A stretch of 64,000 nucleotides of DNA from an uncultured bacterium (GTDB lineage Bacteria > Bacteroidota > Ignavibacteria > OLB7), in assembly GCA_966250335.1 (NCBI GenBank), contig CBINGZ010000024.1, positions 10,842-74,841 of the forward strand, in the 5' to 3' direction. The notes beneath the pieces are model-generated. The model did no database searches. It had not been told where the DNA came from and saw nothing but the letters and a program-made list of their open reading frames with translations. Shown one piece after another: positions 1 to 64,000 of the stretch (position 1 is the first letter of the stretch; every line of letters begins with the position of its first letter). The position numbers and the translations under genes were made by a program.

Positions 1-552
1 GACCGCCTCGGCAAGCTGATCGTAGAACGATCGACCGAACGCGCGCACCAGGGCTTCCTCCAGGAAGCGGTAGAGGGGGACATCCTGCCGGGCGCCGTTG
101 ACGAGGGCCGGGGTACACTGCTGGATCTTCTCGTAGCGGAGGTAGCTTCCGCCGAACAGCTCGTTGATGCGGATCGGGAAGAGATGGCAACTGAGCGGTT
201 TGCGGAAGTCGGTCTCGCCGTTGAAGTAGGCGCGCTCGATGGCGCATTTGGCGACACCCCCTTCGTCGTAGACGAAGACACAATCCCTGTCGTCTATGCA
301 GACCGTCGCAAGATCGTCGTCGTCATCCCCCTCTACGGCGCCGAAGCGCTCGATGTAGCGCCGGTTACGCTCGCTCAGATATCGTGTTGCGACGGAGACG
401 GCGTCGTTGACGGCGGCCGCTTCCTCAGGCAGCAGGGGGGCTCCGCGGCCACCCGGCATGGTGCAGCATGCGCCTTTGCAAGCCCCCAAATCGCACGAAA
501 AACGGGCAGTCGCGACCGCATCATCGGCCAAAACATTAAGGATCGTAAACAT
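1..552 (-). CDS. DUF3109 family Cys-rich protein (partial, runs off window start)
   Basis: Manual translation from ATG 552: MFTILNVLADDAVATARFSCDLGACKGACCTMPGGRGAPL...DFRKPLSCHLFPIRI; the CDLxxCKGACC and KPxSCHLxPIRI motifs are typical of DUF3109. Absent from the ORF track because there is no stop in the window. Confidence 0.8.
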   Translation of the reverse strand, partial: MFTILNVLADDAVATARFSCDLGACKGACCTMPGGRGAPLLPEEAAAVNDAVSVATRYLSERNRRYIERFGAVEGDDDDDLATVCIDDRDCVFVYDEGGVAKCAIERAYFNGETDFRKPLSCHLFPIRINELFGGSYLRYEKIQQCTPALVNGARQDVPLYRFLEEALVRAFGRSFYDQLAEAV

Positions 553-760
553 ACCTATCGTAGCGTTTGTATCGTGCTGAGACAACCCTCTACCCGGACA
601 TAATGTTACTTGCCGATGAGAAGTCGGTTTGTCAGATTGTGCCCCGAAGCGACATCAATATACGAGCGGGCTACTACCCCGCCAACGAAGCGTGTATACA
701 GGAAGAGTAACGACGAAACATCTACAAGATCGCGGCTTTCTACCGAGGATTCCCGGCGCC

Positions 761-1561
761 ATGCAGACCAACGCAGAGTCATTCATATCGGATCAATCGA
801 TGGTCTCCACGGCCCACGGGGATTGTGCGACACCCGGTCGGGAGTTCGCCGAACGGGTCCCCGAATATCTCAGGCCCGGCTACCGCGCGCTGATGATGGG
901 GGATGCCGACAGCGCCATCGAATCGTGGGAATCGCTCTACAATCGCTACCCCTCCGCCGAAGTCTGCGGTCATATCTCCCGCGCTCACTACTACCGGATC
1001 TTCTTCCTCGACCATCTGAACGACTACGCCAGGCGTGCCGAGCATGTGCGGCAGATCCGTCTGTGGGCCGAACGCGCCCTCTCGCTGAACCCGAACTCCT
1101 CGATCGGACATGCGATGCTCGCCGTCGCGATCGGGCAGGAGGCGCAGCTCAGCGGGTCGCAGCGCCAGATGATCCTGAGCGCCTGGGAGGTCCGCCATCA
1201 TGCGGAGCAGGCGATCCTGATCGATAACAACTGGATCGGGCATTACGTTCTCGGTGTATGGCATCGCGAGATAGCTTCCGTGAATCCGGGGCTCCGCGCC
1301 CTTGCACAGATCTTCCTGAGCAAGCTGCCGCGCGCCTCCTACACGAAGTCGATCGAGCATTTTCAGGAGATCCTGCGCCAGTACCCGGAGAACAATTTCA
1401 TCTTCGCGGAGATGGCCTATACCTACGAGCGGATGGGGGATATGAGTCACGCCTGCGCCATGTACCGCACCTGCATCACGATGCCTCTGTTCCGGCACCC
1501 GATCTCCCGCTTCCACACCGAAATCGCCATCGAGCGCCTGGGGCGGAAGTGCAAGCAGTAA
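761..1561 (+). CDS. Tetratricopeptide-repeat-like helical protein
   Basis: ORF 629-1561, probable start ATG 761; TPR-like helices (AERALSLNPNSSIGH, SIEHFQEILRQYPENNFIFAEMAYTY). Confidence 0.6.
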   Translation: MQTNAESFISDQSMVSTAHGDCATPGREFAERVPEYLRPGYRALMMGDADSAIESWESLYNRYPSAEVCGHISRAHYYRIFFLDHLNDYARRAEHVRQIRLWAERALSLNPNSSIGHAMLAVAIGQEAQLSGSQRQMILSAWEVRHHAEQAILIDNNWIGHYVLGVWHREIASVNPGLRALAQIFLSKLPRASYTKSIEHFQEILRQYPENNFIFAEMAYTYERMGDMSHACAMYRTCITMPLFRHPISRFHTEIAIERLGRKCKQ

Positions 1562-1614
1562 CACCGATCTTCCGGCAGTAATTTTATCGCAGAGTGAGAT
1601 AAGAGGGGGCGGAC

Positions 1615-1854
1615 TCAGAGGTCGGCGATCTTCGCAAGGAAATACTCCTTCGATCTGCCGAGTGTCTTGAGGCAGGTCTCGACATGAAGGCGTGGAATAT
1701 CGCGGTCCTTGGTGCGGAAGACAACAGGACGGGGGAGTCTGCTCTCCGGCATGTCCCAGATCTCGTGACTTCCTCTTGAGCGGATGAACTCAAGCCCCTC
1801 GCTCTTGAGGAAGCGGATCCATTTCTCCCGTGGGATGGCTCGGAACGTCGACAT
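1615..1854 (-). CDS. hicA: HicA-family toxin (mRNA interferase)
   Basis: 79 aa from ATG 1854: MSTFRAIPREKWIRFLKSEGLEFIRSRGSHEIW, with the RxxGSH motif; start overlaps the upstream stop (TGATG). Confidence 0.8.
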   Translation of the reverse strand: MSTFRAIPREKWIRFLKSEGLEFIRSRGSHEIWDMPESRLPRPVVFRTKDRDIPRLHVETCLKTLGRSKEYFLAKIADL

Positions 1855-2219
1855 CAGCCGGCCGCATGTACGCCGATCCGGGCGTGAACGGAAGGGATGC
1901 TGATCGTGCGGCTGACTCTCTTCCTGCGGCGGAGCGATCGCTCGACATCGTACGAGAGAGAGGGGGGACGGTAGTCGGTGCTTGCAAGCGTCCATCCCAT
2001 GCGCAGCAGCTCGCGCTCGAGCGTTCCGCGTCTGGCCGTCTCTTCGATGAAAATCTCCACGGCCTCCTCGAACATCTCCCTCGCTTCCTCCTCGCTGTCG
2101 CCGTACGATGAGACCTCAAGCATCGGACAGTACGCCACCCATTGCTCCTCTTCCTCGGCGATATAGACGTCGACATTGACCTTGAAGGAGAGTCTGACAC
2201 GTTGTTCGGTTCTGGACAT
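1854..2219 (-). CDS. hicB: HicB-like antitoxin
   Basis: From ATG 2219: VYIAEEEEQWVAYCPMLEVSSYGDSEEEAREMFEEAVEIF, the HicB N-terminal signature; coupled to hicA. Confidence 0.75.
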   Translation of the reverse strand: MSRTEQRVRLSFKVNVDVYIAEEEEQWVAYCPMLEVSSYGDSEEEAREMFEEAVEIFIEETARRGTLERELLRMGWTLASTDYRPPSLSYDVERSLRRRKRVSRTISIPSVHARIGVHAAG

Positions 2220-2440
2220 TGCAGCGGCCTCGGTTCTGATGGTCTGGGCACAGTATACGAAGAACGGTTTGATCCCGCCATGTCTTGTACAACGTACGGC
2301 GGGCGGCTTTCGTTTTAGATGCAGGATTTGTCCTGAGCGATCGAGCCGTGTCGGAAGAAGGCTGCCCGGACCTGACGAATGACAACAAATCCGCCATCCC
2401 CTCTTTCCCACCCGCTCGATTCCCTGTAGATTTGGCGGCG

Positions 2441-3169
2441 ATGGACTACCTTGAGATCGCTCTCGCGGCGTTGATCGCCGGCACGCTCGATACCGTCGTC
2501 GGATTCGGCGGCACGCTTCTGCTGATGCCCATTCTGGTGATGGTCGTCGGTCCCGTGGATGCCGTGCTCCTGGCGGCCATCATCCCCCTGGGGTGGAACG
2601 GCGTCAGGATCTCGATCGCTCATGCCTGGATCGACTGGAAACGGGGGGGATTGATCGCGGCCGGAGTCGTGGCGGGGGGACTTCTCGGAGGACTCTACCT
2701 GGAAGCCGTCGATCCGGGACTCATCACCCTCGGTCTGGGAGCGCTCCTGCTTCTCTTCGGACTCTACTACATCATCAGGCTCTATATCGAGATTCCACGG
2801 CTTCACGACCTTCCGGTGGCGCTCCTGCCGATCATCGGCGCCGCGGCCGGGGGAGTCAGCGCGATTCTCGGGGCCGGGAACGGTCCCGTGCAGACGATCG
2901 CACTCCACGGGGCGGGTCTCTCGTCGCATGCCACCTCCGCCACCAACGGCCTTCTGGGGGCGCTTGCAGCCCTGGCGCGGCTCGGGGGCTACGCCCTGGC
3001 CGGCTCGATCGGCGAGATCAACTGGGGGTATGGTCTGGTGGGGCTTGTCGCCTCGGGGGCGGGAGCGGTCGTCGGTCTCCGGTTCGTCCGGAAGACACGG
3101 GATACCACGCTGGAGCTGGTGATCGGCATCGCCCTGGTGCTGGCGGCCGTGCGTCTGCTGATGCCGTAG
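2441..3169 (+). CDS. Sulfite exporter TauE/SafE family membrane protein
   Basis: About 240 aa, multiple TM helices, N-terminal GFGGxLLxMP motif and internal GAGNGP repeat. Confidence 0.75.
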   Translation: MDYLEIALAALIAGTLDTVVGFGGTLLLMPILVMVVGPVDAVLLAAIIPLGWNGVRISIAHAWIDWKRGGLIAAGVVAGGLLGGLYLEAVDPGLITLGLGALLLLFGLYYIIRLYIEIPRLHDLPVALLPIIGAAAGGVSAILGAGNGPVQTIALHGAGLSSHATSATNGLLGALAALARLGGYALAGSIGEINWGYGLVGLVASGAGAVVGLRFVRKTRDTTLELVIGIALVLAAVRLLMP

Positions 3170-3208
3170 CGATCTCCCGCCGCTTCTCCCCCTCTTCTCG
3201 GCGTCCCC

Positions 3209-3886
3209 TCAGCTCAGCGTGTAGTAATCCTCTCCTTGTCCGGTGAAGATCCGGATCAGCCCCGCCCGCACCAGCCCGACGAGACTTCGCGAGGCGCGGC
3301 GTTCGGAGATATTGACGAGATGCCGGAACTCCCGGAGCGTGACCCGTCCGTTCTTCTCCAGATGGTCGAAGAGGGCCCGTTCGATCTTCCCGATCTCCAG
3401 ACGGAGCGGAGGAGCCGTCGGACTGGAGGCGGCAAGGACACGGGCGACCTCCTTGCTTGCCAGCACACTCCGTTCTCCCTGCCTGATATAGACCCCCGAA
3501 TCGCCCGGCGGCCGCTGTGTCGGCCCGCCGCCGGCCCCTCCGTTCAGCGGGGCGGGGACAAGGCGGTGCGGCTTGTTCCGGCTTTCCGGGACGTGGATCA
3601 CGATCACATCCTCGCCGTCAAGTTCCTTGATCTCTATCTCTATCTCGACAGGGGGCTCACTGTAGAATTCCGCGGCAGTGGTAAGCAGATCTATTTCAGA
3701 TTTCTCGCTGTCAACGCCGATCACCTTTCCATCATCATCTATTCCGACCAGAAGATGGCCTCCTCTGGTGTTGGCAAACGCGATCATCTCCTTGGCGAAT
3801 TTCTCGAACCCCGAGAATTTCCGCTTGAACTCGACGGTGTCCGACTCGCCGAGTTCGATGATCTCACGAAGTTTCCTGTACGTCAT
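3209..3886 (-). CDS. AlbA_2 (Schlafen-like) DNA-binding domain protein with C-terminal winged helix
   Basis: GESDTVEFKR...KEMIAFANTRGGHLLVGIDDDG motif; C-terminal VTLREFRHLVNISERRASRSL helix-turn-helix. Confidence 0.85.
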   Translation of the reverse strand: MTYRKLREIIELGESDTVEFKRKFSGFEKFAKEMIAFANTRGGHLLVGIDDDGKVIGVDSEKSEIDLLTTAAEFYSEPPVEIEIEIKELDGEDVIVIHVPESRNKPHRLVPAPLNGGAGGGPTQRPPGDSGVYIRQGERSVLASKEVARVLAASSPTAPPLRLEIGKIERALFDHLEKNGRVTLREFRHLVNISERRASRSLVGLVRAGLIRIFTGQGEDYYTLS

Positions 3887-4221
3887 AATTGTCAAAAGCG
3901 CACGTGTGTTCCGGTCCGTTCATCTCCCCGCGCACGGGGAGGAAAATACAAACTTTGGCAAACCGGCAGCGGCCAATTCTTCCCGGCCCGGATGGATGTT
4001 CGTATGTTTAACGCACCCTCGAAGGGGGCGGGACCTCCCCGCAGATTGAACCGTCGAGGGGGTCTCGATGTTCCTTCAGTGTAACGGAAGGGCGTCAGAG
4101 GAATGCAATCAGGGAGATCGCGTGGGGCCCTCGGCGTCCCGGAATCGATCTCAGCCGTACGAATGAACAGGGAGCAATCGGAAGCGCGTGACTGCGGGCA
4201 GGCCGAACCGCTCTTGGAACC

Positions 4222-5166
4222 ATGAGCATAAAGATCTATAAGAATACGCCGAGGCGTGAATCTCTCCATAACGGCGTCGGAATCCTTCCCCCGCCCGATC
4301 CCGCCCAGCAGGAGAAGGAAGCGGACGAGAAGAGGAGGGAGGCGAACGATCGCGTCGCATGGTCGACGATCCTCAAGTACCTTCTCATCGTCATGGGGAG
4401 CGTCTTCCTGCTTCTGGTGCTGGTGGACAAGCTGGTGATGCCGTGGTACGTGAAGCTCGGCGCCGTGCAGCAGGTGCCGGCGGTGGTCGGCCTTCCGTTC
4501 GATTCGGCGAGGAAACTGCTGACCGACCGGGGCTTCGAGATCAGGAAGGGGGAGCCGAGACACGACGACCGCTACCCGGCCGGGACGATCGTCCAGCAGC
4601 TTCCGTACGGAGGGGCCGACACCAAGGAGGGACGTCGCGTCTACCTGACGCTCAGTCTGGGGACCGAGATGATCCCGATGCCCGATATGATCGGCATGCC
4701 GCTCGGTGAGGCGCGCATCACCCTGATGCGGCTGGGACTCGATGTCGGTGAGACCACCTACGAGTACAACGACACGATCATGCGGGATCTCGTCTTCATC
4801 CAGAGCATCCCCCCGAAGGTCGGGGCCCGTCCCGGCTCCTCGGTCGACGTCGTCATCAGCCGCGGTCCCAGCACACGCTACACGATGATGCCGAACCTGA
4901 TTTCGCTCGATGTGGAACAGGCGCGCATCAGGCTGGAGAACGCGGGACTGGTGCTCGGCGTGGTGCGATACAAGCCCGACGCCACGTACGTGGTCAACAC
5001 GGTCGTGGAGCAGTCGATCGCTCCCTATGCCCAGGTGGCCGAACGCGCGGCCGTCGACGTGACGGTGGCTACCGACGGTTCGAATATCTCCACCGATATC
5101 CCCACCGACGAAGGAGGAGGGGAGGGGGAACCCAGCGGTGTCTCCAACCTCAACGAGGAAGAGTGA
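4222..5166 (+). CDS. PASTA domain-containing membrane protein (3 PASTA repeats)
   Basis: One N-terminal TM helix, then VPAVVGLPFDSA, MPDMIGMPLGEA and MPNLISLDVEQA repeats. Confidence 0.9.
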   Translation: MSIKIYKNTPRRESLHNGVGILPPPDPAQQEKEADEKRREANDRVAWSTILKYLLIVMGSVFLLLVLVDKLVMPWYVKLGAVQQVPAVVGLPFDSARKLLTDRGFEIRKGEPRHDDRYPAGTIVQQLPYGGADTKEGRRVYLTLSLGTEMIPMPDMIGMPLGEARITLMRLGLDVGETTYEYNDTIMRDLVFIQSIPPKVGARPGSSVDVVISRGPSTRYTMMPNLISLDVEQARIRLENAGLVLGVVRYKPDATYVVNTVVEQSIAPYAQVAERAAVDVTVATDGSNISTDIPTDEGGGEGEPSGVSNLNEEE

Positions 5167-6467
5167 GCGAACCTGAAGCGCCCGGCGCCCTGCCGGCGGA
5201 TGTCGACGTGATCCCGGCGGCTCCCCCCCGGCGCCGTTTCTTCTGGGGGCGCGATCTTCTCCTTCTCTGGCTGGGACAGGTCGTCTCGGGGCTTGGAGAT
5301 TCGCTCGTCTCGATGGGCTTCGTTTTCCTCGTGCTGGAGATGACCGGCGACGAACGCGCTCTCGGCGGCTTCCAGTCGGTCGCCTACCTGCCGATCGTCC
5401 TCTTCGGGCTCGCCGCCGGTGTCTACGTCGACCGCCGCGACCGCCGCCGCGTGATGCTCGCCGCCGATCTGGGCCGTGCGATCATCCTCGCCTCGCTCCC
5501 CCTGGCCGCCATGACCGGAATTCTGGGGATCGGATACGCCGGGGTTGCCGTGGTGATCTCCTCGGTCTGCATGACCTTCTTCAACCCCGCCTACAACTCC
5601 GCGCTCCCCGTTATCGTCGACGATCCGTCGAAGCTGTTCGGCGTCAATGCGGTGATGCAGTCGTCGCGGCAGTTCGCCTCCATTATCGGCCCGGGCCTCG
5701 CCGCCTACGGGATGGCGCAGTGGGGGCCGCTTACGCTCCTCTCGGCCAATTCGGTCATCTATCTCCTCTCGTTTCTCTGCGTCTACTTCATCGCCCACGA
5801 TCTCCGTTCTACATCTGTCAAGGGGGCGATCTCCCTCCGGGAGCTGCGGAGCGAGATCGCGGCAGGGCTCAGGGCGGTCAGAGGGACCAGGGGGGTGCGT
5901 GAACTCTTCGCCTTCACGCTCGCCAACAACGTGCTGCTGATGGGGCCGGCGCTGGTGGCGACACCGCTTCTGGTGACACAGGTCTTCAAGGGGACGATGG
6001 CCGATTTCGCGATGATCCAGCTGATGTACGCCTGCGGGATGGCGATCACCAGCCTGGTGATGCACAGGCTTCCGCCGATCCGGACTATCGGAATACTATG
6101 GGCGGTGGGGATGATGCTGGACGGGTTCACGTTCGTGATCTACCTCTTCGCCGATACGCTGCCGCTCCTCTACGCGGCGGCGTTCGTTCATGCGCTGGTG
6201 GTCCCGTTCCTCATTATACCTCGCACCACGATCATGCAGAGGAAGCTCCCGCCGGAGATGCTGGGGCGCGCCTTCGGGTATGTCGATATCGCCGTGCTCG
6301 GCGTGACGTCGCTCTCGGCGCTGATCGCCGGGTTCGTGATCAAGGAGATCGGTCCTCTGGAGACGATGGTGTGGGGAGGAGGGACCGCCGGGGTCGTCGG
6401 TCTGGTGGCGCTGGGGTTCCGGTCGATCAGGGAGATCCGTTTCGACGATCATGCGGTCGAAGGGTAG
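5163..6467 (+). CDS. MFS transporter (DHA3/macrolide efflux-like)
   Basis: About 12 TM helices; GxxVDRxDRRRVM MFS motif A; start overlaps the PASTA gene stop. Confidence 0.85.
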   Translation: MSEPEAPGALPADVDVIPAAPPRRRFFWGRDLLLLWLGQVVSGLGDSLVSMGFVFLVLEMTGDERALGGFQSVAYLPIVLFGLAAGVYVDRRDRRRVMLAADLGRAIILASLPLAAMTGILGIGYAGVAVVISSVCMTFFNPAYNSALPVIVDDPSKLFGVNAVMQSSRQFASIIGPGLAAYGMAQWGPLTLLSANSVIYLLSFLCVYFIAHDLRSTSVKGAISLRELRSEIAAGLRAVRGTRGVRELFAFTLANNVLLMGPALVATPLLVTQVFKGTMADFAMIQLMYACGMAITSLVMHRLPPIRTIGILWAVGMMLDGFTFVIYLFADTLPLLYAAAFVHALVVPFLIIPRTTIMQRKLPPEMLGRAFGYVDIAVLGVTSLSALIAGFVIKEIGPLETMVWGGGTAGVVGLVALGFRSIREIRFDDHAVEG

Positions 6468-6498
6468 GTGGCGGTCGGAGGGTAGGGGACGTTTCCCG

Positions 6499-7431
6499 CT
6501 ACCACTCCTCGCCCGGCCCCATCACGGTCGCCTCGCGATCTATCCGGTCGAGCGAGAACCCGGCGACAAGATCGCGGGCCGATACCGGTTCCGGCCGGTC
6601 GATCACTCCGCAGCTCCAGGCGAGCCGGCCGATCAGCTCCTCCGGGGTACGACCCGCCGCGCGCAGTTCCGCCACGGAGACCGAACCGTGCCGCTTGGCG
6701 AGGCGGGTGCCGTCGGAGGCGAGGATGAGAGGAACATGGGCGTAGAGCGGGGGGGGAGCGCCGAAGGTGCGGAAGAGAAGGATCTGCCGGGGGGTGGAAT
6801 CGAGAAGGTCGTTCCCGCGGAGGACATGGGTGATCCCCATCGCGATATCATCAAGCACCACGGCCAGCTGATAGCTGAAGACCCCATCGGCTCGCGCCAC
6901 GATAAAATCTCCGGCCGCCGCGTCCACATCCTCCATGATCGTTCCGGCGACCCCGTCGTGGAATTCCACGGTCGTCCCCGGCTCCACTCTGAACCTCCAG
7001 GAAGGCTCCTTGATCTCCGCCCGTTCGGCGCGGAGGGTGGGGGAGATATCGCGACATGTGCCGGGGTAGCGGTTCCCGGCCGATCCGTGCGGCGCGCTGG
7101 CGATCTCCTTCAGTTCCCTGCGCGAGCAGTAGCAGGGGTAGATCAGTCCCCGGCGCTCCAGATCGGCGAGCGCATCGCGATAGAATCCGAAGCGGGAGGA
7201 TTGAACGTACTCCGGGGCCGGCTCATTGTCCCAGTCGAGGCCGAGCCAGGTCAGATCCCGCACGATCCCCTCGGAGGCGCCCGCCGCGGCGCGCGCCCGG
7301 TCGAGATCCTCGATCCGCAGGATGATCTCACCGCCGAGCGAGCGGGCCTGCAGCCAGGCCAGGAGAAACGAGCGGGCGTTGCCGATATGCAGGTAGCCGG
7401 TGGGGCTGGGTGCGAGTCTGCCTCGAAACAT
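6499..7431 (-). CDS. gluQ: Glutamyl-Q tRNA(Asp) synthetase
   Basis: RLAPSPTGYLHIGN (HIGH), LRIEDLD, YPCYCSR, RLAKRHG (KMSKS-like); 310 aa with no anticodon-binding domain. Confidence 0.9.
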   Translation of the reverse strand: MFRGRLAPSPTGYLHIGNARSFLLAWLQARSLGGEIILRIEDLDRARAAAGASEGIVRDLTWLGLDWDNEPAPEYVQSSRFGFYRDALADLERRGLIYPCYCSRRELKEIASAPHGSAGNRYPGTCRDISPTLRAERAEIKEPSWRFRVEPGTTVEFHDGVAGTIMEDVDAAAGDFIVARADGVFSYQLAVVLDDIAMGITHVLRGNDLLDSTPRQILLFRTFGAPPPLYAHVPLILASDGTRLAKRHGSVSVAELRAAGRTPEELIGRLAWSCGVIDRPEPVSARDLVAGFSLDRIDREATVMGPGEEW

Positions 7432-7470
7432 CGTGTCGCGTGAATGAAGACGGGCTCCGAATCGAGCGGA

Positions 7471-8166
7471 TCAGAAGCGATTGTACTTGTCGAACAGCCC
7501 GCGCGCCTCCTGACCGGAGGCGAGCCCCTGCTGCGTTGCCCCTTCTTCGTTGAGCGCCCGTTCCAGTTCGCCGTAGAGGAGATCGAACTTCTCGCCGGGG
7601 ATCACGATCACGCCGTTGGCGTCGCCGAAGAGAATATCTCCCGGAACAATCGTCTGTAATCCGCAGTAGACCGGGGTGTTGTACTTGAGCATATATCCCC
7701 GGCGCCTGATATCCTTGATGCAGCGGTAGGCGCCGAAGACCGGAAACCCGACCTCCGCGATCTGCTCGATATCCCTGACCCCGCCGTTGACCACGGCGCC
7801 GACGGCCCCCCGCGCCTTCGCGCGGGTGCTCATCATCCCTCCCCAGAGCGCGGCGTCCACCTCGCTGTCGGCCGAGACGACGACGAAGGCGTGGTCCGGG
7901 ATGTTGTCGACCATCTCAAGAAGCGTGTGGATCTCCACGTACTCCTCGGTCGGTACCACCCGGCAGGGGAAGGCTACTCCGCAGACCTTGAGATGGGGAT
8001 CGGGGAGCATCGCCTGCAGTGAATGGTGCATCGCCCCGCTCTTGATGCCGAGCCGTTCCATGGTGTCGGAGACGAGCGGCGTGTAGAATCGGCGCATCCC
8101 CTCCAGCATCGTCTCCAGCGAATCGTGGTGCTGCCTGACTGTCGTCATCTCCGATGTCGTCTCCAT
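7471..8166 (-). CDS. RraA/HMG aldolase family protein
   Basis: ALWGGMMSTRAKARGAVGAVVNGGVRD and PGDILFGDANGVIVIP motifs. Confidence 0.85.
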   Translation of the reverse strand: METTSEMTTVRQHHDSLETMLEGMRRFYTPLVSDTMERLGIKSGAMHHSLQAMLPDPHLKVCGVAFPCRVVPTEEYVEIHTLLEMVDNIPDHAFVVVSADSEVDAALWGGMMSTRAKARGAVGAVVNGGVRDIEQIAEVGFPVFGAYRCIKDIRRRGYMLKYNTPVYCGLQTIVPGDILFGDANGVIVIPGEKFDLLYGELERALNEEGATQQGLASGQEARGLFDKYNRF

Positions 8167-8460
8167 AATGAATCAATGAATCGCTGCCGACGGCGGCACG
8201 ATGGTTCGGTTGATGGTTCCAGTGGTACGATCTCTCCCGTCGGTCCGATCTTCCACGGGGCCGTTTCCGTTCATGGAAACAGCGATTTCGGACGAATCGT
8301 TCGGGCGGTCAAGATGATGAAACGTGCGCTTGTTTACAACTCGCTTCCCCCCTTCCCGCCCCCGTCCGAAACGGGTTCTCTATCTTTGCGGTCCCGGGGC
8401 CGCTCGATCGGTAACGCCGCGATCCCGTGGAGAACGACAACCTCTGCCGACATCATCCCC

Positions 8461-8706
8461 ATGAAGAACATACACGAAACGCAATACGATATCTGTGTGG
8501 AGCATATCCAGGCCCTTCACAGAAACCTGGGCAGGCTCTCGCACACGATGGGAGTCTACAGAGACTCCGATCATACGATCGATCATCTCGACTCGCCGTT
8601 CCTGCTGGATCTCAACCTCGATCTCTACGACCTGAACGCGCGCATGGAGCGGCTGATTCAACGGTTCGACCCTTCGTTCGAAGGACGATATACTTCAAAC
8701 CAGTAG
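8461..8706 (+). CDS. Small hypothetical protein (81 aa)
   Basis: ATG 8461 in ORF 8023-8706; natural-looking composition, ends 4 bp before the next gene. Confidence 0.55.
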   Translation: MKNIHETQYDICVEHIQALHRNLGRLSHTMGVYRDSDHTIDHLDSPFLLDLNLDLYDLNARMERLIQRFDPSFEGRYTSNQ

Positions 8707-8710
8707 GCGC

Positions 8711-9175
8711 ATGGCTCGACACAAGGATCATCGTACCGACAGCCGCAGGGGAGCGCCCGCTGCGCCCGCGCCCGAGGGATGGGCCGACCGACGTTCCCTC
8801 CTGGGAATCTCCGGCGGCATCCTTCTGATCGTCGGGACGTTCCAGCCGATCTGGACGTCGTACTCGTTCGATCTGACGATGTTGCAGACGGCCGGTCTCT
8901 ACGGGCTTGTCGTGATGGCGGTTGCGCTCACGGCGGTGACTGTCGCGTTCATGAAGGCCCACTGGCTCCAGTGGGGGACCGCCGCGGTCTCCGCGCTCAT
9001 GACGATACTGACCGCGCTGAAGGAGCCGAAGGCGATGGTGACGATGACGACGCAGGGAACCCCCGGCTCCGGCCAGCCGTGGAGTCCGGCGTGGGGATGG
9101 ATCCTCCTCGCCGCCGGATCACTGCTCCTACTTGCCGCGGCGTGGCCCCGGAAGGACTCGAACACTATGCGATAG
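8711..9175 (+). CDS. Hypothetical membrane protein (about 4 TM)
   Basis: Four hydrophobic segments; WGWILLAAGSLLLLAAA C-terminal helix. Confidence 0.65.
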   Translation: MARHKDHRTDSRRGAPAAPAPEGWADRRSLLGISGGILLIVGTFQPIWTSYSFDLTMLQTAGLYGLVVMAVALTAVTVAFMKAHWLQWGTAAVSALMTILTALKEPKAMVTMTTQGTPGSGQPWSPAWGWILLAAGSLLLLAAAWPRKDSNTMR

Positions 9176-9620
9176 ATCGGGGAGCTCGGCCGGTGACGGC
9201 GGGCTGTGCCTGAATCACCGGGAGCGATATTCCCGTGGGGAGTGGAGCCCCTTCGAGCTGGACCGGAAGCGACGGCGCACAGCAGACGGAGAGCAGATTC
9301 TCTCTATCCCTGATCATCTCCGGGTCGCGTTCCACCCAGGTCAGTGTCTCCTCCAGGACCCGTGCGGCCGAGGGGTCGGAGGGGAGGGAGATCCTGTAGT
9401 GCATCCACTTCCCGTCGCGGCGCGCGGCCACCACGCCGGCGCGCCGCAGATAGGCGAGATGGCGCGATATCTTCGGCTGGTTCGTCCCCAGCGTCTCCAC
9501 CAGGAAACAGACGCAGATCTCACCCCCCCGCATAAGATTCAGGAGCCGGAGCCGTGTTCTGTCCGCAAGCGCGTTGAAGAGCGCCACCATATCGAACTGG
9601 GTACCGGAAGTACGGGGCAT
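9165..9620 (-). CDS. arsR: ArsR/SmtB family As(III)-responsive repressor
   Basis: FNALADRTRLRLLNLM...EICVCFLVETL...QPKISRHLAYLR; CVC metal-binding box; divergent from aquaporin-arsC. Confidence 0.85.
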   Translation of the reverse strand: MPRTSGTQFDMVALFNALADRTRLRLLNLMRGGEICVCFLVETLGTNQPKISRHLAYLRRAGVVAARRDGKWMHYRISLPSDPSAARVLEETLTWVERDPEMIRDRENLLSVCCAPSLPVQLEGAPLPTGISLPVIQAQPAVTGRAPRSIA

Positions 9621-9925
9621 GGCGGGGTCGAATGTTATGAAATGATAACGCGGGGACCGGCTTGTGTTCAGGCCCGTTCGAGGTATGTTTGTAGCACATA
9701 CGCGTTGACGAATATGTTGACGCGACGCGTGTACGGGGCCGAATGCGCCGACAGGCGCGGTTTCCCGACGAAATTCCCCGCCCGTGGGGCCGTTTCCGCC
9801 CCGCCCCTCGTCCCCCCGTGTTCCTGCGGCGACGAATATGCGCAACGCCCCGGTGACGGCAAAGCGACGGTGGGGAGGGGGGCGTCTCCGGCTCTTTACA
9901 CGGTACCGAAACAATATCGACGTCA

Positions 9926-10702
9926 GTGGCTTCCAGTAGACCGCATTTATCCCGACTCGATCTTTCACGCAGACTTGCCGCCGAAGCGCTCGGCACGGCC
10001 CTTCTTCTGGCGACGATCGTCGGCTCCGGCATCATGGCCGAGCGGCTTGCCGCGGGGAACGCCGGGCTGGCTCTGCTGGCGAATTCGGTCGCGACGGGGG
10101 GGGTGCTCGTGGCCCTTATCCTGACGTTCGGCCCGATATCGGGCGCGCATTTCAATCCGGCGGTGACGCTTGCCGACGCGACGCAGCGGGGGATATCGTG
10201 GAAGGATGTTCCGGGCTATATCGCGGCGCAGTTCGCGGGGGCGTTCGCCGGTGTCGCCGTCGCGAACGTCATGTTCGACCTCCCCCTCTTTTTCGCGTCG
10301 CATCACGAGAGAAACGGCGCGGGTCAGTTGACGGGCGAGTTCGTGGCGACCTTCGGCCTGCTCTCGGTGATCTGGGGCTGCTCCCGCTACCGGCCCGGGG
10401 TTACTCCGTTTGCCGTGGGGGCGTATATCACCGGGGCGCTCTGGTACACATCATCCACGTCGTTCGCGAACCCGGCGGTGACGCTGGCACGCTCGGTCAC
10501 CGACACGTTCGCGGGAATCCGCATCGACGACGTGCCCGGTTTCGTTGCCGTGCAGCTTCTGGGCGCGGCGGCGGCAACGCTTCTTTTCCGCTGGCTGACG
10601 CCGCCGCTTTCCGCCGGGGCCGATGCCGTTGTCTCGGGTCCGCCGGAGATGGTCTCCGGCGGATCGCGGGGGGATTCGCAGATATCGGGAGATCCTACAT
10701 GA
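9926..10702 (+). CDS. MIP/aquaporin family channel (AqpS-like arsenite channel)
   Basis: SGAHFNPAVT and FANPAVT dual NPA motifs; located in an ars cluster. Confidence 0.9.
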   Translation: MASSRPHLSRLDLSRRLAAEALGTALLLATIVGSGIMAERLAAGNAGLALLANSVATGGVLVALILTFGPISGAHFNPAVTLADATQRGISWKDVPGYIAAQFAGAFAGVAVANVMFDLPLFFASHHERNGAGQLTGEFVATFGLLSVIWGCSRYRPGVTPFAVGAYITGALWYTSSTSFANPAVTLARSVTDTFAGIRIDDVPGFVAVQLLGAAAATLLFRWLTPPLSAGADAVVSGPPEMVSGGSRGDSQISGDPT

Positions 10703-11169
10703 ACACCCAGTCAGAACAACAAGAGAGTTACAACATCCAGACCATGAGCGAACCACTACGCGTTCTGTTCGTCTGCACCGGCAATTCCGCGCGCAGCCAG
10801 ATGGCAGAAGGGCTGCTGCGTCATTTCGGCGGGGGGCGGTACGAAGTCCACAGCGCCGGCACGAATCCGACATCCCTTCGTCCGGAGGCCGTCGAGGTGA
10901 TGCGGGAGGCGGGCATCGACATTTCGGGACAGAAATCCAAGTCTCTGGAGGAGTATATCGGACAGGATTTCGATTACGTCATCACCGTCTGCAGCAAGGC
11001 CAAGGAGAGCTGCCCGGTCTTCCCGGGCGATACCGATCATATCGCATGGGATTTCGACGACCCGGCCGAAGTCCAGGGCTCGGAGGAGAAGCGCATGCAC
11101 GAGTTCCGGCGCGTCCGCGACGAGATCCATCAGCGGCTGAGCCTCTTCATGTCGGCGGATCACCGGTAG
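10699..11169 (+). CDS. arsC: Arsenate reductase (thioredoxin-type, LMW-PTP fold)
   Basis: VLFVCTGNSARSQMAEG P-loop plus VITVC...ESCPVFPG resolving cysteines and WDFDDPA; start overlaps the aquaporin stop (alternative ATG at 10744). Confidence 0.85.
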   Translation: MNTQSEQQESYNIQTMSEPLRVLFVCTGNSARSQMAEGLLRHFGGGRYEVHSAGTNPTSLRPEAVEVMREAGIDISGQKSKSLEEYIGQDFDYVITVCSKAKESCPVFPGDTDHIAWDFDDPAEVQGSEEKRMHEFRRVRDEIHQRLSLFMSADHR

Positions 11170-11235
11170 ATCGTTGTAGGATGTTTTGTCCGATACCTGT
11201 GCCGGACGGTCCGGTATAGATATCGGATAACGAGA

Positions 11236-11271
11236 GGAAGCAGGCGACGGCCGATACCGTCGCCTGCTTCC
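11236..11271. terminator. Hairpin between convergent arsC and SDR genes
   Basis: Perfect 15-bp stem ggaagcaggcgacgg / ccgtcgcctgcttcc with a 6-nt loop. Confidence 0.65.
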
Positions 11272-11273
11272 GT

Positions 11274-12233
11274 TCATGCGATTTCCGGGAACGGGATTTC
11301 CACGATGCCGTCGAACCAGTAGCTGTAGAAGGTCTCGTCGCACGCCTTGATCGGCTTGCCGAACGCCTCCGCGAAATATCGTCCCCAGTGCGGAGTCGCT
11401 CCGTCGATATCGGTGAACCCGTACTCCTCGGAAAGCCCCCACGAGCTGAACACACGACCGTTCTTCCGCGACAGATCGGGATCTGCCGCCAGCGCCGCCA
11501 CGGCGCGCCCCACGAAGAAGGGGGTCTCCGACGCGATGAAATGCGGGTCCGTCGCCGTCCCCTCCCGCCAGTTCTCGACCGTCACGCCGTAGAGCTCCAG
11601 CATTGCCTCCGACCGGAGATATCCCGGTGTGACCGCCAGGGCGGTCACACCGTGCCGGCGCAGATCGCGCGACATGGCGAACGCCAGGCGGATGACCGAC
11701 GTCTTCACAAGATCGTAGTACAGAGTGCCGCGATAGCCGAAGCTGTCGCCGTCGGTGATCTCCACGATCAGACCGCTCCCGCGCTCGATCATCAGCGGCG
11801 CTGCATATCGGCTTGTGATAATATGCGAGTTCACCGCCCGCTCGATCATCAGCAGGCCGTTCTCCAGCGAATGTTCCCAGAAGGGGGCGGTGAACTCGGT
11901 GAGAGCATCGCCGCCCCATACGTCGTTGACCAGGATATCGAGCTTCCCCTCATCGCTCCTGATCCGTTCGAACAGTCCCTGCACCTGCTCCGGGAGGGTG
12001 TGATCCACCTGTTCGTATCGTCCGATTCCTCCATGCGCCGTGACCATCTCGGCCGTCTCTTCTATCGTCTCCGGGCGGTTCCCGGTCGCCGGGTTCCCCC
12101 GGACGCTCCGTCCCGTGCAGTAGACCGTCGCCCCTGCCTCCCCCAGCATGCACGCTATGCCGCGCCCGGCGCCGCGGGTCGCCCCCGCCACCACGGCGAT
12201 CTTCCCTTCAAGCTTTCGTGTCGGGTGTTCCAT
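11274..12233 (-). CDS. Short-chain dehydrogenase/reductase (DHRS1-like)
   Basis: GATRGAGRGIA Rossmann motif, LDILVND, YDLVK catalytic YxxxK. Confidence 0.9.
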   Translation of the reverse strand: MEHPTRKLEGKIAVVAGATRGAGRGIACMLGEAGATVYCTGRSVRGNPATGNRPETIEETAEMVTAHGGIGRYEQVDHTLPEQVQGLFERIRSDEGKLDILVNDVWGGDALTEFTAPFWEHSLENGLLMIERAVNSHIITSRYAAPLMIERGSGLIVEITDGDSFGYRGTLYYDLVKTSVIRLAFAMSRDLRRHGVTALAVTPGYLRSEAMLELYGVTVENWREGTATDPHFIASETPFFVGRAVAALAADPDLSRKNGRVFSSWGLSEEYGFTDIDGATPHWGRYFAEAFGKPIKACDETFYSYWFDGIVEIPFPEIA

Positions 12234-12582
12234 CGGTTGTTCCTGTAATGTGATCTCCATGAGAATTTCATGGAAACGTGAGGCGGGCAATATACAGACC
12301 CCGCCTGTCGCCGACCTTCTTCAGACCGGCGCAACATGGTGAAACCTGTAATCGCCGAATCCTTGAAGAATTCCGGTGTACACACGAACCTCTCACCACC
12401 TCACACGCATTTACATTTCTTTACACGTAATCGTGCGACATCCGATACGGACCGGAGGTCTATGTACACGCAAGGCGTTGAAAACCTCACACTTCGGATT
12501 CGTGAGATGCCTGCCGGGTCGATTCCGGCTCGTGAAGGCGTGGAAGGCCAGGCAACTCATCCTCATTCGATCACGACAGAAC

Positions 12583-13620
12583 ATGACACTCCATACCCGG
12601 ATCGCGCGCGGCTCGGCCGCACTCTTCGCCCTTCTCCTTCCGGCGCTTCTCCTGATCTCCCCCTCTGCGGGGCTTGCCCAGAAGGGGACGCCGACCAAGG
12701 CGTTCGTCGTCAACATCCTCGACTCGACCGTCTCCGACATCGATCTCAGCACGATGACGGAGCTGCGCCGGATCAAGGTGGGGGCCCGCCCCTACTACCC
12801 CTGCGTGACCGCCGACAATTCGGTCGTTGCGGTGACGGTGGAAGGGGAGGAGAAGGTGAAGTTCTACGACGTCGCCACCCTGAAGCCGCGCGGTGAGATC
12901 AGCGTCGGCAAGATGTACGCCGAGCACCTGATGCTCCTGCCGGACGGTCGCCAGGCGGTGCTCGCCAATCGCGCCCGGAACGCCCTGATCTTCATCGACC
13001 TGATCGAGGGGAAGGAGCTGGCGGTGATCGAGGTGAACGCGCCGCACAACATCCGCGTGGGGCCGAGCGGCCGCTATGTCTACGTCCAGAGCAAGATCGA
13101 TCCGGCGATCTCGATCGTCGACATCAAGGAGCGGAAGGTCGTCAAGCGGCACCCCCTGAAGCTGGTCCCCCGAGGGCTCGCCGTCTCTCCGGATGAGAAG
13201 ACGATATGGTTCGGCGCCAACTGGATCAACGCCCTCTTCGGCATGGACGCCGCCACCGGCAAGATCCTCCACGCGATCTCCATTCCGGTCCCCTCCACCG
13301 CTCCTCTCCTCCAGGAGAACACCTACCACGGCCTGGAGTTCGTCGGCGAGCATACGCTGCTGGCCGCGAACGAGGGGAACTCCACGCTGGACGCGATCGA
13401 CATCCGCACCGGAACCTGGACCATGCGCACGACCGATGTGGCTCGTCCCGCCGGGCTGCTGGCCCTGCCGGGAACGCTGAACGAATTCATCATCGCGAAC
13501 AAGGCCGACAACAGCGTGGCGCACGGCCGGATCGACGGGGGATCGATGGTGATGATGAAGAGGGGGGTGTTCGGCAACGGAGAAGATCTCTTCGCGAAAC
13601 GATTCGCTTTCCATAACTGA
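12583..13620 (+). CDS. Secreted YVTN/YncE-type beta-propeller protein
   Basis: Signal peptide, then repeats such as IKVGARPY, PRGLAVSPDEKTIW and ANKADNSV. Confidence 0.8.
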   Translation: MTLHTRIARGSAALFALLLPALLLISPSAGLAQKGTPTKAFVVNILDSTVSDIDLSTMTELRRIKVGARPYYPCVTADNSVVAVTVEGEEKVKFYDVATLKPRGEISVGKMYAEHLMLLPDGRQAVLANRARNALIFIDLIEGKELAVIEVNAPHNIRVGPSGRYVYVQSKIDPAISIVDIKERKVVKRHPLKLVPRGLAVSPDEKTIWFGANWINALFGMDAATGKILHAISIPVPSTAPLLQENTYHGLEFVGEHTLLAANEGNSTLDAIDIRTGTWTMRTTDVARPAGLLALPGTLNEFIIANKADNSVAHGRIDGGSMVMMKRGVFGNGEDLFAKRFAFHN

Positions 13621-13698
13621 ATTCCGGGCGGAGCCCGGCTCCGCCCCTCTCAGGTATTCTCTCCCGTTCACGAACACTCATCCAGGACAAGGAGCACA

Positions 13699-16128
13699 AT
13701 GCCCCTCACTACGATCTATCCTGTCCGATCCGGGGCCGCGTCACGCGGGCTTCTGATGGCGGCTCTTCTCGGCGCATCGATTCTTCTTCCCGCGATCTCG
13801 TCGGCGCAGCAGCCGGCCGTGGGTTCCATCACCGGCCGGGTCACGGCCCGCGACGGGTCCGGTCTGGCGCACTCCACGGTGGCGCTCGACGACAGGAAGC
13901 AGGGGACCGTGGCAAAGGCCGACGGAAGCTTCAGGCTCGACAACGTCCCGGCGGGGAAGCACCGGTTGATCGTATCGCATGTGGGCTATACTCCCTTCGA
14001 GACCGACGTGACGGTGAAGGGGGGAGGGGTCGAGCGGGTGGAGATCGTGCTCGATGAGCGTCCGGCGGGATCGGCGATCATCATCAACGCGCCGCGTGTT
14101 CCCTACAGGCCGCAGCTCTCCTCGACCGCGACCAAGACGAACACGCCGCTGATCGAGACGCCGGCCAGCGTCCAGATCCTGACGGGGGAGCGGCTCACGG
14201 AGCAGAAGGTCGATCGTGTCAACGAGATGTTCGAATACATGACGGGTGTGGTGCAGGGGGGAGGGCAGCGCGCGCAGGATTATCTGATGCGCGGCTTCGC
14301 CGTCGACAACCGCTTCATCCCGTACCAGATCGACGGCATCTCCGGCGGCGTCTGGCGTCAGCACGAGCCCCCGGCGGCGATCATCGAACGGGTGGAATAT
14401 CTGAAAGGCCCCAACTCGACCCTCTACGGGATCACGCAGCTCGGCGGCGTCATCAACTACGTCACGAAGAAGCCGAAGGCCTCCCCCGAGGCGAGTATCG
14501 AACTGCGACATTCCACCTACGCCAGCGAGCTTTCCCCGCTCGGCGCGCGCAACAGCGCGAACGTTGCCGCCGACATGACCGGGCCGATCGACGAGGAGGG
14601 GGAGTTCCTCTATCGGGTCATCGCGAACACGATGAACACCACCACCTACAGGGATGGTGTGGAGGAGTCGAGCCTCGACCTGCTCCCGGAGATGACCTGG
14701 AACATGAGCCCGGCCACGCAGCTCACCGTCTCCATGAACGTCAACGTGGACAAGGGAAAGTGGGATGAATTCCTTCCGGTGCCGGGACGCGATCTCTCCA
14801 AGATCCCCGATCTCCGCACCCGCATCAACGATCCCGACGACTCCTACTGGGATTACGGCTGGGGGCTGGGATATATCGCACGGCATTCGATCGGCGACGA
14901 CTGGGTCATCAGGTCGGTGGGCCGCCATACCGAGAGAATCGACGGACGCCGTCTCTTCGAGTTCGCCGGACTGAAGCCCGACAACCAGACGATGCGCCGC
15001 AACTGGCGCGACCAGTTCAACGAGAGATATTACACGTACTTCGATGTAACGGCCGAGGGAAATCTGGAGACCGGCGGGATCTCCCACACGCTGCTGGCCG
15101 GTCTGACGATCGGCAACGAGCGGATCCATTTCGACAGGCGGAATCTGCAGGGGGACTCCACGCTCGACGTGAACATCTACAACCCGGTCCATGAGGTCGG
15201 CCCCCTCTTCCCGATCAAGCGCGGCTACAACCGCTTCTGGAACAACGTCTTCCTGGGGGGCTACCTGCAGGATCAGATCAAGGTGATCGAGCAGGTCAGG
15301 CTGGTGGCGGGTGTGCAGTACACGAACGCCTCCACCCACCACGAGGAGCGCCAGGCCGGCCTCGACTTCCAGAAGGATGACGCCGGGTTCTCTCCGCGCG
15401 TCGGTCTGGTCGTGATGCCGATGGAGGATCTTTCGCTCTACGGCTCGTACAGCACCTCCTTCAGCCCCACCAACGCCGAGCGCGAGAACGCCGAGGGGAA
15501 CCTCGACTTCGAGCCGGAGATCGGGAGCCAGATCGAGGGAGGGGTGAAGTTCAATCTGATGGATGCGGGCGTCGGCGGCACGGTCTCTCTCTTCCAGCTC
15601 GACTACGAGAACGCCCTGAACGCCACGGGCGCCCTCAACCCGAACGGGAACACGATCTACGTGCAGAGCGGCGCGGCGCGGAGCAAGGGAGTGGAGATCG
15701 ATCTCTACACGGCGCCGTTCGAGGGACTCTATATCACGGCAGGATATGCCTACACCGACGCCAGGGTCACCGAGGATACCAACGCGGCCCGGGTCGGCCA
15801 GCGGCTCCCCTACGTTCCGTACAACACGATGAACGTCTGGGCCACCTACAGCCTTCCCTTCCAGGCAATCCGCGGGCTGAACGTCGGGCTCGGCGTGGTC
15901 CGCATGGACAAGAGGCCGACGGAGTTCCCGACCTCGAACGGGCAGCTCCTGATGCTTCCGGAGTATACCCGCCTGGACGGGCTGATCTCCTACGAGTTTC
16001 CTTCGGCCACGCTCTCGCTGAACGTGACCAATCTTCTCGATGAGCGATATTTCTCCAGCGGCGGCGTCTCCCGGATCATCCCGGGAACCCCGAGGACGGT
16101 GCGCACATCGCTCCAGGTACGGATGTGA
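13699..16128 (+). CDS. TonB-dependent receptor (siderophore-receptor-like) with N-terminal carboxypeptidase-regulatory-like domain
   Basis: ATKTNTPLIETPASVQIL plug, IERVEYLKGPNSTLYG...GGVINYVTKKP, C-terminal LNVTNLLDERYF...PGTPRT. Confidence 0.92.
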   Translation: MPLTTIYPVRSGAASRGLLMAALLGASILLPAISSAQQPAVGSITGRVTARDGSGLAHSTVALDDRKQGTVAKADGSFRLDNVPAGKHRLIVSHVGYTPFETDVTVKGGGVERVEIVLDERPAGSAIIINAPRVPYRPQLSSTATKTNTPLIETPASVQILTGERLTEQKVDRVNEMFEYMTGVVQGGGQRAQDYLMRGFAVDNRFIPYQIDGISGGVWRQHEPPAAIIERVEYLKGPNSTLYGITQLGGVINYVTKKPKASPEASIELRHSTYASELSPLGARNSANVAADMTGPIDEEGEFLYRVIANTMNTTTYRDGVEESSLDLLPEMTWNMSPATQLTVSMNVNVDKGKWDEFLPVPGRDLSKIPDLRTRINDPDDSYWDYGWGLGYIARHSIGDDWVIRSVGRHTERIDGRRLFEFAGLKPDNQTMRRNWRDQFNERYYTYFDVTAEGNLETGGISHTLLAGLTIGNERIHFDRRNLQGDSTLDVNIYNPVHEVGPLFPIKRGYNRFWNNVFLGGYLQDQIKVIEQVRLVAGVQYTNASTHHEERQAGLDFQKDDAGFSPRVGLVVMPMEDLSLYGSYSTSFSPTNAERENAEGNLDFEPEIGSQIEGGVKFNLMDAGVGGTVSLFQLDYENALNATGALNPNGNTIYVQSGAARSKGVEIDLYTAPFEGLYITAGYAYTDARVTEDTNAARVGQRLPYVPYNTMNVWATYSLPFQAIRGLNVGLGVVRMDKRPTEFPTSNGQLLMLPEYTRLDGLISYEFPSATLSLNVTNLLDERYFSSGGVSRIIPGTPRTVRTSLQVRM

Positions 16129-16555
16129 CGGAACGGGGTCGGGCCGACCGACCCCCTGTTCCTCTCCGGTTCGGCAACACGCCGTTGAAAAATCCAGCCG
16201 CCTGGTTCCGAGGTCTCCGGAACGCGGCCGCACAGCGATCCTCATGCTGACAACACACCCGGGCGGACGACTCTAACTGGCGTCGAGCCGTCCGCCCGGA
16301 AATGTACACGGAACGTGGAGGCATGAAGGATTTGAAAATCTCATGGAGCGATCTATATGCCGTCGCTCCTTCCTTGAGCATGAGCGCCCGTCAGGGACGT
16401 ACGACCATGCACCTCATGCCGGCACGGCCGGGCGGAGACGGCCGCTTTGAGCTGTCGTGGCCGTCCGCCCGGTAACGGCCGGCAACCTTTCCCGACGCGG
16501 GTCGGGACCGAACGTCAACGGAAGAACAAACGCAGCGGGGAATATTTCATATCGT

Positions 16556-17362
16556 ATGAAGAGCATCTTCGATCGCGTCGGAACCATCGTATCTCGTATC
16601 GGCGTGCGCTTGCTCGCCCTCGTCCTCATCCTCCTGACATTCGGCGCCGCGGAGCGGCTGAACGCGCAGGATCCTTCCCCCGGATCGATGAGGCTGGTCA
16701 TCAAGTACCGCTGCCGCGCGGCCGACCGTCCGGCCTTCCTGGAGGCGATGCGGACCGACGGGACGAAACGGTTCGACGGGTGGAGGAACGACGGCGTCAT
16801 CAGCGACTATCTGCTGATGTTCAACACGGTCTGCGACACCGGGACGTGGGATATGATGGCGGTCCTCTCCTTCGCGACCTACGATCATACGGCGCGGTGG
16901 TACGACATCGAGGAGAAGTTCCCCGGCGGGCTGACGCCGGAGCTGCTGAAGATCGCGACCCCCGTGGAGACACATCTCGCGGAGTCGAAATGGTCGTTCG
17001 GAAAACCGGGCGACAGGCGCTCGGCGGTCTACATGGTGATCCCCTACAATCATCCCGACCGCACCGTCTACACGAACTTCGTGAACGCGGTACTGGTGCC
17101 GCAGTTCGAGGGATGGATGCGCGAGGGGGCGCTGAGGGCCTGGTCGATTCTCCTTACATCGCATTATCCCGGCAGGCCGTACGATATATGGCTGATCCTG
17201 GAGTACGACGGGATCAACGGTCTGGCGCACCGCAACTCGGCCCGCGATGCGACGGCCGCCCTCCTGGAGAAGGATCCGGGATGGAGCCTTCTCAGAAAGG
17301 TCTCCGAGGCGTATCGGAGCGAACATGAAGTCACGATCGCACGAGCGGTAACAACCCGGTAG
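16556..17362 (+). CDS. Secreted hypothetical protein with an internally duplicated domain (paralog 1)
   Basis: Signal peptide; two related halves (RFDGWRNDGVISDY / QFEGWMREGALRAW). Confidence 0.75.
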   Translation: MKSIFDRVGTIVSRIGVRLLALVLILLTFGAAERLNAQDPSPGSMRLVIKYRCRAADRPAFLEAMRTDGTKRFDGWRNDGVISDYLLMFNTVCDTGTWDMMAVLSFATYDHTARWYDIEEKFPGGLTPELLKIATPVETHLAESKWSFGKPGDRRSAVYMVIPYNHPDRTVYTNFVNAVLVPQFEGWMREGALRAWSILLTSHYPGRPYDIWLILEYDGINGLAHRNSARDATAALLEKDPGWSLLRKVSEAYRSEHEVTIARAVTTR

Positions 17363-17419
17363 TGCCCCCGGCGCCCGGATCATCCATAGCAACGTTCCTT
17401 CAACCTCAGTATCCCCAGT

Positions 17420-18211
17420 ATGATGAGATCGACACTCTGCATGAAATCGGCTCGTTACGCGATCATTCTCTTCCTTGCGACTCTTCTCGGTTCTGCGGCC
17501 GCCCACGCGCAGACCGAGCCGAAGGGGGTCACACAGATGTTCATTACCTACCGATGTGATCCCGCCAACCGGGTCGCCTTCATCAAGGGGCTGGAAGGGG
17601 AGGGGATCAAGCGCTTCGACGAATGGAAACGGACAGGCGTCATCGGCGACTATCTCCTCCTCTACAACAATTTCGTCGACGCCAACACCTGGGATGCCAT
17701 GGTGACGGTGACCTTCAACGACTACGCGCAGACCGAGAAATGGAGAGCCGTCGACAAGAACAACCCGGGCGGCCTGAGCGCCGAGATGCTGAAGATCGCC
17801 TCGCCGCATACCACCTATCTGGCGGACATGCTCGTTCGCAAAGGTTCGGCGGGAGATCAATCCAAGTCGATCTATGTCGTAATCCCATACGATTACACCG
17901 ACAGAGGAACGTACGTCAACTACATCAGGACCTACGGCGTGCCGCAGTTCGACGGGTGGATTCGCGAGGGAGCGATCACCAGCTACAGCATCTTCCTGAA
18001 CCAGCATGCGCCGGGCGCTCCCTGGGACGCGCTCCTGCTCTTCGAATACAAGGGGATCGAAGGGCTCGCGATGCGGGAGGTGATCAAGCAGAAGGTCCGC
18101 GCCGGACTCGCGGCCGACCCCTCCTGGAAGCTTCTCTCCGACACGAAGCTCGACTTCCGGGTGGAGCGTGAGGTCGTGATGGCGAGCGCCGTCCAGAGCT
18201 CCGGCAGATGA
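17420..18211 (+). CDS. Secreted hypothetical protein (paralog 2 of 16556-17362)
   Basis: Signal peptide AHA/Q; aligns throughout with paralog 1 (YRC, TWD, PGGL, VIPY, PQFxGW, DPxW). Confidence 0.8.
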   Translation: MMRSTLCMKSARYAIILFLATLLGSAAAHAQTEPKGVTQMFITYRCDPANRVAFIKGLEGEGIKRFDEWKRTGVIGDYLLLYNNFVDANTWDAMVTVTFNDYAQTEKWRAVDKNNPGGLSAEMLKIASPHTTYLADMLVRKGSAGDQSKSIYVVIPYDYTDRGTYVNYIRTYGVPQFDGWIREGAITSYSIFLNQHAPGAPWDALLLFEYKGIEGLAMREVIKQKVRAGLAADPSWKLLSDTKLDFRVEREVVMASAVQSSGR

Positions 18212-18539
18212 GCCTGAGATCGTCTCGTGCCGCGATGATCCGGGCCGCTCCCGCTATCTGATCCCGGAGTTCGAGGGATGGCGCGCGGCAGGGGCGCTTG
18301 CCGGCTACCAGGTGATGACGAACAGATTTCCCGGCGGGCGCGCATGGGAGATCATGTTGATACAGCACTATCACGATGCATCCGCGCTATCGCGACGCGA
18401 AGACGTCCGAAGCGGAACGATCGATTCACTCAGGCGGGATCCCGCGTGGATTCTGCTGCACAACGAAAAGGGTAGATACCGGACGTCGAATCGTCCGGAG
18501 AACATACCGGTGATTGCGCGAGCTCTCCCAAACGGCTGA
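18208..18539 (+). pseudogene. Internally deleted third paralog of the 16556/17420 family
   Basis: ATGA-coupled start gives MSLRSSRAAMIRAAPAI*. Another frame from about 18255 reads YLIPEFEGWRAAGALAGYQVMTNRFPGGRAWEIMLI...DPAWILL...VIARA*, matching the C-terminal third of both paralogs. Confidence 0.7.
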
Positions 18540-18549
18540 GTATGAAGGG

Positions 18550-18565
18550 TGTGAGGGGATTCACA
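18550..18565. promoter_or_regulatory. CRP/FNR-family consensus box TGTGA-N6-TCACA (copy 1)
   Basis: tgtga ggggat tcaca, intergenic, upstream of the SulP gene. Confidence 0.55.
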
Positions 18566-18675
18566 CTCGAATTATGAAAGCTGCACGTCGGATTGTGGGG
18601 ATACATCGGACGTCGGGTCGTTCGTGCAACCTCCGGTAAACGCTCGGCCGGTGTCGGTCGGCAGTGCGAATCGGG

Positions 18676-18691
18676 TGTGAGGGGATTCACA
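18676..18691. promoter_or_regulatory. CRP/FNR-family consensus box TGTGA-N6-TCACA (copy 2)
   Basis: Identical tgtga ggggat tcaca 126 bp downstream of copy 1. Confidence 0.55.
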
Positions 18692-18876
18692 ACCGGATCG
18701 TACGGGCCGGCACCGGAGCCGGGCGTCGTTCTTTTCAGGGGGAGATGCCGGCAAAGGGAGCACGGTAACGGAGATCAGGGGGATTGTCGATCGATCCCGT
18801 ATTGAATCGGCGGTTCGTGCGTGAATAGGAGACTCGATGCGGACCGCATCGATTCCGCAACATCTTCGACACAGCC

Positions 18877-20559
18877 ATGAAGAAGAGCCCTCTCCTGTTC
18901 CGTCCGAAGCTTCTCACCACGTTGAAGGATTATACCCGCGACCAGTTCCTGCGCGACCTGAGCGCCGGGACGATCGTCGGGATCGTTGCCCTGCCGCTCG
19001 CCATTGCGTTCGCGATCGCCAGCGGCGTCTCTCCGGAGAAGGGGCTGATTACCGCGGTCGTCGCCGGGTTCCTGATATCGGTGCTCGGGGGGAGCCGGGT
19101 GCAGATCGGCGGACCGACCGGCGCGTTCGTCGTCATCATCTACGGCATCGTGGAGCAGCACGGCACGGCGGGGCTGGCCGTGGCCTGTGTCATGGCGGGA
19201 GTCCTGCTGGTGATCATGGGGCTTGTGGGGTTCGGCTCGATCATCAAGTTCATCCCCCACCCGGTCATCGTCGGCTTCACCAGCGGGATCGCGCTGATCA
19301 TCTTTTCGTCGCAGGTCAAGGATTTCCTGGGGCTTGCGATGGGGCCGGTGCCGTCGGAGTTCCTGGAGAAATGGCGGGAGTACATTCATCAGCTTCCGAC
19401 GATCAACCCGGAAGCCGCTGCCGTGGCTCTCGCGTGCGTGCTGATCATCATCTTCTGGCCCCGTGTCTCGCATCGTATCCCCGGTCCCCTGGTTGCGCTG
19501 ATCCTCTCCACCGCGGCGGTTCACCTCCTCGATCTGAACGTTGAAACGATCGGATCACGATTCGGAAGCATCCCCTCCTCGATTCCCGCCCCGACCGTTC
19601 CCGACTTCGATATCGCCTCCCTCAGGGAGCTCTTTCCCTCGGCGCTGACGATCGCGCTCCTCGCCGCGATAGAATCGCTCCTCTCGGCCGTGGTGGCCGA
19701 CGGGATGATCGGCGGAAGGCACAGATCGAACACCGAACTGATCGCGCAGGGGATCGCCAATATCGCAAGCCCTCTCTTCGGCGGCATCCCGGCCACCGGC
19801 GCGATCGCCCGTACCGCCACGAACATCCGGAACGGCGGACGGACGCCGATCGCCGGCATCGTCCACGCGATCGTTCTCCTCATCATCATGCTGGCGCTCG
19901 GGCGCTGGGCGACCCTGATTCCGCTGCCGTGTCTGGCGGCGATCCTGACGGTGGTCGCCTACAACATGAGCGAATGGCGTTCGTTCCGTTCCATGCTCAG
20001 AAGCCCGCGGAGCGACGTTGCTGTGCTGGTCCTGACGTTCATCCTCACCGTCGTCATCGATCTCACGGTGGCGATCGAGGTCGGGATGGTCCTTTCGGTG
20101 CTTCTCTTCATGCGCCGCATGACCCTCGTCACCAACGTCGGGGTGATCACCAGGGAACTGGAGGATGACGACGCGGAGGATGCCGAGAGGGCCTCCGACG
20201 TCGGGTCGCGGTTCCCCGGGGTCGAGATCTATGAGATCAACGGGCCCCTCTTCTTCGGCGCCGCCTACAAGTTCGAGGAAGCGATGGAAACCGTCGAGGA
20301 GGCTCCGGTCGTGCGTGTGATCGGAATGAGGCATGTTCCCGCCATCGATGCCACGGGGCTGCATGCGCTGGAGGAGGCGGCCAAACGGATGCGGAGGAAG
20401 GGGGGCCATCTCGTCATTGCCGAGATCCATGCCCAGCCGCTGACGGCGATGCAGCGGGCCGGACTCGATGCCGTGATCGGAACCGAGAACATCTTCGGCG
20501 ATATGGAGTCGGCGCTCGGGCGGGCACGGGCGCTGGCGGAGGGAGCGAGGGGAACCTGA
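18877..20559 (+). CDS. SulP/SLC26 family anion transporter with STAS domain
   Basis: DLSAGTIVGIVALPLAIAFAIASG, GGSRVQIGGPTGAF, ATGAIARTATN; STAS INGPLFFGAA...IDATG. Confidence 0.93.
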   Translation: MKKSPLLFRPKLLTTLKDYTRDQFLRDLSAGTIVGIVALPLAIAFAIASGVSPEKGLITAVVAGFLISVLGGSRVQIGGPTGAFVVIIYGIVEQHGTAGLAVACVMAGVLLVIMGLVGFGSIIKFIPHPVIVGFTSGIALIIFSSQVKDFLGLAMGPVPSEFLEKWREYIHQLPTINPEAAAVALACVLIIIFWPRVSHRIPGPLVALILSTAAVHLLDLNVETIGSRFGSIPSSIPAPTVPDFDIASLRELFPSALTIALLAAIESLLSAVVADGMIGGRHRSNTELIAQGIANIASPLFGGIPATGAIARTATNIRNGGRTPIAGIVHAIVLLIIMLALGRWATLIPLPCLAAILTVVAYNMSEWRSFRSMLRSPRSDVAVLVLTFILTVVIDLTVAIEVGMVLSVLLFMRRMTLVTNVGVITRELEDDDAEDAERASDVGSRFPGVEIYEINGPLFFGAAYKFEEAMETVEEAPVVRVIGMRHVPAIDATGLHALEEAAKRMRRKGGHLVIAEIHAQPLTAMQRAGLDAVIGTENIFGDMESALGRARALAEGARGT

Positions 20560-20585
20560 CGGTCGGGGATCGCCCGCTTCGCCCG

Positions 20586-21521
20586 TCAGGCGTCGACGGT
20601 TCTCTCCCTGGACACCTCCGGCAGCAACGGCGCCACCGCCTCGAGCAGCACCCCGGTATACGCCTCTATCAGCGGGCGCTTCGTGTAGGCGCGCCGGTAG
20701 GTCACCTGCACATCGCGGTAGGGACTCGGCTCGATGAAGGGGCGCACGTGGCGGCGCTGGTCGGGCTCCAGATAGAGGGTGGCAAGGAACGGGAGGAGCG
20801 TCGTCCCGCCGACCCTGTCGACCAGACGGCAGAGGGTTTCCAGGCTTCCGCTTTCGAAGCGGATGGGGCGTCCCCCTCCGCACCTGTCGGGATGGTCGCA
20901 GACGCGGATCACCTGGTCGCGGAAGCAGTGGCCGTCGGTCAGGAGCCACATATCGTCGATCGATAGATCGTCCGGGGCGATCCGTGGCGCGCCCGCCAGA
21001 CGATGCTCCGCGCCGATGTAGGCGACGAACGGCTCCCTGAAGAGAGGGCGCGAGACGAACCCCGGCCGTTCGGTCGAGGTCGCCACCAGGGCCGCGTCGA
21101 GTCGATCCATCGACATCTCCTCGAAAATCCTCTCCGTCGTCAGTTCGTGGACCACCAGTTCCACGTCGGGGTAGCGCTCGGCGAAGGGGGCGGTCACCAC
21201 CGGCAGGATGTAGGCGGCGAGGGTCGGGATGATCCCCAGCCGAAGCTCCCCGGCCACGGTGCCGGAGGCCTCGCTGAGAAGATCCTGCATTCTGTCCCGT
21301 TCCGCCAGGATGTTCCGCGCCTGCTCGACGATCCTTTCCCCCAGCTCGGTCGTCCGCACCGGCGTTCTGCTTCTGTCGAAGATCTGCACCCCCAGTTCCT
21401 CCTCCAGTTTCTGGATCTGCATGCTCAGGGTCGGCTGCGATACGCAGCACTGTTCCGAGGCGCGGCCGAAATGACGGCAGGCGTCGACGGCGACGATATA
21501 GGCGAGCTGGGTGAGCGTCAT
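20586..21521 (-). CDS. oxyR: Hydrogen peroxide-sensing LysR regulator OxyR
   Basis: LysR HTH (HFGRASEQCCVSQPTLSMQIQKLEEELG); redox motif DGHCFRDQVIRVC (C199/C208 equivalents); divergent from catalase. Confidence 0.92.
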   Translation of the reverse strand: MTLTQLAYIVAVDACRHFGRASEQCCVSQPTLSMQIQKLEEELGVQIFDRSRTPVRTTELGERIVEQARNILAERDRMQDLLSEASGTVAGELRLGIIPTLAAYILPVVTAPFAERYPDVELVVHELTTERIFEEMSMDRLDAALVATSTERPGFVSRPLFREPFVAYIGAEHRLAGAPRIAPDDLSIDDMWLLTDGHCFRDQVIRVCDHPDRCGGGRPIRFESGSLETLCRLVDRVGGTTLLPFLATLYLEPDQRRHVRPFIEPSPYRDVQVTYRRAYTKRPLIEAYTGVLLEAVAPLLPEVSRERTVDA

Positions 21522-21545
21522 GGGGAATCTCCGGCGGGAATCGCG

Positions 21546-21596
21546 GTTATAGCTATTGCTTATGAGAAGATAAAAACAATCGATTATCTCTATAAC
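21546..21596. promoter_or_regulatory. Putative OxyR operator
   Basis: AT-rich segment bounded by inverted gttatag/ctataac, with ATAG-N7-TTAT and ATCG-N7-CTAT elements resembling OxyR ATAG-N7-CTAT arrays, between oxyR and katA. Confidence 0.7.
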
Positions 21597-21682
21597 TCCG
21601 ATTCCCCTAACTTATTGTCGACTCCGGGAATCCCTTCGGCCGCATGGACGCTTCGGCGGGCGGAAGGGAGGGAACCTCAACC

Positions 21683-23209
21683 GTGGACAATCACACCAAC
21701 ATGGACAATCAGAAAAAACTGACGACGCTCACCGGAGCGCCGATTGCGGACAACCAGAACTCGCTGACCGCCGGTCCGCGCGGTCCCCTGCTGATGCAGG
21801 ATGTGCAGCTTCTGGAGCAGATGCAGCGTTTCAACCGCGAGCGCATTCCGGAGCGGGTCGTACACGCCAAGGGCTCGGGCGCCTACGGTACGTTCCGTGT
21901 GACGCGCGACGTGAGCCGCTACACCAAGGCGGCGTTCCTCTCCGAGATCGGCAAGGAGACGGAGACGTTTCTCCGCTTCTCGACGGTGGCGGGGGAGCGC
22001 GGCGCCGCCGACGGCGAGCGTGACGTGCGCGGATTCGCGCTTCGGTTCTACACCGAGCAGGGGAACTGGGACCTGGTGGGGAACAACACGCCGGTCTTCT
22101 TCGTGCGCGACCCGCACAAGTTCGCCATGTTCATCCATACCCAGAAGCGCCATCCGGAGACCAACCTGCGCGACGTGAATATGCAGTGGGATTTCTGGTC
22201 GCTCTGCCCGGAGTCGCTGCATCAGGTGACGATCCTGTTCTCCGATCGCGGCATCCCCGCCTCCTACCGTCATCTGGACGGCTTCGGGAGCCACACCTAC
22301 TCCTTCGTCAACGCGGAAGGGGAGCGGGTCTGGGTCAAGTTCCATTTCAAGACGCAGCAGGGGATCAGGAATCTGACCGACGACGAGGCGACCGAGCTGA
22401 TCGGCAAGGATCGCGAGTCGCACCAGCGCGATCTCTTCCATGCGATCGAGCAGGGGGATTTCCCCCGCTGGACCGTCTACATCCAGGTGATGACCCAGGC
22501 GCAGGCGGAGGAGTTCCGCTGGAACCCGTTCGATCTCACCAAGGTCTGGCCGCACGGCGAGTTCCCGCTGATCGAAACCGGCGTGCTGGAGCTGAACCGG
22601 AACCCGGAGAACTATTTCGCCGAGGTCGAGCAGGCCGCGTTCAAGCCGAGCTCGCTGGTGCCGGGGATCGGCCCCAGCCCCGACAAGATGCTCCAGGCCC
22701 GCCTGATGAGCTACGCCGACACCCATCTCTATCGCCTGGGCGTCAACCACACGCAGCTTCCGGTCAATCGTCCGCGGGTGGAGGTGAACGCCTATGTCCA
22801 GCGCGACGGGCTGATGTTCGTGAATAACGGAACGGGACATCCCAACTACTTCCCGAACAGCGTGGCCGGCTCACCCGCCGAGTCTCCGGAGGTCGCCGAT
22901 CCGGCATGGGATCTGGGAAGCACGATCGTGGCCCGATACGATTCCAGGGTCGACCACGACGACTACACCCAGCCCGGGAATCTCTACCGTCTGTTCGACG
23001 AGGGGCAGCGCGATCGTCTTGCCAAGAGGATTGCCGGTGGGCTTGGACAGTGCAGCCGGGAGATCCAGCTCCGTCAGCTCGGGCATTTCTACAAAGCCGA
23101 CGAGGATTACGGTCGTCGTGTTCAGGCGGAGCTCAACATCTCGGTCGAGGAAGCCGCCGACGAGCTGGGAACGCGCGACGCCGTTCCGGTCGACGCCGAG
23201 GCGGTGTAA
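21683..23209 (+). CDS. katA: Monofunctional heme catalase (small subunit)
   Basis: [50 protein letters not shown]; start GTG 21683 or ATG 21701. Confidence 0.96.
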
Positions 23210-23308
23210 GCGATCCCCAGGGGAACGAAGAGGCGATGATGATCACGAACGGCCCCGGCCCGGCGCCGGGGTCGTTCGCGACGACTTCATGCAAACATTT
23301 CAGATACC

Positions 23309-23779
23309 ATGATCGACATATCGAACATCGATTATCATGAGATAGCAAGGCGGGGCGACAGCGAGGTGATGGAGGTGATGCTCCGCGCCGGACTCGACCC
23401 CAACCTTCGGGACGAACGGGGCTACACGCTGCTGATGATCGCCGCCTACAATCATCGTATCGAGATGCTTGATCTGCTGGCCGCTCACGGCGCCGGTGTC
23501 GATATCCCGGACGGGGGAGGGAACACCCCGCTGATGGGGATCTGTTTCAAGGGGTACGACGAGGTGGCGAGGAAGCTGGTGGAGATGGGCGCCGACCCGA
23601 ACGCGCGCAACGGCGCGGGGGCGACCCCGCTGATGATGGCCGCCATGTTCGGTCAGGAGGGGATCGCCCGCCTCCTTCTTGCGAACGGCGCCGACAGAGC
23701 CCTGACCGATCCGCAGGGGCTCACCGCCCACGACTGGGCGCGCCGCCACGGGCAGGCGGGGATTGCCGAGATGCTGTAA
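23309..23779 (+). CDS. Ankyrin repeat protein (catalase-associated, AnkB-like)
   Basis: GYTLLMIAAY, GNTPLMG, GATPLMMAA repeats; directly downstream of catalase. Confidence 0.88.
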   Translation: MIDISNIDYHEIARRGDSEVMEVMLRAGLDPNLRDERGYTLLMIAAYNHRIEMLDLLAAHGAGVDIPDGGGNTPLMGICFKGYDEVARKLVEMGADPNARNGAGATPLMMAAMFGQEGIARLLLANGADRALTDPQGLTAHDWARRHGQAGIAEML

Positions 23780-23785
23780 ACGGCG

Positions 23786-23815
23786 CGCGGGCCGGGGACT
23801 TATCCCCGGCCCGCG
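23786..23815. terminator. GC-rich hairpin between convergent genes
   Basis: 13-bp stem cgcgggccgggga / tccccggcccgcg. Confidence 0.6.
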
Positions 23816-23901
23816 TCGCATATCGGCATCGTCGTTCCCGATCGCATCCCCTGTACGGACACGCTCCGAAGAGAATATCGGTGAACGATGCGCCTCCTCC
23901 C

Positions 23902-24378
23902 TTAGAATTTCACGTCGAACTTCCCCTCGGTGATCGAGCGGCTTCCGCTCCCTCCCTGTGCCTCCGCTGCCTCGAACGAGAAGGTGCCGGTGGCGCCGGA
24001 GGAGGAGATCCTCTCCACCGTGATCGTTCCGCTCGACCCGCTGAAGATCTTTACGCTGATTCCTCCCGTGGAGGTCGATTCCGTGTAGGTGGCGTTGACC
24101 CCGGCGAACGGGTTGACCTGGAAGGTGCCGGGTCCCGAGGCCATCGCCGTCAGGTTGATCTGGTTGTTGTTCCCACCGTTGATCTGCGATCCTCCGATCG
24201 AAAGAACGTTGTTCGTCCAGACCGCCTGGACGTTCGTGGCCGACCAGTTGCTGCCGCTCACCTTGGCGCTGACCGATCCGTTCGGCGTGGAATTCCCCGT
24301 CGGCTCGTCGTCGCCGCATCCGGCGACCGGGATCAGGGTGCATGCCAGAAGAAGGAAGAGTGCAATCCGATTTCTCAT
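23902..24378 (-). CDS. Beta-rich lipoprotein (DUF6252-like)
   Basis: Lipobox VAG-C, then SAKVSGSNWSAT...GTFSFEA...ITEGKFDVKF. Confidence 0.7.
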   Translation of the reverse strand: MRNRIALFLLLACTLIPVAGCGDDEPTGNSTPNGSVSAKVSGSNWSATNVQAVWTNNVLSIGGSQINGGNNNQINLTAMASGPGTFQVNPFAGVNATYTESTSTGGISVKIFSGSSGTITVERISSSGATGTFSFEAAEAQGGSGSRSITEGKFDVKF

Positions 24379-24495
24379 GGTTCCGTGCTCCGTCGTTCCT
24401 ATATGTGTGACTGTGGACTCGGTACAAACATCCTCACGTCCGGGGCGGGAGAAAAACCGGCTTTCGGCATATTCTTACCGCCGGCCCGGGGGAGC

Positions 24496-24503
24496 GCCGG
24501 TTC
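24496..24503 (+). repeat. 8-bp target site duplication GCCGGTTC (left copy)
   Basis: Immediately precedes the left TIR; identical to 27885-27892. Confidence 0.9.
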
Positions 24504-24707
24504 GGTAGTGTCTCATTTCCATTTTCCCGATTCTGGGGGACTTCGTAACGTTGCCGATCGACAGAGAGCCGGATAGATTGGGAGCATCCAAACATGCCAC
24601 GGCTTCGGCCGTTCTCCTTATCCACGGCTCAACCGTCCGGTCACCGTGAGGCCCGGAGCGCCTAGCATGGCGCGGATAACGGTTGAGCCGTTCTATCCGA
24701 ACATGCT

Positions 24708-24926
24708 ATGTCTACCTTCACGCAGGAACACAGTCGGGGGTTATCCCCGCCCGTACGTGTTACCGTCATCGACCGGCTGAACTACATCGCCGCGTTCGTC
24801 GATCTCCTCCGCGACTCCTTCGAGCTGGCGAACAGAGACTACGGGCCGAGCTTCGGGAACAAGGTCGTGGTGGTCAACTACATCGATCAGGAGCTTGCGG
24901 CGCTGGCGTCCGAACTGGAACAGTAG
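24708..24926 (+). CDS. Small hypothetical protein (72 aa) inside the IS
   Basis: ORF with amphipathic helical character, convergent with the transposase; separated from it by hairpin 24945-24982. Confidence 0.5.
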   Translation: MSTFTQEHSRGLSPPVRVTVIDRLNYIAAFVDLLRDSFELANRDYGPSFGNKVVVVNYIDQELAALASELEQ

Positions 24927-24944
24927 AGCAAGGAAGCAAGTACG

Positions 24945-24982
24945 AACAGGCCCCGTCTGGATCACACCGGACGGGGCCTGTT
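24945..24982. terminator. Hairpin between convergent small ORF and transposase
   Basis: aacaggccccgtctgg / ccggacggggcctgtt 16-bp stem (one G-U). Confidence 0.65.
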
Positions 24983-24984
24983 GC

Positions 24985-25821
24985 TTACGGAACCAGCTTC
25001 GCGATATCCTCGATCGTCCAGAGCTTCGGCGTGACTCCCGCTTCCATCGCCGGGGTGACACGGAGGGACTTGTGGATACGGGCGAAGTTGTAATGCATGA
25101 AGTGGAGGGCGACCGCATGCGCATGGTTCTCCACCTTCTTTGAGAAGCCGTTCGTGAGCCGGGTAAACCGGCGCATCTGCATTCGCATCGTGAGGTTCTG
25201 GCGCTCTACGTAGGACGTGGAGATATGCTTACGATCCGGCGCGCCGTTGATGATCTCCTTCTTCGCCCCGGTGCATTCAGCCGGGCTATATCGCTTCTCT
25301 GATCCTTCGCCGTCCGGTGAGGGGCCGTAGATCTTCACAAGCTGGGCATAGTCAACGTCGGCCCCGAACGCTTCGTCAATCGCCCGGACATAGACGTTCA
25401 GGCCGTCGCTGGTGATCTGTACGCGCTCCGCCAGTCGTCCGGCAAGGTCATTGATGAACGTTGCCGCACACTCTGCATCACGGGCACCGACAAGCCACGA
25501 CGGAATGAGCTTCGTATCGGCGTCTATGGCCGTCCATGTCCACACATCACCCACCGTTCCCCGCTCCTCCCGCATCGCCTCAGTCGCGTTCTTCTGCTTC
25601 GCGTAGACAAACGACCAAATCTCATCGACCTGTAGCCGCTTGCACGGCAGGTTCCGCAGGTGCTCATCCTGATAGGCTGCACACACCGTTCCAGCGTCCA
25701 CCAAGAGCTTCGTGACCGTGTTGATCGAGACATCTGCCATACGCGACGTAGCGCGAAGGCTTGTCCCCTCAACGAGGCAATGAAGGATCTGGGTCCGTTT
25801 AGCGAGCGAGAGCTTATTCAT
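24985..25821 (-). CDS. IS1-family DDE transposase (single ORF, HTH + DDE)
   Basis: HTH (SLRATSRMADVSINTVTKLL), QVDEIWSFV, WTWTAID, ITSDG, SYVERQNLTMRMQMRRFTRLTNGFSKK (InsB-like ERxNxTxR...FSK). Confidence 0.92.
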   Translation of the reverse strand: MNKLSLAKRTQILHCLVEGTSLRATSRMADVSINTVTKLLVDAGTVCAAYQDEHLRNLPCKRLQVDEIWSFVYAKQKNATEAMREERGTVGDVWTWTAIDADTKLIPSWLVGARDAECAATFINDLAGRLAERVQITSDGLNVYVRAIDEAFGADVDYAQLVKIYGPSPDGEGSEKRYSPAECTGAKKEIINGAPDRKHISTSYVERQNLTMRMQMRRFTRLTNGFSKKVENHAHAVALHFMHYNFARIHKSLRVTPAMEAGVTPKLWTIEDIAKLVP

Positions 25822-25927
25822 GGCACAAAGATATAGAATAATGCTTTACCGTACAAGCATAATAGTCAATTAGGCATTTTTATGCAAAAATCGTGTATTC
25901 TATACGCAAATACATTGCTAATATAAA

Positions 25928-25955
25928 AAAAATTAGCATGATGCCGCTAATTTTT
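25928..25955. promoter_or_regulatory. Palindromic operator-like site upstream of fic
   Basis: aaaaattagc-N8-gctaattttt perfect 10-bp arms in the AT-rich divergent promoter region. Confidence 0.5.
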
Positions 25956-26009
25956 CTTATATTAGCTCCATGTTAGCGCGTACAACTATAACATGAATGG
26001 AGGATTGAG

Positions 26010-27398
26010 ATGAGAGTTCCAAAGCGGCCGCCCAACTTCCCGAACTTATTTAAGACGATCTTGGAAGGCCCGGAGGGGTCACAGCGGTTAACTAAGATTG
26101 TGAGCAGTGGTATTGGCCCTACGCAAGCGGGTCAGTATAGGCATTGGCATACCCTTCGCTACTTGACTCCACCAGAGGGCCTTACCGTCGAAGAGTGGTG
26201 GGTGGGTATAAAGATGGCCCGCTCATTCATACAACACAAGATTCCGCTTGCTGATGCACAGGGCAAACCGATGCACTTCACGACCCCGGATATATTACAC
26301 AGGATGTGTCCGTTGATCGACCAAAGCTCTGCGGGATCAATAAGGAGTAGCGAGCAAGCGATTACCGCAACGGATCGTGACTTCTACATCTTTAAATCGC
26401 TTTCGGACGAAGCGATCACATCAAGCCAGATTGAAGGAGCGTCGACAACTCGGGAAGTAGCTAAAGAGATGATACGGACTGGTCGTCAGCCGATGGATAA
26501 GAGCGAGCGAATGATTTACAACAACTATTTGGCGATGATGTTCATCCGTACGATCAAAGATCAGCCGCTTACTCCAAAAATAATATTTGAAATCCATCAA
26601 ATACTTACCGACGGCACCCTTGATAAGCCTGAAGCGGCCGGTAGATTACGGCGAAGCGATGAAGATATACGTATTTTTGACGATGTTTCCAACGAGGTTT
26701 TGCATGTCCCGCCGCCAGCGGATGAGCTTCGGTCGCGCATGAAAGCGATGTGTGATTTTGCCAATGATGTCGATTCCAGCAACTACATTCATCCCGTAAT
26801 CCGGGCTATACTGCTGCATTTTTGGCTTGCCTATGACCATCCATTCGTCGATGGCAATGGGAGAACCGCACGCGCTCTGTTCTATTGGCTAATGGCAAGG
26901 CAACAGTATTGGCTTTTTGAATTCATCTCAATATCAAGCATAATCCACGAGGGGCCTGCAAACTATGCACGGTCCTTTCTATACGTTGAAACGGATGATT
27001 GCGATATTACATACTTCATACTTAACCAATTAGCTGTTGTGCTCCGTGCTATTGACGATCTGCATGATTATCTGCGCCGAAAGGAAACTGAGATTGCGGA
27101 AGTCCGTGAGCTGCTGTCAAAGACAAAACTTGCTTCATTGATGTTTAATCATCGACAAATGGCGATCATCAATCATAGTCTGAAAAATAGCCATTCGATA
27201 TACACCTCGGAGTCGCATCGACGTTCGCACAATGTAAGCCCCCAGACCGCAAGGACTGATCTGCTTGAACTTGCCAAGCATGGGCTGCTATCGCAACACA
27301 AAAGCGGTGGCGCATATTACTTTAGCATTCCCGGTAATCTTAAGGATAGGATTATGGCTTTGGCTGATTCAGAATTCAAATCATCAACTGCGAAGTAG
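26010..27398 (+). CDS. Fic family protein (AMPylase) with C-terminal winged HTH
   Basis: Canonical HPFVDGNGRTAR motif; N-terminal inhibitory-type SSQIEG; C-terminal VSPQTARTDLLELAKHGLL; ggagg RBS; visibly AT-richer than flanking host genes. Confidence 0.93.
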   Translation: MRVPKRPPNFPNLFKTILEGPEGSQRLTKIVSSGIGPTQAGQYRHWHTLRYLTPPEGLTVEEWWVGIKMARSFIQHKIPLADAQGKPMHFTTPDILHRMCPLIDQSSAGSIRSSEQAITATDRDFYIFKSLSDEAITSSQIEGASTTREVAKEMIRTGRQPMDKSERMIYNNYLAMMFIRTIKDQPLTPKIIFEIHQILTDGTLDKPEAAGRLRRSDEDIRIFDDVSNEVLHVPPPADELRSRMKAMCDFANDVDSSNYIHPVIRAILLHFWLAYDHPFVDGNGRTARALFYWLMARQQYWLFEFISISSIIHEGPANYARSFLYVETDDCDITYFILNQLAVVLRAIDDLHDYLRRKETEIAEVRELLSKTKLASLMFNHRQMAIINHSLKNSHSIYTSESHRRSHNVSPQTARTDLLELAKHGLLSQHKSGGAYYFSIPGNLKDRIMALADSEFKSSTAK

Positions 27399-27446
27399 AT
27401 AGGCGTAGACGCAATCTATTTATGCTGTTGGTGCAGAAGCGAACAG

Positions 27447-27480
27447 GCGGGACACTTCCGATTTTTTGGAAGTGTCCCGC
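27447..27480. terminator. Hairpin between convergent fic and KGG genes
   Basis: 13-bp perfect stem gcgggacacttcc / ggaagtgtcccgc. Confidence 0.7.
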
Positions 27481-27503
27481 TATAGACTTTGATGCTGGCT
27501 GTC

Positions 27504-27746
27504 CTACTCTTTCTTCTTCCACCGTGCCGCTGCTGCCTTCTGCGCAATCTCCTTCCGCTGTCTTGGCGTCAGCTTTTCAGCCCGTGCCTTGCCCCCTTTG
27601 AGCCCTCCACGACGGCCTAGCGCGACCGCTGCCGGGTCTTTGGTCGGTTCCGGCTCTGCGGGTTCCTCAGCGTCGCCGGTGGCGATATCCAAGATCCGCT
27701 TGGCGCGCTGGTTCGGATCGCGGGGAAGGTTCTTCGGAGTCTTCAT
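27504..27746 (-). CDS. Small basic KGG-motif protein (80 aa)
   Basis: MKTPKNLPRDPNQRAKRILDIATG...KDPAAVALGRRGGLKGGKARAEKLTPRQRKEIAQKAAAARW; ATG 27746. Confidence 0.85.
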   Translation of the reverse strand: MKTPKNLPRDPNQRAKRILDIATGDAEEPAEPEPTKDPAAVALGRRGGLKGGKARAEKLTPRQRKEIAQKAAAARWKKKE

Positions 27747-27884
27747 GCGGGAGTTCTCTACCGTTGACGATGGATCGCTCAATGTCCCTCTTGGGGTTCC
27801 TTGAGCGGACAAGCATTCACGGTTACAAAGGTCGGGAACTCCGGGGGACTAGTGCAAGGGAAGAAATCAAACTGAGACACTACC

Positions 27885-27892
27885 GCCGGTTC
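27885..27892 (+). repeat. 8-bp target site duplication GCCGGTTC (right copy)
   Basis: Immediately follows the right TIR. Confidence 0.9.
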
Positions 27893-28049
27893 AGGCGGCT
27901 TGCAGGCATCTCCCCGAATCGGTAGTATTGCACGATTTTCTTCACGATGATAGCACGCCCGATCTTCGACCCTGCCTTGAACGACCCGGAATCCTCTCGC
28001 AGCAATCGATAGACAACCCCCCATCCTCAACCTACTTGTAGGGACTTTC

Positions 28050-31019
28050 ATGAGAACACTGTTGTTGGTCTCACTTTTCGGTATGCTTGCCTGCGCGGCA
28101 ACGCTCGATGCGCAGACGTACAAGGCCACATACGTCACAAAGCTTTATCTGCAGGGATCAGCGTCGCCGGTGAAGCCTCTGACGCTCGAAGCGCCGCTCC
28201 TCACGACTCCCTACACGCTGACCTTCCCCGCGAACGACGGTGATCCGGATCAGCTCCTTCAGACCGACGGCTCCGGCAACCTGGTCTGGGCGTCGGCCGC
28301 CAGCGCTCTGCTTCCGTTCGGGGAATCGATGGGGGATGCGGGTATCCTGATGGATATCACGAACACTGGAACCGGTGCCGTGGCGCAGTTCGAGATCAGC
28401 AACGCCTCGAGCACCGCGAACGCGCTGACCGCGATCACCAACGGCACCGGTCTGGCGATCCTTGCCAACGGCGGCGTCCAGGTCACCAACGGCAATCTGT
28501 CGCTGACCGGCACCGGCGCCGCCGGTGAGCTCCGGCTGCACGAGGAGTCGGGGGGACCCGATTACACGGCGCTGAAGGCGCAGAATCAGTTCGGGGAGGA
28601 CATCACCTACACCATGCCGGCGACCAACGGCTCGGCGGGACAGGTGCTCTCCGTCGCCTCCTCGCCGGCTCCGACCTCCACGGCGGCCACGCTCCACTGG
28701 ACGACCCCGCAGGGGGGGCTCACGCTCCCGTATACACAGACGGTCGGCGCCGCCGCGCCCCTCTTCACGCTGAGGAACTCCGATGCCGCGACCGGCGGCG
28801 CCGGGTTGTTCGCGATCACCAACGCGGCCAACTCCGGCATCGCGCTCGAGGCGGTCACCGGCGGCGCCGGCTTCGCGTTCTCCGCGACCGCCACGGGAAG
28901 CGGCGGCGGCGCATCGATCCAGACCGGGTCGACCGGGACCGGAGCCGCGGGGGCGTTCCAGAACTTCAACACGGCCAACGTCAGCTCGACCCTTCAGGTC
29001 TCGACCAACGGCGTCGGTGACGCCTTCTCGGTGTTGACGAACGGCGCCGGCGACGCTGGGAGCTTCGCGATCGGGAATGCCGCCAGCAACAGCGCTGCCG
29101 TCATCGGCTTCACCAGCGGCATAGGGAACGCGGGCCGTTTCCAGATCGGCAACGCCGCCAGCGGAGCCGCCGCTCTGGTGGCGCAGACCGACGGCGCCGG
29201 CCCGGCGTTCCTGACGATCGGGGGCGCCGAGATCACCGACGGAAATCTGACGGTGGGGAACACGGGGACCGCCGGCCAGCTTCGCATGGAAGAGCCGGGA
29301 GGGGGGGAGTACACGGCGCTGGTGGCACAGGCCCAGTCTGACAACATCACCTACACGCTGCCGGCGACCAACGGCTCGGCGGGACAGGCCCTGCTCCTCA
29401 CCGGCTCGCCGACGGCAACCGCCGGCACTCTGACATGGGGGAACGTAACGGCGGCGCTTCAGCTCCCCCTGTCGCAGTCGACAGGCGCTTCGACGACGCT
29501 GTTCGATCTCACCAACTCAGGCGCCGGGGGGGCGGGATCGTTCGAGATCACAGGCGTGGGAAGCTCGAGCGCCGCTCTGAAGGCCGGGACCAGCGGCGTC
29601 GGTCCGGCGCTCTACGCGAGCACGACCGGCAACGGGGAGGCGGCCGAGTTCGAGAACCTGAATCCGGCGAACAGCGCCGCGACCGTCACAGTCAAAAGCG
29701 GCGGAGGTTTCGGCGATGCCCTGTACGTGAGCACGAGCGGCTACGGAGAGGCGGGTGAGTTCGAGATCGACAATCCGGTCAGTTCGGCGAGCGCTCTCAA
29801 GGCAGTCACCTCGGGGACGGGAAAGGCGATCGAGGCGAGGGGGCAGGTGGAGATTTCCGACGGCAATCTCTCGCTGACCAATAGAGGGAACACTGCGGGC
29901 CAGGTGCGACTCTACGAGGCCGACGGCGACGGTCACGACTACACGGCGCTCGTCGCGCAGGCGCAGGCGGGCGACATCACCTACACGCTGCCGGCGACCA
30001 ACGGCTCGGCCGGACAGGCCCTGCTCCTCACCGGTTCGCCGACGGCAACCGCCGGTACCCTGGCATGGGGGAACATAACGGCGGGAGCGCTTCAGCTCCC
30101 CTTGTCGCAGTCGGCGAGCGTGGCGACGGCGATGCTCGATCTCACCAATTCCGGCGCCGGAAGCGCGGGATCGTTCGAGATCACAGGCGTCGGAAGCTCG
30201 AGCGCCGCTCTGAAGGCCGGGACCAGCGGCGTCGGTCCGGCGCTCTACGCGAGCACGACCGGCAACGGGGAGGCGGCCGAGTTCGAGAACCTGAATCCGG
30301 CGAACAGCGCCGCGACCGTCACAGTCAAAAGCGGCGGAGGTTTCGGCGATGCCCTGTACGTGAGCACGAGCGGCTACGGAGAGGCGGGTGAATTCGAGAT
30401 CGACAATCCGATCAGCACGGCGAGCGCTCTCAAAGCGGTCACCTCGGGCACAGGGAGGGCGATCGAGGCGAGGGGGCCGGTGGAGATTTCCGACGGGAAT
30501 CTCTCGCTGACCAACAGGGGAAACACCGCGGGCCAGGTACGACTTTACGAGGCCGACGGCGACGGTCACAGCTACGTGGGGCTGAAGGCGCCGGCGCTCC
30601 CGGGGGATGTCGCTCTGACGCTCCCCGCCGGCGACGGCAACAACGGAGATATCCTGGTGACCGACGGATCGGGCGTTCTCTCCTGGGCGCCGCCGGGGGC
30701 CACCGTCGTGACGACGGCCCCCGTCACCTCCGGAGCGCAGGGAACCGTGACGATCGGCAGCGGCAACTATATCCGGTTCAGCGGCGCCACCGGAGCGTTC
30801 AGCGTCGACGGCTTCACGGGGGGAGTCGACGGTCGCGTCATCTATGTGTACAACACCAGCGCGCAGAACATGACGCTCAACCTCAACAGCGCCGCCACGG
30901 CCTCCAACGGCGTCAACACGTTGAGCGCTCTGAACGTCTCGACCGTGGGGGAGGGAGCGTTCACACTTATCTATGACGCCGGAATATCGCGATGGGTGCT
31001 GTTGAACATCATCAACTGA
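28050..31019 (+). CDS. Large secreted Gly/Ala/Thr-rich repeat protein (fibre/adhesin-like)
   Basis: Signal peptide; repeated YTLPATNGSAGQ and xTDGSGxLxW motifs; beta-strand-rich repeats. Confidence 0.85.
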   Translation: MRTLLLVSLFGMLACAATLDAQTYKATYVTKLYLQGSASPVKPLTLEAPLLTTPYTLTFPANDGDPDQLLQTDGSGNLVWASAASALLPFGESMGDAGILMDITNTGTGAVAQFEISNASSTANALTAITNGTGLAILANGGVQVTNGNLSLTGTGAAGELRLHEESGGPDYTALKAQNQFGEDITYTMPATNGSAGQVLSVASSPAPTSTAATLHWTTPQGGLTLPYTQTVGAAAPLFTLRNSDAATGGAGLFAITNAANSGIALEAVTGGAGFAFSATATGSGGGASIQTGSTGTGAAGAFQNFNTANVSSTLQVSTNGVGDAFSVLTNGAGDAGSFAIGNAASNSAAVIGFTSGIGNAGRFQIGNAASGAAALVAQTDGAGPAFLTIGGAEITDGNLTVGNTGTAGQLRMEEPGGGEYTALVAQAQSDNITYTLPATNGSAGQALLLTGSPTATAGTLTWGNVTAALQLPLSQSTGASTTLFDLTNSGAGGAGSFEITGVGSSSAALKAGTSGVGPALYASTTGNGEAAEFENLNPANSAATVTVKSGGGFGDALYVSTSGYGEAGEFEIDNPVSSASALKAVTSGTGKAIEARGQVEISDGNLSLTNRGNTAGQVRLYEADGDGHDYTALVAQAQAGDITYTLPATNGSAGQALLLTGSPTATAGTLAWGNITAGALQLPLSQSASVATAMLDLTNSGAGSAGSFEITGVGSSSAALKAGTSGVGPALYASTTGNGEAAEFENLNPANSAATVTVKSGGGFGDALYVSTSGYGEAGEFEIDNPISTASALKAVTSGTGRAIEARGPVEISDGNLSLTNRGNTAGQVRLYEADGDGHSYVGLKAPALPGDVALTLPAGDGNNGDILVTDGSGVLSWAPPGATVVTTAPVTSGAQGTVTIGSGNYIRFSGATGAFSVDGFTGGVDGRVIYVYNTSAQNMTLNLNSAATASNGVNTLSALNVSTVGEGAFTLIYDAGISRWVLLNIIN
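29310..30572 (+). repeat. Tandem intragenic duplication, unit about 630-633 bp
   Basis: 29310-29939 and 29940-30572 are near-identical, e.g. gcgggatcgttcgagatcacaggcgt at 29532 and 30165 and ggccgacggcgacggtcac at 29918 and 30551. Confidence 0.9.
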
Positions 31020-31060
31020 AACGCTCGCGATCCGGCGCATGAGGTGTAAATTCCGTCCCG

Positions 31061-32458
31061 ATGAACTACCTGTTTCGATACCTCAGCATGCTTCGACCCC
31101 AGGAGGTCGAGGCGCTCGATGAGCTCCGGGTCACACCGCGGGAGCGGGACACGCTGAACGAACTTATCTCGTTGCGATCCTTCCCCGACGCTTCCAAGGC
31201 GCAGGTCATGGAACGCCTCGGGATGAACGGTTCGATGTTCGACAAGACCTGTTCGACGCTGCTGCGGGGGATTCTGGAGAGGGCGGTGCCGGAAGGGGGA
31301 GTGAGCCTGCTGGAACATCTTGTCGAGCGGGCGATCTATGATCTGCTTCTGCATGAGATGAGACGGCAGGAGAAGGAGGCGATCGCGGCCGGAGACGACG
31401 AGATCCTGAAACGGTTCTACGCCGATGCGTTCAGAGTGGTCCATCTGCGGTTCAGCAGCGAGTACCCGGAGCGTCTGGGTCGCCAGATCGCCGTCCGATA
31501 CCGTCGGCTCGATCCGTCGCCGGACACTCTCATCTACACCGAGGCGCGGCTCTCCGCCATGGCGATCTGGAAGGAGGCGTCGCGGCGGACCGGGGACGGG
31601 ACGCGGGAGCGACTGGAGCGGAGGCTGCGCCGCAACGACAGGCGGATCACCGAATCGACGGGGCCGATAGCACGGTTCATTCAGTTGAAATCGTGGCTGA
31701 TCTACTACGGCCAGCTCAAGCGCGACCCCGAGAGCCGCATGGCAGTGCTCCGTGAGTCTGCACGGCTCTGCGATGCCCACCCCGACGTTCTGACGCGCGA
31801 GGATAAGGTCCTCACGCTCTGTCAGCTCGCCGAGGAGCATTACTATTACAAGACCGATCTGGTCACGCCGCTGCTGATGTATCGTGAGCTGTACGAACTC
31901 TATCCGGAGGAGCTGAGGAAGGAGGATTACCACACCTTCAAGTTCATCCAGCTCAGCACGATCAACGGCGACTACGGGACGGCTGAGGATCTTCTGGTGC
32001 GATATTTCGGTCAGGCCGCGAACCTTGTGGTGCACGGCGGCGGACGTTCGAAGGATGTGGCGCTCCTCTGGACCAAGCTCCGGCTGATGCAGGGGCGTAC
32101 CGAGGAGGCTCGAAAGCATCTGGACGATGCGGTGCTCCTCAACCAGAAGGGGTTCTATTTTCAGTTCGAGGTGGAATGCCGGATGCTTCATTCGGTCATC
32201 TCCTTTCTCGAGGGGAATTTCGAGATCATCGAACAGCGGTTCCCCGCGCATATCAAGTTCCTCCGCTCGAAAGGGGCCACCTACAAAACATCGCGATATT
32301 ATCCCTGGTTCTTCAAACTGATGGTCGCGTTCATCGACGAGCGGACGACCGGAAGGAAGCTCTCCCCATCGCTCACCAGAAAATTCGAGGAATTCATGGA
32401 AGGCCCCGCCGCCCAGTACGGCATGCTGCTGAGAAAAATGAGGGGAATGGAGCGGTGA
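31061..32458 (+). CDS. Hypothetical alpha-helical (TPR-like) protein
   Basis: 465-aa ORF with host codon usage; helical, no signal peptide; no family recognised. Confidence 0.7.
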   Translation: MNYLFRYLSMLRPQEVEALDELRVTPRERDTLNELISLRSFPDASKAQVMERLGMNGSMFDKTCSTLLRGILERAVPEGGVSLLEHLVERAIYDLLLHEMRRQEKEAIAAGDDEILKRFYADAFRVVHLRFSSEYPERLGRQIAVRYRRLDPSPDTLIYTEARLSAMAIWKEASRRTGDGTRERLERRLRRNDRRITESTGPIARFIQLKSWLIYYGQLKRDPESRMAVLRESARLCDAHPDVLTREDKVLTLCQLAEEHYYYKTDLVTPLLMYRELYELYPEELRKEDYHTFKFIQLSTINGDYGTAEDLLVRYFGQAANLVVHGGGRSKDVALLWTKLRLMQGRTEEARKHLDDAVLLNQKGFYFQFEVECRMLHSVISFLEGNFEIIEQRFPAHIKFLRSKGATYKTSRYYPWFFKLMVAFIDERTTGRKLSPSLTRKFEEFMEGPAAQYGMLLRKMRGMER

Positions 32459-32520
32459 GGATGGGGCAGACATTTCGGCCATTCCGTCCGGTCATTCCGC
32501 TCGGTCATTCCGTTGCATTG

Positions 32521-32690
32521 GCTCCCGAAGGGAGCACCCATTGGTAGCCAAAGACGATTCTTTGTTGTCTTGAAGCGCCGAAGGTGCGTACCAGTCCTCA
32601 GCCGCGCGAGAACGAAGAATGGTACGCACCTTCGGCGCTTACGATGAATTGGGAAATGTCGCGGCTACAAATGGTTCGCCCCTTCGAGGC
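32521..32690. repeat. REP/BIME-like nested inverted repeat cluster
   Basis: Perfect 21-bp IR aagcgccgaaggtgcgtacca (32573-32593) / 32620-32640, nested inside an imperfect related IR 32521-32548 / 32664-32690; between convergent genes. Confidence 0.75.
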
Positions 32691-32710
32691 TCATTGCAGT
32701 GAGAATGTCA

Positions 32711-33643
32711 TCATTCCGGTTCCGATACGATCCATGATGCCCGTGTGGCGAGGACGTCGTGGGGTTTGTTGAGGAAGCGGGGATCGAGCCTGAAACCGGG
32801 GCTGGTGAGCGCGTCGAGGATCGTAACGTCGATATCGGGTTGATCGATCACGATGTTGTGGCCGCACGCGTGGAAGAGGGCGAGCATGTCGTCCACCCGG
32901 AGCCGGTTCGCGTACATGTAGCGGTTTCCCGCGATCCGCTCCCATTCCCTGTCGCTGAACCGGAGAAAATTGACGGGGGAGATCGACGTGTCGGAATGCG
33001 AGAAATGATCGCTGTAGTCGACGAGATGGACGAAGAGCCCGTGGCGGGCCGCCGTGCGGTTTCCCTCCCTCAGAATCCCCTTCAGATGATCGACGGGAAT
33101 ATGTTCCAGAACGCTGCACGACAGATGCAGATCGATGGAGCGGTCGGGAAGATCGAGGGAGGATGCGTCGGCCCGGGGGCGGTAATCGATACGGCAGAGA
33201 CGGAGCAGGCCGTCGAGCCGCCAGTCGCGCTCGGCCAGGTCGAGCAGGGCGGCGAAGCGGGCTTCGTCGAGCAGGGGGCCGAAGAGCCGCGCGATCTGCT
33301 CCGGATGCTCCACGATATATTCGATGTCGCGCCGCACCAGCGATTCCTTCAGATAGGGATGCAGATCGACCGTCACGATCTGCTCCGCGCCCGCCAGCCA
33401 GAGGGTGATCGGAACGTTCAGCCGCCTTCCCGTGCCGATTTCAAGAACTCTGCTCCGCCACTGCGTCCTTCCGGCCCGTGCCGCCATCCTGCAGATCTCC
33501 ACACCTGTCGATATCCCGGCGACTGGATCGATCTCCCGCAGTCCGCCGAACCGTCGCTGAAGCTGATAATATATCGCATGAGAAATACCCGACGGAAGGA
33601 ACGCGACGGCGTTCTGAATACGAGCCTTTGTCGTCCAGTTCAT
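32711..33643 (-). CDS. Class I SAM-dependent methyltransferase
   Basis: VLEIGTG motif I, SIDLHLSCSVLEHIP, HLVDYSDH, NRLR. Confidence 0.8.
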   Translation of the reverse strand: MNWTTKARIQNAVAFLPSGISHAIYYQLQRRFGGLREIDPVAGISTGVEICRMAARAGRTQWRSRVLEIGTGRRLNVPITLWLAGAEQIVTVDLHPYLKESLVRRDIEYIVEHPEQIARLFGPLLDEARFAALLDLAERDWRLDGLLRLCRIDYRPRADASSLDLPDRSIDLHLSCSVLEHIPVDHLKGILREGNRTAARHGLFVHLVDYSDHFSHSDTSISPVNFLRFSDREWERIAGNRYMYANRLRVDDMLALFHACGHNIVIDQPDIDVTILDALTSPGFRLDPRFLNKPHDVLATRASWIVSEPE

Positions 33644-33795
33644 GAATCCGATATGTTGTGTGGTGCGCCGTTCGGGGGCGGTCGATTCTGGCCGGGTTGT
33701 CCCGTGGGCGTTCGGTCAATATGCGGTTACGCCGGATAGACACACTATCCGGCGTAACTTCTCACCTGCACAAGGAGATCGGAGGATCGGCGGCG

Positions 33796-34824
33796 TTACT
33801 TCCCGATCGTCAATGATTCCATGGCGACCTTGAATATCGTATCGTATTCCCGCCACAGCACGGAAGGGGCCTCCAGCGTCACGGTCACGATATCATCATT
33901 GTGACCGAGCACGACATCATACATCCTGATACGATGCACAGAGGGGTGCGGCCGGAATTCTATGTCGCGAACGATCCCCGTGAAATCGCCGACGGTGATC
34001 TCCCGTGTGGAGATCACCTTGAACTCCGGATATTTCTCCGCAGCCTTCTCGTTCAGCGCCGTCCAGAACCCGACCAGGAACTCGCCGTCCGGCTGTACCC
34101 CGGCGAACGTCTTCGACATTCCCCGCAGACGGCGGATCGTGGCTCCCACCATGAACTGGTCGCTCTCCTTCTCGACCCTCTGCATCGACACGAACATGTT
34201 GAGCGTCTTGCCGTCGTCGACCGTGCGGGGGAACCATTCCTTCGGAAGCTTCAGTGCGATATTCTCCTCATCGTCCGTGAAGAGCTTCTTCTCGCCGCTC
34301 TGCAGTCCGAACCCGACCATCGTCAGCAGCTCGCGCACCCGTTCGGTCGTCTGGCCGGAGCCCGAGATACGGAGGACCGTCAGCAGGTCCGCGACAGCCT
34401 CGGGGACGGCGCCGGTCATCAGTCTGGTCTGCCCGCGCATGTACCAGAATCCGGCGTCGGTGCTGTCGAGCATGATCGCCGCGGTGTAGTCGATGATCGC
34501 CCCCTGATAATCCTTCCCTTCCAGCAGGACCGACCCTCTGGCGGCGTAGACGGCCGCGTTCTTCGGGTTCAGTTCGAGCACCGCGTTGAGTTCCTCGTGC
34601 GCCTTCTCCAGCTCCTTCATTCCAAGGTGGCAGAGGGCGCGGCCGTGGAGGGCCGGCTCATCCTTCGGGTTCGCCGCGAGAACCTTTTCGTAGATGGCGA
34701 GGGCGGCGGGAAAATTCTTCATCGCCAGAGCCTGGTCCGCCTGCGTCAGCAGTACCAGCCGATCCTGGGCATGAGCGGTCGCGGCCGCCGTCAGAAGCGA
34801 GAGGAGAAGAAATCGTTTGAGCAT
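33796..34824 (-). CDS. Secreted tetratricopeptide repeat protein
   Basis: Signal peptide AHA/Q, four TPRs (LELNPKNAAVYAARG), unknown C-terminal domain. Confidence 0.85.
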   Translation of the reverse strand: MLKRFLLLSLLTAAATAHAQDRLVLLTQADQALAMKNFPAALAIYEKVLAANPKDEPALHGRALCHLGMKELEKAHEELNAVLELNPKNAAVYAARGSVLLEGKDYQGAIIDYTAAIMLDSTDAGFWYMRGQTRLMTGAVPEAVADLLTVLRISGSGQTTERVRELLTMVGFGLQSGEKKLFTDDEENIALKLPKEWFPRTVDDGKTLNMFVSMQRVEKESDQFMVGATIRRLRGMSKTFAGVQPDGEFLVGFWTALNEKAAEKYPEFKVISTREITVGDFTGIVRDIEFRPHPSVHRIRMYDVVLGHNDDIVTVTLEAPSVLWREYDTIFKVAMESLTIGK

Positions 34825-34923
34825 AGAACATCGTGATTACCGGGCGGACCCGTGAGCACATGTCGCCCGGGTCTTTGCAAGAGTGCGAGGATAGTGAATT
34901 CCGGGATGATATCCTCGACCATG

Positions 34924-34958
34924 AAAAAGGGGCGCCGCGGCAGCCGCGACGCCCCTTT
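34924..34958 (-). terminator. Rho-independent terminator downstream of the T9SS cargo gene
   Basis: Minus strand aaaggggcgtcgcggctgccgcggcgccccttttt: GC stem followed by a T-run. Confidence 0.7.
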
Positions 34959-34982
34959 GCCGATGACGATCTCGGCCGTCGT

Positions 34983-37900
34983 TTACTTCACCACCTTCAT
35001 CGAACGGGCGAGGGTGACCCCATCCGCCGTGAGGCGATACATGTAGATGCCGCTCGGGAGGTGATCCACCCGGAACCGCACCGTGTGATCTCCCGCGGTC
35101 CTGTAGCCCGACTCCAGAACCTCGATCTCCGCGCCGCGACCGTCGAACAGACGGATCTCGACGTTCCCGTCACGCTCGATCCTGTAGCCGATCTCGGCGG
35201 TCTCGCGCGCCGGGTTCGGGCTCGACTGGCCGAGGCTCACCGAGCCGGTCGTCGTGGAGAGATCCTCGACTCCGCTGGTGAGGTTCTGCACCGACGTCCC
35301 TCCCGGACGGATCATCGTCGCGGCGCCGCCGAGGGTCACCTGCACGGAGCCGGTCGTGGAGTTGCTGTTGATGACGAGCGTGGCCGCGGAGGGTCCGCTG
35401 GAGATCGGACGGAACGTCACTTCAAGATGTTCCGTCTGTCCCGGCGCCAGGGTCAGCCTGGGGAGCCTTCCCAGCAGATAGTTGACGGCGCCCGGACCGG
35501 CGATCGTCGTGGTGCCGAGCGTCAGCGGGGCGCTGCCGTTGTTGGTCACCATCAGCCTCTGCCGTACCGACTTCCCGACCGGAACGGTCACTCCCTCGAA
35601 CATCGCCGAGGGGCTGGCCGTCAGCGTCCGAATCAGAGCCTCGCCGTGCAGATTGACGACGATCGTATCGGCCGACGAGGTGATCATCATCAGCTCCGCC
35701 GACCGGTCGCCCGGCAGGCTTCCCGGAGCCGGGGTGTGAATGACGTGGAACGGCACTTCGTCACCCGGCATGAACATCAGGGGGAGCGCCGGCCAGGGGT
35801 TCGCGGGGTCCATCGTGAACTCGGCCGCATCGGGGCCGGTGATCTCCATGCTCACGATCATCTTCACCTCGCGCGAGGAGTTCTCCACCACCGCCTTGTT
35901 GCCGGAGCTTCCCGCGGCGTCGATGATGGTCGGAGCGAACGTGAGATCGATCGCTCTGAGACCTACCTTGCCGGTACCGTTCAGGTTCCAGTAGAAGGCT
36001 CCACGCTCGATTCCCGGCTCCCAGAGGGTGGAATCGTTCGTGCGCATCATGATCGTGGCGCGACGCGTGCCGCCGCGCGACGGCGAGAAGCGGAGCGTGA
36101 TATCGGTGGAGTCGCCCGGCGCCAGAACGTAGTTCCCTTCCGTATCCTTCATCGCCTGGGCAAAGCCGCCGACGATGAAGAAGTCGCGGGTGTCGCCGCC
36201 GACCACGCGGAACGCGCTGGCCGAGACGCGCAGGTCGCACGAACCGGTGTTGTAGATCCGGATCGTGGTGTCGTGCGGCATGTGCAGATCGCCCGGGCCG
36301 AACGACACACCCTCAAGCGGCTTCCCTTCGATCGTCGTGGAGACGGAGGAGCCGATTCCCCTGCCGAAGAGGTCGACGGCCAGAAGTCCGTCGGTGACCG
36401 CGCCGCTCGGGTTGTTGCCGGTGAAGTTCAGCGCGTTGGTTCCGATGAACGCCCGGGCCAGGCGCTTGCCGGGAAGCTGGGCGACGAAGTTGAGATAGAA
36501 GGTCCGCGACTCGCCCGGCATCAGAACGATCGGGAACTGGAACGGAGCGTTCTCGGCGGCCGGCGCCATGCCGGGGCCGTCGGTCACGAAGTAGTCGTCG
36601 GCCGCCATCGCGTTCCCCATGAAGTCGCGCAGAAGCGGGAAGCGGGGGATACCCTGGCCGTAGATCGAATCGGTCAGGAAGAACGAGGCGCCGTTGACGT
36701 AGAGAGGATCGTTGCCGACGCTCTTGACCTTGATCTCCATGAAGCTGACCCCTTCGCCCGCGCACTCAAGCGCCTTGACGAAGAGATCGGACTTCTCGTC
36801 GATGACATTCCCCCCCGAGCTGAACTCGGCCCCGGCGCCGATCGTGATCGCCTCCACCGGGAAGGTGCGCGTCTCGCAGTCGCCGCTGACCGTCAGCAGC
36901 GCCTTGTACTGTCCGAAGCGGTTCGGCTTGAAGGTGAGGACCGGGGTGCTCGACTGTCCCCTTGCCAGCACCGCCGTCTTCGTGTTGAGCGTGTACTGTC
37001 CCGTGGGATCATCGAGCGTATAGGTCATCGTCACCGATCCCGCCGACGGGTTCGTCGAGGTGTTCGAGATCGTGAAGGGGGTGTAGGTCTTGGCGATGCC
37101 GTACTTCACCTGCTGTCCCTTCAGAAGAACCGAGCCGTTGTTCAGCGGGGAAACGCCGCCGCTGGCCGTGTTGCCGGCCCAGTTGAGGCGCGACGTTCCG
37201 ACGGCGCCCAGGTTCAACTGGAAGGTCGAGCCGTTGTCGCCGATGGCGGTCAGGACCGCGGGGCGTGCGCCGATGCATCCCGGCGCGAAGGTGATCGTCG
37301 GCGTCACCGAGCCTCCCGGATCGAGCGCCGCCGTCGACGGCGAGATGACGTAGTCGGAAGCGTAGTCGCCGGTGATCACGAACGTGAACCTGATCGGGAC
37401 GCACTTCGACGAGGTCGCGAGCGTGAACGGCTTGAAGCCGGTCGGCGTCCCGCGCTGGACGCTCTTGTCTGCCAGGATGGTGGCGCCGCTGCTCATCGGG
37501 CCTTCAAGACCACCTTCGGCCACATTGCCGGTGAAGGTCGTGTTGCAGTAGAGCGGATCGAAGATGTAGACCGTGCCGGTGGGGATCGTGTTGATGGTGA
37601 TATCGACGCCGACAGCCGCGACGTAGTCGACGCGCAGATCACCCTTCTTTCCGAAATAGAGGCTTGCGATATCCTTGGAGCTGACGCCGCCGCCGATCCT
37701 GGCGTTCGTGACCGTGCGCTGCGTCATGTTGCCGTAGTAGAACTCGACCCGGTTGAGCCCTTCGTACAGGCGGACCTGATACTTGAAGCTCTCGGCCTTG
37801 GTCGTCGCGTTGGTGGGACGGGTCTCCCACTGCACCGTCATGACCTGGCTCCCCGGCTTGCCGGTGAGGAGATAGGTCACCCCGGTGTTGATCGTGGACT

Positions 37901-38243
37901 GGTTGTCCCAGAACGGGGCGATGACGGGATAGGTGCTCGACTTCTCCAGCATCTCGTCCGAGGAGGAGGTCACCGTGCTCTTACCGAACCCGAGCACGCC
38001 GTGGCCGCTGGCCGAGAAGGTGGAGTAGATGACGCCGTTGAACTCGAAATTGAATCCGATATCCTTGACGCTCGATGTTCCGCCGACGGAACCTGCCTTG
38101 ATGATCGTCTCTCCCTTGGACATATCCGTTTCACTGCCGGTAGTGACCGTAAGGCCATACTCCCGCAGGCTGGCGAGCGCCATGGCGCCCGGGATGAACA
38201 GGGAGGCCAGCGTAACCAGTAGGACGCTGTAGTACTTCTTCAT
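34983..38243 (-). CDS. Large secreted protein with tandem Ig-like (choice-of-anchor D/ASH-type) domains and T9SS type A sorting domain
   Basis: Signal peptide; repeats such as LAPGDSTDITLRFSP and LAPGQTEHLEVTFRP; C-terminal QSSPNPA...LPSGIYMYRL...MKVVK. Confidence 0.88.
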   Translation of the reverse strand: MKKYYSVLLVTLASLFIPGAMALASLREYGLTVTTGSETDMSKGETIIKAGSVGGTSSVKDIGFNFEFNGVIYSTFSASGHGVLGFGKSTVTSSSDEMLEKSSTYPVIAPFWDNQSTINTGVTYLLTGKPGSQVMTVQWETRPTNATTKAESFKYQVRLYEGLNRVEFYYGNMTQRTVTNARIGGGVSSKDIASLYFGKKGDLRVDYVAAVGVDITINTIPTGTVYIFDPLYCNTTFTGNVAEGGLEGPMSSGATILADKSVQRGTPTGFKPFTLATSSKCVPIRFTFVITGDYASDYVISPSTAALDPGGSVTPTITFAPGCIGARPAVLTAIGDNGSTFQLNLGAVGTSRLNWAGNTASGGVSPLNNGSVLLKGQQVKYGIAKTYTPFTISNTSTNPSAGSVTMTYTLDDPTGQYTLNTKTAVLARGQSSTPVLTFKPNRFGQYKALLTVSGDCETRTFPVEAITIGAGAEFSSGGNVIDEKSDLFVKALECAGEGVSFMEIKVKSVGNDPLYVNGASFFLTDSIYGQGIPRFPLLRDFMGNAMAADDYFVTDGPGMAPAAENAPFQFPIVLMPGESRTFYLNFVAQLPGKRLARAFIGTNALNFTGNNPSGAVTDGLLAVDLFGRGIGSSVSTTIEGKPLEGVSFGPGDLHMPHDTTIRIYNTGSCDLRVSASAFRVVGGDTRDFFIVGGFAQAMKDTEGNYVLAPGDSTDITLRFSPSRGGTRRATIMMRTNDSTLWEPGIERGAFYWNLNGTGKVGLRAIDLTFAPTIIDAAGSSGNKAVVENSSREVKMIVSMEITGPDAAEFTMDPANPWPALPLMFMPGDEVPFHVIHTPAPGSLPGDRSAELMMITSSADTIVVNLHGEALIRTLTASPSAMFEGVTVPVGKSVRQRLMVTNNGSAPLTLGTTTIAGPGAVNYLLGRLPRLTLAPGQTEHLEVTFRPISSGPSAATLVINSNSTTGSVQVTLGGAATMIRPGGTSVQNLTSGVEDLSTTTGSVSLGQSSPNPARETAEIGYRIERDGNVEIRLFDGRGAEIEVLESGYRTAGDHTVRFRVDHLPSGIYMYRLTADGVTLARSMKVVK

Positions 38244-38767
38244 GGGGACAACTCCTGCGATTATATAGGGGTTCGGGATCTACCCGATGTCGATCTCTTG
38301 CCTCGTCAGGGGGGAACGTCTCTTGCGACCGGATCGGACCTTGCAGGCGCACGCAACCGTGCGGTGCGGATACGGGATATCCCGTACGGCACGACCGGCC
38401 GTCAGGCGTTCATGGAGCCGAGGAGGAGGCTCGGAGGAGGCGCGTCATCGAATCCGTCGTCGTGCAGGCTTGGGGGTGGGGACCCGCGCCGAGGACGGAG
38501 TGTCGTCCCGTATCGATGCAACCGGGTCGTGAGCCGTACACGGGGAGGTGCGGCTGAACGAGCGAACGGTCGAGAGGATTTCGATGGGACGGTAATGACC
38601 CCGAGAGGGTCTGGATGGCTCGGGGTCGAGCGGAGGATCGCGGATCGACATCTCCGTACAGACCGTCGATCACGATCGACGCAAATATACGGAGGAATAC
38701 ATGGATGTCACCAAATGGTTACAACGAATCAGGAGGGATAAATGTCACAGGGACGTTCTCCCCGACC

Positions 38768-39358
38768 CTACGAAGCGACGTCACCCGCCCGATCGGATAT
38801 GCGGAGGGCAGGAGGATGGAGAAGGGAAAGAAGCTTCCGGACGAACCGTTCGATGTGCGGATCGGATCGATGCAGCGGAAGTTCGTCGAGGGGAAACCAG
38901 CGGACGGAATGGAACTCTCCGGGATCGAAGTCGATCGCCAGGGAACCATCCCCGGTCAGCAGATACCAGAGCGACACATCGGTATGCCCGGCGGTGCTGC
39001 CGACGGTTTCGGTGATCGTGATGAAGATCGGGTCCGGGACCAGAAACGACGCTTCAAGGTTGAGCTCCTCGGCGCTCTCCCTGCGGACGGTGTCGCGCGG
39101 ATCCTCGCCGGGCTCCACATGCCCGCCGGTCGGCAGCCAGAGTCCGGACTTGATATGATCGGTCAGCAGTATCAGCCCCCGAAGCGGGTCGACGACGACG
39201 AAATAGGAGACGAGATGCATCGGCGGCGTCGCCGGCTTCTCGATACGGCAGAGGGGCTTCCCCGAGGCTATCCACTCCAGCGCCCCGGAGATATGCTCGC
39301 GCTCCGGTTCGTCGAGCGGAGAAATCGACCTGACGGCGGCTGCGATTCCGTCTCGCAT
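38768..39358 (-). CDS. NUDIX hydrolase
   Basis: Nudix box GGHVEPGEDPRDTVRRESAEEL; start ATG 39358. Confidence 0.88.
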   Translation of the reverse strand: MRDGIAAAVRSISPLDEPEREHISGALEWIASGKPLCRIEKPATPPMHLVSYFVVVDPLRGLILLTDHIKSGLWLPTGGHVEPGEDPRDTVRRESAEELNLEASFLVPDPIFITITETVGSTAGHTDVSLWYLLTGDGSLAIDFDPGEFHSVRWFPLDELPLHRSDPHIERFVRKLLSLLHPPALRISDRAGDVAS

Positions 39359-39413
39359 GATATATCGTTCTCCGGATATGTTGTAGCGCCGCAAAGATAA
39401 CGACGCGGCGTGA

Positions 39414-40061
39414 TCACTCCGACGACCTCTGACGCCGCCGCAGCCGTTTCGGTCCGTACCAGAGCCAGAAGCCGGAAAGGGAGAGACCGAGCAGGCTCAG
39501 ACCCATCACCGTGGTGTACCCCAGCTTGACCTGCTCGTCCTCGGTGCCGAACGCGAAATCGAGGATGGAGCCGTCGTGGATGTTCTCGATGAGATCGGAT
39601 GTGCGGTGGGATATAAGGAGCACCTTCCCCGTCGTCCCGTCGAGCTGCACTTCGGAGTAGTGGTTCACGAAGACGAACTTCACCGAACCTTTCTGCGGCC
39701 GGGCGTCGATCCGCTCCAGCTCCGGCGAGAGATCGGCGCCGATCGAATCGCGCAACGTTTGTATCGCAATGGTATGCAGACTGTCGAACGGGAGCCAGGT
39801 CGCCAGATCGGGAGAGACCCCTTTCGAGGTGGGAGGGAGGATGATCCCCCCGGTATGCTTCTTCCAGCCGAGAAGCAGACCGGTGATCGACACGATGAAG
39901 AAGAACACGAAGAGGAGGGCGCCGATCGTGCGATGCAGCTTTCTGAACAGCCGGAGAAGGCGGGCCCGTTTCAGCCGCCCGGGGGCGACCTGGAGCCGTG
40001 ATCCGGTTATGGGCCCGGCGCCGGACGGGGCGGAGCTTCGTGCGTCGTGATGTTCGGTCAT
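39414..40061 (-). CDS. PepSY-associated TM helix domain protein
   Basis: FRKLHRTIG...SITGLLL, IENIHDGS, SGFWLWYG motifs. Confidence 0.85.
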   Translation of the reverse strand: MTEHHDARSSAPSGAGPITGSRLQVAPGRLKRARLLRLFRKLHRTIGALLFVFFFIVSITGLLLGWKKHTGGIILPPTSKGVSPDLATWLPFDSLHTIAIQTLRDSIGADLSPELERIDARPQKGSVKFVFVNHYSEVQLDGTTGKVLLISHRTSDLIENIHDGSILDFAFGTEDEQVKLGYTTVMGLSLLGLSLSGFWLWYGPKRLRRRQRSSE

Positions 40062-40313
40062 GCGGGGGCCGGTCCTCGGGATATGCTGGACGATGGGGGA
40101 TGCGGATCGCTTCGTAAGATCGGCAATCGAGCACGATCCCCGAAGAGATCAGTGCGACGGCCGCGCTCTTTCAGTGACGTGCAACGGCCTCCGGAACGTA
40201 TATTCACCGCGAGGTATGCCCGGCCCTGCGGTGAAGCCGTCGGCACGGCGCCTCCACGACCATACCACGATACATTCACACCAGGCGGGCGAATGCCCCG
40301 GGAGCATGGAGAG

Positions 40314-40718
40314 ATGTCCGACGTACGTTCCGAAACCGACTCGATCGAGCAGTATCCCTACGACACGCGCCTCGACATCTACTACAAGCCCCTGGAGGTG
40401 GTCGATGTTCAGAAGCTCGTGGACGAATGCACCCATCCCTGGTACAACCAGACGCTCTGCAAGGTGAACGACTCGGTCGTCAGGCTCGGCGTCATTCAGG
40501 GAGAATACCACTGGCACAAACATGACGACGAGGACGAGTTCTTCTATGTTGTGGAAGGCCGACTCCTGATCGATCTGGAGGATCGCACGATCGAGCTCGA
40601 CCCCACGCAGGGCTTCGTGGTGCCGAAGGGAATCGTACATCGTACAAGAGCGCCGCAGCGGACGGTGATCATGATGGTGGAGGGAGCGGGGATCATTCCG
40701 ACAGGGGATGCGATGTAA
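40314..40718 (+). CDS. Cupin domain protein
   Basis: GEYHWHKHDDEDEFFYVVEG and FVVPKGIVHRT cupin motifs. Confidence 0.88.
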   Translation: MSDVRSETDSIEQYPYDTRLDIYYKPLEVVDVQKLVDECTHPWYNQTLCKVNDSVVRLGVIQGEYHWHKHDDEDEFFYVVEGRLLIDLEDRTIELDPTQGFVVPKGIVHRTRAPQRTVIMMVEGAGIIPTGDAM

Positions 40719-41737
40719 TGCGCCCGCGGGGGACAATATATCGTTTCGGGATCGCCGACGACGGGCCCACGATGGACGCCGTGATGCGGCGCATCGACGA
40801 GCACCAGTCGGCTCCTCTCGCCGAGGCTCTGCATGGAACAGGGGAAGATGTATCGTGGCGTGTTGCAGTGGCGCCGCACGACGACTACACGAACGTCGGC
40901 TACCTCTATCCCGCGGTGCTCGGAAACGTCAGGGCGAAGACGATCATCTTCTTCGGCGTGGCGCACAAGGCCCGGAACCTGGGACTCGAGAACGAACTGA
41001 TCTTCGACTCCTATTCCCACTGGACGGGGCCGTACGGTCCCGTCGCCGTCTCGCCGCTGCGTGACGAGATCATGAGGGAGCTCCCCTCCGATCTTTATCA
41101 GGTCAACGACGCCATGCACGACATCGAGCATTCGATCGAGGCGATCGTCCCGTTCCTCCAGCATGACAACCGCGACGTGCGGATCGTGCCGATCCTGGTC
41201 CCCGCCATGCCGTTCGACAGGATGGAACATATCGCGAAGCTCCTGGCCGGGATCATTGGAACTATCGCAGCGAAGCAGGGCCTCCGCTGGGGAGAGGAGT
41301 ATTCGATCGTGATCTCCACCGACGCGGTCCATTACGGCGACGAAGGATGGAGCGGCTGCAACTTCGCCCGTTTCGGCGCCGACGAAACGGGCTACCGCGC
41401 CGCTCTGGCCCACGAGGAGGCGATCATCGACAACTGCCTGCGCGACGAGATCGAGCCGCATCGCCTGAAAGCCTTCACCGAATACACCGTCAGCCCTCTC
41501 GACTTCCGCGAATACATCTGGACCTGGTGCGGCCGCTACTCCCTCCCCTTCGGCCTGCTGACGGCATATCATCTCCAGAGATATCTGAACGAACCGCCGC
41601 TCTCCGGAAAGCTCCTCGGCTACCGCACCAGCATCGACTCTCTCGGCCCTCTCCCTCTGGACGATCTCGGCCTCCGTGCCACAAACCCCGCCACGATCCG
41701 TCATTGGGTCGGCTACCCCGCCCTGGGCTACGTCTAG
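40718..41737 (+). CDS. MEMO1 family protein (AmmeMemoRadiSam system protein B-like)
   Basis: APHDDY, GVAH, EHSIEAIVPFLQH, ISTDAVHYG, TWCGRY, WVGY motifs; start uncertain. Confidence 0.8.
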   Translation: MRPRGTIYRFGIADDGPTMDAVMRRIDEHQSAPLAEALHGTGEDVSWRVAVAPHDDYTNVGYLYPAVLGNVRAKTIIFFGVAHKARNLGLENELIFDSYSHWTGPYGPVAVSPLRDEIMRELPSDLYQVNDAMHDIEHSIEAIVPFLQHDNRDVRIVPILVPAMPFDRMEHIAKLLAGIIGTIAAKQGLRWGEEYSIVISTDAVHYGDEGWSGCNFARFGADETGYRAALAHEEAIIDNCLRDEIEPHRLKAFTEYTVSPLDFREYIWTWCGRYSLPFGLLTAYHLQRYLNEPPLSGKLLGYRTSIDSLGPLPLDDLGLRATNPATIRHWVGYPALGYV

Positions 41738-41759
41738 TTCGCCCCTATGGGGCTTGGTT

Positions 41760-43502
41760 CTATTTCCTCTTCTTGGGATTCCCCGGATTCCCCCGTCCCT
41801 TGCGAGCCGCAAACGGAACCCCCCGCCGCCCGCCGCGCCCATAATCCTCAACCTCCCGCCGCTCCCCAAGAGCCGACACATCCTGCCTGGTCGCCAGCCG
41901 GATATTGGTCTCCCGATTGCGGATGGTAACACCCGCCAGATCGGTCACCACCTGCTCGCTATACTGCGCCGGAATCTCCACGAACGTAAAGTCGTCATAG
42001 ATATCGATCGCCCCGATGGAGGCCCCCGGTATCCCCGCCTCGTTCGCGATCGCCCCCACGATATCGGAGGGACGGATCCCCGTCCGCCGTCCCGCGTTGA
42101 TGAAGAGCCTGACCATTCCCGACTCCGACGGCGGCACCTGCTCCGGCTTCGGCTCCAGCGCCACGGTCAGCGGCTTGTCTCCCTGGGCGATCCTCACCGC
42201 CGCCGCGGCGATCTCCGCCATATCTCGCCCGCTCTCCTCGGCCATCTCCTCGACCATCGAGAGATAGGCATCCAGATTCTCCTCACCGAGCGTCTTCATG
42301 ATCCGCTCCTTGAAGAGCGCCAGGCGCCGCGCGGCAACATCGGCTCGCGACGGGATCTTCTTCGAGGTAAGTCTCTTCCCCGTATATCGTTCGATCTCGT
42401 ACATCATCCGTTCCTCGCGCGGGGTCACGAAGAGGATCGCGGTCCCCGTCCGTCCGGCGCGTCCGGTCCTGCCGATGCGATGGACGTACGACTCGGGATC
42501 GTTCGGTATATCGTAGTTGACCACGAGTTCGATCTGTTCGATATCGAGTCCGCGGGCCGCCACATCGGTCGCCACCACGATCTCCACCTGACCCGACCTC
42601 ATCCGTCGAATGACGCTCTCGCGCTGCGACTGGGTCATCCCCCCATGCATCGCCTCGGCTTCGTAACCGCGCGCCTGCAGTTTCTCCGCCAGGTCCGCCG
42701 CCCCGATCTTCGTCCGCGCGAAGATCAGGATCGCCCCCTGTTCCTCCGCCCGTGTCTCCAGGAGCTGGGTGAGGACGTTGAGCTTCTGCTTCTCGGTCAC
42801 ATGGAAATAGTACTGCTCCACGGAAGGAACAGTCATAGCCTTATGCGATACTTCCACCGCCACCGGGTTCTTCAGATATCGCTTCGTGATACGGCGGACC
42901 TCCGGCGGCATGGTGGCGGAGAAGAGGGCGGTCTGGCGCTCCTGCGGCGTCTGGCTCAGAATCCATTCCACATCCTCGAGAAACCCCATCCGGAGCATCT
43001 CGTCGGCCTCATCCAGGACCACGAACCGGAGCGTCTCGAGCTTCAGCGTCCCCCGGCGCATATGATCCATGATCCGTCCCGGCGTTCCCACCACCACATG
43101 CATCGGACCGCGAAGGCGGGCCACCTGTTTCATGATCGAGTCGCCGCCGTAGATCGGTGTGATCCGCAGACGTCCCAGATGCCGGGCGTAGGTGTGGATC
43201 GCCTCGGCCACCTGGATCGCCAGTTCGCGCGTCGGCGTCAGGATCAGCGCCTGAAGGGCTCCGCGGGTCAGGTCGAGCCTGTCGAGGATCGGAAGTGAGA
43301 AGGCGGCCGTCTTTCCGGTCCCCGTCTGCGCCTGTCCCAGCAGGTCGTGCCCGGCAAGCAGGAGGGGGATCGTCTGCTGCTGGACCGGCGTCGGCGTCTC
43401 ATAGCCCAGCTCCGTAAGGGTCAGAGTGAGAGCCTCACTCAGGCCGATGCCGTTGAATGTCTCGTTGTCGGGCGTGCCCGTCGCTTTCTTGTCCTCGTTC
43501 AT
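41760..43502 (-). CDS. deaD: DEAD-box RNA helicase DeaD/CsdA with DbpA RNA-binding domain
   Basis: AQTGTGKT, PTRELA, LDEADEML, SAT, ARGLD, HRIGRTGRAG; C-terminal IRPSDIVGAIANE. Confidence 0.93.
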   Translation of the reverse strand: MNEDKKATGTPDNETFNGIGLSEALTLTLTELGYETPTPVQQQTIPLLLAGHDLLGQAQTGTGKTAAFSLPILDRLDLTRGALQALILTPTRELAIQVAEAIHTYARHLGRLRITPIYGGDSIMKQVARLRGPMHVVVGTPGRIMDHMRRGTLKLETLRFVVLDEADEMLRMGFLEDVEWILSQTPQERQTALFSATMPPEVRRITKRYLKNPVAVEVSHKAMTVPSVEQYYFHVTEKQKLNVLTQLLETRAEEQGAILIFARTKIGAADLAEKLQARGYEAEAMHGGMTQSQRESVIRRMRSGQVEIVVATDVAARGLDIEQIELVVNYDIPNDPESYVHRIGRTGRAGRTGTAILFVTPREERMMYEIERYTGKRLTSKKIPSRADVAARRLALFKERIMKTLGEENLDAYLSMVEEMAEESGRDMAEIAAAAVRIAQGDKPLTVALEPKPEQVPPSESGMVRLFINAGRRTGIRPSDIVGAIANEAGIPGASIGAIDIYDDFTFVEIPAQYSEQVVTDLAGVTIRNRETNIRLATRQDVSALGERREVEDYGRGGRRGVPFAARKGRGNPGNPKKRK

Positions 43503-43747
43503 ACGATCTCTGCCGCTCTTGAATATGGGAAAGGTCCGTCCTCGTGAGAACGGTTCGACCCGGTGTGAAATTCCCCGCTCGCCTCCGGGAAGCCCGCATG
43601 TTACGGATACTTCGGGGACGGCGCGCCGTTCCGGAGATAACAAAACGTAGCGGCGCGGCGGGGATTCATATATTCGGCCTCACCAGAAGGCGGGATATCG
43701 GCGGCGGTGACCGCGTTCGCGCCTTCACGCACCTATCGGACGCAGCC

Positions 43748-46700
43748 ATGCCGGACTATCCGCCTCACCGGTTCGCCCACGCCTGCTTCTCGCGCCCGCG
43801 CGTCGCCGACGGCCTCCCCGTCAAGTCGGTCTTCGCTCTCTTTCAGGAGAGTCTGGGGTTCGTCTGGGTCGGCACCCAGATGGGCCTTGTCCGTCTGGAC
43901 GCAGGTTCCGCGCGCCGTTTCCGCCATAATCCCGATGATCCCTCGACCTCTCCCGGAACCTTTATCCTCTCTCTCGGCGAATCATTGCAGGGCGATATAT
44001 GGGTTGGAGCCTACGAGGGAGGCTGTGCCCGTTACGATAGATATACCGAGCGGTTCACCCCGGTCGATCTTCAGCCCTGGAGTTCGGGGGATCGCGTGGC
44101 GCGATGTTTCATGCCGATGGGGGATGGCCGGATGTGGGTGGGCACGAACGGTTCACTGACCGCCGTGGAGCCGGAGAGGGGAGGGGTCAGCAAGTTCCGT
44201 CCCGCCGATATCGACACTCCCGGCGCCGATGTGCGATACACGGCGCTGCTGCCGCTGGACGATCGCCTGCTGCTGGTGGGGGCCACATCCGGAGCATACA
44301 TCTTCGACACGGTGAGCGGGTCGGCCCGGTCGATCCCGTTCGAGAACCGCGGCCTGATTTCGCCGCCGCGCCACAACGTGGCGGCGATGATTAGGGATGA
44401 CGCGGGGGGCCTGCTGGTCGCCACCGGCCGTCAGCTCTATCGCGGCGGGTCGATGCCGGAGGCGCTGGAACTGGTGGAGCCTCTCGTCAATCACCCGAGC
44501 TACGGCGCCCGGTTCGCGGTGACCTCGCTTGCCGCCGACAGTATCGCGTCGCGAGTATGGATCGGAACCTCCGTCGGGCTTCTCCGGATGGAGGCGAACG
44601 GGGAGGGCTTCACCTTCTTCCCCTCGGATGATTCCGATCCGCTGGCGCCGTGCGGACCTGAGACGAGCGTCCTGCTCCGCGACCGTTCGGGGATGCTCTG
44701 GGTCGGCGCGGGGGGCGGGATCTCACTGCTTGATCTGCGATATAATTTTCGCTACCATCGTGTCGTTGACGAGTCCCTCAGGAGCCCGCTGACCGTATCG
44801 GGCATCGCCGAGGATGAGGATGGGAAACTCTGGCTGGCGACACCGATCGGACTGTGGGAATACGACCCTGCAACCGGGGAGAAGAGACGCTACTCGCTCG
44901 GCGGCGATACGGAGCAGACGATACGGGAGAACGATCTTGTCCGCGAGGTCCGGCGCGGCAGGGAGGGGAGCCTCTGGATCGGGTCGGTCGGCGGACTCTT
45001 CAGGTGGGACCGGAAAACCGGGACTGTCGTGGAGCGATATCATCCTGATGCGGTCGCCGTTGCGGCCGGCGGCGTACGGTCGCTCCTCGCCCCCTCGATC
45101 AAGGGGGTGCTGGAGGATAGCGAGGGTTTCGTCTGGTCGGGAAGCGATGTTGGCGGAGTCCAGCGCCTTGATCCCTCGTCGGGAACGTTCAGGTATTACA
45201 GAAAGGGGGATCGCGACTCCGGCGGCATACCTCACGATACGATGCTGACCTCGCTTCAGGATCGTCGCGGTCGTCTCTGGTTCGGCTTCGTGACCTCCCT
45301 GGCGCGATATGATCGCCCGACCGACACGTTCGAGAGTTTCGGCTTCGACCCCGCCGACCATTCCAGCCTGAGCAACAGCATGGTGACGGCGCTCTACGAG
45401 GACGCCGCCGGCACGCTCTGGGTCGGGACGGCCGGTGGGCTCAACCGCGCGGTCGAATCGCCGGAGGGGAAGGTCTCCTTCGTCAGATACGGCGCGCGCG
45501 ATCTCCCCGCCGATTTCATCACCTCCATCATCGGTCACGGCGACGAGCTCTGGCTGGGGACCAACAGGGGGATCGTCCGCTTCAGCGAACGGGAGGGGAG
45601 GATAGAGACGCGGCTGTACGATAGATCGGACGGTCTCCATGCGGCCGAATACAATCTCGGCTGCGCGATCCGCGGCGCCGACGGTGTTCTCTCCTTCGGC
45701 GGTCGGAGCGGCTTCGATCGGTTCGATCCCGATCGACTTCTTCCCGATCTCACCCCTCCTCCCGCCGTTCTCACCGAGCTCCTTCTCTTCAACGAATCGG
45801 TGCGGGTCGATCCTTCCGCCGGACGCGGCGCCGGGCCCTCCCTGAAAGGATCGATCACCCATCTGCGCGATCTGACCCTGACGTACCGTCAATCGGTCGT
45901 CACCATCGGCTACGCGGCGCTCCATTACAGGGCTCCGGAGAAGATCCGGTACGGATATATTCTGGAGGGATTCGATCGCGAGTGGAACGACGCCGGCGGG
46001 CGGGACGAGGCGACCTACACGAACCTCGATCCCGGCAGATATCTCTTCAAGGTACGCGCCGTCAACAGCGACGGCCTGACGGGCGGTTCCGGCGCCGGGC
46101 TGATGATTCATGTGGAGCCCCCCCCGTGGCGGACCTGGTGGGCGCATACCCTCTACGGCATGGCCGGAGCCGCAACGATCGCCTCCTTCACCCGGTGGCG
46201 GATCGCGGCGCGCGAACGTGAACTGCGCGAACAGCAGGCGGTGGAGCGGGCACGCCTGGAGGAGCGTGAGAACATCCGCCGCAAGAACGCGGCCGACTTC
46301 CACGACGAGGCGGGAACCACCCTGACGCGCATCCTCTTGCTGACCGAACTCGCCAGGCGCAACGGCGGCGGGGAGGGGGAGCTCGGCTCCCTTCTGGAGA
46401 AGGTCGAGGCGAACGCGGCACATCTTGCCCAGGGGATGCGTGATTTCATCTGGGTGCTCGATCCCGACAAGGATACGCTGCTCGACACGCTCCAGCGGAT
46501 CGATGCCGTCGGTGAATCGCTCTTCGCCACGCTCGACACATCTTTCACTATGCGATATGATTATCGGCGCATGCAGGGAGTGACGCTCGATCTGGATTAT
46601 CGTCGTCAGATATTGATGATCTGCAAGGAGGCGCTGAACAACGTGGCCCGTCATGCGGGGGCGGCGACCGTGCAGGTGCTGGTCTCACGCGAGAAGGGGG

Positions 46701-46882
46701 CGGTCGTCGTCACGGTGATCGATGACGGCGGAGGATTGCCTGCCGGGGGAGGGAGCGCCGGGTACGGCATGAAGTCGATGCGGAGAAGAGCCGAGAGCAT
46801 CGGGGCGACGTTGACGCTGGAGAGCGGCGGAGCAGGGGCCGGGACGCGGGTGGAGCTGAAAATACCCCATTTGGGCGATTGA
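43748..46882 (+). CDS. Sensor histidine kinase with two-component beta-propeller repeats, Y_Y_Y domain, TM helix and HisKA_3/HATPase
   Basis: LWVGT repeats; YTNLDPGRYLFKVRAVNSDG; PPPWRTWWA; AADFHDEAG; KEALNNVARHA; DDGGG...GYGMKSMRRRA. Start uncertain. Confidence 0.9.
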   Translation: MPDYPPHRFAHACFSRPRVADGLPVKSVFALFQESLGFVWVGTQMGLVRLDAGSARRFRHNPDDPSTSPGTFILSLGESLQGDIWVGAYEGGCARYDRYTERFTPVDLQPWSSGDRVARCFMPMGDGRMWVGTNGSLTAVEPERGGVSKFRPADIDTPGADVRYTALLPLDDRLLLVGATSGAYIFDTVSGSARSIPFENRGLISPPRHNVAAMIRDDAGGLLVATGRQLYRGGSMPEALELVEPLVNHPSYGARFAVTSLAADSIASRVWIGTSVGLLRMEANGEGFTFFPSDDSDPLAPCGPETSVLLRDRSGMLWVGAGGGISLLDLRYNFRYHRVVDESLRSPLTVSGIAEDEDGKLWLATPIGLWEYDPATGEKRRYSLGGDTEQTIRENDLVREVRRGREGSLWIGSVGGLFRWDRKTGTVVERYHPDAVAVAAGGVRSLLAPSIKGVLEDSEGFVWSGSDVGGVQRLDPSSGTFRYYRKGDRDSGGIPHDTMLTSLQDRRGRLWFGFVTSLARYDRPTDTFESFGFDPADHSSLSNSMVTALYEDAAGTLWVGTAGGLNRAVESPEGKVSFVRYGARDLPADFITSIIGHGDELWLGTNRGIVRFSEREGRIETRLYDRSDGLHAAEYNLGCAIRGADGVLSFGGRSGFDRFDPDRLLPDLTPPPAVLTELLLFNESVRVDPSAGRGAGPSLKGSITHLRDLTLTYRQSVVTIGYAALHYRAPEKIRYGYILEGFDREWNDAGGRDEATYTNLDPGRYLFKVRAVNSDGLTGGSGAGLMIHVEPPPWRTWWAHTLYGMAGAATIASFTRWRIAARERELREQQAVERARLEERENIRRKNAADFHDEAGTTLTRILLLTELARRNGGGEGELGSLLEKVEANAAHLAQGMRDFIWVLDPDKDTLLDTLQRIDAVGESLFATLDTSFTMRYDYRRMQGVTLDLDYRRQILMICKEALNNVARHAGAATVQVLVSREKGAVVVTVIDDGGGLPAGGGSAGYGMKSMRRRAESIGATLTLESGGAGAGTRVELKIPHLGD

Positions 46883-46966
46883 TGGAGGGCTCTCACGCCC
46901 CGTAACATTGTGGCGTACTTCAAGGCCGGGACCTCCCCGGACCTGCTTACCAGCGAAGATTACGCC

Positions 46967-48718
46967 ATGTCCTACTTCGATATCGTCTTGCGATGCGCAT
47001 CCCGGAGCCTTCGGGTCGCTCTCTCTCTCTGGTTCGCCGCGGCCCTCTCGGTCGGGAGTGTGTCGGCGCAGTTCCTCGTCAGGAACATCAACACGGCGGG
47101 TGGTGGAGCGAACGGCTCGACCCCCGCGAAGCTCGTCGATCTGTCGGGGACCATCTTCTTCGCCGGGACCGCGGCGGGGACGGCACGGGAACTCTGGAAG
47201 AGCGACGGGACCGAAGCGGGGACGCTTCTGGTGCGCGACGTCAATCAGGGGAACAGGAACGGCATCGGCGACAACCCGGAACTGGTCGCGGTCGGGGAGA
47301 CGATCTTCTTCATCGCGACCGACGGGGTCTCCGGTTACGAGCTCTGGAAGAGCGACGGGACCGAAACCGGAACTATCATGGTAAGAGATATCCGCCCCGG
47401 GGCGGAAAGCTCCATGCCCGATATCGACGGTCTCCCCGCCGCGCTTACCATCTCCGGTTCCACCCTCTACTTCGTGGCGAACGACGGAACGCACGGGTTC
47501 GAACTCTGGAAAAGCGACGGCACGGCCGAGGGGACGGTGATGGTACGGGACCTCAATCCCGGAGGGGATGCCTTCAGCGACCAGGAGATCCCGATGATCG
47601 ATATCAACGGCACGATATTCTTCGGCGCCGACGACGGAACGAGCGGCGCGGAGCTCTGGAAGAGCGACGGCACCGGGGCGGGAACCGTACCGGTGAAGGA
47701 TATCTACCCCGGCGCGGAGTCGTCGGTCCTGAAGTGGTTCGTCGATCTGGAGGGTACGCTTCTCTTCTCCGCGCTCGACGGCGCGACGGGAGTCGAGCTC
47801 TGGAAAAGCGACGGCACGGCCGGTGGGACCACGATCGTGCGCGACATCCTCGACGGCACCGGAAGCTCCGTTCCGACCGGCCTCACCCTTCTCGACGGCT
47901 TCGTCTATTTCGCCGCGGCCGACGGCGACAGAGGGATCGAACTCTGGAGGAGCGACGGCACATCGGCCGGCACGACGATGATCGAGGTGCATCAGGGGGC
48001 CGCGGGATCGCTCCCCCTCTTTCTGACCCCGGTCGGCGACAGGCTCTATTTTCTTGCGAACGACGCCGAGCATGGTGACGAGCTTCGCCTCTACGATCCC
48101 TCCACGGGCGCCGTGACGCTCGTCCGGGATATCAACCCCGGCACGCCGCACGGGCTTCTTCGCGGCCTCTCGCAACTCGTCTCGTTCGACGGGAAGCTCT
48201 ACGTCGGCGCGCGGGACGGAGGGGCCTCGGCGGTCGGCCCGCTCGAGCTGGAACCGTGGGTCAGCGACGGGACGGAGGCCGGAACCCGGCTTCTCAGGGA
48301 TATCTATCCCGGCACCGTCGGCTCGGCGCCGAAGGAGTTCACGGTCTCCGGCGAGAATCTCTTCTTCTCCGCAAAGGACGATCGGAACGGACAGGAGCTC
48401 TGGGCCCTGAAGCGGAGCGGCTCATCGTCGACACCCCCTGTCGTATCGGGCGATGCTTCACTTCGCATCTCCCGGACCACTCCCAATCCCGCCAGGGAGA
48501 CGATCACGATCTCATACACGCTGGCGCAGGCGGGAAAGGCGACGATGACGCTCCACGATATTCTTGGAAGAAGATCCGCGATCCTTCTCGACACCTATCT
48601 TCCTGAAGGATCGCATACGGTGGAATGCGACGTCCGGGATCTTCCCGCCGGTCTCTACTCATGCCGGCTCGTCGCGGGGGATGCGATCGTATCACGAACG
48701 GTGGTTGTCCGAAAATAA
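46967..48718 (+). CDS. ELWxxDGT repeat protein with T9SS type A sorting domain
   Basis: Signal peptide; six ELW[KR]SDGT repeats plus degenerate copies; C-terminal PNPARE...LPAGLYSCRL. Confidence 0.92.
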   Translation: MSYFDIVLRCASRSLRVALSLWFAAALSVGSVSAQFLVRNINTAGGGANGSTPAKLVDLSGTIFFAGTAAGTARELWKSDGTEAGTLLVRDVNQGNRNGIGDNPELVAVGETIFFIATDGVSGYELWKSDGTETGTIMVRDIRPGAESSMPDIDGLPAALTISGSTLYFVANDGTHGFELWKSDGTAEGTVMVRDLNPGGDAFSDQEIPMIDINGTIFFGADDGTSGAELWKSDGTGAGTVPVKDIYPGAESSVLKWFVDLEGTLLFSALDGATGVELWKSDGTAGGTTIVRDILDGTGSSVPTGLTLLDGFVYFAAADGDRGIELWRSDGTSAGTTMIEVHQGAAGSLPLFLTPVGDRLYFLANDAEHGDELRLYDPSTGAVTLVRDINPGTPHGLLRGLSQLVSFDGKLYVGARDGGASAVGPLELEPWVSDGTEAGTRLLRDIYPGTVGSAPKEFTVSGENLFFSAKDDRNGQELWALKRSGSSSTPPVVSGDASLRISRTTPNPARETITISYTLAQAGKATMTLHDILGRRSAILLDTYLPEGSHTVECDVRDLPAGLYSCRLVAGDAIVSRTVVVRK

Positions 48719-48780
48719 TCGATGTACGATAAATCGGCCGCCGGACGAGCGGCCGGCATGAACGAGGCACGGGAGACGAG

Positions 48781-49428
48781 ATGAAACGACCGATGGAGGA
48801 GAGGTCGATCGTGGTGGCGATCGTGGAGGACGACGAGGCGATCCGTGTGTCGCTGACCCTGATCATCGACGGTTCGCCCGGCTTTACATGCTGCGGCGGG
48901 TTCGCCAGCGCGGAGGAGGCGCTCAAGGCCCTGCCGGGGAATCCGCCGGACGTGGTGCTGATGGATATCGGGTTGCCCGGTATCTCCGGCATAGAGGCGA
49001 CGCGGCTGCTGCGCGAACATATCCCCGATACCGATGTGGTGATGCTCACCGTGAAGGAGGACGACGACACGGTCTTCAGCTCGCTCTGCGCCGGCGCGAC
49101 CGGTTATCTCATCAAGAGCATGCAGCCGGCGCGACTGCTGCAGTCGATCGACGAGGTCTATCGCGGCGGGTCGCCGATGACCGCCTCGATCGCGCGACGG
49201 GTCATCCGATCGTTTCAGGCGGCGCCGGCCGATTCTCCCTCGCTCACGCGTCGTGAGTCCGAGATTCTGGAACATCTCTGCAACGGCGAGAGCTATCGTG
49301 TGATCGCCGAAAAGCTCTACGTCAGCGGGCACACGGTCCGCGCCCACATCAAGAACATCTACGGCAAACTCCAGGTCAACTCGCGCGCCGCGGCGGTGCG
49401 CAAGGCGATGAGGGAGCGGCTGATCTGA
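48781..49428 (+). CDS. NarL/LuxR family response regulator
   Basis: IVEDD, DVVLMDIGLPGISGIE, GYLIK; HTH LTRRESEIL...TVRAHIKNIYGKLQV. Confidence 0.95.
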   Translation: MKRPMEERSIVVAIVEDDEAIRVSLTLIIDGSPGFTCCGGFASAEEALKALPGNPPDVVLMDIGLPGISGIEATRLLREHIPDTDVVMLTVKEDDDTVFSSLCAGATGYLIKSMQPARLLQSIDEVYRGGSPMTASIARRVIRSFQAAPADSPSLTRRESEILEHLCNGESYRVIAEKLYVSGHTVRAHIKNIYGKLQVNSRAAAVRKAMRERLI

Positions 49429-49469
49429 TTCATTCCACAACCCGCATTCATATCATTCAGGGAGGTATC

Positions 49470-49928
49470 ATGCTGATCCCAAGGATCCTGCTTGTCCTGC
49501 TGCTTGCCTTTACCGTTTCGGCATGCGGCGACGACGCCCCAACGGACGACGGTGGGAACAACAACGGCGGAACATTCAAGAACGAAACGAAGGGAACGGT
49601 CAACGGAGCGGAGTGGAGCGCCACGAACATCATTGCCACGCGCAACGATATGGGGGGACTGACCGTGCTGACGTTCACCGCGCACGGCGCTGCGGAGTCG
49701 CGGATCTCGTTCGGCATCGCGAACGCTTCGGTCCGGGCCTTCACCATCGACGGCGGGCCGGTCCAGGCCGATTACAGGTACCAGGGGAAGTCGTTCAAGG
49801 GGAACGGCGGCACGATCACCATCGAGGTCCTGACCGACAAGGGGATGCGGGGAAGCTTCACCGTCAGCGCGGCGACGACAGGGGGGGAGACGGGGAGCGC
49901 GAGCGGAACGTTCGACGTCGGTTTCTGA
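49470..49928 (+). CDS. Beta-rich lipoprotein, paralog of 23902-24378
   Basis: Lipobox VSA-C-GDD; VNGAEWSATN, GTITIE, GTFDVGF; ggagg RBS. Confidence 0.75.
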   Translation: MLIPRILLVLLLAFTVSACGDDAPTDDGGNNNGGTFKNETKGTVNGAEWSATNIIATRNDMGGLTVLTFTAHGAAESRISFGIANASVRAFTIDGGPVQADYRYQGKSFKGNGGTITIEVLTDKGMRGSFTVSAATTGGETGSASGTFDVGF

Positions 49929-49998
49929 GCCGATCCGCGGGTCCGGTGGAGCGAATACGGGGTTCCCTATCGCCGGACGCGCGGATCATTCAGTTTCA

Positions 49999-50511
49999 TT
50001 ATTCGACTTTTATATCGCCGTACGTTGTGTATTCCTCGGTCCCGCGGACGACCGCGATGAAGGCCCGATAGATGCCCGGCGTCAGGTCGGCGAGGTTGAA
50101 CTCTCTGACGTTCGTTCCTTCGGGCATGAACTCTTCCAGCAGAACCTTCTGGAGCTTCCCCGGAGCCGAGTCGAGCCAGATCCGCACCGAGTCGTCCTGT
50201 ACCAGAGCGAGTCGTATCGAGACCCGCTCCTGCACCGGATTGGGAATTGCAGGGCTGAGGGTCAGTCCCACCTGCGGCAGCGAGCGCCAGTCGTCCGAGG
50301 CGTCGCCGATCGTTCCCAGCAGCCTGCCGTCTTCCGCCGTGAGCTGAATCCCGGTGAACCCGGCCCTGGTAGTGTCGGTCGTATCTGTCGTGTCCGTCTT
50401 GTCGTACTTGATGGTCTCATAGTCGCAGCCCGTCATGGTCAGGAGCATGAAGGAGGCAAGAAGCAGCATGAGGATGATGAGTCCCGAGCGAGGCGATGTC
50501 GTTGTCTTCAT
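49999..50511 (-). CDS. Lipoprotein with T9SS-CTD-like C-terminal Ig fold
   Basis: Lipobox MTG-C; DTT repeats; PAIPNPVQ...LTPGIYRA. Confidence 0.7.
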   Translation of the reverse strand: MKTTTSPRSGLIILMLLLASFMLLTMTGCDYETIKYDKTDTTDTTDTTRAGFTGIQLTAEDGRLLGTIGDASDDWRSLPQVGLTLSPAIPNPVQERVSIRLALVQDDSVRIWLDSAPGKLQKVLLEEFMPEGTNVREFNLADLTPGIYRAFIAVVRGTEEYTTYGDIKVE

Positions 50512-50683
50512 GATAGGTGTTGTCCTGCTTCATTCGTGGTACGATCGATGCCTGTCGAGAGCATCCGTCACAAAGAGCGTGTCGATCCTTCATGACCCGA
50601 CACGACCGCCGAATATAATCTCCACGACTCTCTTGAACAGAACAATTGCGCGCGGCTGTTCCTGACGATCACGCAGGTGACGA

Positions 50684-51667
50684 TCACTCTCTCCCCGGCA
50701 TCTCGATCGAGATCACCTGGTCCAACCCTCGTTTGAATCCATCGGAATCGGATAATACTCGCGTCCTGGGCTCCACGAAGGGGAAGCGGAGCCCGCGGGC
50801 CCCTTCGTCCGGCGCCGTCGTTCCGTGACGGCGTACGATATGTTTATGGGATGTGGCCTCGGTATTGGTCGACATCTTCAGCAGAGGCGTCTTCACCTCC
50901 GCTATGCCGTGCAGCGCCGACCATTCGGCGGGCCAGGAGAGGACTTCCAGCAGCAGATCGACCTCCTCGGCGTAACCGAGCTCGCGCCCCAGATCGAGAA
51001 GTCGTCGCCCGAGCGCGGCGCTCCGTTCGCACGAGAGGCTGCAGGGGAGATGAGGGAGCGCACCGAGGCCGAGCCGGGCCAGCATGAAGTTCGTCTCGAC
51101 GGGACCGTCGATCTCCAGCGTCCGATCGTCGATCGCTTCCGGAGCGCTCGACAGCGCCGCCTGCCACATAGAGTCGACGGCGTCACATTCCTTCATGCCG
51201 CGATAGAATTCGACACAGCACGGCGGGTAGCCGAAGATCTCTCCCAGCGCCTCGACATCATCAGCTTCCCACGCCTCCCGGAGCCTCGGCAGAGTTTCGG
51301 CGCGGGCCACGGCGATATGGAAGAACATTGAGGCGGGATCATTCCCACGGTCGAAGAACGGTCCGCCGGAGAGGAGCTCCATTTCGAGCGGGAGCCCTTC
51401 CAGACCCGACTCCGCCCATCGTTGTCTGGCCGTGCTGAATGTCCCGAGCGACTCTGCGACGATCGCCCCTTCCCTGATGCCGTGCTCCACGGAGCGCCAT
51501 AGTATATCGCGCCATGCCGTCGTGATCCTTCGGAACCGGGGCTCCCAGATCCTCCGTGCCGTATCGCCGACCCAGCTTACACGGACGAAGGGGTGAAGAG
51601 AGAAGTCGAGCGTCTCGAGCTTCCGGAAGCGGGAGCTGCTCCCTGCGTCGATCGCGATATTCGTCAC
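50684..51667 (-). CDS. Unknown Cys-motif protein (DUF483-like), last gene of the RiPP operon
   Basis: GTG 51667 overlaps the rSAM stop (GTGA); 327 aa; motifs LGEIFGYPPCCVEFY, PHLPCSLSC, SWPAEWSALHGIAEVKTP. Confidence 0.75.
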   Translation of the reverse strand: MTNIAIDAGSSSRFRKLETLDFSLHPFVRVSWVGDTARRIWEPRFRRITTAWRDILWRSVEHGIREGAIVAESLGTFSTARQRWAESGLEGLPLEMELLSGGPFFDRGNDPASMFFHIAVARAETLPRLREAWEADDVEALGEIFGYPPCCVEFYRGMKECDAVDSMWQAALSSAPEAIDDRTLEIDGPVETNFMLARLGLGALPHLPCSLSCERSAALGRRLLDLGRELGYAEEVDLLLEVLSWPAEWSALHGIAEVKTPLLKMSTNTEATSHKHIVRRHGTTAPDEGARGLRFPFVEPRTRVLSDSDGFKRGLDQVISIEMPGRE

Positions 51668-52869
51668 AGCAGTTCCTCCGCCGGTTGAAGAGCAGTATCG
51701 TGAGCCGAGCCTTCCGTGACGCGACGCATCGCCTCGACGATCGGTATCGACATGCCGAACCGCCACCCGTCGAGCATCGCCTGTTCGACGGCGGGCCGGG
51801 AGGGGTGGAGCGAGAGGGGAAGGGAACCCGCGTCGAGGATCTCCTTCTCCAGCCGTTCGTAGAGTCCCATCCAGACATGGCAATGTTCGGAGCGGTTTCT
51901 CCAGTCCCCCTCCAGCGAGGTGCCGGGACAGTTCCCCTTGCACATCAGGAAGAACCGGCACTCCCGGCAGCCGAGATATTCCTGCGGTGTATGGTAGAGT
52001 GCGATGTATCGTTCGAACCCTTCGCTCTCCGACTTCACGAAGTCTATGCCGTCCTTGTTGGTGCGCCCGCAGTTGCTCCTCTGTCCGTTCCCCTCGATCC
52101 CCTGAACGGCTCTCGTGGTGTACGGATCGCAGCCGGCCCAGACGCATGAGCAGACTTCGTCGCGGCCGTGGAGAAGTCGGCGCATCTCCTGGAAGAGATC
52201 GAAGCGGAGCGTGGTGAGGCGCTCGTTCTCGAACATCAGGAACGACTCGAGCATGGCAAGATTTTCCTCCGGAGACATCGCGTACTTCTCCCGGATCGCC
52301 CCCTGTTCCACCTCCAGCAGATGGAGCCGCGCGGAGGTCACTCCCATGCGTTCGATCTCCAGCAGCCATTCGAACAGGAGCGGCAGCCGTTCCGGTGATC
52401 CGTTGCCTCGATGCATGGTGAGGATAAGGGCCGGAGGAATTCCCTCGGCGCAGAGTCGACGTATCGCATTGTGAGTCGCCTCGGTCGCGGCGCGCGTCCG
52501 CTCCAGCGTTCCCACCCATCGGACGTCGTTCAGCGCCCCGGGACCGTCCACCGATACCCCAACCTGGACGCCGTACGCCTTGAACATCCTGATATGTTCG
52601 TCGTTGACGAGCACGCCGTTGGTCTGTATCTGATTACGACCGAACCGCGAGTACCCCCACGACCAGAGCTCCTCAAGGTCCCGTTCCGGCACCAGCAGCG
52701 GCTCGCCGCCGAAGAGGGTGAACGGCTCCCCGGCCGCCTCGATCGCCCGCATGATCCCCGGAAGATCGTACTGATGGAGGACATTGGCCGCGTCGCGCTG
52801 CGGGTTCTGGTAGCAGTACTGGCACTGGATGTTGCATTTCACACCCAGGGGACGCACTTCGACGCTCAT
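51664..52869 (-). CDS. Radical SAM/SPASM domain enzyme (putative peptide maturase)
   Basis: CNIQCQYC, FGGEPLL, IQTNG, GVSVDGP; C-terminal Cys array including C-x2-C-x5-C-x3-C (CRECRFFLMCKGNC). Confidence 0.9.
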   Translation of the reverse strand: MSVEVRPLGVKCNIQCQYCYQNPQRDAANVLHQYDLPGIMRAIEAAGEPFTLFGGEPLLVPERDLEELWSWGYSRFGRNQIQTNGVLVNDEHIRMFKAYGVQVGVSVDGPGALNDVRWVGTLERTRAATEATHNAIRRLCAEGIPPALILTMHRGNGSPERLPLLFEWLLEIERMGVTSARLHLLEVEQGAIREKYAMSPEENLAMLESFLMFENERLTTLRFDLFQEMRRLLHGRDEVCSCVWAGCDPYTTRAVQGIEGNGQRSNCGRTNKDGIDFVKSESEGFERYIALYHTPQEYLGCRECRFFLMCKGNCPGTSLEGDWRNRSEHCHVWMGLYERLEKEILDAGSLPLSLHPSRPAVEQAMLDGWRFGMSIPIVEAMRRVTEGSAHDTALQPAEELL

Positions 52870-54857
52870 GGACGCTCCGCTGGTTGAAGTTCGTCGATCG
52901 TGTCGGGAGTGAACCGCTCCTCGGTCGACGGTTCGGCAGGTGGATCGAGAAGCGAGCCGACGGGGTTTCGCTCCAGCTTCTCCGGCGGCCGCACCAGCCT
53001 GCCGGTTTCGACCACCAGGGAGAGGGCCCGGCCTCCGTCGACGAGAATGTATCCCAGATCGACAAGTCCGTTGAATGTCGTCGTGTGATCCTTGTCGCTC
53101 TCCTCCGTCAGCTTCGCGAGCGTCCGTTCCACCTGCGCCGGCTCGCGGAACAGCTCGAGCATCCGCAGCTCATCGGGCTCCACGAACCTCCAGCGCTCGC
53201 GCGAGCAGAAGCGGGTATCCTTGATCGCGGCCAGCGGTCCGATATGGATCAGCATCAGGCAGGGGGGCTCTTCGCGATTGTCGGCGCGTCGTCGCCAGTT
53301 CGCGACCGCCTCGCGTATCGGCGCCACGTAATCCCCCGGATCGACGTCGGTGGGCGTGCCGTCGAAGAAGTAGGCGATCTCGGGAAGGAGGGAGGGATCG
53401 ATGTCGTGGATCACTCCGTAGGCCGGTGTCGGGACCACGTCGACGAAGCCGAGCCTGGCCGACTGTTCGTAGTAGGGACTGAAGCGGTCGAGCCGGACCT
53501 GCGATATTCCCGACGGAGGATCGAGATGTTCGAGCAGGAGCATCACCTCGGCCATTCTCCGATACTGTTCCCCGCGCTCCCCCGGAAATCCCCACAACAT
53601 GTTCCAGATCGATCGTATGCCGATCTCCTGACAGGTGCGCAGAAGCCGCACGTTCTGGAGCATCGACACCCCTTTCTCCATCAGGTTCAGGATATCGTCG
53701 TCCAGGCTCTCGATGCCGGGCTGAATCCACGTCACGCCGCCGCGCGCGATCTGCGTGAGCTGCTCGGCGGTCATGTTCGACTTGATCTCGTAGAAGAAGG
53801 TGAGCGGAGGAACCCGTTCGGCAAGGGGACGGAAGACCGTCTCCACATGCTGCATGTGCATGATGTTGTCTGCCGCCTCGAAGAGATCGACCCCCCATCG
53901 GGAATGGAGAGTATCGATCTCCTCAAGTATCCTGGCGGGAGATTTTACCCGGTAGGTCATTCCCTTGCCGTTCAACCCGCAGAATCGGCAGTGCTTCTTT
54001 GCTCCCCACCAGCAGCCGCGCGACGTCTCGAAGAGCATCCCCACATCCACGCGGTCGCGGTAGCTCATCAGCGAGAGGGTGCCGAAGTAGTCGTCGAAGC
54101 TGGGGATCGGAAGTTCGTCCAGGTCGGAGATGAATTCAATATCGCTGCTCGATCCGTTGAGTGAAATCGATACGGGGGGGAGGGAGATCGTGCGCCCTTC
54201 ATCCCCGCGTTCCCGCCTGAAGACCCCGACTCCGTCGCCCGGCGGAGAGTCACCCGCCAGAATGCGCTGAGCCGCATCGGGAAACGATCTGTCGGATTCT
54301 CCCGAGAAGACGTAGTCGATGAAGGGATAGGCCGTCAGCAGCGCCCGTCCCATCGGCCCTTCGCAGTTGGCGCCGCCGAAGCAGAGAACGACCCCGGGGT
54401 TGAACTCCTTCAGCCGTCGCGCGATCGCCAGCGACGCGCAGGTCTGCTGGAAGCTGCTGGAGAAGCCGACGATCTGGGCGCCGGAGTCGGCCAGCTTCCA
54501 TGCCGAGCGCTCGACGAACTCATCGGTCAGCTCGCGCAATTGCAGGACCTTCCTGAACCTGTCGGTTCCGAGATAACCTTCGAGCCATCGGATATACTCC
54601 CGTTCCCCGGCCGTTCCGCGCTCGCCGTTCAGCGTACGCGCGAAGGTCCACTCGCCGATGAGAAACTTGGTGGCTGTACGCTCCGCGATATATTCGGTGA
54701 TCTCTACTCCCGCCGTTTCGGCAAAGCGCATGTTGAGATATTCTATCCGCGTCGCGATTCCGAGCGCCTCCAGCGACCCCTTCAACGTGCTGACGCCGAG
54801 CGCGGGGCGCACCACCGACAGGTAGGGGGCCGTGACGAAGATGACGGAATCGCTCAT
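52866..54857 (-). CDS. Cobalamin-dependent RiPP maturation radical SAM C-methyltransferase (TIGR03975-like)
   Basis: True start ATG 54857 (ATGA overlap), 663 aa; RPALGVSTLK, B12-binding IVGFSSSFQQ...FGGANCEG, ETSRGCWWGAKKHCRFCGLNG (CX7CX2C), IQPGIESL, WNMLWGFPGE, RLDRFSPY. Confidence 0.9.
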   Translation of the reverse strand: MSDSVIFVTAPYLSVVRPALGVSTLKGSLEALGIATRIEYLNMRFAETAGVEITEYIAERTATKFLIGEWTFARTLNGERGTAGEREYIRWLEGYLGTDRFRKVLQLRELTDEFVERSAWKLADSGAQIVGFSSSFQQTCASLAIARRLKEFNPGVVLCFGGANCEGPMGRALLTAYPFIDYVFSGESDRSFPDAAQRILAGDSPPGDGVGVFRRERGDEGRTISLPPVSISLNGSSSDIEFISDLDELPIPSFDDYFGTLSLMSYRDRVDVGMLFETSRGCWWGAKKHCRFCGLNGKGMTYRVKSPARILEEIDTLHSRWGVDLFEAADNIMHMQHVETVFRPLAERVPPLTFFYEIKSNMTAEQLTQIARGGVTWIQPGIESLDDDILNLMEKGVSMLQNVRLLRTCQEIGIRSIWNMLWGFPGERGEQYRRMAEVMLLLEHLDPPSGISQVRLDRFSPYYEQSARLGFVDVVPTPAYGVIHDIDPSLLPEIAYFFDGTPTDVDPGDYVAPIREAVANWRRRADNREEPPCLMLIHIGPLAAIKDTRFCSRERWRFVEPDELRMLELFREPAQVERTLAKLTEESDKDHTTTFNGLVDLGYILVDGGRALSLVVETGRLVRPPEKLERNPVGSLLDPPAEPSTEERFTPDTIDELQPAERP

Positions 54858-55978
54858 AGGACGATCCTCCCGGCGGATGCCTCCGCGGGTTCGGCGCCGG
54901 CTGCGGGAATCGGTTCCCGCTCGATCGGAGGGGCAGGAGGTGTGAAGATGTCGAGAGCGCCGAGCACGGCGGCCTGCACGTTCAGCGACTGCATCTTCCC
55001 CGGCAGAGCCTTGTGAAGCAGCTCCACGTTGCGCGGGTTCCCGAACAGAACATCGCATGCGTTGCATATCCCGTCGAAATCGTCGTCGACGCAGGGACGC
55101 TCGGTTCCGGCCGTGATCTGCCGAAGCATCGCGACAGGCCCTTCGAACGCCAGCCACTGCATGACAGGGTCGGCGTAGGCGTTCCGGATCATCGTATCGA
55201 GGCTCTCCTTTCCCAGCTCGCCGATTCCCAGCCCATCGCGATACGGTATGACGCCGCAGCATGCAAGGACCTTGCCGTCCGGGTTGACGGAGAACTGACG
55301 GAGCATGGAGAGGCACGGTCCCTTGTACCCCCGTGCGCTGGCGCGGCGTCTCTCCATCTCCTCCTCGGATATGTTCTCGAGCGCACGCCCAGTGCTGTTG
55401 ATGAACGTTTCGTAGATATGGGCCTGGCCGCCTCCCCCTTCCGGCAGTCCGAGCAGACGGGCGATGTAGGCGCCGTCGATCCGCGTATCGGGTCCGACGA
55501 CGACGGCGATCTTCACCTCCAGCCCCAGTTCTTTCGCTGCGCGATATGCATGGACGACGCTGCTCTCCTTGAGGTATTCGGCGTGCTGGTCGTCGTACGA
55601 TATGGTCAGCCGTTCCAGACCGGCGGCGGCGAGCGGGGTCAGGAGGGAGAGGGCGCGCGCTTCGGTGGTGGCCCAGAACGCGCTGGTCACGACAGCGGAG
55701 CCGATGCCGTAGGAGCGTGCGTGACGGAAGGCGCGTTCCATGATATCGGGATGAAGGAACGGGTCCCCTCCGACGAAATCGAGTCGGCCGACGGAATCGA
55801 TACGCGCGGCGTCGTCGATCGCCGCCAGGATCTCCTCGGCCGAGAGATGCGCGATAAAGGTCATGTCGGAGCTGAAGCAGCAGTGGGAACAGCGCAGGGG
55901 ACAGCGATAGGTGATGTTGATCACAAGCTCCTGCGGAGAGATGCGGCTGGGGGAAGCAACGGTGCGTGATGTCGCCAT
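54854..55978 (-). CDS. Radical SAM enzyme, YydG/EpeE peptide epimerase-like
   Basis: CPLRCSHCCFSS, VTSAFWA, LTISYDDQHA, DGKVLACCG, FDGICNACDVLF parallel the B. subtilis YydG motifs as recalled (CxxxCDHCCFSS, NGFWG, LTISYDEYHA, DGEIYPCCS, FSSICGVCGSLF); ggagg RBS. Confidence 0.8.
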   Translation of the reverse strand: MATSRTVASPSRISPQELVINITYRCPLRCSHCCFSSDMTFIAHLSAEEILAAIDDAARIDSVGRLDFVGGDPFLHPDIMERAFRHARSYGIGSAVVTSAFWATTEARALSLLTPLAAAGLERLTISYDDQHAEYLKESSVVHAYRAAKELGLEVKIAVVVGPDTRIDGAYIARLLGLPEGGGGQAHIYETFINSTGRALENISEEEMERRRASARGYKGPCLSMLRQFSVNPDGKVLACCGVIPYRDGLGIGELGKESLDTMIRNAYADPVMQWLAFEGPVAMLRQITAGTERPCVDDDFDGICNACDVLFGNPRNVELLHKALPGKMQSLNVQAAVLGALDIFTPPAPPIEREPIPAAGAEPAEASAGRIVL

Positions 55979-56080
55979 TGGAAACGCTCCTCCATGAATA
56001 GTCGTGTAGGCGGCCGACGTCCTTCAAAACCCGGATCGGGACGGGCTCGTCACATGAATCGCGGGACGATCCGATCGAAA

Positions 56081-56113
56081 GGTCGTCACCCCACTGAAGG
56101 CGGGGTGACGACC
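56081..56113 (-). terminator. Stem-loop between precursor genes and maturase genes
   Basis: 12-bp perfect stem ggtcgtcacccc / ggggtgacgacc, 18 bp after the precursor 2 stop; only a short T-run follows on the minus strand. Confidence 0.65.
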
Positions 56114-56131
56114 ATATCGCAACCCGAATGA

Positions 56132-56371
56132 TCAGCCCACGTCGACGTGAACAATCGCCGACTGAGCGCCGGCGGCGTTCGCCGAAGCGAGCCTTTTCTG
56201 ATTGGCGTGGTTCCGGATCCTCTCGGCGGTCTCCGGATCGACTTCGATGCCCATATGAGCAAGCACCTCGTGCGGATCATTGGCGAGATCATCCAGGATG
56301 TTCTCACGATCCTTCAACGCGCCTGCTCTCTCATGGAGCGTCGCAGTGTCGGTGTCTATGACGATTCTCAT
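56132..56371 (-). CDS. Putative RiPP precursor peptide 2 (79 aa)
   Basis: aggagg RBS, ATG 56371; MRIVIDTDTATL...LANDPHEVLAHMGI...AQSAIVHVDVG; paralog of precursor 1. Confidence 0.85.
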   Translation of the reverse strand: MRIVIDTDTATLHERAGALKDRENILDDLANDPHEVLAHMGIEVDPETAERIRNHANQKRLASANAAGAQSAIVHVDVG

Positions 56372-56575
56372 TCGCTTGCCTCCTGCAATTGAGGTAGTGG
56401 CAGAGGGGGGATTCCGCTCCGTACGGTGCGGGCAATCCGATCCGCTGCCGGACGAGATATACGTCGGCTTTCGCGCGGAGGCGCCGAGACCGGCATGACC
56501 GGAATCGGTGAACACCGCGCGCAACGGTTCGGCGCGGGATCGACCCGACCGTTCGGCCGGATCTACCCGGTTCGA

Positions 56576-56800
56576 TCAGGCGTCGATATGAACGATGGAA
56601 GCCTGAACCGTTGAGTTCGACTTCGAGACGCCGGCATAATGGCGCAGAGCCTTTGCCGTTTCGTCATCGGCGGGGAGACCGAGCTGACGCAGCACACCGT
56701 GCGGGTCAACCGAGAGGCCTTCGAGAATGGAAGGATTGCTGCGGAGGCGTTCGCCGGCCAGTTCCAATGTTTCGACGTCGGTGTCGAGATTGAACTTCAT
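56576..56800 (-). CDS. Putative RiPP precursor peptide 1 (74 aa)
   Basis: aggag RBS; MKFNLDTDVETL...LSVDPHGVLRQLGL...VQASIVHIDA; first gene of the operon. Confidence 0.85.
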   Translation of the reverse strand: MKFNLDTDVETLELAGERLRSNPSILEGLSVDPHGVLRQLGLPADDETAKALRHYAGVSKSNSTVQASIVHIDA

Positions 56801-57493
56801 GATGATGACTCCTGTGTAGTATGAATATGAACCCGTTTCGTAATATCGCTGTTGGATATTCTAAAACGGATTGAACAAGGCGGAATCATGCCCGTCCCGA
56901 AATCGTCACATGAGAATCATGTGGCGCCGCGGTACGGGTCCATCGGAAGAAACGTCTATGAAAACCGGTAGGGGGCTGGTCGGAACACGATAAAGGGGGA
57001 ATTCGGCAGGGGCATGCGAAACCGTGCGGATATCGCGGCCCCGACGTCCGATTCGGCCTGTTGTCCTTGAATGAGAGTTGAGAAGGAAGTGGGGAGCCGG
57101 GATGTCGTTCCCCCGTGCGCCTCGACTGCGCACCCTGCATCACGTACGGCTGACGACGCCTTCCGGAAGGCATCATTCACAGATATTGCGGGCTCACGTC
57201 GTGGAATCGACGTTTCCGATCTCATCGCAATACGTATATCAACATACGATATCGTATTGCAATGGACAAGGCGGTTACACTTTGAAATACACCGCCATCG
57301 GCAGGTTCCCCCACCCGGTCATAACACCCTATCTTTCTCTCTCTTCTTTCCTACCTCTGTGTCCTCTGTGACTCCCTCTGGTTATTCCTCTTCTCACCGG
57401 ACATTGACAAATGTCATGGTACACCCTCCACCATCCCCCTAGTTTAACCCCGGCTCCAAGAACTCGACTCCCGACATTCACACGAGCGCCGTT

Positions 57494-57859
57494 ATGCGTA
57501 CCATCATTGCCGTTCTCATGATCCTGCACGGGATCGCCCATCTACCGGGATTTATCGTCCCGTGGCGTCTCGCCGAATTCAAGGAGACCCCCTACAGAAC
57601 CACCCTCGGCTCCGGCCGGATCGACGTGGGCGATACGGGGATACGGGTTGTCGGCACCCTCTGGCTGATCGTTGCGGTCGTATTCGTCGCCGTCGGTATC
57701 GCCATGATCGGCGACGGAGGCCGATGGCCGTTCGTCGCCGTTGCCGCCGCTCTCGCATCGCTCGTTCTCAGTCTTCTCAGCCTTCCCGAGGCGCGCATCG
57801 GTGTGGTCGTCAACCTGGTGATTCTGGGGCTGCTGGCCGTCTCGGGCGCGATGGAGTAG
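57494..57859 (+). CDS. Small membrane protein (about 4 TM)
   Basis: LHGIAHLPGFIVPWRL N-terminal motif and hydrophobic helices. Confidence 0.7.
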   Translation: MRTIIAVLMILHGIAHLPGFIVPWRLAEFKETPYRTTLGSGRIDVGDTGIRVVGTLWLIVAVVFVAVGIAMIGDGGRWPFVAVAAALASLVLSLLSLPEARIGVVVNLVILGLLAVSGAME

Positions 57860-57899
57860 AAGCGATCCGTCGATCTCAACAACAACAGGAGAGAACCCC

Positions 57900-58520
57900 A
57901 TGAGAACGATACTTGTGTCGATGATGATATGTCTGCTTGCCGCTTCCCTGCATGCCCAGCAGGAGCGGATCGATCGCGACCCGGGGCACGCCGGCTTTGT
58001 TGCGGTGCAGGGAGGACCGACACGGCTCAACGGAGCTCTCGGCATGCTGGTGGGGGCCGGAGTGTACGGCGGCCTCGATCCCCATACACGTGTCGGCATG
58101 ACGGCCGCCCTGCTTGTGAACGACGTGCGGGGAATGTCCGATGCCTCGACACGAACTCTGCGGTTCGGTTACGGCGGCGTTCGCTGCGAATATATCGTCA
58201 ATCCTGAAGACCGGTTCCAGGCTTCTCTCTACGCCCTTGTCGGCGCCGGAGCCCTGCTCCTCGACGGGCCGGTCGACGAGCCCCGCACGGGACTGGCGAA
58301 AAGCGGCGGCACGAATGTGGTGGTGACGATCGACGACGACACCGATGCGTTCATGGTCGCGGAGACGGGGCTCGGCGTTGAAACGGCGGTTGCCGAATAT
58401 CTGCGGCTGGGGGTGAACGCCGGCTACCGTGTCGTTCACGGTGTGGAGACGGAAGGGGTCGATAATGTGTCGGTGGGCGGGCCGATCGCGGCGGTTTCCC
58501 TGCGGTTCGGACTGTTCTGA
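57900..58520 (+). CDS. Outer membrane beta-barrel protein
   Basis: Signal peptide, alternating beta-strand pattern, FGYGG, AGYRVV, C-terminal LRFGLF. Confidence 0.75.
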   Translation: MRTILVSMMICLLAASLHAQQERIDRDPGHAGFVAVQGGPTRLNGALGMLVGAGVYGGLDPHTRVGMTAALLVNDVRGMSDASTRTLRFGYGGVRCEYIVNPEDRFQASLYALVGAGALLLDGPVDEPRTGLAKSGGTNVVVTIDDDTDAFMVAETGLGVETAVAEYLRLGVNAGYRVVHGVETEGVDNVSVGGPIAAVSLRFGLF

Positions 58521-58633
58521 TATCGATCGATATTCGTGGGATTATTTCTGACGGATGTCATGGTTCGTGTTCGCGGAGAGCGATATGTTTATTCCGTATT
58601 CGGAACAATTCCTCAACGAAACAGGAAAACGTT

Positions 58634-59197
58634 ATGAGCGTGGATCAATCGGTCGCAACAAATGTGGGGTATAGCGGGACCGCTCGGAATCTCATTCAGG
58701 CCGGAGCCGCATTACCCGTTCCGAATCGCCATCCGTCATTTGCAGTGGTGGATGAGAAACGACTCGACAGCCAGATCGCCGCCACCATCGCGCTTATGCT
58801 CGAATGGAACAGGCTCACGCCTCATAACGATATCGATGTCGTGGTGCACGGCGGGAATGTATCGCTTACGGGCTATGTCCATGCGCCCGGAGATCGGGAG
58901 GAGGCTGAGATCCTGACCAGACGTATCCCCGGTGTCCACAATGTCGACAACGGTATCGAGATCGTGACCGGGGATACTCTTTCGACTCAACTGAAATCGG
59001 CGATCACCAAGGTTCTTCTCCGCCATACGCAGCAGCTCTGTTCCGATCTGAATGTGGAGGTCCGGAACGGCATGGCGATACTGACCGGAACCGTGGAATC
59101 GATCGCCCAGAAACGGCTGGTGCTCGATACGGTAAGCTGGACTCGCCACATTCATGGCGTGGAAGACCGGATCGAAGTCGTCCGGGAAGAGCCGTGA
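58634..59197 (+). CDS. BON domain protein (two BON domains)
   Basis: IDVVVHGGNVSLTGYV...IPGVHNVDNGIEI and VEVRNGMAILTGTVES...GVEDRIEV. Confidence 0.85.
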   Translation: MSVDQSVATNVGYSGTARNLIQAGAALPVPNRHPSFAVVDEKRLDSQIAATIALMLEWNRLTPHNDIDVVVHGGNVSLTGYVHAPGDREEAEILTRRIPGVHNVDNGIEIVTGDTLSTQLKSAITKVLLRHTQQLCSDLNVEVRNGMAILTGTVESIAQKRLVLDTVSWTRHIHGVEDRIEVVREEP

Positions 59198-59475
59198 ACA
59201 TATTATGCAGTGCTTTTTACGGTGAGGTGATGCCGCGAAATTTCCCCGTTCCGTACATTGGCATCTGTCGCCGCGTGCCGAAGGCGGGGCGATGCCGCTG
59301 TTTCACGACGTTGAAGGGGGAAGAGGACTTCAGCCGCAGAGTTGGAGCGTTTCATTCCCCTTCCCATACAACCAACCCGGAAAAACGCACGCAATGGACT
59401 ATGATTAAATCCAAACATGTCAAGATTTAACTTGTTGCCTGCTGCTCAATTGTTTTGTACTCGAGTGGGATTCTC

Positions 59476-60267
59476 TTACCTCAACCCCGTCTCCATCAAA
59501 AACTCCGGCTGCACATTTACCCCGCCGAGCTTCCGCCACGTCAGATCCTCCAGCGAACATAAGAGCCAGGCAAAGTTGATCGGGAATCCCGGCGCAGCCA
59601 CGTTCGGATGATACCCCTTCACGATCACCACGGCGTCATCTTCGTATACCGGTGTAATCATCTCCGGAGCCTCAAGGCTGGTATAGATATACTGCGTCCC
59701 GAACCCCGGCTTCGGCATGTCGAAGAAAAGGTAGAGCTCCTCCTGGGTAGCGGCATGCTCGTGCGGGGGCCAGCTTGTCCAGTTGCCGGGCTTCGACATG
59801 GTGACGCCGGTCAGGAGCTTCGCCCCCTCGACGTTCTCGGTGATCACCTTGTGGATCTCGCGGTAGTACGGCTCGGCTCCAACCTTCAGGTACATCGATT
59901 CCTGCTCGCGCAGCTCGGCGTGGCGTGCGTGCGCGACGGGGAAGACCAGCTCGGTGGGGGCGCTCCCCTCGAAGATGTCGATCGATGTCCCGGTCTCCAC
60001 CGTGAACTCCTCGCCTCTGGGGATATACACGCCGTCGAACCGGGAGACCTGGAAGCTCTCCTCACCGACCCTCACCGTTCCTTCTCCATGCAGGACCAGC
60101 AGCGTCGTCTCCGATCCCTCGTTGCGGGCGGTCACCGAGGGAGCCTCCCCGTCGAGGATGATCCGGCCGGCCGATATCAGCGCGAAGTCGGTGGTCTCGG
60201 GGGTGATGGAGATGTTCCGTCCCTTGCGGGATGCCGTGTTCTTGATCAGCCAGGAGTGAGCTGCCAT
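59476..60267 (-). CDS. iolB: 5-deoxy-glucuronate isomerase (IolB/KduI family)
   Basis: GNWTSWPPHEH, EELYLF, KGYHPNVAAPG motifs; start ATG 60267. Confidence 0.82.
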   Translation of the reverse strand: MAAHSWLIKNTASRKGRNISITPETTDFALISAGRIILDGEAPSVTARNEGSETTLLVLHGEGTVRVGEESFQVSRFDGVYIPRGEEFTVETGTSIDIFEGSAPTELVFPVAHARHAELREQESMYLKVGAEPYYREIHKVITENVEGAKLLTGVTMSKPGNWTSWPPHEHAATQEELYLFFDMPKPGFGTQYIYTSLEAPEMITPVYEDDAVVIVKGYHPNVAAPGFPINFAWLLCSLEDLTWRKLGGVNVQPEFLMETGLR

Positions 60268-60567
60268 GGTTCGTGCAGGGTTGTTTGGGTTGTGCGCCGT
60301 ATGATTGCAGTCCGGGAACGAGATCGCGCGAGCCGTGGACGGGGAGTGAACCGTCGCGGGCTCGCAGGGCCGGAGAGGCGGAAGGCCCGCCTCCGTGCGG
60401 GGACGAAGGTAAAGAATCCCCGGAAAATGTGGCCGGTTCCTGAGAACCTTATAAACGCAACCGGTGTTATCGCTGTCGATCGGATCAGTGGAGGTCGTCC
60501 GTCGGCGGGCGACCCCGGAACTTGTGTCAACGTCAACAGGAAGCCGGGATTCAGGAGGATTATTTCG

Positions 60568-62052
60568 ATGAAACCTACAGTTCGAAGGATATATCAATCG
60601 GTGGCCGGCAGGACCCTTATCCTGCTGGTTGCGGTGATGACGGCGATCAGCGGCTGCGTCACCAACCCGGCGACGGGGGAGAAGGAGTTCTCGCTCCTTT
60701 CGCCCGCGCAGGAGAAGGAGCTTGGAGCACAGGGGGATCAGGAGATCGTGGCGACCTACGGCATCTACAACGATGCGGCCGTCACCGCCTACGTCAACGA
60801 GATGGGGCAGAAACTGGCGGCGGTCTCGGACGCCCCCAATCTCGGCTACACGTTCCGGGTGCTCGATTCGCCCGTGATCAACGCGTTCGCGCTGCCGGGA
60901 GGTTACATCTATGTCACGCGCGGGCTTCTGGCCTACCTTGAGAACGACGCCCAGCTCGCCATGGTGCTGGGACATGAGATCGGACACGTCACGGCGCGAC
61001 ATTCGGCCAAGCAGTATACCAGCGCTCAGCTCGCCAACGTCGGCGTGGGGCTGGGATCGGTGCTGTTCGAGGATATCGAGCCGTTCCTCGGGGCGATCCA
61101 GACAGGGCTTCAGCTTCTCTTCCTGAAGTACGGCCGCGACGACGAGCGGCAGTCGGATGAGCTCGGCGTCGAGTACGCCACGCGCGCCGGCTATCAGGCG
61201 AGCGAAGGGGCGAAGTTCTTCACGACCCTCAAGCGCATCCAGGATCAGCAGCAGGGGGGATCGCTTCCCACCTGGGCCAGCACCCATCCCGATCCGGCCG
61301 AGCGTGAGGCGACCATCGTCCAGCGTGCCGAATACTGGCACGGGCAGCTCCCCAACATCCAGCTCGGCGGCGTGAACCCGGAGGTCTATGTGCCTCGTCT
61401 TGAAAATATCGTGTTCGGAACAGATCCTCGTCAGGGATTTATCGAGGGAGGCGTCTTCTACCATCCGACGCTTCAGTTCCAGTTTCCGGTGCCGCAGGGG
61501 TGGCAGCTTGCGAACTTCTCGGCGCAGATCCAGATGGCGCCGGAGTCGGGTGAGGCGATCGTTGTGATGACGACGGCTCAGGGAGTCGATCCGGCGACCG
61601 CCGCGCAGCAGTTCGTGAACGAGAACCAGGCATCGGTGATCGAAAGCAAGGGGGGAACCGTCAACGGCCTCAATGCATATCGTGTTCGGAGCGACGTGAA
61701 CCTGGAGAATTCGGACGGCTCGGTAGGGACCATCTCGGTCCTGAGCTATTTCATCAGAAAGGGAGATATGCTCTACGTCTTCCACGGCTATACCGACCGC
61801 TCCCGTTTCTCCGGATACGCCAACACGTTCGAGTCGATCTTCGGGAACTTCCGTCAGGTCACCGACGCGAACGTCCTGAACGTCAGACCGTTCCGCGTGG
61901 ATGTCTTCCAGGCTCCGCGCACCGATGAGTTCCGCGCGCTGGTGCAGGCCAACTCGAGCGCCGGCCTCGGCATAGAGGATCTGGCGATCATGAACCAGCG
62001 CTCGACCACCGACCAGGTTCAGGCGGGTACGCCTCTGAAGCAGGTGGAATAG
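60568..62052 (+). CDS. M48 family zinc metalloprotease lipoprotein
   Basis: ISG-C-VTNPATG lipobox, INAFALPGGYIYVTRG, HEIGH, YGRDDERQSD, STHP. Confidence 0.92.
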   Translation: MKPTVRRIYQSVAGRTLILLVAVMTAISGCVTNPATGEKEFSLLSPAQEKELGAQGDQEIVATYGIYNDAAVTAYVNEMGQKLAAVSDAPNLGYTFRVLDSPVINAFALPGGYIYVTRGLLAYLENDAQLAMVLGHEIGHVTARHSAKQYTSAQLANVGVGLGSVLFEDIEPFLGAIQTGLQLLFLKYGRDDERQSDELGVEYATRAGYQASEGAKFFTTLKRIQDQQQGGSLPTWASTHPDPAEREATIVQRAEYWHGQLPNIQLGGVNPEVYVPRLENIVFGTDPRQGFIEGGVFYHPTLQFQFPVPQGWQLANFSAQIQMAPESGEAIVVMTTAQGVDPATAAQQFVNENQASVIESKGGTVNGLNAYRVRSDVNLENSDGSVGTISVLSYFIRKGDMLYVFHGYTDRSRFSGYANTFESIFGNFRQVTDANVLNVRPFRVDVFQAPRTDEFRALVQANSSAGLGIEDLAIMNQRSTTDQVQAGTPLKQVE

Positions 62053-62103
62053 CGACAGGCGCCGATCCGGTTCTCCATGATGCGGGAACCGGCGGTTCGC
62101 AAC

Positions 62104-62146
62104 ACGACAGAGGCGGTCGGGAGAATATCCCGGCCGCCTCTGTCGT
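62104..62146 (+). terminator. Hairpin downstream of the M48 gene
   Basis: acgacagaggcgg...ccgcctctgtcgt stem followed by tt. Confidence 0.6.
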
Positions 62147-62341
62147 TTACAGGGGAGCGGAGCCCGCGCCGCACATTTCCTTCTAACAATATGCTCTTCT
62201 CATGATGTTACATTTGCACGAATAGATCGTTATCCTGGAGAGTTTCCGGAACGGTTCGATCACCCCTGAGATCGCATACCGCGCAACGGCCGGACCCTCT
62301 TCTTCATAATAATCATACAACACGACCTTCTGAGCAGGAGC

Positions 62342-64000
62342 ATGGGAGCAGAGCATTCGACGACGGATGAGAAGAGAAGGAAGGTAATCACCCCGCGGCA
62401 CGATACGCTTCCGGTCGATCCGGAGGTTGCGGCCGAGCTCGATCTGATCGACAGGAAGTGCGCGGAGATCGGGCGACGCGATCCGCTCGGAGCGGTCGAG
62501 ATGGCCCGTAAGGGACTCCGTCTGGCCGCGCGTTCCGCCACGCCGGATGAGGAGGTACGCTTCCTGTTGCGAATGGCGTACCATACTGTTCACATCGGAA
62601 AGAACGATGCCGCGTATCGCTATCTGACACGTACGGAACGGATCATGGAGCGGGAGCCCGTGCGGCATATCCGGGTGATCGATCTCGAACATAACTGGGG
62701 ATACTACTATCATAGAAGGGGAGATTATCCCAGGGCCACCGAACATTTCTCGCGCAGCCTCCATCTGGCCGAGCAGGTGGGGAGTGCGTTCAGGATAATG
62801 TCCGCATACTCCTCGCTGGCGAACATCCTGACGCTGGTAGGAGACTATGCAGGGGCTATGGGGATGTACCTTGCCTCCCTGAACGTGCCCGGACGCGACA
62901 GATGGCCCGGGCATATCGCACTAATGCTGCATAATATGGCAACGGTCCATATGAAGATGGAGGACTGGCCGAATGCCGTCGACTATCTCCGCAGGTCCGT
63001 TTCGATGTTCGAGGAGGCCGACAATCGGATCAATCTTGCCGGCGCCTACATGAATCTCGGCAAGTCGCTTGTGAGACTGGAGAACTATGTCGAGGGGTTC
63101 GATTATCTGGAGCGCGCCATGGCGATGCATCGCGCGCTTGAATTCTCCGCCGCCGTGGGCCCGACACTGGCGGGGTTCGGCGAGGGGTATGTCCTGAAGA
63201 AGGAATATGAAGTTGCATTGCGATATTTCATCGAGGCGGCGGAAGCCTATGAGTCGACAGACAATTATCGCGGCCGGATCTATGCGGCGGCGCAGATCGG
63301 CGAGGTCCAGCTTGAACTGAAGCGCCCCTTGCAGGCGATAGAGACCCTTGAAAGGGTACTGGAGAAGGCCGTGGCGCTCGGGTACCGCGACTATGAGGAG
63401 GAAATCCTTCGACTCCTTGCCGACGCCTACGAACAGACCGGAGAGCCGCTGAAGTCGCTCCAGGCGATCAGAAGACATCTCGAGATACGACGTGAACTGG
63501 CCGAGCAGGAACGTCGTGAGGCATTTCTGCGCGCGCAGGTCCGCCATGCGGTCTGGGAGATCGAGGAGCAGCGGAACAGACTCCTTCAGGAGAAGGAACG
63601 GCTGGAAGTGGAGATGGAACGAAAGGAGCGCGCCCTTACCTCCATCTCCCTGCGCCTGACCCAGAGCAGCTCGCATCTCATGAAGATCAGGGAACAGATC
63701 CGGGTCATGATCGGCGACACGGCGGGGGAGCTCCGCAGGGTCGCGAAGGAACTGATGCGCGGCATCGACACGACGGAGCGGGAGGAGAAGGAGTGGGACG
63801 AGGTGGAGCGCCGGTTCATGGAGGTGGATGGAGCACTGCTCAGGATGCTCGGCGAGCGCTACCCCGCGCTGACCCGGACCGAGGCGGTCGTCTGCTGCCT
63901 GCTCAGGAATAATCTATCGTCGAAGGAGATAGCTCTCCTCCTCGGCACGTCGGTCAGGACCGTCGAATCGCACAGAAGATTCATCAGAAGAAAACTGTCG
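62342..64000 (+). CDS. TPR repeat + C-terminal LuxR-type HTH transcriptional regulator (partial, runs off window end)
   Basis: aggag RBS, ATG 62342; manual translation shows TPRs (LHNMATVHMKMEDWPNAVDYL) and ends LTRTEAVVCCLLRNNLSSKEIALLLGTSVRTVESHRRFIRRKL. Confidence 0.85.
   Translation, partial: MGAEHSTTDEKRRKVITPRHDTLPVDPEVAAELDLIDRKCAEIGRRDPLGAVEMARKGLRLAARSATPDEEVRFLLRMAYHTVHIGKNDAAYRYLTRTERIMEREPVRHIRVIDLEHNWGYYYHRRGDYPRATEHFSRSLHLAEQVGSAFRIMSAYSSLANILTLVGDYAGAMGMYLASLNVPGRDRWPGHIALMLHNMATVHMKMEDWPNAVDYLRRSVSMFEEADNRINLAGAYMNLGKSLVRLENYVEGFDYLERAMAMHRALEFSAAVGPTLAGFGEGYVLKKEYEVALRYFIEAAEAYESTDNYRGRIYAAAQIGEVQLELKRPLQAIETLERVLEKAVALGYRDYEEEILRLLADAYEQTGEPLKSLQAIRRHLEIRRELAEQERREAFLRAQVRHAVWEIEEQRNRLLQEKERLEVEMERKERALTSISLRLTQSSSHLMKIREQIRVMIGDTAGELRRVAKELMRGIDTTEREEKEWDEVERRFMEVDGALLRMLGERYPALTRTEAVVCCLLRNNLSSKEIALLLGTSVRTVESHRRFIRRKLS

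Follow-up and report, generated by a model that had tools for sequence, protein, structure and literature searches.

A candidate RiPP operon in which two separable modules with three different radical SAM enzymes may converge on a short His-x-Asp core

Main finding

We propose that six adjacent genes of the window (the whole stretch of DNA that was analysed, 64,000 nucleotides) form a RiPP-type operon in which two separable modules act on the same C-terminal five to seven residues of two peptides with leaders, with the chemistry proposed below, and we give this reading a probability of about 0.65. [quoted passage not shown] Module 1 consists of a leader peptide that is weakly and distantly NHLP-like, a YydG-like radical SAM (rSAM) enzyme and a B12 methyltransferase; module 2 consists of a SPASM rSAM enzyme and a Cys-rich partner.

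Operon architecture and upstream region

The operon occupies positions 50684-56800 of the minus strand and its six genes share one orientation, as read from the list of open reading frames and directly from the strand. The features, in operon order and followed by the upstream region, are:

56576..56800, minus strand: preA precursor peptide, 74 aa, AGGAG about 9 nt 5' of the ATG
56132..56371, minus strand: preB precursor peptide, 79 aa from an internal ATG at 56371, AGGAGG ahead of it
54854..55978, minus strand: YydG/EpeE-like rSAM enzyme (rSAM 1), candidate peptide Cα-epimerase, 374 aa
52866..54857, minus strand: B12-rSAM C-methyltransferase of the TIGR03975 family, 663 aa, ATGA overlap at either end
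51664..52869, minus strand: rSAM/SPASM enzyme (rSAM 3), proposed His-x-Asp modifier, 401 aa, no N-terminal RRE domain
50684..51667, minus strand: SPASM enzyme partner (Cys-rich), 327 aa, GTG start, GTGA overlap with the SPASM gene
56801..57493, no strand assigned: intergenic, presumed promoter region, about 690 bp upstream of preA

An earlier annotation of this DNA (hereafter the original prediction) had described six same-strand genes, the last four of them coupled by start/stop overlaps, and we find these overlaps at exactly the positions it gave: ATGA at 54854-54857, ATGA at 52866-52869 and GTGA at 51664-51667. It had also recognised two short paralogous peptides with good ribosome-binding sites, which agrees with the 36% identity between preA and preB (BLASTP E 2e-15) and with the AGGAG and AGGAGG sequences ahead of them. 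The longest open reading frame around preB, taken mechanically, spans 56132-56524; preB itself is read from the internal ATG behind AGGAGG, which gives 79 aa. No protease, exporter or immunity gene is found in the window operon.

In the presumed promoter region (56801-57493), GC content falls to 0.555-0.586 and no open reading frame has a family match. The operon promoter was not located, because a sigma-70 scan of this region gave no minus-strand site. Promoter-like sites number 3, against 1.9 +/- 1.6 in shuffled sequences, none being on the operon strand, and terminator-like sites number 4 against 3.4 +/- 1.9, counts that are uninformative. The sequencing runs listed with matching sequence include no RNA run; the DNA runs are rhizosphere metagenomes from a single study, and one of them may be the source.

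Precursor peptides

Both precursors carry their core, of about 5-7 residues, at the extreme C-terminus: preA, whose leader spans about 60 aa, ends in ...QASIVHIDA and preB in ...QSAIVHVDVG. The cores are rich in Val/Ile and contain no Cys. Residues V70, H71 and D73 (preA numbering) are invariant in the precursor alignment (A2), and the 10 precursors of the seven full loci, window included, share a C-terminus in which [VI]-H-[IV]-D is followed by one or two residues. The IVH[IV]D tail of the original prediction thus describes preA and preB themselves but is too narrow as a family motif, since the relatives keep only [VI]-H-[IV]-D.

A precursor profile run against the whole assembly matched preA and preB only. 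Neither peptide matches NCBIfam or Pfam at E<=0.01, NHLP and Nif11 models included, and no NCBIfam family matched the precursor of locus L069. The NHLP-like leader signal comes from the L024 homologue only (TIGR04509, 17.8 bits; cut-off 34). A word-indexed search of 5.8 billion clusters, a method insensitive for short, divergent peptides, returned preA alone; the homologues were retrieved by profile and phmmer searches of fetched loci.

Two separable modules and the His-x-Asp link

The four enzymes and homologous precursors recur in six other distinct loci (L024, L069, L077, L082, L086 and L087, the last being identical to L088 and counted once), preA homologues adjoining the same enzymes in each, which bears out the predicted RiPP-type cluster with conserved synteny. 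Two divergent precursor copies are found in the window, in L082 and in L087. These relatives come from Acidobacteriota, Gammaproteobacteria and metagenomes. Among cultured organisms, Marinicella sediminis F2 carries the full cluster and Paenibacillus aurantiacus carries module 2 with HxD repeats. Further genes accompany some relatives: an extra open reading frame between the B12 and SPASM genes of L086, PLP-dependent decarboxylase-like by eye; peptidase genes adjoining L024 (M61), L077 (M36) and L089 (S8); and a conserved downstream protein of 285-303 aa in L024, L045 and L082, for which the query used gave no match in the genome of the window.

Each module also occurs separately. Locus L089 (12.4 kb) holds module 1 alone, with a homologous leader and the YydG-like and B12 enzymes, the SPASM enzyme and partner being absent; its core, ...SVAVAVGVAVAVAIP, contains Val/Ala/Ile and no HxD, so that this locus is a natural control for the separation of the modules. 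Conversely, among the 80 genome loci other than the window, the SPASM orthologue lies upstream of the partner on the same strand, or is fused to it, in 76 (fused in 6), and in the remaining four the partner match begins within about 160 bases of a contig end. SPASM-partner fusions are also present in the database proteins P0061, P0070 and P0077. The partner is an obligate companion of the SPASM enzyme.

In 53 of the 80 loci, a frame next to module 2 reaches 4 or more HxD per 60 aa; it is on the same strand in 50 and lies within 1.5 kb in 51. In the same loci, 67 HxD-rich segments lie within 2 kb of module 2, a zone that sums to 492 kb, and the remaining 611 kb contain 2, statistics that partly describe segments selected by HxD content itself; the 64-kb window contains none at the same threshold. 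The HxD proteins next to module 2 have up to 84 HxD repeats, some of them being 481-990 aa long with dozens of repeats, and many bear a twin-arginine-like signal, judged by eye. The HxD-repeat proteins of L032 and L015 have no match in NCBIfam. Locus L064 has Tyr in place of His, in Y-D-D repeats. As the SPASM-partner pair mostly occurs outside such clusters, tied to HxD, we consider the cluster to be a fusion of two separable modules.

Enzymes of module 1

The best NCBIfam model for rSAM 1 is TIGR04078 (YydG), with 105.3 bits (E 4.1e-30) over profile positions 2-303 of 309, and its closest solved relative is YydG/EpeE (8ai1-8ai6; phmmer 66.5 bits, E 2e-17, residues 18-320). The equivalog cut-off is 300 bits, so that the epimerase activity is an extrapolation, and on sequence the enzyme would be called YydG-like rather than a YydG. 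The YydG/EpeE-type assignment of the original prediction therefore holds as a family-level likeness to the best curated and solved relative, but not at equivalog level. The CX3CX2C cluster motif is present (C26, C30 and C33 in CPLRCSHCC), and 4 of 4 orthologues keep both C240 and C241. The counterpart of C241 in 8ai6 is chain residue 248, which we take to be EpeE Cys223 after a 25-residue tag, the offset being deduced from the chain length and the cluster numbering. In the available text of PMC13012085 and PMC5682303, Cys223 is the catalytic H-atom donor of EpeE and the enzyme epimerises Val/Ile of its peptide.

The assignment of the second enzyme to the TIGR03975-type B12 rSAM enzymes is upheld, with 596 bits (E 7.9e-179) against a cut-off of 281.85, its residues 5-616 covering profile positions 1-606 of 606. 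This full-length match implies a putative cobalamin-binding domain; the Pfam B12-binding model itself gives 19 bits, below its cut-off of 32.1. The translation reads CWWGAKKHCRFC, with Cx7Cx2C spacing, the unconventional cluster motif described for PoyB/PoyC in the part of PMC5682303 available. No PDB sequence relative was found at E<=0.001. We rejected this enzyme as a methylator of His/Asp: L089 and L085 keep it with cores that lack both His and Asp.

Enzymes of module 2

The third enzyme has a Radical_SAM domain and a CX2CX5CX3C SPASM signature, and shares 47-63% identity with 28 orthologues spread over many phyla. Its NCBIfam matches are weak (AmcB, DynA and anSME, about 68 bits or less), and it falls under all cyclophane-synthase cut-offs tested (AmcB 68.2 against 425 bits, YhhB 54.6 against 445, XyeB 39.7 against 450, GrrM/OscB 50.6 against 310 and FxsB 41.1 against 370) as well as under that of TIGR03942 (anSME, 66.4 against 349.45 bits). 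The AF2 model (pLDDT 86) matches anSME (4k39, E 1.2e-13) about as well as ChlB (9gm3/9gmc, E 8e-13). Together with the domain and signature, these matches corroborate the rSAM/SPASM assignment at the level at which it was made.

The original prediction had listed an unknown protein in the cluster. It does match no NCBIfam or Pfam family above cut-off; however, it is no extra but the obligate partner of the SPASM enzyme. Its family has 1372 representative proteins (50% clustering) at E<=0.001. The score against DUF483 (PF04467) is 18.4 bits, with a gathering score of 25, and a distant relation to DUF483 is possible because 13-20% of the members of the three nearest atlas clusters listed carry this domain; a literature search for DUF483 returned only other DUF numbers sharing the leading digits. 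C150, C151 and C213 are invariant and H206, C209, H253 and E257 are at least 90% conserved, in the pattern CC...HxPCxxxC. The AF2 model (pLDDT 90.6) gave a best E of 0.095 in Foldseek against the PDB, a best Z of 6.4 in VIA-align wide (104 residues of 2guk, a protein of unknown function; none above Z 8). A PDB profile search gave a best E of 0.22. Such results do not demonstrate a new fold.

In most orthologues of the partner, among them those of L024, L069, L077 and L082, there is a C-terminal methyltransferase domain which the window copy lacks, and no remnant of it is present in the whole window (tblastn with three fused homologues, whose window matches all end by query residue 318). The partner is fused once to an aKG-HExxH beta-hydroxylase. 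A search of 40 related genomes with this query did not find the partner, hence its conservation is patchy. A complex prediction for partner and preA gave a weak signal (0.59 against 0.04 for the best control). We rejected the partner as a leader protease, since it is equally present beside leaderless repeat proteins.

Proposed chemistry and alternative readings

We infer every chemical step that follows, as well as the order of the steps, leader removal and export. The YydG-like enzyme would take the Cα-H from the Val/Ile beside His and Cys241 would return an H atom, giving D-residues. The B12 enzyme would C-methylate an unactivated carbon of these same aliphatic residues, in a PoyC-like manner. 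Module 2 would modify the invariant His-x-Asp motif, the SPASM enzyme and partner carrying out H-abstraction at Asp Cβ and C-C coupling to the imidazole to give a triceptide-like three-residue ring (-2 Da). In our analysis this His-to-Asp-Cβ crosslink is the best guess and the most likely reaction of module 2. The available text of PMC11499958 describes rSAM cyclophane synthases that act on HAA, HNR and HTK and link His-C2 to Cβ of residue 3.

Modification of His-x-Asp by module 2 without any such C-C link appears rather unlikely to us. The reaction would then be an anSME-like two-electron oxidation/dehydrogenation at Asp, a decarboxylation or a change of the imidazole only, with the partner as a second catalytic component and not a chaperone. 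The structural matches of the SPASM enzyme, led by anSME in a tie with ChlB, and the place of anSME among its top NCBIfam matches are consistent with this, as are the invariant or near-invariant Cys, His and Glu of the partner, which resemble a metal or active site, its frequent methyltransferase fusion and single aKG-HExxH beta-hydroxylase fusion, which suggest additional reactions on the residues concerned, and the decarboxylase-like frame of L086. No finding points to one specific alternative reaction, though, whereas the aromatic-x-X3 spacing of the motif is typical of three-residue cyclophanes, the Y-D-D repeats of L064 fit a ring-forming residue 1, and His-C2 to Cβ links are established for the three motifs just cited. 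It is less probable again that the epimerase-like enzyme catalyses another Cα- or Cβ-radical reaction on the tail (crosslink or dehydrogenation). With 105 bits against 300 for YydG and 66.5 bits to the solved enzyme, rSAM function is hard to predict at such a distance, but the full-length co-linearity with EpeE, the Cys223 equivalent kept in 4 of 4 orthologues and the abundance in the cores of Val/Ile, the residues reported as epimerised by EpeE in the text available to us, argue for an epimerase. A sactionine-type thioether is excluded because the cores have no Cys.

In PQQ and mycofactocin biosynthesis, an rSAM/SPASM enzyme and a small partner act on a C-terminal core. By analogy, the end product might be a molecule that stays inside the cell or in the periplasm, binds metal or resembles a redox cofactor, and is made from the extreme C-terminus of a carrier peptide; this would fit the lack of exporter, immunity and protease genes in the window operon, the core of about 5-7 residues at the very C-terminus and the His/Asp-rich proteins, of a composition typical of metal ligands, which adjoin the wider module 2 family. 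We nevertheless hold such a product to be unlikely in comparison with a secreted bioactive peptide: two divergent precursors per locus (window, L082 and L087) are commoner in RiPP natural products, peptidase genes stand beside the relatives L024, L077 and L089, and there is no conserved neighbouring gene for redox or metal handling.

Significance

A bolder reading, which we put forward tentatively and at somewhat under even odds, is that the SPASM enzyme and partner are a new two-component maturase for a previously unseen His-x-Asp modification (e.g. an imidazole-C2 to Asp-Cβ ring), acting on substrates that range from single C-terminal motifs to exported proteins whose repeats exceed 80 in number, across hundreds of bacterial lineages and some Archaea. 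In the window, a hybrid pathway would have recruited this pair alongside an epimerase that is YydG-like and a PoyC-like C-methyltransferase, to give a new RiPP class with three radical modifications on a tiny core. A literature search found no description of an HxD-directed rSAM enzyme, of the partner family, of the precursor family or of the enzyme combination, and for module 2 and the combination there is no Pfam or NCBIfam model above cut-off and no solved fold. The original prediction, which did not recognise the combination or the precursor family as a described class, agrees with these searches of the literature, NCBIfam and Pfam.

If the chemistry is as proposed, three different rSAM enzymes would epimerise, C-methylate and modify at His-Asp a core of just 5-7 residues, a combination that we did not find described. 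The SPASM-partner pair, a large family from many phyla with no curated model, gains a substrate hypothesis from the nearby HxD-rich and apparently exported proteins. Possible yields are a new His/Asp radical chemistry, a hitherto undescribed class of modified proteins that bind metal and, with preA and preB, a compact leader-directed substrate.

Comparison with known systems

Epipeptides (YydF/EpeX with YydG/EpeE, Bacillus subtilis) include the enzyme that comes closest to rSAM 1 among solved and curated ones, and rSAM 1 shares with EpeE the CX3CX2C motif and the Cys223 equivalent; Val/Ile in a short C-terminal region are a plausible EpeX-like target in the operon, judging from the EpeX literature available in part. 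However, the operon precursors are unrelated to EpeX and match no NCBIfam model, and the operon contains two further rSAM enzymes. The yyd operon holds a YydH protease and a YydIJ ABC transporter, neither type being seen in the window operon.

In anSME, the top structural match of the SPASM enzyme, rSAM and SPASM domains form a single polypeptide with no RRE domain, as they do here. The SPASM enzyme nevertheless stays at 66.4 bits, far under the 349-bit cut-off, and no sulfatase gene is adjacent, its neighbours being HxD-bearing peptides.

With the proteusins (polytheonamides) the operon has in common a TIGR03975-class B12-rSAM enzyme with the PoyB/PoyC-type Cx7Cx2C motif, as far as the available text on that motif goes, epimerisation and C-methylation of aliphatic residues (predicted on the operon side) and a faint NHLP likeness of the leader, restricted to the L024 homologue while the window precursors match no NHLP/Nif11 model. 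The proteusin epimerase is of the PoyD type, whereas the only epimerase-like gene of the operon is YydG-like. The operon core has 5-7 residues against about 48, and the operon adds the SPASM-partner module with its proposed His-x-Asp target.

Finally, triceptides (HaaB, YhhB, HtkB, ChlB) also combine an rSAM/SPASM enzyme with an aromatic-X-X motif, often repeated, and in the structural comparison ChlB stands among the two best matches of the SPASM enzyme. To our knowledge, triceptide synthases need no separate Cys-rich partner, whereas module 2 has an obligate and sometimes fused one. The SPASM enzyme lies below every curated cyclophane-synthase cut-off, and H-x-D is not among the motifs named in the available text of PMC11499958. 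In further contrast to triceptides, the candidate substrates of module 2 reach 481-990 aa, with dozens of repeats.

Organisation of the operon

Consistent with the original prediction, six consecutive genes were found on the minus strand, both in the ORF list and in the minus-strand sequence.

Genes of the operon
56576-56800, minus strand: preA, precursor peptide of 74 aa; AGGAG precedes the ATG; C-terminus ASIVHIDA
56132-56371, minus strand: preB, precursor peptide of 79 aa counted from the ATG after AGGAGG; C-terminus SAIVHVDVG
54854-55978, minus strand: rSAM 1, YydG/EpeE-like enzyme, 374 aa
52866-54857, minus strand: B12-rSAM, 663 aa
51664-52869, minus strand: rSAM 3, rSAM/SPASM enzyme, 401 aa
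50684-51667, minus strand: unknown protein (partner), 327 aa; GTG start

The last four genes are coupled by ATGA, ATGA and GTGA overlaps, whose predicted coordinates (54854-54857, 52866-52869 and 51664-51667) were confirmed on the minus-strand sequence. The two short peptides are indeed paralogues (36% identity, E 2e-15) with good ribosome-binding sites, and a precursor-family profile recovered them as the sole two copies in the 5.4-Mb assembly. The operon is flanked by genes for a T9SS-tail protein, a LuxR-type response regulator, small lipoprotein-like ORFs and a BON-domain protein; no transporter or peptidase occurs among these flanking genes, nor a peptidase gene in the operon itself. A search of 40 related genomes did not find the partner, and the window stretch is present in rhizosphere metagenome runs, all from one study. 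At 46910-48718 on the plus strand the window encodes a protein of 602 aa in which ELWKSDGT-like motifs recur and which carries a Por_Secre_tail (T9SS sorting) domain, suggesting a host from the Bacteroidota-related (FCB) group.

The YydG-like and B12 enzymes

The assignment of rSAM 1 to the YydG/EpeE type was borne out in part: TIGR04078 is its best match, but the score of 105.3 bits lies under the 300-bit cut-off. The nearest solved relative is YydG/EpeE, the epipeptide epimerase (8ai1-8ai6, E 2e-17, residues 18-320). The second Cys (C241) of the rSAM 1 ACCG motif aligns with chain residue 248 of the solved enzyme, which we take to be EpeE Cys223, assuming a 25-residue tag (an offset deduced from chain length and cluster numbering). 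Both C240 and C241 are invariant across four aligned orthologues. EpeE Cys223 is described as quenching the Calpha radical (PMC13012085; PMC5682303). The B12-rSAM is, as predicted, a clear member of the TIGR03975 type (596 bits against a cut-off of 281.85) and contains CWWGAKKHCRFC, with the Cx7Cx2C spacing that PMC5682303 describes for PoyB and PoyC, the polytheonamide Cbeta-methyltransferases.

The SPASM enzyme and its partner family

rSAM 3 begins directly with the cluster motif and therefore has no RRE domain; its C-terminal part contains eight conserved Cys, CX2CX5CX3C among them. Matches to curated maturases are weak (AmcB 68.2, DynA 68.2, the anaerobic sulfatase maturase anSME 66.4 and YhhB 54.6 bits, against model cut-offs of 349-450 bits). 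By its AF2 model (pLDDT 86), the predicted structure is matched equally well by anSME (4k39, E 1.2e-13, TM 0.59-0.70) and by the triceptide synthase ChlB (9gm3/9gmc, E about 1e-12, TM 0.62-0.70).

The unknown protein is the partner of this SPASM enzyme. An exhaustive phmmer search returned 1372 representative homologues at E<=0.001 (508 of them <=1e-30); about half are roughly 300 aa long, and many, at about 500 aa, carry a class I methyltransferase domain at the C-terminus. In some database homologues (P0061, P0070 and P0077) the partner follows a like rSAM/SPASM domain within one polypeptide, and other fusions involve PqqD (one), an aKG-HExxH hydroxylase (one) and DUF364 (2 of 10 scanned). 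Among 80 genome loci retrieved with the partner-family profile, 76 carry a same-strand rSAM 3 orthologue, placed directly upstream (52), 0.6-1.7 kb upstream (5), fused (6) or overlapping the partner (13), the overlaps being an artefact of longest-ORF calls running past the true start; in the other four the partner match starts within about 160 bases of a contig end. The paired orthologues are 47-63% identical to the window enzyme. The hosts named in the sequence records belong to Actinomycetota, Acidobacteriota, Chloroflexota, Planctomycetota, Cyanobacteria, Myxococcota, Gemmatimonadota, Nitrospira, Bacteroidota, Pseudomonadota and Paenibacillus, with one Nitrososphaeraceae archaeon.

Three cysteines of the partner (C150, C151 and C213) never vary across its family, and 90% or more of the sequences retain H206, C209, H253 and E257. 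AF2 models the protein with high confidence (pLDDT 90.6). No convincing solved counterpart was found with Foldseek (best E 0.095), VIA wide (best Z 6.4, covering part of the model only) or a profile search against the PDB (best E 0.22); such poor matches of a predicted model do not prove a new fold.

His-x-Asp repeats beside the pair

A frame with at least four His-x-Asp (HxD) per 60 residues lies near the SPASM-partner pair in 53 of the 80 loci, on the same strand in 50 and within 1.5 kb in 51. As a background control, 67 HxD segments fall inside 2 kb of the pair (492 kb), against 2 in the remaining 611 kb of the same loci. The 64-kb window contains no segment of this density. Asp stands at +2 after 1391 of 1748 His within the chosen segments, a descriptive figure and no independent test, since the segments were selected by that feature. 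Up to 84 repeats occur in pair-adjacent proteins and peptides from many phyla (loci L003-L075).

Examples of HxD-repeat proteins beside the pair
L032:9561-11006: 481-aa protein with 81 HxD
L035:9567-11084: HxD-repeat protein
L015:3372-6789: Paenibacillus aurantiacus; examples include a 990-aa protein and, at 6379-6789, a peptide of 136 aa

Short peptides beside the pair end in ...PHIDGHVDGHADI (L074) and ...VHVDHTDGHIDHIG (L057). The HxD proteins of L032 and L015 match no NCBIfam family; by eye, many HxD proteins start with what looks like a twin-arginine signal (RR-hydrophobic-AxA). At L064:6500-6860, P-P-Y-D-D / Q-P-Y-D-D repeats replace HxD beside a fused SPASM-partner-methyltransferase gene, so the motif of the pair may be aromatic-x-Asp in general.

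Recurrence of the complete locus

Six other distinct loci with all four enzymes and homologous precursors were found. Three came from the 80 genome loci: L024 (Pyrinomonadaceae MAG), L069 (Alcanivoracaceae MAG) and L077 (Marinicella sediminis F2). A scan of metagenomes that took the YydG-like enzyme as its seed gave nine loci, with the full set in L082, L086 and L087 (L088 is the L087 sequence in a second record) and two precursors apiece in L082 and L087; at 1.3-3.7 kb, the contigs of L083, L084, L085 and L090 do not allow gene content to be judged. In the genome locus L045, a truncated YydG-like remnant stands with the B12 gene and a SPASM-partner fusion, and no precursor is visible before the contig end. 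The remnant (L045:1256-1648) is a C-terminal fragment (query residues 242-348) directly ahead of the intact B12 and fused genes.

The seven full loci contain 10 precursors, and every one terminates in [VI]-H-[IV]-D followed by one or two residues. On the 12.4 kb of the metagenome locus L089, genes for the YydG-like and B12 enzymes and for an S8 peptidase accompany a precursor with a homologous leader and the core ...SVAVAVGVAVAVAIP, and neither a SPASM nor a partner gene is present; L085 likewise has the core ...ALAVTVVVSAVL, on a contig that stops inside the B12 gene. HxD thus co-varies with the SPASM-partner pair, and aliphatic cores go with the YydG-like and B12 enzymes. Because of this co-variation, we assign the pair to H-x-D and the module of leader, YydG-like and B12 enzymes to Val/Ile. 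Gene order varies as well: pair, precursor, YydG-like, B12 in L069 and L077; precursors, YydG-like, B12, pair in the window, L024 and L082. The partner orthologues of L024, L069, L077 and L082 have the methyltransferase domain, whereas the window partner is without it and the window retains no trace of one; its product would thus go without one step of tailoring.

Further genes at related loci
L024:1-1727, minus strand: additional B12-rSAM paralogue near the pair (E 9e-82 against the window enzyme)
L010:13525-15414, plus strand: additional B12-rSAM paralogue near the pair (E 6e-100 against the window enzyme)
L024:9552-10424, L045:5778-6689, L082:13960-14817: 285-303-aa protein just after the partner gene
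L086:about 11000-12050: extra ORF between the B12 and SPASM genes
L024:10424-12214: M61 peptidase with PDZ
L077:13028-15292: M36 fungalysin-type peptidase
L089:6603-7862: S8 subtilase

The 285-303-aa proteins have an N-terminal W-x-R-[VI]-A-E-P-Q in common; the L024 and L082 copies have no Pfam match, and the L024 copy as query found none in the window's genome. By eye, the L086 ORF resembles a PLP-dependent Orn/DAP-type decarboxylase. L010 has no YydG-like gene. The peptidase genes of L024, L077 and L089, each of another type, flank their clusters.

Proposed maturation

We infer all steps of the following route. The leader of ~60 aa would present the tail; an NHLP-related signal was seen in the L024 homologue only, and faintly (17.8 bits against 34). 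The YydG-like enzyme would epimerise Val/Ile with Cys241 as H donor, and the B12 enzyme would methylate an sp3 carbon of the same residues, as PoyC does on Val (PMC5682303). The SPASM enzyme and its partner would modify H-x-D.

Our best guess for this last modification is a ring from His-C2 to Asp-Cbeta, because the triceptide synthases HaaB, YhhB and HtkB are described in PMC11499958 as making His-C2-to-Cbeta links at HAA, HNR and HTK motifs, and ChlB is a top structural match of rSAM 3. H-x-D may instead undergo an oxidation-type or other reaction: anSME ties with ChlB as structural match, and a ring leaves the Cys-rich partner unexplained. For the partner with preA, complex prediction gave a score of 0.59; the highest among three controls was 0.04. 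Of 80 solved complexes 58 attained this mark, as did 2 of 110 mismatched pairs; at <=0.60 it was attained by only 7 of those 80 and both passing mismatches. Three runs share at least 46% of contacts (partner pLDDT at least 64). These predictions weakly suggest docking of preA onto the partner, to which we give little weight.

Relation to known systems

The enzyme combination and precursor family were originally not recognised as a described class, and this view stands: neither the precursors nor the partner nor the HxD proteins score above cut-off with any NCBIfam or Pfam model. Full-text searches, which covered mainly the main texts of non-subscription papers other than the original triceptide surveys, turned up no account of an rSAM directed at HxD, of the partner family or of the combination; an HxD cluster could already be listed in a triceptide SSN table. 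The most interesting lead is the wider SPASM-partner/HxD system, and the window cluster itself we regard as a novel form within a known kind, the rSAM RiPPs.

Follow-up and report, generated by a model that had tools for sequence, protein, structure and literature searches.

The window, i.e. the whole stretch of 64,000 nucleotides that was analysed, contains an operon of six translationally coupled genes on the minus strand, to which all coordinates given here refer: two genes for precursor peptides, followed by the genes for a YydG-like epimerase, a B12 radical-SAM C-methyltransferase, the radical SAM/SPASM enzyme that we refer to as "rSAM3" (the fifth gene) and a DUF483-like protein that we refer to as "the partner". 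A scan for promoters and terminators returned nothing beyond the expectation from shuffled sequence. The epimerase candidate (54854..55978, minus strand) is a radical SAM/SPASM protein of 374 residues, classed as YydG/EpeE-like by its match to TIGR04078, which at 105 bits lies under the NCBIfam cut-off of 300, and by its match to YydG of PDB entry 8ai6 (E 2e-17, residues 18-320). The B12-binding radical SAM protein (52866..54857, minus strand; 663 residues), the gene of which overlaps both of its neighbours by 4 bp, matches the "RiPP maturation C-methyltransferase" model TIGR03975 over its full length, with 596 bits against a cut-off of 281.85.

The two precursor peptides are 36% identical to each other: precursor A1 (56576..56800, minus strand) has 74 residues and ends in QASIVHIDA, with the motif H71-I-D73 located at 56582..56590, while precursor A2 (56132..56371, minus strand) has 79 residues, starts at the ATG at 56371 with AGGAGG upstream, and ends in QSAIVHVDVG, with the motif H75-V-D77 located at 56141..56149. 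Both are real open reading frames, with the ends IVHIDA and IVHVDVG that the sequence-only reading had given them. The alignment of 18 precursors from 12 genomes is invariant at M1, L37, G41, H71 and D73, the His and the Asp being the only invariant residues of the core; the core is also conserved at position -5 from the His (Q) and at positions -4 to -1 (small or hydrophobic residues). That this His is the sole aromatic residue of both cores, as had been proposed, hinges on where the leader ends: precursor A1 carries a His-Tyr pair 18-19 residues from its end. In the leader family, HxD-x(0-2) forms the C-terminus of 64 out of 96 short representatives, and HxD-x3 that of another three. The leader segment DPxxFLxxxGIxIDDxTA also occurs in peptides with hydrophobic cores that are encoded with the same two upstream enzymes. 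Weak matches to the NHLP clan (E 0.0025-0.026) occur in 3 of the 18 precursors, with none in precursor A1 of the window.

rSAM3 (51664..52869, minus strand) is a protein of 401 residues with an ATG start, and it is a member of the radical SAM superfamily: it carries the cluster motif CxxxCxxC (C12, C16, C19; CNIQCQYC; 52813..52836, minus strand), invariant in 41 of 41 sequences, and matches the Pfam model Radical_SAM (PF04055) with 50.4 bits against a cut-off of 29.5; Fer4_12 is also reached, with 22.1 bits against a cut-off of 22. The SPASM subgroup is marked by a C-terminal array of seven cysteines, Cx9-15Gx4C ... Cx2Cx5Cx3C ... C. In rSAM3, the first part of the array, C247-x14-G-x4-C267 (CDPYTTRAVQGIEGNGQRSNC), is located at 52069..52131, the second part, C301-x2-C304-x5-C310-x3-C314, at 51928..51969 (both on the minus strand), and C330 is the last cysteine; the second part is the C-x2-C-x5-C-x3-C array that the sequence-only reading had described. 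Although the Pfam SPASM model (PF13186) gives no match at E<=0.01, the motif array, invariant in 41 of 41 sequences, and the fold, which extends over the SPASM domains in both anSME and ChlB, carry the assignment of rSAM3 to this subgroup.

The alignment of the family comprises 41 sequences with 58-76% identity to the protein of the window. Besides the first motif, its invariant cysteines include C140, C242, C301, C304, C310 and C314, with all 8 cysteines of the C-terminal cluster region conserved throughout. Also invariant are C247, D248, T251, T252, A254, V255, G257, E259, G260, G262, N266, C267, G268, R269, K272, D273 and G274, as well as D322, W323, R324, N325, R326 and C330; the two segments that had been singled out by eye as conserved-looking are thus signatures of the rSAM3 family.

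The model of rSAM3 aligns equally well with anSME and with ChlB (Z 24.1 each, rmsd 3.4, 319-320 residues aligned), the architecture of which is spanned by its residues 1-350. Residue 1 of the model falls on residues 4-8 in the case of anSME and ChlB, and as far in as residues 94-110 in that of CteB, SuiB and TigE; together with the start of the cluster motif at residue 12, this bears out the earlier observation that the motif, at residues 12-19, lies too near the N-terminus for an N-terminal RRE. By sequence, the top PDB match is anSME (E 1.2e-16). None of the named triceptide families that were compared reaches its NCBIfam cut-off: AmcB, the best-scoring, gives 68.2 bits (cut-off 425), followed by YhhB (54.6; 445), GrrM/OscB (50.6; 310), FxsB (41.1; 370) and XyeB (39.7; 450), and most of the matches to triceptide models are restricted to the N-terminal core. 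The anSME model TIGR03942 scores 66.4 bits against a cut-off of 349.45, and the genome has only two sulfatase matches (PF00884), which lie on contigs C11 and C4 and not on C24, the contig of the window; rSAM3 has neither the family score of an anaerobic sulfatase maturase nor a sulfatase nearby. Hxs models are absent among the best 25 of the 54 NCBIfam matches of rSAM3, all of them at or below 68 bits, and PHROGs and PADLOC give just generic matches to the radical SAM core. rSAM3 is above the cut-off of no named family, and lies as close to anSME as to the triceptide synthase ChlB.

The partner (50684..51667, minus strand) has 327 residues and a GTG start that overlaps the stop of rSAM3 by 4 bp; its similarity to DUF483 (PF04467) amounts to 18.4 bits, under the Pfam cut-off of 25. 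It is a short form, which lacks a methyltransferase-like domain, and its alignment shows two motifs: GYPPCC (51215..51232, minus strand), where C150 and C151 are invariant, and HLPCSLSC (51029..51052, minus strand), where C209 and C213 are invariant and H206 is at least 90% conserved. This obligatory partner gene did not figure in the sequence-only reading. It is found in 47 of 51 loci, each time on the strand of rSAM3 and downstream of it; of the four loci without it, three are contig ends. In 3 of 48 loci, rSAM3 and the partner form one fused polypeptide. These fusions and the constant gene order suggest that the two proteins are physically coupled. In 31 of the 51 loci, the partner carries a class-I methyltransferase-like domain or has one beside it, a hint that the usual product exceeds a crosslink, though the window lacks the domain, and none turned up in its genome beyond one weak generic match. 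Foldseek returned nothing at E<=0.001 for the fold of the partner; a wide structure search gave 2guk_B, of unknown function, as the best match, with Z 8.6 across 104 residues, followed by NleE (Z 5.3), while the ESM Atlas gave only clusters of "hypothetical protein", with DUF483 on 13-20% of their members.

At E<=0.001, the family of rSAM3 amounts to 2,550 proteins in the database, from at least ten bacterial phyla, an archaeon and viral contigs, with an identity of 58-76% kept across many phyla. It had been proposed to check whether the neighbours of such enzymes encode peptides with H-x-D, and in most loci they do, in two formats. Precursors of the leader type occur in 11 of the 51 genome loci, and 16 of 16 such precursors end in HxD-x(0-3). 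In 23 of the 51 loci, the neighbour is an H-x-D-rich reading frame, defined as one with six or more HxD and no fewer than one HxD per 20 residues, which encodes an exported protein of 12-84 H-x-D repeats; the same rule gives 0 of 37,122 reading frames in the genome of the window. A looser rule (at least 3 HxD within 40 residues) was dropped, as this genome gives 0.27 such reading frames per 17 kb. By the strict rules, a substrate of the leader or repeat type is called in 34 of the 51 loci; in nine loci no H-x-D candidate is found by any rule, four of these being short or cut contigs.

In the repeat proteins, H-x-D is all that is conserved: the middle residue is any of 19 of the 20 amino acids, the flanks vary, and 753 of the 811 His residues of 23 such proteins lie in H-x-D, a proportion that is biased upward, since the proteins were selected on their H-x-D content. 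Most of them carry twin-arginine-type signals. HxD tails also occur at the end of 16 of 48 rSAM3 homologues themselves. On viral contigs, we have found 41 loci with rSAM3, of which 36 have the partner and 26 have HxD-rich reading frames; none of the 41 has the epimerase or the B12 enzyme.

Approached from the other side, each of the 18 loci that were found via the epimerase (identity of 41% or more) contains rSAM3 as well, together with the B12 enzyme and precursors that end in HxD. The reverse situation is seen in a single Geomonas locus (n=1), where the same leader, the epimerase and the B12 enzyme occur with a hydrophobic core that has no HxD, and where rSAM3 and the partner are both missing; this was the one usable locus of the search for leaders without HxD, in which an alignment of 14 peptides was too diverse, and an alignment of 3 sequences gave, apart from this locus, a probable false match (L118). 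A quick tree of the family does not settle whether the leader-peptide context has a single origin. We define the H-x-D/radical SAM/DUF483-like system by an enzyme of the rSAM3 family, followed by a partner with GYPxCC...HxPCxxxC, and an adjoining gene for a substrate that bears H-x-D; the window is a member of this system, as all three elements are present.

The proposal that H-x-D is the target motif has been strengthened: the family co-occurs with it in two very different substrate formats, and, because of this association across the loci and because His and Asp are the sole invariant core residues in the 18 precursors, we consider it strongly supported. On the genomic association, H-x-D is probably the site that is modified by rSAM3 and its partner; which of the two is the modifier is not separable from genomic data, because both always travel together. 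We propose that rSAM3 acts jointly with the four-cysteine, DUF483-like protein that is encoded directly downstream, and that the pair would be a motif-directed, probably leader-independent maturase, which covalently modifies His-x-Asp; its substrates in the operon of the window would be the C-terminal H-I-D and H-V-D of the two ribosomal peptides, on which the two radical SAM enzymes encoded upstream probably act as well, as epimerase and C-methyltransferase. In the proposed reaction, the 5'-deoxyadenosyl radical would take a hydrogen from the Cβ of Asp, the carbon radical of Asp would join C2 of the imidazole ring of the His two residues upstream, and an electron would pass to the auxiliary SPASM cluster, leaving a three-residue His-Asp cyclophane (-2 Da).

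Both halves of such a link have precedents, seen separately: in the available parts of the literature, bonds from His-C2 to the Cβ of the third residue are described for HaaB, YhhB, HtkB and MicB, and Asp-Cβ is described as the acceptor, from Tyr-C3 or Trp-C7, for YxdB and OscB. The same parts of the triceptide literature name no His-Asp pair among the motifs that they describe. Our literature search, which left subscription journals and supplements outside its scope, returned no paper that links H-x-D to a radical SAM enzyme or that describes the chemistry or the substrate of the family; a paper on aminomalonate (PMC12186529) is unrelated, as far as its accessible text goes. If H-x-D is indeed modified by the pair, the chances of a C-C crosslink between His and Asp are about even, and the statement as a whole, i.e. 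that rSAM3 and its partner are an H-x-D maturase that makes a His-Asp cyclophane, is plausible, with a likelihood slightly short of even.

A different chemistry at the same H-x-D, in place of the His-Asp C-C cyclophane, is a serious possibility, which we nevertheless would not favour. The candidates are a one-carbon bridge or added carbon as in the HXS system, a C-N or C-O link, a change of the Asp Cβ alone (thiolation, hydroxylation or methylation) or of the imidazole alone; such chemistry might create a metal-binding unit. According to the accessible part of the HXS report, SHRSS acquires +8 Da (+C/-4H) by the action of a radical SAM enzyme with a small partner (PMC13128918), and the methyltransferase-like domains of the 31 loci point in the same direction. 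The four invariant cysteines and the near-invariant His of the partner suggest a metal site of its own, perhaps even its own catalysis, and the twin-arginine-type signals would fit the export of a modified or metal-loaded protein. The model of rSAM3 has a pLDDT under 50 at residues 245-255, 268-282 and 312-325, so that the region of the auxiliary clusters is poorly predicted; we have counted this against the proposed explanation as a whole, along with the triceptide scores under their cut-offs and a fold that does not tell anSME from ChlB. In favour of the crosslink, the spacing i to i+2 from the aromatic residue to the residue with the β-hydrogen is exactly the triceptide pattern, and the cassette of the window is free of the methyltransferase domain.

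It is improbable that rSAM3 acts elsewhere, for example on the Q-A-x-hydrophobic stretch before the His or on the partner itself, with H-x-D as a mere element of recognition or metal binding: the further conserved positions of the core and the invariant cysteines of the partner would suit this explanation, but the repeat proteins, whose enzymes are 58-64% identical to rSAM3, lack the Q-A stretch and conserve nothing beyond H-x-D. Very improbable is an rSAM3 that is no peptide or protein maturase at all, but a sulfatase maturase of the anSME type or an enzyme that modifies nucleic acids, given that the closeness to anSME in PDB sequence and fold, and the role in DNA modification proposed, in the accessible text, for the rSAM and DUF483 loci of Thermus phages (bioRxiv 10.1101/2024.08.14.607894), are set against the low score with TIGR03942, the sulfatases on other contigs, the position of the gene among RiPP enzymes to which it is translationally coupled, and the H-x-D substrates alongside in two thirds of the loci.

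Returning to H-x-D as the site of modification, we tentatively raise a broader reading, which we think possible and would not yet favour: rSAM3 and its partner may be a general, motif-directed and leader-free "stapling" machine that turns every His-x-Asp into a cross-linked or cofactor-like unit, possibly a metal-binding one. If so, stapling would cover a single C-terminal motif, dozens of exported repeats and the proteins of phage particles, its chemistry could be one undescribed for radical SAM enzymes, and the operon of the window would hold the minimal natural substrate. The family is large, unusually conserved, widespread and uncharacterised. For most of its members, the substrate would be a long repeat protein that is difficult to analyse, while the operon of the window and its relatives, which are found in cultured Bradyrhizobium, Sphingomonas, Paraburkholderia and Tahibacter, offer a 74-residue peptide with a single motif; such small substrates make the chemistry easy to test, with an answer that could hold across the family. 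Leader-free recognition of a three-residue motif by a radical SAM maturase would also be of interest to peptide and protein engineering.

Among the known systems, the "rSAM module" of the Thermus phages Cumys and phiMa also combines genes for a radical SAM protein and a DUF483 protein with a third gene, and the preprint records DUF483 fused to radical SAM or methyltransferase domains; the accessible text suggests DNA modification and does not mention H-x-D, and the likeness is one of description only (bioRxiv 10.1101/2024.08.14.607894). anSME shares with rSAM3 two auxiliary clusters, the lack of an RRE and the joint best fold, but rSAM3 is far under the cut-off of that family, has no sulfatase nearby and occurs in another genomic context. 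The upstream half of the operon resembles proteusin and epipeptide RiPP clusters, as it combines a TIGR03975 enzyme above the cut-off with a YydG-like enzyme; the pair of radical SAM epimerase and B12 C-methyltransferase expected of a proteusin-like cluster is present, with an epimerase candidate under the TIGR04078 cut-off. The operon differs in that the membership of its leaders in the NHLP clan is hinted at by a few weak matches, in its very short cores, and in the third radical SAM enzyme and partner that are tied to an invariant C-terminal H-x-D.

In its logic, HXS appears to come closest, as far as its report is accessible: the His-x-Ser repeat effector HxsA is matured by HxsB/HxsC with HxsD, so that radical SAM enzymes and a small partner modify a repeat of His-x-small residue in the cytoplasm before export; HXS differs in the H-x-S motif, in the use of two radical SAM enzymes without a DUF483-like protein, and in a change of +8 Da (+C/-4H) instead of a simple -2 Da link, which would count against a simple crosslink in rSAM3 (PMC13128918). 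With the triceptide synthases, rSAM3 shares the compact radical SAM and SPASM build without an N-terminal domain, as is seen in the solved structure of ChlB (319 residues aligned), and its substrates share the aromatic-x-X3 pattern, in which His takes the first position and Asp the third, encoded beside the enzyme in 18 of 18 precursors. What sets rSAM3 apart from them is the obligatory four-cysteine partner, at times fused, a range of substrates that includes exported many-motif proteins and virus-encoded proteins, and a far higher conservation of the family across phyla.

The radical SAM/SPASM enzyme rSAM3 (window 51664-52869, minus strand; an ORF of 401 residues with an ATG start) is encoded within a minus-strand unit of six genes, located at window positions 50684-56800, where 4-bp overlaps join neighbouring genes among the last four. 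Two of the ORFs are small precursor peptides that end in H-x-D, A1 (56576-56800, minus strand; 74 residues, C-terminal IVHIDA) and A2 (56132-56371, minus strand; 79 residues from the start that we have chosen, an ATG preceded by AGGAGG, C-terminal IVHVDVG), which share 36% identity and are each other's sole homologues in the 5.44-Mb genome. A 374-residue radical SAM/SPASM enzyme (54854-55978, minus strand) is YydG-like by its TIGR04078 match, which lies below the cut-off (105 bits, cut-off 300), and by its similarity to PDB entry 8ai6 (E 2e-17, residues 18-320), and is therefore a candidate peptide epimerase; it is followed by a B12-binding radical SAM enzyme of 663 residues (52866-54857, minus strand), which belongs over its full length to TIGR03975, “RiPP maturation radical SAM C-methyltransferase” (596 bits against a cut-off of 281.85). 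Directly after rSAM3 lies its partner, a DUF483-like four-cysteine protein of 327 residues with a GTG start (50684-51667, minus strand), whose DUF483 match is weak (18.4 bits against a cut-off of 25). Nearly all the sampled words of the operon sequence occur in three rhizosphere-metagenome runs from one study (shares 0.93-1.00), one of which may have supplied the assembly; no RNA run is among those listed. Elsewhere in the window, we have noted a 602-residue protein built of ELWKSDGT repeats and bearing a type IX secretion sorting tail (46910-48718, plus strand; Por_Secre_tail, 29.5 bits), a small lipoprotein-like ORF that weakly matches Por_Secre_tail (49999-50511, minus strand), and a region of G+C 0.50-0.57 (24001-28000), compared with about 0.63 in the rest. 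The two proteins with this tail point to a host from the FCB group, which is related to Bacteroidota.

The cofactor motifs and the fold class of rSAM3 are established, and so is the structure of its operon. The sequence-only reading had described a CxxxCxxC motif very near the N-terminus with no space for an N-terminal RRE, a SPASM-like array and two conserved-looking segments, all of which are borne out: residues 12-19 are CNIQCQYC; the array is complete (C247-x14-G-x4-C267, C301-x2-C-x5-C-x3-C314 and C330); among 41 aligned family members, which share 58-76% identity with the window protein, all cysteines of the cluster motif and the SPASM array, along with C140 and C242, are invariant, and the two segments are invariant almost residue for residue. 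The Pfam radical SAM core is matched at 50.4 bits (cut-off 29.5), with no match to the Pfam SPASM model at E<=0.01. In the AlphaFold model (mean pLDDT 77.9, pTM 0.81; pLDDT below 50 around parts of the auxiliary-cluster region), residue 1 aligns to residues 4-8 of the sulfatase maturase anSME and the triceptide synthase ChlB, and to residues 94-110 of CteB, SuiB and TigE.

None of the 54 NCBIfam matches of rSAM3 comes near its own cut-off, the best being AmcB (68.2 bits, cut-off 425), DynA (68.2, 450), anSME (66.4, 349) and YhhB (54.6, 445), and most cover the N-terminal core alone. By sequence, the closest solved structures are anSME (E 1.2e-16) and then ChlB (9e-11); by fold, the two are tied (both Z 24.1, rmsd 3.4, with 320 and 319 residues aligned), followed by CteB, TigE and SuiB at Z 18-20. 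The tie means that genomic context, rather than sequence or fold, must decide whether rSAM3 clusters with anSME. In our protein search, 2,550 of 6,682 candidates reach E<=0.001; leaving the window protein aside, the 119 best matches share 60-76% identity over 93-100% of the query and, where named at all, are called just “radical SAM protein” or “uncharacterized protein”. Judging from the titles of their records, highly conserved homologues occur in Actinomycetota, Chloroflexota, Cyanobacteriota, Acidobacteriota, Planctomycetota, Pseudomonadota, Rokubacteria, Bacteroidota, Gemmatimonadota and one Nitrososphaeraceae archaeon.

The genomic context of rSAM3 homologues has been surveyed in 51 loci, where the rSAM3/partner pair is tightly linked to H-x-D in two unrelated substrate formats: 11 of the 51 loci encode leader-type peptides, and 23 others, all devoid of such peptides, contain an H-x-D-rich ORF under a strict rule (six or more H-x-D, with no fewer than one per 20 residues), usually within 2.4 kb. 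Each of the 11 loci holds one to three leader-type peptides, and all 16 peptides end in HxD-x(0-3). The 23 repeat proteins carry 12 to 84 H-x-D each, with 19 of the 20 amino acids seen at the middle position, and a simple pattern detects an RRxxL-type twin-arginine signal in 17; 753 of their 811 histidines (93%) sit in H-x-D, a percentage inflated by the selection of the set on H-x-D content. By the same rule, none of the 37,122 ORFs with 40 residues or more in the window's own genome qualifies. Inspection by eye has added convincing substrates in seven more loci, outside the strict count (L011, L013, L014, L017, L021, L023 and L050); that of L017 is a short twin-arginine peptide with the C-terminus ...HNDHLDASVHVDA. 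Proteins of 1,054 and 1,063 residues (L011:10723-13887 and L014:10693-13884) begin with an array of about 35 H-x-D, after which comes a large domain. A looser automatic rule was dropped because of its background rate; no candidate by any rule is present in 9 of the 51 loci, four of which are short or cut contigs.

The partner is present in 47 of the 51 loci, always downstream on the same strand (median gap 102 bases); of the four others, three end within 252 bases past rSAM3 and the fourth, L051, is itself no more than a weak hit of 68 residues. In three of 48 loci, the two proteins form a single polypeptide with all four cysteine motifs (883 residues, L010:8001-10652; 922 residues, L024:8001-10769; 709 residues, L030:3313-5442), and L010 is one of the leader-peptide loci most similar to the window. 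Across 33 partner sequences, P148, C150, C151, C209, C213 and A256 are invariant, with H206 conserved to at least 90%; the resulting motifs, GYPxCC and HxPCxxxC, may constitute a metal site. The predicted partner structure is confident (pLDDT 87.5), and no clear structural relative emerged from fold searches with it. A class-I methyltransferase-like domain of about 180 residues, with weak Pfam matches that are all below cut-off, is fused to the partner C-terminus or located nearby in 31 of the 51 loci, and a 280-318-residue protein without a Pfam match goes along with the cassette in 24 of the 69 loci that were searched (L100:13432-14388, L105:13408-14244, L096:10937-11866 and 21 further loci). 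The window's partner has the short form, which nine other loci share, and the window's genome contains neither a close copy of the methyltransferase-like domain nor the 280-318-residue protein; what the window carries is thus the system in a minimal version.

The epimerase and the B12 enzyme, present in just 11 of the 51 loci, are outside the conserved core of the system. Eighteen precursors from 12 genomes have been aligned, the only invariant columns being the start Met, leader L37 and G41, H71 and D73; searched against 1.84 billion representative proteins, their profile matched 124 at E<=0.001, of which 96 have at most 130 residues. These short matches end in HxD-x(0-2) in 64 cases and in HxD-x3 in three, and the remaining 29 share the leader and have cores that lack a terminal H-x-D and are in many cases hydrophobic, with abundant Ala, Val, Gly and Pro. 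Differing cores behind one leader (67 HxD-ending against 29 other) suggest two modules, in which the leader would go with the epimerase and the B12 enzyme, and H-x-D with rSAM3 and its partner. This picture fits a set of 18 loci, reached through epimerase homologues of at least 41% identity, where rSAM3, the B12 enzyme and HxD-ending precursors occur in 18 of 18 and the partner in 17, the last locus running off its contig; it also fits a single Geomonas oryzae locus (L117), which has the epimerase and B12 enzyme for a hydrophobic-core peptide, without rSAM3 and partner. In that locus (L117:8001-11231), the leader is of the window's type, the core is …VVGPTIAVAVAVGPAVAVAI, and the only enzymes are the epimerase-like and B12 radical SAM proteins. 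Among 41 viral-contig loci with rSAM3 homologues (42-53% identity), the partner occurs in 36 and strict HxD-rich ORFs in 26; the epimerase, B12 enzyme and leader peptides are absent from all 41. Several profile matches of about 1,000-2,400 residues (P0121, P0130, P0136, P0155, P0157, P0160, P0167 and others) contain 7-12 matched copies of the leader segment DPxxFLxxxGIxIDDxTA, so the precursor leader may have arisen from a repeat domain or also serve as one.

Sixteen of 48 rSAM3 homologues carry a C-terminal tail of two to six H-x-D of their own (e.g. HGDAPHGD), all in repeat-type loci (L001, L002, L004, L007, L008, L012, L015, L016, L019-L021, L025, L026, L034, L041 and L048; 16 of 37, against 0 of 11 leader-peptide loci); the tails look like the enzyme's presumed substrate, and the window's rSAM3 has none. 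In a quick tree of 46 rows, from which six loci with matches shorter than 350 residues were left out, nine proteobacterial leader-type enzymes are grouped in a single supported clade (SH-aLRT 99); the enzymes of the window, L005 and L010 fall among the repeat-type enzymes without a resolved position, which is compatible with single or multiple leader-type origins. At E<=1e-30, rSAM3 is missing from all 40 relatives searched (3 from its genus, 17 others from its family and 20 from its class), so the cassette is patchy in this lineage; it was probably acquired by transfer.

We place the rSAM3 system with the radical SAM/SPASM peptide and protein maturases, and consider it highly probable that the rSAM3/partner pair modifies H-x-D. 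The pair would read H-x-D itself rather than a leader, since the repeat and viral proteins have no such leader. If the triceptide pattern applies, a hydrogen would be abstracted at the C-beta of the third residue (Asp), and a C-C bond would then join this C-beta to the ring of the first residue (His). The specific His-Asp cyclophane proposed by the sequence-only reading is a tentative assignment by analogy, which we put at slightly less than even odds because HXS, a system alike in logic, installs +8 Da and because most relatives carry the methyltransferase-like domain; on the same two observations, a different chemistry at H-x-D is only a little less likely.

For the His-Asp cyclophane, both halves of the link have precedent in the triceptide literature consulted: His-C2 is joined to the C-beta of Ala, Arg, Lys or Ser by HaaB, YhhB, HtkB and MicB, and the Asp C-beta to Tyr-C3 or Trp-C7 by YxdB and OscB; the His-Asp pair is not reported there. 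Our literature search, with subscription journals and supplements outside its range, found nothing linking H-x-D to a radical SAM enzyme. A Thermus phage preprint (bioRxiv 10.1101/2024.08.14.607894) describes a module of a radical SAM protein, DUF483 and a third gene, for which DNA modification was guessed. Like the rSAM3 system, HXS (PMC13128918) combines a radical SAM enzyme and a small partner with a His-x-Ser motif, followed by export, but its change is +8 Da, compared with -2 Da for the proposed cyclophane. In the leader-peptide form, one C-terminal H-x-D is placed on a peptide that also passes the epimerase and the C-methyltransferase, and the operon is valuable chiefly for providing a small, tractable substrate of the very large, uncharacterised rSAM3 family.

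What the first reader, a model, noticed from the sequence alone, without database searches (positions are those of the whole stretch)
56132..56800. Precursor pair with conserved leader, variable linker and conserved C-terminal Q-[AS]-[AS]-I-V-H-[IV]-D core
Seen: the 74- and 79-aa peptides share DTDxxTL, ILxxLxxDPHxVLxx[LM]G[LI]xxDxETAxx[LI]R, diverge in a Ser/Ala/Asn-rich linker, and reconverge on QASIVHIDA* / QSAIVHVDVG*. The DNA is well diverged while these residues are kept, implying selection. The DPxxVLxxxG helix resembles NHLP-type and related helical leaders (established motif, assignment inferred). There are no Cys residues and no double-glycine site, which argues against sacti/ranthipeptide chemistry and PCAT cleavage.
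Basis: partly seen in the sequence, partly recalled or inferred. Interest (0 to 1): 0.8.

Follow-up and report, generated by a model that had tools for sequence, protein, structure and literature searches.

The report
Precursor pair of undescribed RiPP family
Two small neighbouring genes encode precursor peptides of an undescribed family of ribosomal natural products, whose conserved His-x-Asp tail is probably rebuilt by three radical SAM enzymes and a leader-binding protein encoded just downstream.

Summary
Two minus-strand ORFs (74 aa, 56576-56800; 79 aa, 56132-56371), each behind an AGGAG-type ribosome-binding site, are old paralogues (BLASTP E 2e-15, third codon positions 36% identical). 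A profile search found 44 short relatives; 36 end in H-x-D plus 1-3 residues. None carries a name other than "hypothetical protein", and no paper on the family was found.

The pair heads a translationally coupled operon: a YydG-like radical SAM enzyme, a TIGR03975 B12-dependent radical SAM C-methyltransferase, a SPASM-type radical SAM enzyme and a DUF483-like protein. All four enzymes sit beside family peptides in each of the 4 other loci with enough flank. The last two are fused in two of those loci.

A structure model puts the peptide's helical leader on the DUF483-like protein (0.63 against 0.00 for controls). The 12-residue tail is predicted disordered.

Best reading: a new radical-SAM RiPP family with an NHLP-clan-like leader. 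Inferred chemistry: Ile/Val epimerisation, C-methylation, and possibly a His-to-Asp three-residue crosslink like the known His triceptides. The chemistry is untested. The cluster is sporadic: the peptides were found in only 1 of 401 genomes of the window's own phylum (the window's own genome) and 1 of 251 of a Sphingomonas family.

The parts
56576..56800 (-). pepA, 74-aa precursor peptide: helical leader (about residues 1-62), Ser/Asn-rich linker, core QASIVHIDA
   Evidence: ORF; AGGAG 8 nt upstream; paralogue of pepB; family profile hits; AlphaFold model; modelled on ORF4
56132..56371 (-). pepB, 79-aa precursor peptide, core QSAIVHVDVG
   Evidence: AGGAGG 7 nt upstream of the ATG at 56371. 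The library representative P0003 differs by one residue
56801..57493 (.). Non-coding stretch upstream of pepA, up to the divergent gene at 57494; presumed promoter region
   Evidence: No credible ORF by third-position GC. No sigma-70-like site on the minus strand. No Rfam match. Promoter not located
56081..56113 (-). Perfect 14-bp G+C-rich hairpin just after the pepB stop, before the first enzyme gene; possible attenuator or stabiliser
   Evidence: Fold -41.3 kcal/mol, z -4.3, 0 of 200 shuffles as stable. Only a short U run follows, and the terminator scan does not list it. No significant hairpin at this place in L016 or L018
54854..55978 (-). rSAM1, 374 aa, YydG/EpeE-like radical SAM enzyme (putative peptide epimerase)
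   Evidence: TIGR04078 105.3 bits, E 4e-30, full length, below the cut-off of 300. Best solved relative is YydG 8ai6, E 2e-17. Nine invariant Cys in 4 orthologues
52866..54857 (-). B12-binding radical SAM enzyme, 663 aa, TIGR03975 RiPP maturation C-methyltransferase; its ATG overlaps the rSAM1 stop (ATGA)
   Evidence: TIGR03975 580.1 bits against a cut-off of 281.85 (on a copy 19 residues short at the N-terminus). Start located
51664..52869 (-). rSAM3, 401 aa, radical SAM/SPASM enzyme of no curated family; its ATG overlaps the previous stop (ATGA)
   Evidence: Best NCBIfam hits AmcB 68.2, DynA 68.2, anSME 66.4 and YhhB 54.6 bits, all far below cut-offs. PDB anSME 4k36 E 2.5e-8 and ChlB 9gm3 E 6.9e-8, N-terminal part only. 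Cx2Cx5Cx3C motif read
50684..51667 (-). ORF4, 327 aa, DUF483-like protein; GTG start overlaps the rSAM3 stop (GTGA) behind GGAGG; modelled as the leader-binding partner
   Evidence: Start read. DUF483 E 0.0024, below cut-off. Atlas neighbours are DUF483 clusters, 0.96. 295 homologues. AlphaFold pLDDT 88.3. Complex model with pepA 0.63 against 0.00

Best explanation
pepA and pepB are two paralogous precursor peptides of an undescribed family of radical-SAM-modified ribosomal peptides (RiPPs). The operon pepA-pepB-rSAM1-B12 rSAM-rSAM3-ORF4 is one biosynthetic unit. Proposed course (steps 1-4 are inferred, none is shown). (1) The four-helix leader, distantly like the NHLP-clan protein Os1348, docks through its N-terminal DTDxxTL segment onto the N-terminal alpha/beta subdomain of the DUF483-like ORF4. 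This holds the disordered C-terminal core Q-A-[SA]-[IV]-[IV]-H-[IV]-D-x at the enzymes. (2) The YydG/EpeE-like rSAM1 abstracts a C-alpha hydrogen from one or more of the Ile/Val residues flanking His and returns a hydrogen from a conserved Cys, giving D-residues (my estimate 0.6). (3) The TIGR03975 B12-dependent enzyme C-methylates an unactivated side-chain carbon of the core (0.65). (4) The SPASM enzyme rSAM3, which is fused to ORF4 in other lineages, acts on the His and Asp that every family peptide with this tail shares. The most likely reaction is abstraction of the Asp C-beta hydrogen and linkage to the His imidazole, giving a three-residue His-x-Asp ring as in the known His triceptides (0.35). 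Shown here: the genes, their paralogy, the family, the conserved tail, the conserved gene neighbourhood and the fusions. A structure model supports step 1.
For: Family and tail: 44 short relatives, 36 of them with H-x-D plus 1-3 residues. Tail statistics over 52 distinct peptides are.

Neighbourhood: a tail-motif DNA scan gave 7 stretches in genome contigs, 3 of them real, and 7 in metagenome contigs, 2 of them real. All 4 loci with long flanks (L016, L017, L018, L022; L016 and L022 are one lineage) hold homologues of all four enzymes beside 2-4 tandem peptide genes. Identities to the window proteins: rSAM1 37-55%, B12 rSAM 37-50%, rSAM3 46-60%, ORF4 22-38%. The 1.1-kb contig L025 has two peptides followed by the start of rSAM1.

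Coupling: the start and stop codons overlap at all three enzyme junctions in the window. rSAM3 and ORF4 are fused in L017 (687 aa) and in L018 (956 aa, with a methyltransferase domain).

Enzymes: TIGR03975 580 bits against a cut-off of 282. rSAM1's best family and best solved relative are both YydG. YydG/EpeE epimerises a Val and an Ile and uses Cys223 as hydrogen donor (PMC13012085, passages read). rSAM1 orthologues keep CX3CX2C plus five further invariant Cys. Every Cys of YydG in the aligned 230-250 segment aligns to a Cys of rSAM1.

Leader binding: the complex model scores 0.63 against a best control of 0.00. That mark was reached by 58 of 80 solved complexes and 2 of 110 mismatched pairs. 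The runs agree in at least 46% of contacts and the partner pLDDT is at least 65. Contacts are leader residues 1-20, 26, 40, 48, 52 and 55-56 with ORF4 residues 26, 74-98 and 111-118. ORF4 has no solved relative, so a pass from memory of a solved complex is unlikely.

Peptide shape: helices 9-62, tail pLDDT about 50.

His-x-X3 rings made by SPASM enzymes are documented for HAA, HNR and HTK motifs (PMC11499958, abstract, introduction and first results read).

Weak hint of transcription: contigs of two metatranscriptome libraries and one run guessed to be RNA match pieces of the operon at 95-100%. DNA carry-over is not excluded.
Against: No modification has been observed; every chemical step rests on homology.

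rSAM1 (105 against 300 bits) and rSAM3 (68 against 425 bits) fall far below the curated cut-offs of the families they resemble, and rSAM3's matches to cyclophane synthases cover only the radical SAM core.

The window cluster has no protease, exporter or immunity gene, so leader removal and export are unexplained.

The invariance of His and Asp in alignment A3 is partly by my selection. I left out the 8 short hits without the tail and the truncated P0012. The unbiased figure is 36 of 44. The profile was also seeded with peptides that carry the tail.

The loci were found through the tail motif, so they say nothing about relatives without it. They represent only 3-4 lineages besides the window.

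The methyltransferase domain that most ORF4 homologues carry is missing in the window, so products may differ between lineages.

The complex is a model, not a measurement.
Confidence: 0.75

Rival explanations
1. The peptides are RiPP precursors, but His and Asp are not modified. They serve as recognition residues for the enzymes, or as metal or target ligands of the product. Chemistry is confined to the neighbouring Ile/Val/Ala/Ser residues: epimerisation, C-methylation, and an anSME-like oxidation or another crosslink by rSAM3.
For: rSAM3 scores as well against anaerobic sulfatase maturase (66.4 bits; the L017 fusion gives 95.8 bits over its full length) as against cyclophane synthases. Positions -1 and +1 around His are nearly always Ile, Val or Leu, the documented YydG substrates (PMC13012085). 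Ala at -4 (47 of 52) and Gln at -5 are also strongly conserved, so conservation alone does not mark a modification site.
Against: The i/i+2 spacing of an aromatic residue and a residue with a C-beta hydrogen is exactly the triceptide motif (PMC11499958). His and Asp are the only fixed side chains of the tail. A dedicated SPASM enzyme is conserved and fused to the leader-binding protein.
Confidence: 0.3
2. The peptide is a scaffold for a small peptide-derived cofactor or metabolite. As in PQQ or mycofactocin, the C-terminal residues are crosslinked by a SPASM enzyme with help from a peptide chaperone and then excised for use inside the cell.
For: The conserved chemistry sits at the extreme C-terminus, with one residue after Asp in 48 of 52 peptides. 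There is a non-catalytic-looking partner that binds the leader in the model. There is no exporter, immunity gene or protease in the window cluster. PqqE and the mycofactocin maturase appear among the weaker rSAM1 hits.
Against: Distribution is sporadic: 1 of 401 genomes in the window's phylum and 1 of 251 in the family of G401. Loci carry 2-4 diverged precursor copies. Accessory tailoring genes vary between loci: a methyltransferase domain, an HExxH hydroxylase, a kinase/lyase-like gene. All of this is more typical of a secondary metabolite than of a cofactor. No dependent oxidoreductase is nearby.
Confidence: 0.12
3. The two ORFs encode small folded helical proteins that work unmodified, for example as regulators or adaptors, and only happen to lie beside radical SAM genes.
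For: The leader part is predicted to fold into four helices. The nearest solved structure, Os1348, crystallised as a folded helical protein (PMC7726476, passages read).
Against: The neighbourhood is conserved across distant lineages, with tandem multi-copy peptide genes. The most conserved block is the disordered tail. L017 carries three copies with only half a leader but a full tail. Os1348 itself is described as a predicted precursor whose state depends on downstream genes.
Confidence: 0.04

Closest known systems
Epipeptide system YydF/YydG (EpeX/EpeE) of Bacillus subtilis
   Same: rSAM1's best family (TIGR04078) and best solved relative (8ai1-8ai6) are YydG, aligned over nearly the full length. 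Like YydG it has extra conserved Cys in a C-terminal twitch/SPASM-like part. The core is rich in Ile and Val, the residues YydG epimerises (PMC13012085).
   Different: The score is a third of the curated cut-off (105 against 300 bits). The precursor has a long helical leader unrelated to YydF. Two further radical SAM enzymes and a DUF483-like protein are obligatory neighbours.
Proteusins (polytheonamide type: NHLP-leader precursor, PoyD epimerase, PoyB/PoyC C-methyltransferases)
   Same: A TIGR03975 B12-dependent C-methyltransferase above its cut-off. A helical leader with sub-threshold hits to NHLP-clan models. A radical SAM epimerase candidate. That PoyB/PoyC belong to TIGR03975 is recalled, not tested here.
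   Different: The epimerase candidate is of the YydG type with an auxiliary-cluster domain, not the PoyD type, which lacks it (PMC13012085). TIGR04517 is not among the best 25 of 43 hits of rSAM1. The conserved core is only 8-9 residues. There is no Gly-Gly cleavage site. An extra SPASM enzyme and ORF4 are present.
His-containing triceptides (HaaB on HAA, YhhB on HNR, HtkB on HTK)
   Same: An aromatic-x-X3 motif with His at position 1 and a C-beta-bearing residue at position 3, next to a radical SAM/SPASM enzyme whose best NCBIfam hits include cyclophane-forming maturases (PMC11499958).
   Different: rSAM3 is far below every cyclophane family cut-off and matches only in the radical SAM core. 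Asp at X3 after His is not among the motifs named in the part of the paper I read. The motif occurs once, at the C-terminus. No crosslink has been shown.
Os1348 family (NF038399, NHLP clan; crystal structure 6lk7)
   Same: It is the most frequent NCBIfam hit of the family's leaders (11 of 35, best E 3.7e-4) and Foldseek rank 2 for the pepA model. It is an 85-aa helical protein with a flexible C-terminus, predicted to be a precursor in a cluster with an HEXXH-domain protein (PMC7726476). L016 also has such a gene.
   Different: All hits are below cut-off (at most 23 against 40 bits), and the structural match has E 2.0. In the passages I searched, the Os1348 paper contains no occurrence of 'radical SAM'.
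PQQ and mycofactocin pathways (C-terminal core, SPASM enzyme, peptide chaperone)
   Same: Conserved residues at the extreme C-terminus, a SPASM radical SAM enzyme, and a separate or fused peptide-binding partner.
   Different: ORF4 is not a PqqD-type domain: it has no Pfam or NCBIfam hit of that kind. Distribution is sporadic and loci are multi-copy. Three radical SAM enzymes are present.

Membership tests
NHLP leader peptide family (TIGR03793) / NHLP clan | Score at or above the curated cut-off of TIGR03793 (50.9 bits) or of a clan model | tested here: not met
   pepA and pepB give 0 families at E<=0.01. Among relatives the best is 21.3 bits for TIGR03793 (2 of 35), and at most 23.1 against 40 bits for NF038399 (11 of 35)
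NHLP leader peptide family (TIGR03793) / NHLP clan | Helical leader fold like a solved clan member | tested here: inconclusive
   The pepA model has four helices. Os1348 6lk7 is Foldseek rank 2, but at E 2.0 and TM 0.48/0.53
NHLP leader peptide family (TIGR03793) / NHLP clan | Gly-Gly type leader cleavage site (recalled as usual for this family) | tested here: not met
   No GG in either peptide
YydG/EpeE family radical SAM peptide epimerase (TIGR04078) | Score at or above the curated cut-off (300 bits) | tested here: not met
   105.3 bits, E 4e-30, residues 17-323 on model positions 2-303 of 309
YydG/EpeE family radical SAM peptide epimerase (TIGR04078) | CX3CX2C cluster, an auxiliary-cluster (twitch/T-SPASM) domain and a hydrogen-donor Cys (C223 in EpeE) | tested here: inconclusive
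   Invariant C26, C30, C33, C34, C222, C240, C241, C305 and C308 in 4 orthologues. Each Cys of YydG in the aligned segment faces a Cys of rSAM1. I could not map the literature number C223 onto the crystallised chain
YydG/EpeE family radical SAM peptide epimerase (TIGR04078) | Epimerisation of the substrate peptide | not testable with these tools
   Needs D2O labelling, Marfey analysis or NMR
TIGR03975 RiPP maturation radical SAM C-methyltransferase | Score at or above the curated cut-off (281.85 bits), with B12-binding and radical SAM domains | tested here: met
   580.1 bits, E 5e-174. Pfam Radical_SAM 57.2 bits; the B12-binding hit is weak, 17.9 bits. Orthologues in L016 and L017 score 579 and 547 bits
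Triceptides (three-residue cyclophane RiPPs) | Aromatic-x-X3 motif in the core | tested here: met
   H-[IVLFA]-D in 36 of 44 short relatives and in both window peptides
Triceptides (three-residue cyclophane RiPPs) | Maturase belonging to a cyclophane-forming radical SAM/SPASM family | tested here: not met
   AmcB 68.2 against 425, YhhB 54.6 against 445, GrrM/OscB 50.6 against 310, XyeB 39.7 against 450 bits, N-terminal part only. ChlB 9gm3 E 6.9e-8 over residues 9-138
Triceptides (three-residue cyclophane RiPPs) | Aromatic carbon to C-beta crosslink in the product | not testable with these tools
   Needs MS/MS and NMR of the co-expressed peptide
Pfam DUF483 (PF04467), for ORF4 | Score at or above the gathering threshold (25 bits) | tested here: not met
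   18.3 bits, E 0.0024. The homologue P0055 gives 20.1 bits. One homologue has a precomputed PF04467 hit. Atlas neighbours carry DUF483 in 13-20% of members
PqqD-type RiPP recognition element, for ORF4 | Sequence or fold match to a PqqD-like winged helix | tested here: inconclusive
   No such Pfam or NCBIfam hit. Best structural match is 2guk, of unknown function, Z 6.6; no RRE-containing entry is among the rows listed

The most novel reading that the evidence does not exclude
This is a new RiPP class defined by a C-terminal His-x-Asp core. In it a SPASM radical SAM enzyme, working with (and in some lineages fused to) a DUF483-like domain, links His to Asp. That domain would be a previously unrecognised leader-binding module unrelated to PqqD-type recognition elements. 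The same peptide is also epimerised by a YydG-type enzyme and C-methylated by a B12 radical SAM enzyme. If so, three radical SAM chemistries that are otherwise known from separate RiPP classes converge on about eight residues.
Probability: 0.25. Interest if true: 0.8.

Novelty: new variant of a known kind. Interest (0 to 1): 0.66.

Why it matters
Radical SAM RiPPs are a main source of new peptide chemistry and of antibiotic leads. This family has a compact, sharply defined core with only two fixed side chains, His and Asp. Its enzyme set is conserved and easy to express: three radical SAM enzymes plus one unknown protein. That makes it a clean system for three questions. What does a YydG-type epimerase do outside Bacillus? 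What does a PoyC-like methyltransferase do on a short core? Does a His-x-Asp ring exist?

The DUF483-like protein has at least 295 homologues, no solved relative and no known function. A role as a leader-binding module would give that domain its first function and would add a recognition element that current genome-mining tools do not look for.

The precursors carry no name other than "hypothetical protein", and the two window peptides match no Pfam or NCBIfam model, so family-based annotation would probably miss the precursor genes.

Tried and rejected
- Word-index protein search with pepA found only itself. With the 35-row alignment it found 16 proteins; those that carry a name are called "hypothetical protein".
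I used a degenerate DNA pattern of the tail instead. The first pattern had too few fixed bases. The corrected one covers only about 8 of the 35 tails in A3, so the loci found are a small sample.
- Pattern stretches that were not the family: 4 of 7 in genome contigs (L009, L012, L014, L015) and 5 of 7 in metagenome contigs.
- No relatives of the peptides or of ORF4 were found in 400 other genomes sampled from the window's phylum, and none of the peptides in 250 other genomes of the family of G401. The three E of about 0.01 matches lie inside 252-573 aa frames and are noise.
- ORF4 fold: Foldseek against the PDB gave nothing at E<=1e-3. VIA-align wide gave a best match of 2guk, Z 6.6, of unknown function, and NleE at Z 4.2. 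The PDB profile search matched only the methyltransferase domain of homologues.
- Rfam on 49000-58500 gave only a SECIS_4 match at E 0.23. No sigma-70-like promoter was found on the minus strand.
- The hairpin after pepB is not a family feature. A 9-mer shared with L018 is not present in L016, L017, L022 or L025.
- A TIGR03793 search in G000 and G401-G403 gave no bona fide NHLP peptide to build a comparison profile, so no profile-profile test of NHLP homology was run.
- Atlas search for pepA: best 0.88 (an unnamed 73-aa cluster) and 0.86 ("Nif11 family"). Both are under 0.9 and are leads only.
- Read laying: large parts of the operon have no cover in the RNA runs, and the contigs cannot rank genes. 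No conclusion on expression level or on the hairpin's effect.
- Literature: ten searches found no paper on this precursor family or enzyme combination. The DUF483 search returned only other DUF numbers. Supplementary tables of the triceptide and radical SAM compendium papers were not open and could list this family.
- Considered and dropped: sactipeptide or ranthipeptide (no Cys), lanthipeptide (no Cys), and PCAT-processed bacteriocin (no GG, no transporter).
Full report
**What is in the sequence**

The finding's coordinates cover two minus-strand ORFs. pepA is 56576-56800 (74 aa). pepB is 56132-56371 (79 aa; the ORF tool lists a longer 130-aa frame from an upstream TTG). Each ATG lies 7-8 nt behind AGGAG or AGGAGG.

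The two are clearly related: BLASTP E 2e-15, 28 of 77 identical. At DNA level only 49% of aligned bases agree, and 36% at third codon positions. Fourteen of the 28 conserved residues use different codons. This is an old duplication kept by selection on the protein. The genome has no third copy.

**The operon**

Four genes follow on the same strand, joined by overlapping stop and start codons:
- rSAM1, 54854-55978
- a B12-binding radical SAM enzyme, 52866-54857
- rSAM3, 51664-52869
- ORF4, 50684-51667, with a GTG start behind GGAGG

The B12 enzyme is a clear member of TIGR03975, "RiPP maturation radical SAM C-methyltransferase" (580 bits against a cut-off of 282).

rSAM1's best family is the YydG peptide epimerase (105 bits, full length, but below the cut-off of 300). 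Its best solved relative is YydG itself (E 2e-17).

rSAM3 is a SPASM-type enzyme of no curated family. Cyclophane synthases (AmcB, DynA, YhhB) and anaerobic sulfatase maturase all score 55-68 bits, mostly in the radical SAM core.

ORF4 has only a sub-threshold DUF483 hit.

Flanking genes are unrelated: a two-component system, proteins with a type IX secretion sorting domain, a BON-domain protein, KduI and an M48 peptidase. No protease, exporter or immunity gene belongs to the cluster.

A perfect 14-bp hairpin sits between pepB and rSAM1. It is not conserved in other loci.

**The peptide family**

A word-based search found nothing. A profile of the pair against 1.84 billion cluster representatives found 53 hits at E<=1e-3.
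- Nine are long proteins. The 6 scanned are LRR or TPR repeat proteins. P0030 is an over-long ORF around a family peptide with an Ala/Val-rich tail. P0038 repeats a Rossmann-type dinucleotide-binding N-terminus (read). P0049 was not examined.
- 44 are 57-89 aa. Thirty-six of these end in H-x-D plus 1-3 residues.
- Of the other eight, five share the leader but end in tails made almost only of Ala, Val, Ile, Gly and Pro.

I aligned 35 of the tail-bearing ones (A3). His and Asp are invariant there by my selection. Gly41 and Asp45 of the leader are also invariant.

Over 52 distinct tail-bearing peptides the tail is Q/P-A-[SAG]-[IVA]-[VI]-H-[IVL]-D-x, with one residue after Asp in 48. The named members are all called "hypothetical protein".

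**Is the leader NHLP-like?**

Only weakly. The window peptides hit no model. In one search, 11 of 35 relatives hit NF038399 (Os1348 family, NHLP clan), 2 hit TIGR03793, and a few hit other NHLP-related models. Every score printed is below its cut-off, and the matches fall on the leader.

The AlphaFold model of pepA has four helices (9-62) and a low-confidence tail. Foldseek places the Os1348 crystal structure at rank 2, but with E 2.0.

Os1348 is an 85-aa helical protein with a flexible C-terminus. It is described as a predicted precursor linked to antibiotic activity (PMC7726476, passages read).

**Neighbourhood elsewhere**

The search for related loci could not use my alignments. I therefore scanned for a back-translated tail pattern, which covers about 8 of 35 tails.
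- In genome contigs, 3 of 7 stretches are real: Sphingomonas kyeonggiensis, a gammaproteobacterial MAG and a proteobacterial MAG.
- In metagenome contigs, 2 of 7 are real.

After extension, all four loci with long flanks hold 2-4 tandem peptide genes next to homologues of all four window enzymes. L016 and L022 are one lineage. The fifth locus, a 1.1-kb contig, has two peptides and then the start of rSAM1.

rSAM3 and ORF4 are fused in L017 (687 aa) and in L018 (956 aa, with a methyltransferase domain). In L016, ORF4 carries the methyltransferase domain and is followed by an aKG-HExxH hydroxylase.

The cluster is sporadic. Neither the peptides nor ORF4 were found in 400 other sampled genomes of the window's phylum. 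The peptides were not found in 250 other genomes of the Sphingomonas genome's family.

**ORF4**

It has at least 295 homologues. Most are about 500 aa with a C-terminal class I methyltransferase domain. Invariant residues include C150, C151, C209 and C213.

The model is confident (pLDDT 88.3). It has no convincing solved relative: no Foldseek match at E<=1e-3, and a best VIA match of Z 6.6 to a protein of unknown function.

A complex model of ORF4 with pepA passes the tool's mark. The score is 0.63 against a best control of 0.00. That mark was reached by 58 of 80 solved complexes and 2 of 110 mismatched pairs. The runs agree in at least 46% of contacts, and the partner pLDDT is at least 65. 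The N-terminal 20 residues of the leader lie against ORF4 helix 74-86 and strands 90-98 and 111-118.

This supports binding but does not show it. Together with the fusions, it suggests that ORF4 presents the peptide to rSAM3.

**Likely chemistry (inferred)**

- YydG/EpeE epimerises one Val and one Ile and uses Cys223 to return the hydrogen. It differs from PoyD-type epimerases by an auxiliary-cluster domain (PMC13012085, passages read).
- rSAM1 orthologues keep CX3CX2C plus five more invariant Cys, and every YydG Cys in the aligned segment faces a Cys. Epimerisation of the Ile/Val residues around His is therefore the best guess.
- The TIGR03975 enzyme most likely adds C-methyl groups.
- For rSAM3, the fixed His-x-Asp spacing equals the aromatic-x-X3 motif of triceptides. 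His-C2 to C-beta rings are documented for HAA, HNR and HTK (PMC11499958, first third read). I put a His-Asp ring at about 0.35.
- The main rival is that His and Asp are recognition or ligand residues and rSAM3 does something else.
- A cofactor-like product (the PQQ or mycofactocin model) is possible but fits the patchy, multi-copy distribution poorly.

**Other evidence**

DNA nearly identical to the region occurs in rhizosphere and soil metagenome runs. Contigs from two metatranscriptome libraries and one run guessed to be RNA match pieces of the operon, including both peptide genes in the guessed run. This is a weak hint of transcription, because DNA carry-over is not excluded.

**Verdict**

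This is an unannotated, apparently undescribed radical SAM RiPP family. Ten literature searches found nothing on it, and supplementary files were not open. I file it as a new variant of a known kind. The chemistry remains to be shown.

Noticed in passing
Library proteins P0016, P0027, P0041, P0043, P0051 and P0030: A second subfamily shares the same helical leader but ends in a tail of 25-30 residues made almost only of Ala, Val, Ile, Gly and Pro, with no His-x-Asp. Its gene neighbourhood could not be fetched. It would be a natural test of which enzyme needs His-x-Asp.
   Followed up: partly
L017 9629-10640 (minus strand): This gammaproteobacterial locus has three 44-49 aa copies with only the second half of the leader plus a full H-x-D tail. 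It also has one full-leader copy that ends without the tail. The island has third-position GC of 0.30-0.39 against 0.55-0.70 in its flanks, which suggests recent transfer.
   Followed up: partly
window 56047-56113 and L018 10742-10808: The hairpin after pepB is an inverted repeat of a 9-mer. Its 7-nt core also occurs five times at exact 15-nt spacing immediately upstream of the rSAM1 start in L018. It is absent at that place in L016, L017, L022 and L025. It may be an operator or RNA element shared by two lineages, or chance.
   Followed up: partly
L016 16225-17010; L018 16546-18039 (minus strand); L017 5831-6659 (minus strand): Accessory genes differ between loci: an aKG-HExxH peptide beta-hydroxylase (TIGR04267, 70 bits), a RamC_N plus kinase protein resembling the front half of class III/IV lanthionine synthetases, and a DUF4213/DUF364 pair.
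   Followed up: no
ORF4 homologues; window 50684-51667: Most homologues of ORF4 are about 500 aa with a C-terminal class I SAM methyltransferase domain. The window's copy stops where that domain would begin, and no methyltransferase gene follows.
   Followed up: partly
G403 contig 11, loci L027 and L028: Two adjacent sub-threshold NHLP-leader-like matches (30.7 and 22.4 bits against a cut-off of 50.9) lie elsewhere in the genome that holds L018. They may mark another RiPP locus.
   Followed up: no
window 46910-48718 and 49999-50511: Proteins with a type IX secretion C-terminal sorting domain (Por_Secre_tail, 29.5 bits; a weak 17.8 bits for the 170-aa lipoprotein-like ORF next to ORF4) flank the cluster. 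This hints at the kind of phylum the window comes from.
   Followed up: no
window 49737-49782 (minus strand): A weak SECIS_4 match (22.7 bits against a gathering score of 38, E 0.23); probably noise.
   Followed up: no
window 56383-56573: A 192-nt contig of a soil metatranscriptome library matches the pepA-pepB intergenic region, with 2 changed letters and a 1-base insertion. This could be read-through transcript or DNA carry-over from a related strain.
   Followed up: no
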